Shown: positions 1-7,422 of the stretch, piece by piece | Numbering within the stretch: the stretch's first letter is position 1 | How the letters are laid out: every line of letters starts with the position of its first letter | Assembly (NCBI GenBank): GCA_964565125.1 | Contig: CAZMCX010000036.1 | Location: 1 to 7,422, forward strand | DNA: 7,422 bases | Direction of reading: 5' to 3' | Source: an uncultured archaeon | GTDB taxonomy: Archaea > Iainarchaeota > Iainarchaeia > Iainarchaeales > 0-14-0-20-30-16 | Program-made: the position numbers and the translations under genes | Notes under the pieces: generated by a model | Database searches by the model: none | What the model saw: only the letters and a program-made list of their open reading frames with translations | What the model was told of the DNA's origin: nothing

Positions 1-3000
1 TTGTCGTTTACCCAAATCTTCATAGTAGAATCATCAACCACAATACAGTACTTGCTACTGCCTCTACTACTATCTCTAAATGCATTCACAATTCCATTAT
101 ATCCAACATCCAGGTAAGTTGGGCTTGGGGTGCTTATTAAGCTGCCAGTATATGACTTGTCTCCCGCACTTATTTTGTATTTCAACTTTCCTCTTTGGGT
201 TTCTAATACATCTGACCAAGATTTATTTGCGTTGGCATAGAACACTGTTGTAGCTTCCCCTGATGCTTGGCCTGTTGATTTCTTGTTGTCTGAACTTACA
301 AGCATTCCTTTTGGAACCCATAAAGCGTTTTGAGATCCGCCATTACTTGTACTGAATTTAAGTTCTCCAACTTTGCTCAAATCAGTTGTAAGCAATGCAA
401 GATATTTTATATTCTTATTATTGATAATTGTACCTTGACTCAAGTCAAATACAACACCATTCAATAGCTTGTCATTATTCTCTTTTACTTCATAGTCGCC
501 CTGGGTACCATCAACGTTCAGATCTGTAGCACTCAATTTGTCAACAACCAATTTTCCCTTGAATGTTATTGTTCTTCCGTGTGTTACAGGAAGTTCTATT
601 GGGAATTTATAGATCATTTTTGTTTTTTCTGTGCCTTCAATCATAGTTGGAACAAACACAAAGTTTCCATCATCTGATTTTTGTATTTCTACAAAGTATG
701 TCCCTGATTTATCCATTGTTTTTCCAGAAATTAATTTTATTCTCTTTGCTGTGTCTATTGTATATCCTGTCATAAAGTTGTCTGCATAGAATTCAGCACC
801 ATACTTTCCTAACATTAGGTTTGCTTTAAATAATACATTTCTCAAATTTGCAGCAGTTAGGTCACCTACTTTTCCATTGTCTCCTAATGCAGTTATAAAT
901 CTTTCAATCTCTAATGGAGTCCAAGGATCATCCGCATAGAATAGCATTACTGTCTGGCCAGTTGAGATACTCTTAGCAACATCATTCCATGTTTTGCCCC
1001 AATTAGCGCTTAGAACATCCGTCATCTTTAAATAACAAGTTGCATCACTATCAATAGATATATAATTTTGCTTTAGTGTTTTACCAGTATTTGCTTTCTT
1101 ACAAACTGTTGCACCGCTTACTTTTACATAGAATCTATTCTTATCTGGATGTTGTACTGTTCCAGTACAAGCACCAGCAGCATCTGTGAAATAACATTTT
1201 GTCATTCCTTCTACTGCACTCTTTGCACTATCTAAATCAATTTTTCCACCCTTAGCCATTGCTTCCATTGAATTTTTTAAAGAACTTAAATCATATTTGT
1301 CAGTAAGGAAGCCAACATATCCCAGTAAAGAATTTTCAGACTTTACAAATCCTTTATCTGTTTTACTTGCTGTCGCAGCTTTACTTACAATATCTTTTAC
1401 TGTTTTTGAAGCCCCTGTAAGCAATCCACTTATATCCTGGTATGCTTTATTCAAAGATGCAGTAAACTGGTATTGATCACAGAAGTATCCTTCTCCTTTG
1501 TAAGGATCTTCTTTTATCTTACAGAATCCATTACTAATAGTGTTTGGTAACCATTCATATTTCACATCAGAGTAAACCTTGTTATTCAAATATAGACCTA
1601 CATTTCCATACAAAGAATAACATTTTGTTTCTGCTTCAGATCCTGCAGTTGTTCCTGCACCACCAGTTTCTTGTTCTTCATCTTTAATCATATCAGTTGT
1701 TATTGTTCCACTACTCTTATCTGCTTTGTTATCTCCGTAAAGATTAGCAGTCAAAGTAAATTGAACTGTTTTTGTAGCTTTAGATCCAGTTTTAATTACT
1801 TTTCCTTGGAAATCAACTTTAACTTGATGTGGCCCTTTAGCTAAAACCATTGGCTTTCTAAACTTTACAGTTATTGTTTGCCCATTAGTACCCGGCACAA
1901 TTGTAACATGGATTTGTTCTACACCATCACTAGTAGGAACATCAGACTCCAAACTTCCAAAGTACTTTATTTTATCCATAGAACCAAAACAGTTCTTACT
2001 TACTTCCATTACAGTAATTGACTCGGAGATATATTCGTTGTTTGAGAACATATCGTTTTTAACATCCTCTGCAACTTTAAGCTGTTCATTTATAAAATTG
2101 CCCCATTCATCAGGTCCACAACCTGGGTCTCCTTCTAAATAATGTCCAGAAAGCTTAGCTGCAAGCCCTAACCAGTTTGCACTATCTTTAATGTAAACCA
2201 ATATTGAAGATGACTTTGGAGTATATGACAAATTATATTTAAATGTCAATAAAGCAGGCATTTTCACAAGAGCTTGTGTCTGTGCTGCAACACCTCTTAA
2301 AGCACTTAAAACATCTGTATTTCCGCTCAAAGTATCTGGGGTTTCTGGTATTTCTTTTCCAGATTTTAAAATATCTGTATTCTTTGAAAACATTACCTGG
2401 AACTTTTCAGCCATTATTCCACTATATGTTGTTGGTTCAGGAGTTCCTATTGTTTTTGCAGTAGCATAGAAAAATTCTGTTGACCCTCCCGCAGGATTTT
2501 TTGGCTGTCCAGTAATCTCATCTATCATTAATAAATTATTATATGCCACGGGCTCTGCTTTATCCATTGTTAAGCCCCTTGCATAACATTTGTTCCACAT
2601 TCTTACAGTTTTATACGCCGGTGTTAAGCCCATATCTGAAAAATCAATTGTTTTTCCGCCTTCAATTACAAAACAATCATTACTTGTCTCGTTCATGAAG
2701 TCTCTTACAATTACAGGTATTTGGCTTATTGGCATCATCAAGCCACTATTCACCCCAGCCATAATATATACTGCATATTGTCCAACTACTGAAGTTGCGC
2801 TTATCTTAAAAGATCCAGTTTGACCTGCTGCCAAGCTAATACTTGGACTCTCAATCCATAACTGAGGCATAGCTTGCAACTCAAGCTGAACAGGGAATTC
2901 ACAGGTATTTCTTATCTGCAATGCAGCCATAGATGGCAATGCAGCTCCACCGTACATCTGGTTTTGGTAGCCCATTCCAGCCCCATAGCCACCCATCATT

Positions 3001-6000
3001 TGTTGTTGTTGCATCATTTGTTGCTGCATTAAAGGGTTATAACCTTGTGTTTGGAATGCCATATTTGGGTTCATAGAATTCATTGCCCAATTGTTCTGAG
3101 CAACCGCACCAGGCCTATTTGCTAATCCTGCGCCCGTCTGAGTAAAATATGGTGTATTAAATACATTATTTCCGCCAAGCATAGAGCCTGCACCTAATGA
3201 GTTCATACCCATCATATTTCCAAATCCCTGACCTGCTCCACTGAAGCCCATCATTCCAAAGTTATTTGCATTCAATATTACAACTGGAACTCCGTTAACT
3301 TGCATTCCGCTTCCTTGGGCAGATACTACTTGTAAACATTTTTTCAAAATAGATATTACAACTTGTGCTTTAGCTTCGCCTTTTACTTCTTGTAATCCGT
3401 TGTTTGTTGGGTTCTGTGCTTTTATTCTTAAAGTTACATCAGATTTACCGCTAACAACATCACCCAATGATATGAAATCAAATGCGATTTCTGTTGTGCC
3501 TGGGGCTAAAACATTTGACGAGGTTCCTGCTTCACTAGATAATGCAACTCCTTTCTTTCCTAATTTAACACTATCTGCATAGAACTCCCCTAATACTTTT
3601 CCTTTCCATACTAATTCCATATTTGGATTATACAAGTAAACATCTTGTGCATTTGATTTACAACTATTTTCTATTTCAAATTGCATTGATGTTTTCTCTT
3701 TTTCTTTTGACATTAGAATCTGCCAGATTTCATCTTCAGTATCAGTTAATGGTTTCAACTTCAAACAATCTGTTGAATCTACTCCACCAGCCAATTTAAT
3801 ATAGAATTTCACTGGCAAGGACATATTCCATTTATAGCCCAAGCCGCTTGCTTCTAATTCTATCATCATTTTTGTTTCAAATTCTTTTGGTTCTAGTAAA
3901 TTCTTCCCCTTTGTTAATTCCGCTTTGTATTCAATACTCATTGTGTTTGTATCGTTTACTAAAAACATTCCGTCATATTTTTTCTTAAAATCAAATTTCA
4001 AGAACTCTTTGAATGCCCCATCTACAACATACAGTTTTGATATCTTCAATTTCAAAGGAGTCAAATTAGTTATATTCAATGATCCTTCTACAATATCACT
4101 TATTGATCTATCCAGGGTTATTGTCAATTCAGGAACATCAGTCATCAATATATTTTCAGAAACAATTATTTCTTGTTCTACTTTCTTATATCCTGATGCC
4201 ATTACTTGTAACATTACCTTTGTTCCAACCCCTAAAGCAGGAATATTAAATAATGCAAATCCATCATAATCCGTTTTTACTGAGCTCACTAATTTTCCTT
4301 CAATAAATAAATTTGCCAAAGCATCAGCTATTGGCTCATTTACATCAATACTTACTGCTTTTACACTTAAATTATTTTCAACATATGGAACAATTGTGCT
4401 TGGAACTATATCCAATAACAATTCCTGAGATGGTTGAACATCAACTATCAATGTTCTTTCATAAATTACTGTTCCGTCGTCTCCAGTTAAAGACAATTTT
4501 ATAATATTCTGCCCTTCTTTCATTGCCATAAACTCTAAAGTTGCAGACACACTAAAAGAAGAATTCACATTTATTGCACCAACAGAAACAGAAGTTGCTT
4601 TATTTTGTGGACTTACACTTTTTCCACCAATACTAAAGCTTTTTACTTTAAAGTCAATTCCTTTGTTAACGCTTTCTATATTCAAAGTTACATTGGAGTA
4701 TTCTTTTACAGATATACTTTTCATTATTATATCTATATTATATACACCATTCAATTTTGCAAATACATTATCAACAACTTTTTGTTTTGTTCCTTCTCCA
4801 GAAACAACAACTTCAGAACATATTGTTCCAGAACAAACTGCATTTCCCATCTTAAACAAAGTTTGGTTTGTTTTTGCATAGAAACCATCTTTATCTGCGC
4901 TTGCTGATGTTCCTAATTCAGAATCAAATGGCTCCCTCACATAAGTTGATCCTTTCTTCAACCAACTTCTATAATTTAAAGACAACAAACTCTTTTCTGC
5001 ACTTGTTGTGTTAAATACCACTTTCACTAAATAATTTCCTGGCTGAACTTTTGTTGTTGATGCTATTGCCCACAGCCCTTCTTTTGAAGTTAGGTTCTGC
5101 ATATCATCTGCAAATCCGTTTGGAGGGCTATAAGTAGTTCCCATTTTTACTGAAGCATTATAGAACTCCAAAGATTTAATATACATCTGTGATTTTTCTA
5201 GTATCAAAGCATCGTCTGCTTTAAAGAATATCCCTAATTCATCATATGCCAAACCTTCTGGAACTCTTAACAAGAAATATGCTAAATAATCAGTTCCCTG
5301 AATTATTGGCTTAGGGCTTGATTCTATCTTGCTTCCTTGCAAATCATAAACAGATATTAAATCCATTCCCAAATTTGCTGGTTTATCATAAATATATCCC
5401 ACTACTTCTTTTGCAATATCTACATTTGCTTGAACTGGCAAACTATAAAATACCGATGTATCTTTTACAATTTTTACGTATACTACCTTATCTGCTCTTA
5501 AAGTGTAATACACACTTCCAGTTTCATCAGTATACAAAGGAGCTTGGTTCAGTTTTACATCAGTAGTAATATCATAAATTGTTATTTCTGCGCCTTGTAC
5601 AGGCAAATTGTCCTTGTTTACTGCTTTTATAGTTAAATCTCCATATCCAATATTCAATTTTACAGTTATAATATTGTTTACCTTTCCACTCAAAGTTATT
5701 GGCTGTGAATCTGCTGAAAAGTTTCCTTTTACTACTTTTACATAGTAGTTCTTTCCTGCACTTAAGTTATTGAAACTCACTCCGCCAGCAACATCTGTTG
5801 TTTTTGTTAGCAATAAAGCTTGCTTGTCAACAGTAAATAACTGAACAGAAGCATTGTAAACAGGCTCATTATCAGTTCCATTTACTAACACCACCAATTC
5901 CGGGCTCTGTTTTATTGGCTTTAAAGTTACTGTGTATACACTTTCAGAAGCAAACAAATTATCCACTTCTTCAAGCATAAAATTTTCTGCATCTATTACA

Positions 6001-7196
6001 AATCTATAAGGAACATTTTCTCCAACATCGTATTGATAAAGTCCTGGTTCAGCCAACTGACCTGTTGCTTCTTCAATATTATTTTTATAAACTTTAATTA
6101 CTGCTTGTTTAACTAGATTTCCTAAGGTATCTTTTATAATCAGCTTTATTGAACCCACTGTTTTTTTGTTCAACTTTATAATTGCGCTTATAGTTTCATC
6201 TGTTCCAACGCCTTTAGTAAAGTTATTTTCAGAGAATGATGGTGCATTTGTGTATTCTGGAGCATAAACCCCCTCTAAATCGCTAACAACAAGATAATAT
6301 GTTGCATCCGAAGGAACTTCCAAAGTAACAACACCAGATGCTTGAGTAATTCCTGATGCTACTTTCAAATTATATTCTGATTTCATTGCTTGAACAGAAG
6401 CATTTGCTTTGGGATTTCCATCCGCATCTAAAACTGTCACATTAATATATCCAAATCCGCCTTTTGCTTCTTCAACAGTTACAAAAGGAGTTACTTCATC
6501 TAAAGAGAATGTTTTTGAAGCATAATTGGGGGATGATAGTGTAACAACTAATTGTCCACAATCTATTGAAATATCATTTAATGTTGCCTTTCCTTCTGAG
6601 GTGCTTACTTCTGCCAAATAATTACTATTATCAGTACAAGTTACCATTGCATCAACATTTCCACTAAATAGTGTCTGGCCTGTTTCATCTTTTCCATCAT
6701 AAAAGAAGATAGTCTTTGATATTACTCCGCCTTTGTATTCCAACTCAATTATGGAGTTCTGTCCATTTTTTTCAATTTTTACTATTTCTTCTAACAACTT
6801 GTAATCGGGGTCTGATATTGCTAAAGGAATTATACTTCCTATATTAGCACCAAAAGAAAGCTTTCCGCTCTTATCTGTAATAACATTTAAAGTTGTTCCA
6901 TTATCAAGCAATATTTTTACTTCTAACCCGTCTACAAGCATATTTCTGCTTATATCCTTAAAAGTTAGGGAAACTGTTGCTTGATCAGGTCCAAAGCCAA
7001 CTGTTAAGGCAACTATACCCCATACAATTAAAGCAAGGATTATCAAACAAAATATCATAAAAACTGGGAAGCCGGCAATTCCTTTATTATGAAGCCAGTC
7101 ATCAACTTTGTACAAAGGGATTCCTTTGGAATCCAACCAATCTAAGAAATTATAGTATTTTTCTTCTAAACCAAAATAGAAATCTTTTAGACCCAT
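1..7196 (-). CDS. Giant membrane-anchored multi-domain cell-surface protein (adhesin-like or envelope-associated). At least 2,398 aa; the 3' end (C-terminus) runs off the window at position 1. No enzymatic motif recognised.
   Basis: Hand translation of the reverse complement starts at ATG 7196..7194 (MGLKDFYFGLEEKYYNFLDWLDSKGIPLYKVDDWLHNKGIAGFPVFMIFCLIILALIVWGIVALTVGFGPDQ...). It stays open for 2,398 codons down to position 3, with 2 nt of the next codon at 2..1 (...SKYCIVVDDSTMKIWVND-). The frame was cross-checked at independent anchors: TTC F43 at 7070, AAT N1311 at 3266, CAG Q1427 at 2918. All satisfy (7196-x) mod 3 = 0. An in-frame TAG lies upstream at 7334..7332. The ATG is preceded by AGGTG with a 7-nt spacer. 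The product is non-repetitive and domain-structured. Arg is encoded only by AGA/AGG; no CGN codon was seen. Confidence 0.93.
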   Translation of the reverse strand, partial: MGLKDFYFGLEEKYYNFLDWLDSKGIPLYKVDDWLHNKGIAGFPVFMIFCLIILALIVWGIVALTVGFGPDQATVSLTFKDISRNMLVDGLEVKILLDNGTTLNVITDKSGKLSFGANIGSIIPLAISDPDYKLLEEIVKIEKNGQNSIIELEYKGGVISKTIFFYDGKDETGQTLFSGNVDAMVTCTDNSNYLAEVSTSEGKATLNDISIDCGQLVVTLSSPNYASKTFSLDEVTPFVTVEEAKGGFGYINVTVLDADGNPKANASVQAMKSEYNLKVASGITQASGVVTLEVPSDATYYLVVSDLEGVYAPEYTNAPSFSENNFTKGVGTDETISAIIKLNKKTVGSIKLIIKDTLGNLVKQAVIKVYKNNIEEATGQLAEPGLYQYDVGENVPYRFVIDAENFMLEEVDNLFASESVYTVTLKPIKQSPELVVLVNGTDNEPVYNASVQLFTVDKQALLLTKTTDVAGGVSFNNLSAGKNYYVKVVKGNFSADSQPITLSGKVNNIITVKLNIGYGDLTIKAVNKDNLPVQGAEITIYDITTDVKLNQAPLYTDETGSVYYTLRADKVVYVKIVKDTSVFYSLPVQANVDIAKEVVGYIYDKPANLGMDLISVYDLQGSKIESSPKPIIQGTDYLAYFLLRVPEGLAYDELGIFFKADDALILEKSQMYIKSLEFYNASVKMGTTYSPPNGFADDMQNLTSKEGLWAIASTTKVQPGNYLVKVVFNTTSAEKSLLSLNYRSWLKKGSTYVREPFDSELGTSASADKDGFYAKTNQTLFKMGNAVCSGTICSEVVVSGEGTKQKVVDNVFAKLNGVYNIDIIMKSISVKEYSNVTLNIESVNKGIDFKVKSFSIGGKSVSPQNKATSVSVGAINVNSSFSVSATLEFMAMKEGQNIIKLSLTGDDGTVIYERTLIVDVQPSQELLLDIVPSTIVPYVENNLSVKAVSIDVNEPIADALANLFIEGKLVSSVKTDYDGFALFNIPALGVGTKVMLQVMASGYKKVEQEIIVSENILMTDVPELTITLDRSISDIVEGSLNITNLTPLKLKISKLYVVDGAFKEFLKFDFKKKYDGMFLVNDTNTMSIEYKAELTKGKNLLEPKEFETKMMIELEASGLGYKWNMSLPVKFYIKLAGGVDSTDCLKLKPLTDTEDEIWQILMSKEKEKTSMQFEIENSCKSNAQDVYLYNPNMELVWKGKVLGEFYADSVKLGKKGVALSSEAGTSSNVLAPGTTEIAFDFISLGDVVSGKSDVTLRIKAQNPTNNGLQEVKGEAKAQVVISILKKCLQVVSAQGSGMQVNGVPVVILNANNFGMMGFSGAGQGFGNMMGMNSLGAGSMLGGNNVFNTPYFTQTGAGLANRPGAVAQNNWAMNSMNPNMAFQTQGYNPLMQQQMMQQQQMMGGYGAGMGYQNQMYGGAALPSMAALQIRNTCEFPVQLELQAMPQLWIESPSISLAAGQTGSFKISATSVVGQYAVYIMAGVNSGLMMPISQIPVIVRDFMNETSNDCFVIEGGKTIDFSDMGLTPAYKTVRMWNKCYARGLTMDKAEPVAYNNLLMIDEITGQPKNPAGGSTEFFYATAKTIGTPEPTTYSGIMAEKFQVMFSKNTDILKSGKEIPETPDTLSGNTDVLSALRGVAAQTQALVKMPALLTFKYNLSYTPKSSSILVYIKDSANWLGLAAKLSGHYLEGDPGCGPDEWGNFINEQLKVAEDVKNDMFSNNEYISESITVMEVSKNCFGSMDKIKYFGSLESDVPTSDGVEQIHVTIVPGTNGQTITVKFRKPMVLAKGPHQVKVDFQGKVIKTGSKATKTVQFTLTANLYGDNKADKSSGTITTDMIKDEEQETGGAGTTAGSEAETKCYSLYGNVGLYLNNKVYSDVKYEWLPNTISNGFCKIKEDPYKGEGYFCDQYQFTASLNKAYQDISGLLTGASKTVKDIVSKAATASKTDKGFVKSENSLLGYVGFLTDKYDLSSLKNSMEAMAKGGKIDLDSAKSAVEGMTKCYFTDAAGACTGTVQHPDKNRFYVKVSGATVCKKANTGKTLKQNYISIDSDATCYLKMTDVLSANWGKTWNDVAKSISTGQTVMLFYADDPWTPLEIERFITALGDNGKVGDLTAANLRNVLFKANLMLGKYGAEFYADNFMTGYTIDTAKRIKLISGKTMDKSGTYFVEIQKSDDGNFVFVPTMIEGTEKTKMIYKFPIELPVTHGRTITFKGKLVVDKLSATDLNVDGTQGDYEVKENNDKLLNGVVFDLSQGTIINNKNIKYLALLTTDLSKVGELKFSTSNGGSQNALWVPKGMLVSSDNKKSTGQASGEATTVFYANANKSWSDVLETQRGKLKYKISAGDKSYTGSLISTPSPTYLDVGYNGIVNAFRDSSRGSSKYCIVVDDSTMKIWVND
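546..1073 (-). other. Copy B (aa 2042-2217) of the same diverged module
   Basis: KQNYISIDSDATCYLKMTDVLSANWGKTWNDVAKSISTG...ADDPWTPLEIERFITAL...GKTMDKSGTYFVEIQKSDDGNFVFVPTMIEGTEKTKMIYKFPIELPVTHGRTITFKGKLV. Landmarks shared with copy A, in the same order: K-x-N, Y-[IL]-K, SANW, AK-x-[SI], [GD]DP, E-x-x-x-FI, MDK...YF, [SD]DG, [IM]-x-GT, [VY]KF, and H-x-x-x-[VI]-x-F-x-GK-[VL]-[IV]. Confidence 0.5.
1794..2240 (-). other. Copy A (aa 1653-1801) of a diverged internally duplicated module of unknown function
   Basis: KYNLSYTPKSSSILVYIKDSANWLGLAAKLSG...EGDPGCGPDEWGNFINEQL...GSMDKIKYFGSLESDVPTSDGVEQIHVTIVPGTNGQTITVKFRKPMVLAKGPHQVKVDFQGKVI. It aligns by eye with copy B. Confidence 0.5.
2586..3767 (-). 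other. Three consecutive Ig/PapD-like beta-sandwich modules, each bracketed by a Cys pair with the signature [DK]-C-h-x-h ... h-x-h-x-N-x-C
   Basis: Pair 1: TDCLKLK (C1144, 3767..3765) and FEIENSC (C1179), 34 residues between. Pair 2: KKCLQVV (C1287, 3338..3336) and LQIRNTC (C1432, 2903..2901), 144 residues between. Pair 3: NDCFVIE (C1508) and VRMWNKC (C1537, 2588..2586), 28 residues between. Downstream strands have a PapD/ASH-like look, for example WIESPSISLAAGQTGSFKISATSVVGQYAVYI. A Cys-less equivalent (GSLNITNLTPLKLKI) lies just upstream at aa 1038-1052. The fold assignment is by eye only. Confidence 0.45.
2916..3266 (-). repeat. Low-complexity, almost uncharged M/Q/G/N-rich (prion-like) segment of the giant protein, aa 1311-1427
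   Basis: Verified codon by codon: NNFGMMGFSGAGQGFGNMMGMNSLGAGSMLGGNNVFNTPYFTQTGAGLANRPGAVAQNNWAMNSMNPNMAFQTQGYNPLMQQQMMQQQQMMGGYGAGMGYQNQMYGGAALPSMAALQ. My counts in 117 aa are 22 G, 17 M, 15 Q and 14 N. R1361 is the only charged residue; there is no D, E, K or H. The rest of the protein is K/D/E-rich. Confidence 0.9.
4152..4433 (-). other. Additional isolated prealbumin-like (CarboxypepD_reg-like) module, aa 922-1015
   Basis: NLSVKAVSIDVNEPIADALANLFIEGKLVSSVKTDYDGFALFNIPALGVGTKVMLQVMASGYKKVEQEIIV carries the same signature, including T-D-x-x-G-x-h-x-h and a terminal S-G-Y. Confidence 0.55.
5397..6980 (-). other. Tandem array of about 6 prealbumin-like (CarboxypepD_reg/PEGA-like) beta-sandwich modules, aa 73-600
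   Basis: A pattern of about 85-90 aa recurs: h-h-V-x-D-x-x-[GN]-x-P-h-x-x-A-x-V...T-D-x-x-G-x-h-x-h...G-x-Y-x-h-x-V-x-x-x-G-[YF]. Examples:
- INVTVLDADGNPKANASVQAM...ASGVVTLEVPSDATYYLVVSDLEGVY
- LVVLVNGTDNEPVYNASVQLF...TDVAGGVSFNNLSAGKNYYVKVVKGNFS
- LTIKAVNKDNLPVQGAEITIY...TDETGSVYYTLRADKVVYVKIVKDTSVF
- IKLIIKDTLGNLVKQAVIKVY...
The family was assigned by eye from this signature. No profile search was run. Confidence 0.6.
6996..7070 (-). other. Single N-terminal transmembrane signal-anchor helix (aa 43-67) of the giant protein
   Basis: FPVFMIFCLIILALIVWGIVALTVGF is about 25 consecutive apolar residues. It follows a 42-aa charged, amphipathic segment, which is too long for a classical Sec n-region. 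I saw no other comparably hydrophobic stretch in the 2,398 aa. The implied topology is N-in, C-out. Confidence 0.85.
7074..7142 (-). other. Duplicated DWLxxKGI motif in the cytoplasmic N-terminal tail (aa 19-27 and 33-41)
   Basis: GAT TGG TTG GAT TCC AAA GGA ATC CCT encodes DWLDSKGIP. GAC TGG CTT CAT AAT AAA GGA ATT GCC encodes DWLHNKGIA. The two copies are 14 aa apart, and the second ends two residues before the TM helix. Confidence 0.7.
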
Positions 7197-7203
7197 AACA
7201 TCA

Positions 7204-7208
7204 CACCT
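7204..7208 (-). promoter_or_regulatory. Shine-Dalgarno-like ribosome-binding site (AGGTG) for the giant CDS
   Basis: The minus strand reads ...GAAATATAGGTGTGATGTTATGGGT. AGGTG (7208->7204) matches the GGAGGTGA core complementary to the 16S 3' end and sits 7 nt upstream of ATG 7196. The nearby ATG at 7201..7199 is out of frame and hits TAA after 4 codons. Confidence 0.6.
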
Positions 7209-7242
7209 ATATTTCAAGTCGTTGTTAAATAGACTACATAAG

Positions 7243-7276
7243 TATTTATATATATTAACTTTAAAAACATATACAA
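7243..7276 (-). promoter_or_regulatory. Candidate promoter. Either an archaeal-type TATA box (TTAATATATATAAATA, 7258->7243) with an A-rich BRE-like flank (AAAG), or a bacterial TTGTAT (-35, 7276->7271) with TATATA (-10).
   Basis: The minus strand reads GATAATTGTATATGTTTTTAAAGTTAATATATATAAATACTTATG. TATATAAA is centred near 7248. A transcription start about 26 nt downstream (near 7222) would give a leader of about 26 nt containing the SD. Under a sigma70 reading, TTGTAT lies 16 or 18 nt from TATATA. The sequence does not distinguish the two models. Confidence 0.4.
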
Positions 7277-7338
7277 TTATCTTTCTGTCGCAATAACAGG
7301 TAATGATTCTTAAGTCGAAGCTGGTGACAAGCTAATTT

Positions 7339-7422
7339 TCAAACCTTGTTCTTTATAAATATGTTATTTTTTCTTAAATATGTATAAACCGTTTTATTTT
7401 TATTAATCATTTCAAACCCCCC
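7339..7422 (-). CDS. Possible 3' tail of an upstream co-directional gene, open from the right window edge. Alternatively a 23-aa basic mini-ORF starting at ATG 7410.
   Basis: The minus frame from 7422 reads GGG GGG TTT GAA ATG ATT AAT AAA AAT AAA ACG GTT TAT ACA TAT TTA AGA AAA AAT AAC ATA TTT ATA AAG AAC AAG GTT TGA, with the stop at 7341..7339. That is 27 sense codons with no stop in stop-rich AT-rich DNA. A G6 run lies 6 nt before the internal ATG. The frame is too short for any homology or composition argument. Confidence 0.25.
   Translation of the reverse strand, partial: GGFEMINKNKTVYTYLRKNNIFIKNKV

Follow-up and report, generated by a model that had tools for sequence, protein, structure and literature searches.

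A giant, putatively N-anchored stalk-and-head surface protein of an Iainarchaeota archaeon and the unnamed family to which it belongs

The question raised by this locus is whether a reading frame that fills almost the whole of a DNA fragment from an uncultured Iainarchaeota archaeon is a gene at all and, if so, what kind of protein it encodes and what that protein might do. The window, by which we mean the whole 7,422-nt stretch of DNA analysed (GenBank assembly GCA_964565125.1, contig CAZMCX010000036.1), carries on its minus strand a frame of 2,398 stop-free codons running from ATG 7196 to a last full codon ending at position 3 (Table 1). The open frame proper begins 45 codons upstream of this ATG, at ~7331, and the remaining five frames contain 79-283 stops each. 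Since one stop is expected per ~12 codons at the base composition of the coding strand, the probability of meeting none over 2,398 codons is ~1e-91. The gene is collinear with locus L001 across 7,346 nt (81.5% nucleotide identity), and its product is collinear with P0001, an independently assembled 2,570-aa protein from Ca. Ainarchaeum, at 80% amino acid identity, with a dN/dS of 0.17 over 2,381 aligned codons. One might suspect a chimeric assembly, or a frame that is non-coding or decayed, from the short contig that ends inside the gene and from the 144 nt at the upstream end that are not syntenic with the closest relative. However, the unbroken collinearity with the orthologue in two independent assemblies (NCBI and Logan), the low dN/dS along the full length, the retention of 21 of 21 Cys in the orthologue and the failure to find either tandem repeats (TRF) or direct repeats able to cause mis-assembly anywhere in the window make such an artefact almost inconceivable. 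Neither tRNAs nor Rfam families were detected in the window, and an exact 48-mer taken from it occurs in neither the JGI metagenome nor the IMG/VR collections. The stop-free 7,196-nt frame taken for a gene in the preliminary description is thus genuine; the window is almost wholly one real gene under purifying selection, with a product of ~2,400 residues. The same description called the gene still incomplete, and the frame does leave the window, but little of the gene is missing: its nearest orthologue, P0001, extends 172 aa past the window edge and L086, a relative of 47-49% identity, terminates ~8 residues beyond it, which would put the missing 3ˊ codons at between ~8 and ~172.

Table 1. Features of the window, given from the upstream end of the gene to its distal end.
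Feature	Residues	Position	Strand	Basis or remark
CDS of giant protein		3..7196	-	2,398 codons; 3ˊ end runs off window
Conserved putative promoter and 5ˊ leader		7197..7278	-	79/82 nt identical to L001 upstream region
Sequence preceding TATA-like box, TTTTTAAAG		7259-7267	-	sequence
A/T-rich TATA-like box, TTAATATATATAAATA		7243-7258	-	62 nt upstream of ATG
N-terminal tail, MGLKDFYFGLEEKYYNFLDWLDSKGIPLYKVDDWLHNKGIAGF	1-43	7068..7196	-	signature motif of family
Predicted single TM signal-anchor helix, PVFMIFCLIILALIVWGIVALTVGF	~44-68	6993..7067	-	Kyte-Doolittle
Six successive diverged prealbumin-like (CarboxypepD_reg / bMG-like) β-sandwich modules	72-158, 160-243, 246-336, 343-428, 432-516, 518-600	5397..6983	-	Pfam, hhalign
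Conserved central ectodomain block	601-915	4452..5396	-	BLAST-level homology to all family members
Seventh prealbumin-like module	918-1012	4161..4445	-	hhalign, weak Pfam
Two more conserved ectodomain blocks	1015-1135 and 1140-1292	3321..4154	-	aligned with all family members
Low-complexity Gly/Asn/Met/Gln/Ala-rich linker	1301-1425	2922..3296	-	composition
Subfamily-specific region (~420 aa)	1426-1844	1665..2921	-	BLAST
C-terminal putative head (554 aa)	1845-2398	3..1664	-	profile/hhalign to family-defining domain

ATG 7196 is supported as the start codon by a Shine-Dalgarno-like AGGTGTGAT at 7200-7208, 12 nt upstream, and by the N-terminus MGLKDFY... that the window protein has in common with its homologues. 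Upstream of it, 79 of 82 nt are identical to L001, compared with 81.5% in the coding region; this similarity ends abruptly upstream of 7278, and dS between the window gene and P0001 is low in the first 100 codons. The TATA-like box and the TTTTTAAAG that precedes it may act as a promoter, judging from the archaeal TATA/BRE consensus.

The N-terminal tail carries a motif, MGLKDFYF.LEDKYY..LD...IP.YK, that precedes the single TM helix; of 102 full-length family members, 70 have an N-terminus matched by an HMM of this motif. Here 45 of 45 residues are identical to P0001, with a dS of only 0.18, and mean identity across distant paralogues is 49%, against ~20% elsewhere in the protein; by these comparisons the 43-aa, putatively cytoplasmic tail is the best-conserved part of the family. 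It precedes a hydrophobic helix of ~25 aa with no obvious AXA-like cleavage site, the sole stretch with a Kyte-Doolittle (KD) 19-residue mean above 1.6 (next highest anywhere, 1.35), and the same N-terminal helix occurs in 98 of 101 full-length relatives. This single TM-grade helix bears out the earlier proposal of an N-terminal signal-anchor with a very large ectodomain. The position of the tail before the helix, together with the disulfide-type Cys pattern of the remainder, suggests that the tail is cytoplasmic, and the giant protein would then have an N-in, C-out topology. We also weighed a class III (prepilin) signal but rejected it. Paralogues do not retain the KG that precedes the helix (DKVVPSF...), and a tail of 43 aa is too long, as well as too conserved, to be a prepilin leader. 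The end domains hoped for at the true C-terminus (PGF-CTERM, LPXTG, SLH) are absent from the full-length orthologue P0001, and LPXTG is absent from the window protein as well. P0001, which ends ...KVAYIPC, has no C-terminal TM helix; L086 ends ...NDNWAMGTN before its stop codon. PGF is missing, and the final 250 aa contain no hydrophobic segment (KD maximum 1.15). Archaeal S-layer glycoproteins usually have a cleaved signal peptide and a C-terminal anchor or PGF-CTERM. Identity with a PGF-CTERM S-layer glycoprotein was rejected, as there is no PGF-CTERM, no C-terminal TM anchor, no obvious AXA-like site and no dense array of sequons, N-glycosylation sequons being not enriched (22 observed, 22.6 expected).

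Beyond the helix, the prealbumin-like β-sandwich modules named in the preliminary description are recovered by profile comparison. Pfam CarboxypepD_reg matches aa 438-514 with an E of 2e-13, SpaA, SdrD_B, Big_1 and bMG3 give weak matches within modules 1-6, and these six modules are interrelated by hhalign with 93-97% probability. The seventh, separated from them by the central block, is related to modules 1, 3, 4, 5 and 6 (hhalign, 75-97% probability) and has weak bMG3/CarboxypepD_reg matches. At about 20% identity the modules are anciently diverged. The family profile weakly matches PDB chains of prealbumin fold, namely NOMO2, FAM171A1, a SusC N-terminal domain and a transthyretin-like protein, so that rods and domains of this fold are the nearest relatives with a solved structure, and in 17 long relatives Pfam finds β-sandwich families only (CarboxypepD_reg in 17/17, bMG3 in 13/17). 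The central block has the lowest dN in the ectodomain (0.04) and a conserved Cys pair, C788/C793; its membrane-proximal part belongs to a stretch, aa 560-793, that is also common to P0007, an otherwise different giant protein. The two blocks after module 7 likewise have a dN of 0.04 and contain the conserved pair C1144/C1179. Neither aa 601-917 nor the sequence from aa 1015 onward has a Pfam match, the central block shows no hhalign relation to the prealbumin modules, and the whole window protein matches nothing in PHROGs, NCBIfam or the PDB sequences. Conserved ectodomain with no family assignment totals about 600 aa. The earlier expectation of much undescribed domain space is upheld, since described domain families cover only the lesser part of the protein.

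The bMG3 matches invite comparison with the bacterial α2-macroglobulins, whose MG-type β-sandwich modules those of the window protein may resemble, and a surface-anchored protease trap of this type would be one reading of the protein. Its bMG3 (17-23 bits, cut-off 34.9) and MG4 (14 bits, cut-off 24.7) matches are weak, with E values of 8e-5 to 0.06 and below the gathering score, although bMG3 reaches a best E of 4e-14 among the 13 of 17 relatives that match it. They sit on generic prealbumin-like modules that match SpaA and Big_1 as well, and CarboxypepD_reg better. The thioester motif CxEQ is found in neither the window protein nor P0001, and in contrast to the α2-macroglobulins the window protein lacks a thioester domain and a receptor-binding domain, with no A2M, TED or receptor-domain match in it or the 17 relatives. 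Membership of that family is effectively refuted, and we regard the protease-trap explanation as highly improbable.

Between the conserved ectodomain and the distal half lies a linker with 23 G, 17 N, 17 M, 14 Q and 14 A among its 125 residues, a GxxxG-like spacing and the highest dN/dS of the gene (0.32-0.49); P0002, P0003 and P0007 have low-complexity stretches of different composition at the same place. The disordered insert reported earlier stands as a low-complexity insert at aa 1301-1425 that, judged by its composition, may be disordered. In the subfamily-specific region that follows, which has no Pfam match, a β-rich module (aa 1426-1547) is common to P0002 (BLAST E 1e-7) and P0003, and the rest aligns with P0001 only. 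After aa 1547 comes the fastest-evolving stretch of the protein, aa 1601-1700 being only 57% identical to P0001. Over aa 1500-2398 dN is 0.16-0.25 versus 0.04-0.08 for aa 70-1300, about 3-fold higher, and dN/dS stays below 0.32. The C-terminal half had been described as Cys-rich, a label that does not fit: Cys amounts to 0.9% of the protein (21 residues), 13 of them in that half. P0001 retains all 20 ectodomain Cys, several of which do not vary even among distant paralogues, a pattern that fits extracellular disulfides.

The distal end is where the family is defined. The family-defining motifs YCDATQF...AYLIKDGY..DF...FWWNP have as their equivalents in the window YFCDQYQF ... FKANLMLGKYGAEF ... 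KIWVND, and the window head shares invariant columns with the relatives. A head profile built without the window protein and P0001 matches aa 1873-2139 with an E of 2e-5 (single target), and an hhalign comparison between the 3-sequence subfamily and the 138-sequence family alignment, collinear end to end, gives a probability of 85% and an E of 6e-6, with negative controls (reversed control P 0.96). On these profile comparisons the window head is a divergent member of the family-defining domain, remote from the mainstream at about 15-20% identity. The family head measures ~650 residues; 0 of 49 members match Pfam, and a PDB sequence search gave no match. An AF2 model of the head of the homologue P0004 (pLDDT 91.8) has a well-defined α/β plus β fold, for which Foldseek against the PDB and viral structure sets returned no analogue except for an Ig-like insert; prediction of the window's own head from a 7-sequence alignment reached a pLDDT of 30.8.

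A surface-tethered enzyme or toxin carrier, with the head as an undescribed hydrolase, glycan-processing or membrane-active domain presented by the stalk, would account for the many nearly invariant polar and aromatic residues of the mainstream head (D280, D289, R397, Y400, D523, D538, W515 and W654 in P0004 numbering), for its modelled fold with no known analogue, and for a Gly/Ala-rich, strongly hydrophobic hairpin with flanking conserved Cys that immediately precedes the head in every second relative. However, the window's subfamily has neither this hairpin nor most of the invariant residues; the near-invariant PFYxxPFDGxVG, RQGYG and YWxGAGxCxDF are mostly not kept, so that the function of the mainstream head may be altered or lost in the window. 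Consistent with the preliminary description, the window protein has no catalytic signature (no HExxH, no enzymatic match in Pfam, NCBIfam or PHROGs), and neither it nor the 17+49 relatives show a catalytic motif or an enzymatic Pfam, NCBIfam or PDB similarity. A catalytic head is in our judgement improbable.

The family profile recovers at least 778 clusters at 50% identity; with few exceptions their members measure 2,300-3,100 aa and have the head at the C-terminus. The membrane-proximal part of the window protein, aa 1-1300, matches P0002-P0006 and the L001 paralogue with BLASTP/phmmer E values of 1e-33 to 1e-115, and all 77 GTDB loci with the head motif, located by a back-translated motif scan, were confirmed as family members; most come from MAGs labelled Iainarchaeum, AR10 or 'uncultured archaeon', in which a genome has several copies. 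By sequence comparison the window protein belongs to a large unnamed Iainarchaeota (DPANN) family of giant, putatively N-anchored proteins, found mainly in Iainarchaeota. The suggested DPANN origin is confirmed by the closest relatives, which come from Ca. Ainarchaeum, Iainarchaeum and Diapherotrites MAGs. IMG/VR holds no relatives, which led us to discard a viral origin. The gene is not unique, as is seen from the size of the family and from P0001 itself (GenBank MDD4983670.1, Ca. Ainarchaeum sp.), a full-length orthologue annotated as 'carboxypeptidase-like regulatory domain-containing protein' that agrees with the window protein in its N-terminal tail motif, its TM helix, the order of its modules, its linker and its head; the window copy differs in being cut by the contig end and in its upstream neighbour. 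MFH1255679.1, annotated as 'hypothetical protein', is another uncharacterised giant protein from an Iainarchaeota/Diapherotrites MAG, and literature searches found no description of the giant protein family. Arrays of 2-4 tandem paralogues occur in six contexts, and in a seventh, L085, a single giant gene stands next to a pilin-like gene. The orthologous loci L001 and L086 each have a paralogue directly after the giant gene, the next gene in L086 beginning MGLRDFYYKL. Of 7 contexts, 4 include neighbouring proteins of 474-582 aa with class-III-like [KR]GF[TN]LFTALV N-termini. The window's gene has no pilin-like neighbour on its upstream side.

Taking these features together, we lean towards a type-II membrane-anchored stalk-and-head surface protein of the Iainarchaeota archaeon that acts as an adhesin or contact fibre. 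The conserved tail and the single TM helix would hold the protein in the producer's own membrane, from which at least seven prealbumin-like modules and four or five further conserved β-rich blocks may reach out as a rod over tens of nanometres; a flexible Gly/Asn/Met/Gln-rich linker would follow, and then a distal part of ~1,000 residues, presumably disulfide-stabilised and ending in the lineage-specific head. The head would most likely bind an outside target, for instance a polymer or the surface of another cell. Joint action with the divergent tandem-encoded paralogues is probable, and perhaps with the pilin-like neighbours too. The roughly 3-fold higher protein divergence of aa 1500-2398 is counted in support of an exposed distal end. 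Several observations speak against an adhesin: the sequons are not enriched, the head fold of the homologue model has no Foldseek link to any known binding module, the near-invariant residues of the mainstream head are mostly not kept, and the pilin-like neighbour is missing upstream of the window's gene. It is the architecture from which a binding function and its target may be surmised, and the host attachment put forward in the preliminary description was stated too strongly; Iainarchaeota are reportedly predicted to be less host-dependent than other DPANN, which weakens the host-attachment version.

Known systems offer partial parallels to this adhesin reading. LapA, SiiE and MpIBP, giant repeat adhesins of Gram-negative bacteria (T1SS/RTX), also stay tethered to the producer and present a distal ligand-binding region on a very long stalk of β-sandwiches, but the window protein has no near-identical DNA tandem repeats, no RTX GGxGxD motif and no T1SS signal, and a T1SS/RTX giant adhesin was rejected for want of the first two. 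The B-repeats of Gram-positive MSCRAMMs and pilins (SdrD B, SpaA) likewise build surface-adhesin stalks from prealbumin-like modules, with SpaA PF17802 matching aa 430-520 at 24.6 bits (cut-off 23.1) and SdrD_B at an E of 4.5e-5; unlike them the window protein has an N-terminal TM anchor, an archaeal host and no LPXTG, and sortase anchoring was rejected because that motif is missing from the window protein and P0001. The SPEARE proteins of Nanohaloarchaeota are giant surface-exposed DPANN proteins proposed to act in host contact, and are said to carry serine protease, adhesion and restriction-endonuclease domains. Pfam and NCBIfam detected no such domain in the window protein or its relatives, no sequence relationship was found, and SPEARE identity was rejected on the lack of a serine protease or restriction-endonuclease match. 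NOMO, a BOS-complex subunit of the eukaryotic ER, also presents a string of diverged prealbumin-like modules as an extended rod on a single TM helix, and weak profile matches to NOMO2 and NOMO1-like Pfam hints in relatives recall it; yet it is anchored at the C-terminus, has about 1,200 aa and lacks a low-complexity linker and head, and the resemblance is restricted to the generic module fold (E about 2e-3).

The same membrane anchor, long stalk and globular distal domain could instead be parts of the envelope, with the tandem giant paralogues forming an outer coat, canopy or S-layer-like layer on long stalks whose heads make lateral contacts with each other and not with foreign targets. The tetrabrachion of Staphylothermus is such a layer, held off the membrane on long stalks. 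The lineage-wide occurrence of several paralogues of the same architecture per genome, the purely structural domain content, and the strongly conserved putative promoter and leader with low dS in the first 100 codons, compatible with high expression, would all suit a coat. Against it are the N-terminal anchor with its long conserved cytoplasmic tail, unlike the usual archaeal S-layer glycoproteins, the unenriched sequons, and a distal half that evolves fastest and differs strongly between subfamilies, which is less expected for lattice contacts. An envelope role is possible but rather doubtful. A more speculative proposal, and to us quite unlikely, is that the family is a DPANN-specific cell-to-cell contact machine. 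The N-terminal tail could be coupled to a conserved cytoplasmic partner, while the stalk could bridge the gap between cells and a membrane-active element could enter the partner membrane from outside. In half of the relatives the hydrophobic, Gly/Ala-rich hairpin clamped by Cys could serve as this element, and in the window's subfamily the Gly/Met-rich, glycine-zipper-like linker could; recognition could fall to the novel head and the neighbouring pilin-like proteins.

The window itself is a modest gain, adding one more family member, truncated and rather divergent. What is new, as far as sequence and structure comparisons go, is a large unnamed family absent from Pfam, with a head that matches no described family or solved structure and that gives structural and cell-biological studies of DPANN surfaces a well-defined object. 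The family raises the questions of adhesion versus envelope role, of the function of the cytoplasmic tail and of the link to the pilin-like neighbours. Iainarchaeota genomes are about 1 Mb in size, and many of them keep arrays of 2-4 such genes, 7-9 kb each, under purifying selection; these proteins are therefore probably central to the contact of the cells with their environment.

One very long open frame occupies the minus strand of the window (7,422 nt, 34% G+C): stops number 79-283 in the other five frames, and the sixth is stop-free from ~7331 to the left edge. Its first ATG lies at 7196, with AGGTGTGAT 12 nt 5' of it, and the protein starting there opens with MGLKDFYFGLEEKYY..., an N-terminus common to the homologues. 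The start and the 2,398 codons without a stop reported in the preliminary description were right; as the coding-strand composition predicts a stop per ~12 codons, the chance of such an open run is ~1e-91. No tRNAs, Rfam matches, or tandem or direct DNA repeats were found in the window. The closest protein among 5.8 billion clusters is P0001 (GenBank MDD4983670.1; 2,570 aa, 80% identical) from a Ca. Ainarchaeum sp. MAG, labelled 'carboxypeptidase-like regulatory domain-containing protein'. The window is collinear with L001, the locus encoding P0001, over 7,346 nt at 81.5% DNA identity, and the P0001 gene was independently assembled a second time from a raw run, which argues against a chimera. 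The dN/dS between the two genes is 0.17 (Nei-Gojobori, 2,381 aligned codons), and P0001 retains all 21 cysteines of the window protein. The giant gene is real, and an artefact is ruled out for practical purposes.

The 82 nt 5' of the ATG, which include an A/T-rich TATA-like box, match L001 at 79 of 82 positions. Silent-site conservation at 6897-7278 is far above that of the rest of the gene (dS of 0.23 in the first 100 codons vs 0.69 gene-wide), possibly because the mRNA 5' end or expression signals are constrained, or because gene conversion took place recently. Upstream of this conserved, putative promoter, the 144 nt at 7279-7422 are unrelated to L001 and may mark the end of the contig or a locally rearranged stretch. 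The window terminates in CCCCCC on the plus strand. In L001 the giant-gene ATG comes 115 nt after the end of a pilin-like gene (474 aa); because the similarity to L001 reaches no further than 82 nt 5' of the window's ATG, the window lacks this neighbour.

The gene had been described as still incomplete, and the frame does run off the window edge, but little of the conserved protein is missing. P0001 extends 172 aa further, through a Ser/Ala/Asn-rich linker into a ~110-aa Cys-containing end domain that finishes in ...KVAYIPC without a hydrophobic tail. L086, a third subfamily member from a JGI metagenome (Ga0257142_1009256, L086:1-1936) with a head 47-49% identical, terminates in ...IWANDNWAMGTN and a stop only ~8 residues past the point where the window breaks off, indicating that, in essence, the window contains the conserved protein in full. 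Directly 3' of the L086 giant gene lies a tandem paralogue starting MGLRDFYYKL. No member of the subfamily was found beyond P0001 and L086, and the C-terminal sorting signals that had been hoped for exist at neither of their ends. The L086 gene carries a frameshift within its head, either a sequencing error or a sign of a pseudogene.

Features of the window protein and pilin-like genes beside related giant genes
Feature	Location	Remark
Predicted cytoplasmic tail	aa 1-43	45/45 identical to P0001; dS 0.18 vs 0.69 overall
Sole TM-grade hydrophobic segment	aa ~44-68	Hydropathy
Seven prealbumin-like β-sandwich modules	aa 72-600 and 918-1012	Pfam CarboxypepD_reg, E 2e-13
Conserved family blocks	aa 601-915 and 1015-1292	Conserved Cys pairs
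Low-complexity Gly/Asn/Met/Gln/Ala-rich stretch	aa 1301-1425	Highest dN/dS of the gene
Subfamily-specific region	aa 1426-1844	Aligns with P0001 alone, save 1426-1547 (also P0002, P0003)
C-terminal head	aa 1845-2398	
Pilin-like genes	L001:8461-9885; L003:6800-8479, 8480-9907; L004:8102-9850; L085:10454-11938	

Among distant paralogues no other segment is nearly as well conserved as the tail (49% identity vs ~20% elsewhere), and an HMM of the tail matches the N-terminus of 70 of the 102 full-length relatives. The β-sandwich modules proposed earlier were borne out by Pfam and by profile-profile comparison, in which all seven proved mutually related at 75-97% probability; SpaA narrowly exceeds its Pfam cut-off on one module, and Big_1, SdrD_B, bMG3 and MG4 fall below theirs. 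The two conserved family blocks show neither Pfam similarity nor a relation to these modules. A motif check agreed that HExxH is absent, as are thioester CxEQ, LPXTG, PGF-CTERM and RTX, and the lack of the thioester led us to reject an α2-macroglobulin reading. The only Walker-A-like string, GDVVSGKS at 1245, carries no weight owing to its position in the ectodomain. At 0.9% cysteine, the protein does not merit its earlier description as Cys-rich in the C-terminal half. The sequon total in aa 1-2398 (window 3-7196) is as expected (22 vs 22.6). The N-terminal 1,200 residues have 19 of these N-glycosylation sequons and the C-terminal 1,200 only 3, an uneven spread.

Over its first ~1,300 residues the window protein is 23-27% identical (E to 1e-115) to five related giants, P0002-P0006 (2,366-3,126 aa), with which it also has C-terminal motifs in common (YCDATQF, AYLIKDGY..DF and FWWNP). 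A HMMER profile of the head matched 778 proteins at E<=1e-3 (497 at E<=1e-30) among 1.84 billion cluster representatives; nearly all are 2,300-3,100 aa long with the head at the extreme C-terminus, and the shorter ones resemble fragments. Since this profile contained the window sequence, homology was tested separately with a profile of 138 relatives that left out the window and P0001. It matched window aa 1873-2139 (E 2e-5, against one protein), and hhalign of the three-member subfamily against the 138-relative alignment gave 85% probability (E 6e-6), collinear end to end, with no match for a reversed query (P 0.96) or a neighbouring region (P 0.57). These sequence comparisons indicate that the window head is a true but strongly diverged family member; many residues near-invariant in heads outside its subfamily (PFYxxPFDGxVG, RQGYG, YWxGAGxCxDF) are lost.

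A different giant of 2,940 aa, P0007 (L085:1483-10305), has an unrelated C-terminal half and just two parts in common with the window protein: the tail motif (47% identity across 45 aa) and the block at aa 560-793. The tail-plus-anchor module thus serves more than one giant-protein family. Half of the full-length members (50/101) carry a strongly hydrophobic Gly/Ala-rich segment of 50-65 aa (KD19 to 3.0), long enough for a helical hairpin, ~170-250 aa N-terminal of the head; among them are P0004 (aa ~1465-1530), P0009, P0011, P0015, P0019, P0020, P0023 and P0026. It lies between conserved cysteines (C.W.EA on the upstream side, DPC/DCHD on the downstream side). Neither the window protein nor P0001 has this segment.

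The window head, modelled from seven sequences, reached a pLDDT of 30.8. A confident model (pLDDT 91.8, pTM 0.84) was obtained for the P0004 head (aa 1677-2366) from a 49-sequence alignment: its N-terminal portion is α/β, its C-terminal portion is large and rich in β-structure, and a seven-stranded Ig-like domain is inserted. In Foldseek searches of PDB and BFVD the ~110-residue Ig-like insert alone was matched (query-normalised TM-score <=0.14), and profile searches of the head against PDB sequences and of 49 heads against Pfam found nothing. A less favoured alternative, to which we give a low probability, is that the head has an enzymatic or membrane-active role not described before. The full-length family profile matched PDB chains weakly and only of the prealbumin fold (FAM171A1, NOMO2, the SusC N-terminal domain and a transthyretin-like protein); 17 long relatives contain β-sandwich Pfam families only.

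Same-strand arrays of two to four giant paralogues occur in six of the seven contexts examined (L001, L003, L004, L005, L083 and L084); in the seventh, L085, a single giant gene adjoins a pilin-like gene. Four of the seven contexts have, beside the giants, a protein of 474-582 aa whose N-terminus resembles a class III signal ([KR]GF[TN]LFTALV with a hydrophobic stretch; variant RGFNMFSSIVAIIL in L085); these proteins have an ADALQ.FNY motif in common. These neighbours have no Pfam match, and we call them type-IV-pilin-like on sub-threshold NCBIfam similarity to ComGF and GspJ; ComGE also matched below threshold. Directly downstream of the giant arrays, the stretches L005:17147-18923 and L083:16146-17773 each encode four or five consecutive small multi-TM proteins (84-130 aa) with no Pfam match; the two sets are syntenic and clearly homologous. 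A toxin-antitoxin-like HEPN/nucleotidyltransferase pair (L083:15398-16088) directly follows a two-gene giant array.

A scan for the back-translated motif PFYxxPFDGxVG in 185,579 GTDB species, each represented by a single genome, yielded 77 loci, all confirmed by tblastn, from Ca. Iainarchaeum MAGs, the complete genomes CP010424 (AR10) and CP064981, 'uncultured archaeon' MAGs, three contigs of two Micrarchaeota-labelled MAGs, and two short contigs from other bins; several genomes hold more than one copy. These two, L045 (3.5 kb, Falkowbacteria bin, a CPR bacterium) and L074 (5.1 kb, Thaumarchaeota bin), are true members (tblastn E 1e-53 to 1e-57), and both bins stem from one study. Mis-binning is probably the explanation rather than transfer.

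The membrane-proximal 1,300 residues form a conserved, N-terminally anchored chain of β-sandwich and β-rich modules, and the distal 900 evolve ~3x faster at the protein level with purifying selection retained, from which we infer a stalk-and-head surface protein. We propose that the tail would lie in the cytoplasm, the stalk would form a rod of tens of nanometres, the Gly/Met/Asn/Gln stretch would serve as a flexible joint and the head would be the interacting end; the conserved cysteines of the ectodomain are even in number, which suits a disulfide-bonded fold outside the cell. The function we favour, by a modest margin, is adhesion or contact, and the main rival, a structural canopy or S-layer-like role, appears distinctly less probable. 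Giant β-sandwich surface proteins are already known as a kind, and GenBank already has the 80%-identical orthologue, without useful annotation. The family, its cytoplasmic tail, its tandem-paralogue organisation in Iainarchaeota and its head are described neither in Pfam nor in the literature searched. The window contributes one truncated, divergent member of inferred function to what is, at the level of the family, a worthwhile lead.

What the first reader, a model, noticed from the sequence alone, without database searches (positions are those of the whole stretch)
2916..3266. A 117-aa M/Q/G/N-rich, nearly charge-free prion-like segment inside an extracellular giant protein
The composition switches abruptly from K/D/E/N/I-rich beta-sandwich sequence to a stretch with one charged residue in 117 aa. 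Counting the uncharged flank from C1287 to I1428, it is one charged residue (R1361) in 142 aa. My counts are about 19% Gly, 15% Met, 13% Gln and 12% Asn, with aromatic spacers (GFG, NFG, GGYGAGMGYQNQMYGG, MQQQMMQQQQMM). The GGY/QN motifs recall yeast prion and FUS-type low-complexity domains, and the GGM runs recall the GroEL C-terminal tail. Typical prokaryotic surface-protein linkers are S/T/P/D/E-rich, so this is not a standard linker. Possible roles are a cohesive or phase-separating or amyloid-prone patch for cell-cell contact, an elastic hinge, or a Met-rich Cu(I)/Ag(I)-binding or oxidant-scavenging segment like the Met-rich inserts of CueO/PcoA-type proteins. None of these can be decided from the sequence.
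Basis: partly seen in the sequence, partly recalled or inferred. Interest (0 to 1): 0.72.

Follow-up and report, generated by a model that had tools for sequence, protein, structure and literature searches.

The report
Conserved sticky disordered loop, archaeal giant protein
The flagged stretch is a real, nearly charge-free, methionine-rich floppy loop that bulges out of one antibody-like domain of a giant surface protein of tiny DPANN archaea; about 100 distant relatives keep a similar loop at the same spot, so it most likely acts as a weak "molecular velcro", not a linker or a metal-binding site.

Summary
Residues 1311-1427 (window 3266-2916, minus strand) are G 18.8, M 14.5, N 12.8 and Q 12.8 %. 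Only one residue in 142 aa is charged, against 20 % for the whole protein.

The gene is a giant ORF of at least 2398 aa with an N-terminal anchor, from an Iainarchaeum-like DPANN archaeon. The segment is not a linker. It is a 144-aa insert in the A'-B loop of an Ig-like domain, between two Cys found in 131/131 relatives. Neighbouring domains have 28-34 residues between the same Cys pair.

AlphaFold gives pLDDT 30-41 for the insert and 80-92 for its flanks. In 99 of 131 family representatives the loop is long (61-240 aa), low in charge and enriched in Y/M/G/W/Q/N. Their aromatic residues are more evenly spaced than in shuffles. This long-loop class forms an old paralogue clade.

The high Met content is lineage-specific: a 59 %-identical homologue has Leu or Val at 10 of the 18 Met positions, which argues against Cu(I) binding.

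Best reading: a disordered "sticker-and-spacer" cohesive or adhesive loop. This is a new variant of prion-like low-complexity domains, and its function is untested.

The parts
1..7196 (-). Giant ORF of at least 2398 aa. The start is at ATG 7196 and the 3' end runs off the window. It belongs to a DPANN family of 2300-2700-aa proteins.
   Evidence: single open frame. (P0001, 80 % identity, 2570 aa, Candidatus Iainarchaeum MAG). (180 cluster representatives with E<=1e-3). (members named from Micrarchaeota and Diapherotrites).
6987..7196 (-). N-terminal conserved motif (residues 1-38, MGLKDFYFGLEEKYYNFLDWLDSKGIPLYK...) followed by the only strongly hydrophobic segment (residues 39-70). This is the presumed membrane anchor.
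   Evidence: most hydrophobic 19-mer starts at residue 45, KD 3.09. (the motif is nearly invariant across relatives that are only 13-20 % identical to the aligned C-terminal part).
5655..5885 (-). Carboxypeptidase-regulatory-like (prealbumin-fold) domain, one of the beta-sandwich repeats that form the stalk.
   Evidence: PF13620, E 2e-13, residues 438-514.
3339..3767 (-). Preceding Ig-like domain with the same Cys pair (C1144...C1179, 34 residues between the two Cys).
   Evidence: (all-beta, pLDDT 80-91).
2700..3338 (-). Host Ig-like (ASH/PapD-like) beta-sandwich domain, residues 1287-1499, that carries the insert.
   Evidence: strands at residues 1288-1293, 1306-1310 and 1423-1499, pLDDT 80-92. 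(Foldseek E about 1e-7 to CfaB pilin, Hydin/CPC1 ASH-domain proteins and the CEP192 SPD-2 domain).
3336..3338 (-). Cys1287, at the start of strand A. First member of the bracketing Cys pair.
   Evidence: a Cys at this position in 131/131 relatives. (invariant column C151).
2904..3335 (-). The whole inter-Cys stretch, residues 1288-1431 (144 aa). It comprises strands A and A', the low-complexity insert and strand B.
2916..3266 (-). The flagged low-complexity segment, residues 1311-1427 (G/M/N/Q/A-rich, one Arg).
2943..3257 (-). Core predicted disordered by AlphaFold2 (residues 1314-1418, pLDDT below 50, no secondary structure).
2994..3029 (-). MQQQMMQQQQMM tract. It holds the only DNA-level tandem repeat in the segment (12 nt x 2.1) and is the main indel hotspot against P0001 and L004.
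   Evidence: TRF 3006-3030. (equivalent tracts are LLQQQLLLAQ in L004, LMQQQLMYGG in P0012 and MLQQQMQQQ in P0010).
2916..2939 (-). LPSMAALQ exit motif (LP[SP]..x[LI] in the clade), leading into strand B.
   Evidence: Also present in P0006 (LPSIAQLQ).
2901..2903 (-). Cys1432, just after strand B (IRNTC). Second member of the bracketing pair.
   Evidence: 131/131. (invariant column C296).
2586..2684 (-). Third repeat of the Cys-pair pattern (C1508...C1537, 28 residues between the two Cys) in the next beta domain.
7197..7280 (-). 84-nt AT-rich upstream block (TTTAAAG..TATATATAAATA..), probably the promoter and 5' leader. It is nearly identical in the window, L001 and L004.

Best explanation
The segment is an intrinsically disordered, almost uncharged loop of about 105-120 residues inserted between strands A' and B of one Ig-like (ASH/PapD-like) beta-sandwich domain. 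That domain lies in the middle of a giant, N-terminally membrane-anchored DPANN archaeal protein that is presumed to sit on the cell surface. An invariant Cys pair, probably a disulfide, holds the base of the loop together, so the loop is displayed sideways from the stalk and does not connect domains.

Across the family the loop follows the 'sticker-and-spacer' grammar of prion-like low-complexity domains. Evenly spaced aromatic residues act as stickers in a G/N/Q/S/P spacer background, and Lys, Glu and Asp are strongly excluded. In this lineage Met and Leu add to the hydrophobic stickers.

I infer that it works as a multivalent, weakly cohesive or adhesive patch. It could stick to equivalent loops on neighbouring copies or paralogues, giving a gel-like surface mesh. 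It could also stick to a partner cell surface.

Shown: the anatomy, the predicted disorder, the ancient conservation of site, size and composition, the selection against charge, and the aromatic patterning.

Inferred: the disulfide, the extracellular location and the cohesive or adhesive function.
For: (1) Anatomy. The strand pattern C-LQVVSA...VVILN-[insert]-ALQIRNTC-EFPVQLEL...GQYAVYI appears. The fold matches tandem Ig/ASH domains at E about 1e-7. The same Cys pair is 34 and 28 residues apart in the two neighbouring domains but 144 apart here.

(2) Disorder. The insert has pLDDT 30-41 and its flanks 80-92 in the same model. On the charge-hydropathy plot it falls on the collapsed side (H 0.465-0.484 against a boundary of 0.416). 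That suits a cohesive chain, not a charged brush.

(3) Conservation. Both Cys were located in 131/131 relatives. The loop length is bimodal: 24-49 aa in 32 relatives and 61-240 aa in 99. 86 of the 99 long loops pass a low-complexity criterion. On a tree of the flanks the long class needs only 3 state changes against 29 for shuffled labels, and 129/130 nearest neighbours share a class. The insert is therefore old.

(4) Composition, loops against flanks: Y 4.6x, M 2.3x, G 2.2x, W 1.9x, Q 1.8x, N 1.7x, K 0.19x, E 0.27x, D 0.41x.

(5) Selection against charge. 124 of 144 loop codons are one nucleotide away from D/E/K/R, and 26.8 % of non-synonymous single-base changes would create a charge. Yet the window and L004 differ at about half of the aligned loop positions with only one change involving a charged residue.

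(6) Patterning. Aromatic residues are more evenly spaced than in shuffles in 88-99 % of the loops (z -1.06, p 3e-14; omega z -1.44, p 7e-18). N+Q and G show no such trend and S+T only a much weaker one. Uniform aromatic stickers, Tyr stronger than Phe, and weakening by net charge and Lys are the published grammar of prion-like low-complexity domains (bioRxiv 10.1101/2021.01.01.425046).

(7) Cys parity. Inner Cys counts in long loops are 0 (59 loops), 2 (38) or 3 (2), and never 1. This points to disulfide pairing and an extracytoplasmic location.

(8) Second case in one genome. In L001 the tandem paralogue carries a G/Y/S/Q/M-rich low-complexity region at a different site, also with 8 % Met. 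This hints at matched compositions within a genome.
Against: - There is no experimental or structural evidence for any interaction.
- PLAAC, PAPA, IUPred and FuzDrop could not be run.
- The window's own loop is atypical for the family. It has only 8 % aromatics, and its own patterning scores are weak (FYW z -0.57/-1.3, with Met clustered at +1.9).
- The matching of compositions within a genome rests on one locus. L006 and L007 do not clearly show it.
- The loops in the patterning test are evolutionarily related, so the p-values are inflated.
- Even aromatic spacing can also arise from short GYG-type micro-repeats.
- The AlphaFold alignment was shallow (19 sequences).
- Membrane topology is not settled by the positive-inside rule.
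Confidence: 0.5

Rival explanations
1. Recognition loop. The loop is a very long, antibody-CDR-like binding loop on an Ig scaffold, rich in Tyr/Gly/Ser/Asn. It folds on binding a specific ligand, such as a host S-layer glycan or protein, and does not act as a generic cohesive patch.
For: It is displayed on an Ig-like domain with a pinned base. The entry and exit motifs are conserved while the middle is variable. Giant DPANN surface proteins are proposed host-binding devices (PMC10266531).
Against: The loop is not hypervariable. It is 77 % identical to P0001, against 94 % and 73 % for the flanks. A length of 100-240 residues of low complexity is far beyond known binding loops. The composition, not the sequence, is what is conserved.
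Confidence: 0.12
2. Passive steric element. The loop is a solvated entropic bristle or spacer that keeps neighbouring molecules, phages or proteases away, with no attractive interactions.
For: It is predicted disordered. It sits far along a long stalk, roughly 1200 residues of beta domains after the anchor.
Against: Bristles are normally charged or rich in P/S/T. Here Lys, Glu and Asp are strongly excluded and Tyr, Trp and Met are enriched. The hydropathy and charge place it on the collapsed side. Evenly patterned aromatics are unexplained by this model.
Confidence: 0.12
3. True prion or amyloid element. The Q/N-rich segment switches to cross-beta and templates other copies, forming an extracellular functional amyloid.
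For: It has 25.6 % N+Q and about 1 % charge. Archaeal PLAAC-predicted domains were reported to form amyloids and to substitute for yeast prion domains (bioRxiv 10.1101/2020.07.20.212902).
Against: It has 19 % Gly plus Pro, and evenly spread aromatics. In my own recollection of the literature (not checked here), even aromatic spacing favours liquid-like over solid assemblies. There are no imperfect repeats like those of curli or Fap. Both ends are pinned to a folded domain. Family loops are Tyr/Gly-rich more than Q/N-rich.
Confidence: 0.1
4. Met-based chemistry. The loop is a Cu(I)/Ag(I)-binding or oxidant-scavenging methionine patch, like the Met-rich inserts of CueO/PcoA or the Ctr1 Mets motifs.
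For: The segment has 17 Met in 117 aa, and the loop is enriched 5-fold over the rest of the protein (p 1.4e-8). Met is also 2.3x enriched family-wide.
Against: Met positions are not conserved. In the 59 %-identical homologue 8 are Leu, 2 Val and 4 are deleted, and its loop has only 3 % Met. There are only 1 MxM and 2 MxxM motifs, and no His or Cys. No copper-related domain or neighbour gene was seen. Most family loops have 0-4 % Met.
Confidence: 0.04
5. Functionless insertion. The loop is a replication-slippage expansion that is merely tolerated in a permissive loop.
For: The Q/M tract is a small DNA repeat and an indel hotspot. P0006, inside the short-loop clade, has an independent S/G/T expansion. 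The site is therefore permissive.
Against: The insert is ancient and clade-wide. Apart from 25 nt it is not repetitive at the DNA level. Charge is excluded although 86 % of codons are one step from a charged residue. Aromatic spacing is non-random. Entry and exit motifs are conserved.
Confidence: 0.05
6. Folded element that AlphaFold misses. The loop might be, for example, a glycine-rich polyproline-II bundle or a beta-solenoid packed on the domain.
For: The alignment was shallow (19 sequences) and the loop columns are poorly alignable. Sequence islands are conserved within the clade (PGAV, NPN[ML]A, [LM]QQQ[LM][LM]).
Against: There is no periodicity. Length varies 4-fold in the family (61-240 aa). 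What is conserved is composition, not sequence.
Confidence: 0.05

Closest known systems
Prion-like low-complexity domains of hnRNPA1 and FUS/FET proteins (sticker-and-spacer PLCDs)
   Same: Both are disordered and near-zero in net charge, with Lys disfavoured. Both have G/S/N/Q spacers, 10-24 % aromatics with Tyr preferred, and aromatics spaced more evenly than chance. The grammar is as described in bioRxiv 10.1101/2021.01.01.425046.
   Different: Here the domain is archaeal and presumably extracellular. It is inserted as a loop inside an Ig-like domain with a Cys-pinned base and has no RNA-binding context. The window's own copy relies more on Met and Leu than on Tyr.
Methionine-rich prion-like domains (yeast ataxin-2 Pbp1, human TDP-43 C-terminal domain; census criteria in PMC9312190)
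   Same: Both are low-complexity regions with significant Met bias (17 Met, p 1.4e-8) on a G/N/Q/A/F background. The L1 composition distance to the TDP-43 CTD is 0.54, against 0.89 to the segment's own protein.
   Different: Those domains are cytoplasmic redox sensors in which the Met residues are the functional point. Here Met is replaced by Leu or Val in a close homologue, and the setting is a surface protein. Whether the organism is an anaerobe was not checked.
Candidate prion domains of Archaea (Zajkowski et al., bioRxiv 10.1101/2020.07.20.212902)
   Same: Same domain of life and the same Q/N-rich, low-charge type of segment. DPANN phyla, including Diapherotrites, were in their survey.
   Different: I found no sign that this family or this site was described. 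Their candidates were tested as isolated amyloid formers, not as conserved loops of surface proteins.
Giant membrane-anchored extracellular proteins of DPANN archaea (SPEARE-type proteins of Nanohaloarchaeota; PMC10266531)
   Same: Both are very large for a tiny genome, are anchored or exported through the N-terminus, are made of long runs of Ig-like domains, and are proposed to act at the cell surface.
   Different: This family is 2300-2700 aa, not 5000-9400. No VirB4/TraG ATPase domain was detected. The lineages differ (Iainarchaeia, Diapherotrites, Micrarchaeota). It is encoded in clusters with pilin-like genes.
Cohesive GLFG-type FG-nucleoporin domains
   Same: Both are uncharged and N/Q-rich, with hydrophobic or aromatic stickers.
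   Different: There are only two FG dipeptides and no GLFG or FxFG motif. The setting is not a pore.
Met-rich inserts of CueO/PcoA and Mets motifs of Ctr1/CusF/CopC
   Same: High local Met density.
   Different: There is no multicopper-oxidase or copper-resistance context. Few MxM or MxxM motifs are present, there is no His, and the Met positions are not conserved.

Membership tests
Prion-like (PLAAC-type) low-complexity domain | A stretch of at least about 60 residues with yeast-prion-like composition (high N/Q/G/S/Y, very few charged or aliphatic residues), scored by the PLAAC HMM. | not testable with these tools
   PLAAC was not available. Proxies are met: 117 aa, 25.6 % N+Q, 18.8 % G, 0.9 % charged, no Ile and 2 Val.
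Prion-like (PLAAC-type) low-complexity domain | Intrinsic disorder. | tested here: met
   AlphaFold2 pLDDT is 30-41 with no secondary structure for residues 1314-1418, against 80-92 for the flanks. IUPred was not available.
Prion-like (PLAAC-type) low-complexity domain | Self-templating amyloid or heritable conformer. | not testable with these tools
   This needs ThT or Congo-red binding, EM and seeding assays.
Sticker-and-spacer PLCD (hnRNPA1/FUS type) | Aromatic stickers distributed more uniformly than random. | tested here: met
   Family: 88-99 % of 96 loops fall below the shuffle mean, p 3e-14 to 7e-18, with controls mostly negative. Window copy alone: weak (z -0.57/-1.3).
Sticker-and-spacer PLCD (hnRNPA1/FUS type) | Near-zero net charge, with Lys disfavoured. 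| tested here: met
   The window loop has 2 charged residues in 144. Family loops have K at 0.19x, E at 0.27x and a median of 7.8 % charged, against 27.8 % in short loops.
Sticker-and-spacer PLCD (hnRNPA1/FUS type) | Phase separation or percolation of the purified domain. | not testable with these tools
   Experimental.
Methionine-rich PrLD (criteria of PMC9312190) | A low-complexity region in which Met contributes significantly to the bias (fLPS p < 1e-5), with at least 5 Met. | tested here: met
   17 Met in 117 aa. The binomial p is 1.4e-8 for the loop against the rest of the protein. This is a binomial proxy, not fLPS.
Methionine-rich PrLD (criteria of PMC9312190) | Overlap with a PLAAC-predicted PrLD (probability 0.9). 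| not testable with these tools
   PLAAC was not available.
Methionine-rich PrLD (criteria of PMC9312190) | Met residues are functionally required (redox switch). | tested here: inconclusive
   This was not tested directly. Met positions are not conserved (Leu x8 and Val x2 in L004, whose loop has 3 % Met). That argues against a Met-specific role.
FG-nucleoporin-like cohesive domain | Many FG / GLFG / FxFG motifs spaced along the domain. | tested here: not met
   There are two FG dipeptides (residues 1313 and 1325), no GLFG and no FxFG.
Met-rich Cu(I)-binding segment (CueO/PcoA inserts, Ctr1/CusF Mets motifs) | Clusters of conserved MxM or MxxM motifs, usually with His and a copper-handling domain or operon. 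| tested here: not met
   There are 1 MxM and 2 MxxM motifs and no His or Cys. The Met positions are not conserved. No copper-related Pfam domain or neighbour gene was seen.
Functional amyloid of the curli/Fap type | Several imperfect sequence repeats forming a Q/N ladder. | tested here: not met
   TRF finds only a 12-nt x 2.1 repeat. No repeat units are visible in the peptide.
Ig-like ASH/PapD-like beta-sandwich (host domain) | A seven-to-eight-stranded beta-sandwich that matches known ASH, PapD or pilin folds. | tested here: met
   Foldseek gave 76 PDB hits at E<=1e-3. The best are CfaB pilin (4e-8), Hydin/CPC1-type chains of the ciliary central apparatus (about 1e-7) and CEP192 SPD-2 (3e-7). 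This is a fold-level match only; no Pfam ASH model matched.
Archaeal S-layer protein (Micrarchaeota SLP type) | S-layer domain PF05123 and a size of about 100 kDa. | tested here: not met
   There is no PF05123 hit. The described Micrarchaeota S-layer protein is 101 kDa with PF05123 (bioRxiv 10.1101/2021.04.28.441871).
SPEARE-type giant DPANN surface protein | A protein of more than 5000 aa with a VirB4/TraG-like ATPase domain and an adjacent VirB4 gene. | tested here: not met
   The family is 2300-2700 aa. No ATPase domain was found by Pfam or NCBIfam. The neighbours are pilin-like ORFs and further giant paralogues.

The most novel reading that the evidence does not exclude
The loops of this family may be an archaeal, extracellular use of the same sticker-and-spacer physics that builds eukaryotic condensates. 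Hundreds of copies of a Cys-pinned cohesive loop, held tens of nanometres above the membrane on Ig-domain stalks, would merge into a gel-like layer. Alternatively they would form a 'glue' zone at the contact between a DPANN cell and its partner. This would be part of a so far undescribed surface apparatus that is encoded together with type-IV-pilin-like genes and several giant paralogues.
Probability: 0.2. Interest if true: 0.8.

Novelty: new variant of a known kind. Interest (0 to 1): 0.56.

Why it matters
DPANN archaea are very small cells, and all those cultivated so far depend on a host. How they hold on to partners or build their envelope is largely unknown, and their giant surface proteins are the prime suspects.

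This work shows that one whole family of such proteins (about 180 sequence clusters) has kept a disordered, charge-free, aromatic-patterned loop at one fixed site through deep divergence. The only source names found for its members were 'hypothetical protein' and 'carboxypeptidase regulatory-like domain-containing protein'.

That gives a concrete, testable element for adhesion or cohesion. It would also extend the sequence grammar of prion-like low-complexity domains from eukaryotic cytoplasm to the archaeal cell surface.

It also offers a natural experiment: Tyr, Phe, Met and Leu are swapped as 'stickers' between lineages.

Tried and rejected
- Plus-strand reading. The given coordinates translate to nonsense on the plus strand. 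The gene is on the minus strand.
- Recent slippage array. TRF finds only 25 nt of repeat.
- Source contig. An exact 48-mer scan and a protein-based scan of metagenome contigs found nothing. The genome collection gave only 80 %, 59 % and 24 % relatives. The window's downstream paralogue therefore could not be examined.
- C-terminal 838 aa. AlphaFold gave mean pLDDT 54. Foldseek found no hit at E<=1e-3. The PDB sequence search gave only E 0.15 noise. NCBIfam found nothing. The region stays unassigned.
- S-layer protein identity. Rejected.
- Membrane-inserting or fusion-loop idea. Wimley-White interfacial energy is about 0 (+1.2 kcal/mol for the whole segment, best 19-mer -3.2). Kyte-Doolittle for 19-mers peaks at 1.17.
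- FG-repeat and GroEL-tail analogies. Superficial.
- Cu(I) site. Disfavoured.
- Non-coding RNA on either strand. No Rfam hits.
- N-glycosylation of the loop. None of the protein's 22 sequons lies in it.
- Co-evolution of low-complexity composition between clustered paralogues. Suggestive in L001 only, not in L006 or L007.
- Disulfide geometry. It could not be measured because model coordinates are not exposed.

Full report
1. What is in the window.

The plus-strand translation of 2916-3266 is nonsense. The only long frame is on the minus strand, with four stops in the first 30 codons and then 2443 open codons. Taking the ATG at 7196, the ORF encodes at least 2398 aa and runs off the window at base 1.

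The protein starts with MGLKDFYFGLEEKYYNFLDWLDSKGIPLYK. This is followed by the only strongly hydrophobic segment, residues 39-70. Pfam sees only beta-sandwich repeats: CarboxypepD_reg at 438-514, plus weak Big_1 and SpaA matches. No Rfam family matches either strand.

2. The observation.

Residues 1311-1427 (window 3266..2916, minus strand) contain G 18.8, M 14.5, N 12.8, Q 12.8 and A 11.1 %. There is no D, E, K or I, and a single Arg (R1361). Between K1286 and R1429 there is one charged residue in 142 aa.

With 21.7 % charged residues elsewhere, two or fewer in 144 has p = 4.6e-13. Met enrichment (12.5 % against 2.4 %) has p = 1.4e-8. The protein's minimum sequence entropy lies here.

The local GC rise (0.44 against about 0.33) follows from the Gly, Ala, Gln and Met codons. 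At the DNA level only 25 nt, the MQQQMM tract, is a tandem repeat.

3. Where it sits in the protein.

The motif C-[LIV]-x-[IV]...N-x-C occurs three times in a row. The pairs are C1144/C1179 (34 residues between), C1287/C1432 (144 between) and C1508/C1537 (28 between).

An AlphaFold2 model of residues 1137-1567, built on 19 aligned sequences, gives all-beta domains. Strands fall at 1288-1293, 1306-1310 and 1423-1499, with pLDDT 80-92. Residues 1314-1418 have pLDDT 30-41 and no secondary structure.

Foldseek matches the model to tandem Ig-like sandwiches. The best hits are CfaB pilin, ASH-domain proteins of the ciliary central apparatus, the CEP192 SPD-2 domain, RbmA, macroglobulin MG domains and intimin. 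In total 76 hits have E <= 1e-3.

The segment is therefore an insert in the A'-B loop of one Ig-like domain, not a linker between domains. Its two ends return to neighbouring antiparallel strands. The Cys at the start of strand A and the Cys just after strand B are placed to bridge them.

4. Relatives.

The word-indexed search found an 80 %-identical protein from a Candidatus Iainarchaeum MAG and six 23-27 % relatives of 2366-3126 aa. The exhaustive search with residues 801-1833 found 180 cluster representatives, most of 2300-2700 aa. Named members come from Diapherotrites, Micrarchaeota and Iainarchaeum. The only source names found were 'hypothetical protein' and 'carboxypeptidase regulatory-like domain-containing protein'. 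A 59 % homologue (L004) and a 24 % one (L005) came from genome contigs.

I built HMMs of the two flanks and located the Cys pair in every relative that has both flanks. Both Cys were found in 131 of 131, and they are invariant in alignment A1.

The distance between them is bimodal. In 32 relatives it is 24-49 residues (median 27, 27.8 % charged). In 99 it is 61-240 residues (median 121, 7.8 % charged). 86 of the 99 long loops pass a simple low-complexity test.

On a neighbour-joining tree of the flanks the two classes need 3 state changes, against 29 for shuffled labels. 129 of 130 nearest neighbours share a class. The exception, P0006, has an independent S/G/T expansion.

Long-loop and short-loop proteins are encoded side by side in the same loci (L001, L006, L007). 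They are therefore old paralogues, and the insert has been kept in one of them since before these lineages split.

5. What is conserved.

It is the composition and the ends, not the sequence.

- Loops against flanks: Y 4.6x, M 2.3x, G 2.2x, W 1.9x, Q 1.8x, N 1.7x, P 1.6x, K 0.19x, E 0.27x, D 0.41x, V 0.40x, I 0.44x.
- Entry: many loops begin with ...[ST][CA]P[FY]N[TL]G[YFW]G.Y. The strict form P[FYW]N[TLIM]G[YFW] was found in 23 of 99.
- Exit: many loops end with N..W.CG...F.[IV].N.C. The W.C form was found in 19 of 99.
- In the window's own clade the ends read LGV...G.LG and LP[SP]..x[LI].[IF].N.C. Inner islands are PGAV, NPN[ML]A and [LM]QQQ[LM][LM]QQQ.
- Inner Cys counts are 0 (59 loops), 2 (38) or 3 (2), and never 1. 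That parity is what paired, disulfide-forming Cys would give.

6. Evidence for selection.

86 % of the window's loop codons are one nucleotide from D, E, K or R. 26.8 % of possible non-synonymous single-base changes would create a charge. Yet the window and L004 share only 44-52 % identity in the loop, and just one of their differences involves a charged residue (R to T).

The loop evolves only moderately faster than its flanks. It is 77 % identical to P0001, against 94 % and 73 % for the flanks. It is 44 % identical to L004, against 68-69 %.

Aromatic residues in the family loops are spaced more evenly than in shuffled versions. The gap-CV z is -1.06, with 88 % of loops below zero (p 3e-14). 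The local-density z is -1.44, with 99 % below zero (p 7e-18). N+Q and G show no such trend, and S+T show only a much weaker one.

Even aromatic spacing, a preference for Tyr, low net charge and avoidance of Lys are the published grammar of phase-separating prion-like low-complexity domains (bioRxiv 10.1101/2021.01.01.425046).

Caveats: the loops are related to each other, and GYG-type micro-repeats also give even spacing.

7. What is special about the window's copy.

It has the highest Met content (12 % of the loop) and nearly the lowest charge in the family. It has relatively few aromatics, 8 %. P0001 has 9 % Met and more Tyr. L004 has 3 % Met, with Leu (8) or Val (2) at the window's Met positions and 4 in gaps. 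For example, MQQQMMQQQQMM corresponds to LLQQQLLLAQ.

Met therefore behaves as an exchangeable flexible hydrophobic residue. There are only 1 MxM and 2 MxxM motifs, no His or Cys, and no copper-related domain or neighbour. This argues against the Cu(I)/Ag(I) idea.

In L001 the tandem paralogue has a second G/Y/S/Q/M-rich region (8 % Met) at a different position. This hints that composition is matched within a genome. L006 and L007 do not clearly show the same.

8. Mechanism.

The loop's ends are pinned and its composition lies on the collapsed side of the charge-hydropathy plot. It therefore cannot be a hinge and is unlikely to be a charged brush.

Interfacial hydrophobicity is about zero, so wholesale membrane insertion is not supported. 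There are only two FG motifs and no curli-like repeats.

The best-supported reading is a displayed, disordered, multivalent cohesive or adhesive patch. It could stick to like loops on neighbouring molecules or paralogues, or to a partner surface. I put this at about 0.5.

The anatomy, the predicted disorder, the conservation and the selection are shown. The disulfide, the extracellular location and the function are inferred.

9. Comparison with what is known.

Prion-like domains are known in Archaea from a PLAAC survey that included DPANN (bioRxiv 10.1101/2020.07.20.212902).

Met-rich prion-like domains are a defined class (PMC9312190). The window meets the Met-bias and Met-count criteria. The PLAAC criterion could not be run.

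Giant anchored surface proteins are known in Nanohaloarchaeota (PMC10266531), but those are larger and carry a VirB4-like ATPase.

The Micrarchaeota S-layer protein is a different, 101-kDa PF05123 protein.

My searches of the held paper library found no description of this family or of its fixed-site loop. Hence 'new variant of a known kind'.

10. Limits.

No disorder or prion predictor other than AlphaFold confidence could be run. The C-terminal 838 aa remain unassigned. The window's own contig was not found.

Noticed in passing
window 7197-7280 (minus strand, just upstream of the ATG); L001 about 9917-10000; L004 about 9917-10000: An 84-nt AT-rich block (..GTTTTTAAAGTTAATATATATAAATACTTATGTAGTCTATTTAACAACGACTTGAA..) is almost identical in the window, L001 and L004, although the encoded proteins are only 59-80 % identical. 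It is probably a conserved archaeal promoter (TATA/BRE) plus 5' leader, or another regulatory element.
   Followed up: partly
window 7083-7196 (residues 1-38) and relatives P0001-P0006, L001 paralogue: The N-terminal motif M-G-L-K-D-F-Y-x-x-L-E-D-K-Y-Y-x-x-L-D-x-L-D-x-x-[G]-I-P-V-Y-K-x-V-D, placed before the membrane anchor, is nearly invariant in relatives that are only 13-20 % identical to the aligned C-terminal part. It matched no Pfam or NCBIfam model. It may be a sorting or docking signal.
   Followed up: partly
L001 8461-9885; L004 8427-9878; L005 44-1543; L006 8480-9907 and 6800-8479; L007 8102-9850: In all five loci the ORF (474-582 aa, no Pfam match) immediately upstream of the long-loop giant gene begins with [KR]-G-F-[TN]-L-F-T-A-L-V plus a hydrophobic stretch. 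This is a class III (type IV pilin-like) signal sequence. The giant genes therefore sit in a pilin-linked cluster.
   Followed up: partly
L006 1-27890; L007 1-27746; L001 10001-25624: Three or four giant paralogues (1840 to about 2900 aa) are encoded head-to-tail on one strand, separated by small ORFs (about 155 aa, with a hydrophobic N-terminus). The order is conserved: giant, pilin-like, long-loop giant, small ORF, short-loop giant.
   Followed up: partly
L001 17813-25624, protein residues 1800-1883: The tandem short-loop paralogue of P0001 has its own G/Y/S/Q/M-rich, nearly charge-free region at a non-homologous position (..GGYGQSGQYGMQNGGYNGYGYGSSMGYGGYGTGMGY..), ending in ..STIGLQ. This resembles the LPSMAALQ exit motif of the window loop.
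   Followed up: partly
P0004 residues 1454-1529; similar stretches in P0005 and the L001 paralogue: Short-loop paralogues carry a central Gly/Ala/Ser-rich hydrophobic stretch that looks like one or two membrane-spanning or membrane-associated segments. The window protein has none.
   Followed up: no
P0007 residues 1358-1463: A distant relative (E 3e-17) has an N/Y/S/G-rich, charge-poor region just before, not between, the equivalent Cys pair. This suggests such regions arise repeatedly near this domain.
   Followed up: no
window 1-2516 (residues 1561-2398): The C-terminal third contains family-invariant Cys residues and a C-D-x-x-Q-F motif (YFCDQYQFTASLNK in the window), but it has no recognisable domain by Pfam, NCBIfam, PDB sequence search or Foldseek.
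   Followed up: yes
window 7281-7422: The 142 nt upstream of the conserved block do not align with the 3' end of the pilin-like gene of L001 or L004 and show no convincing ORF end. Whether the window's genome has the same upstream neighbour is unknown.
   Followed up: partly
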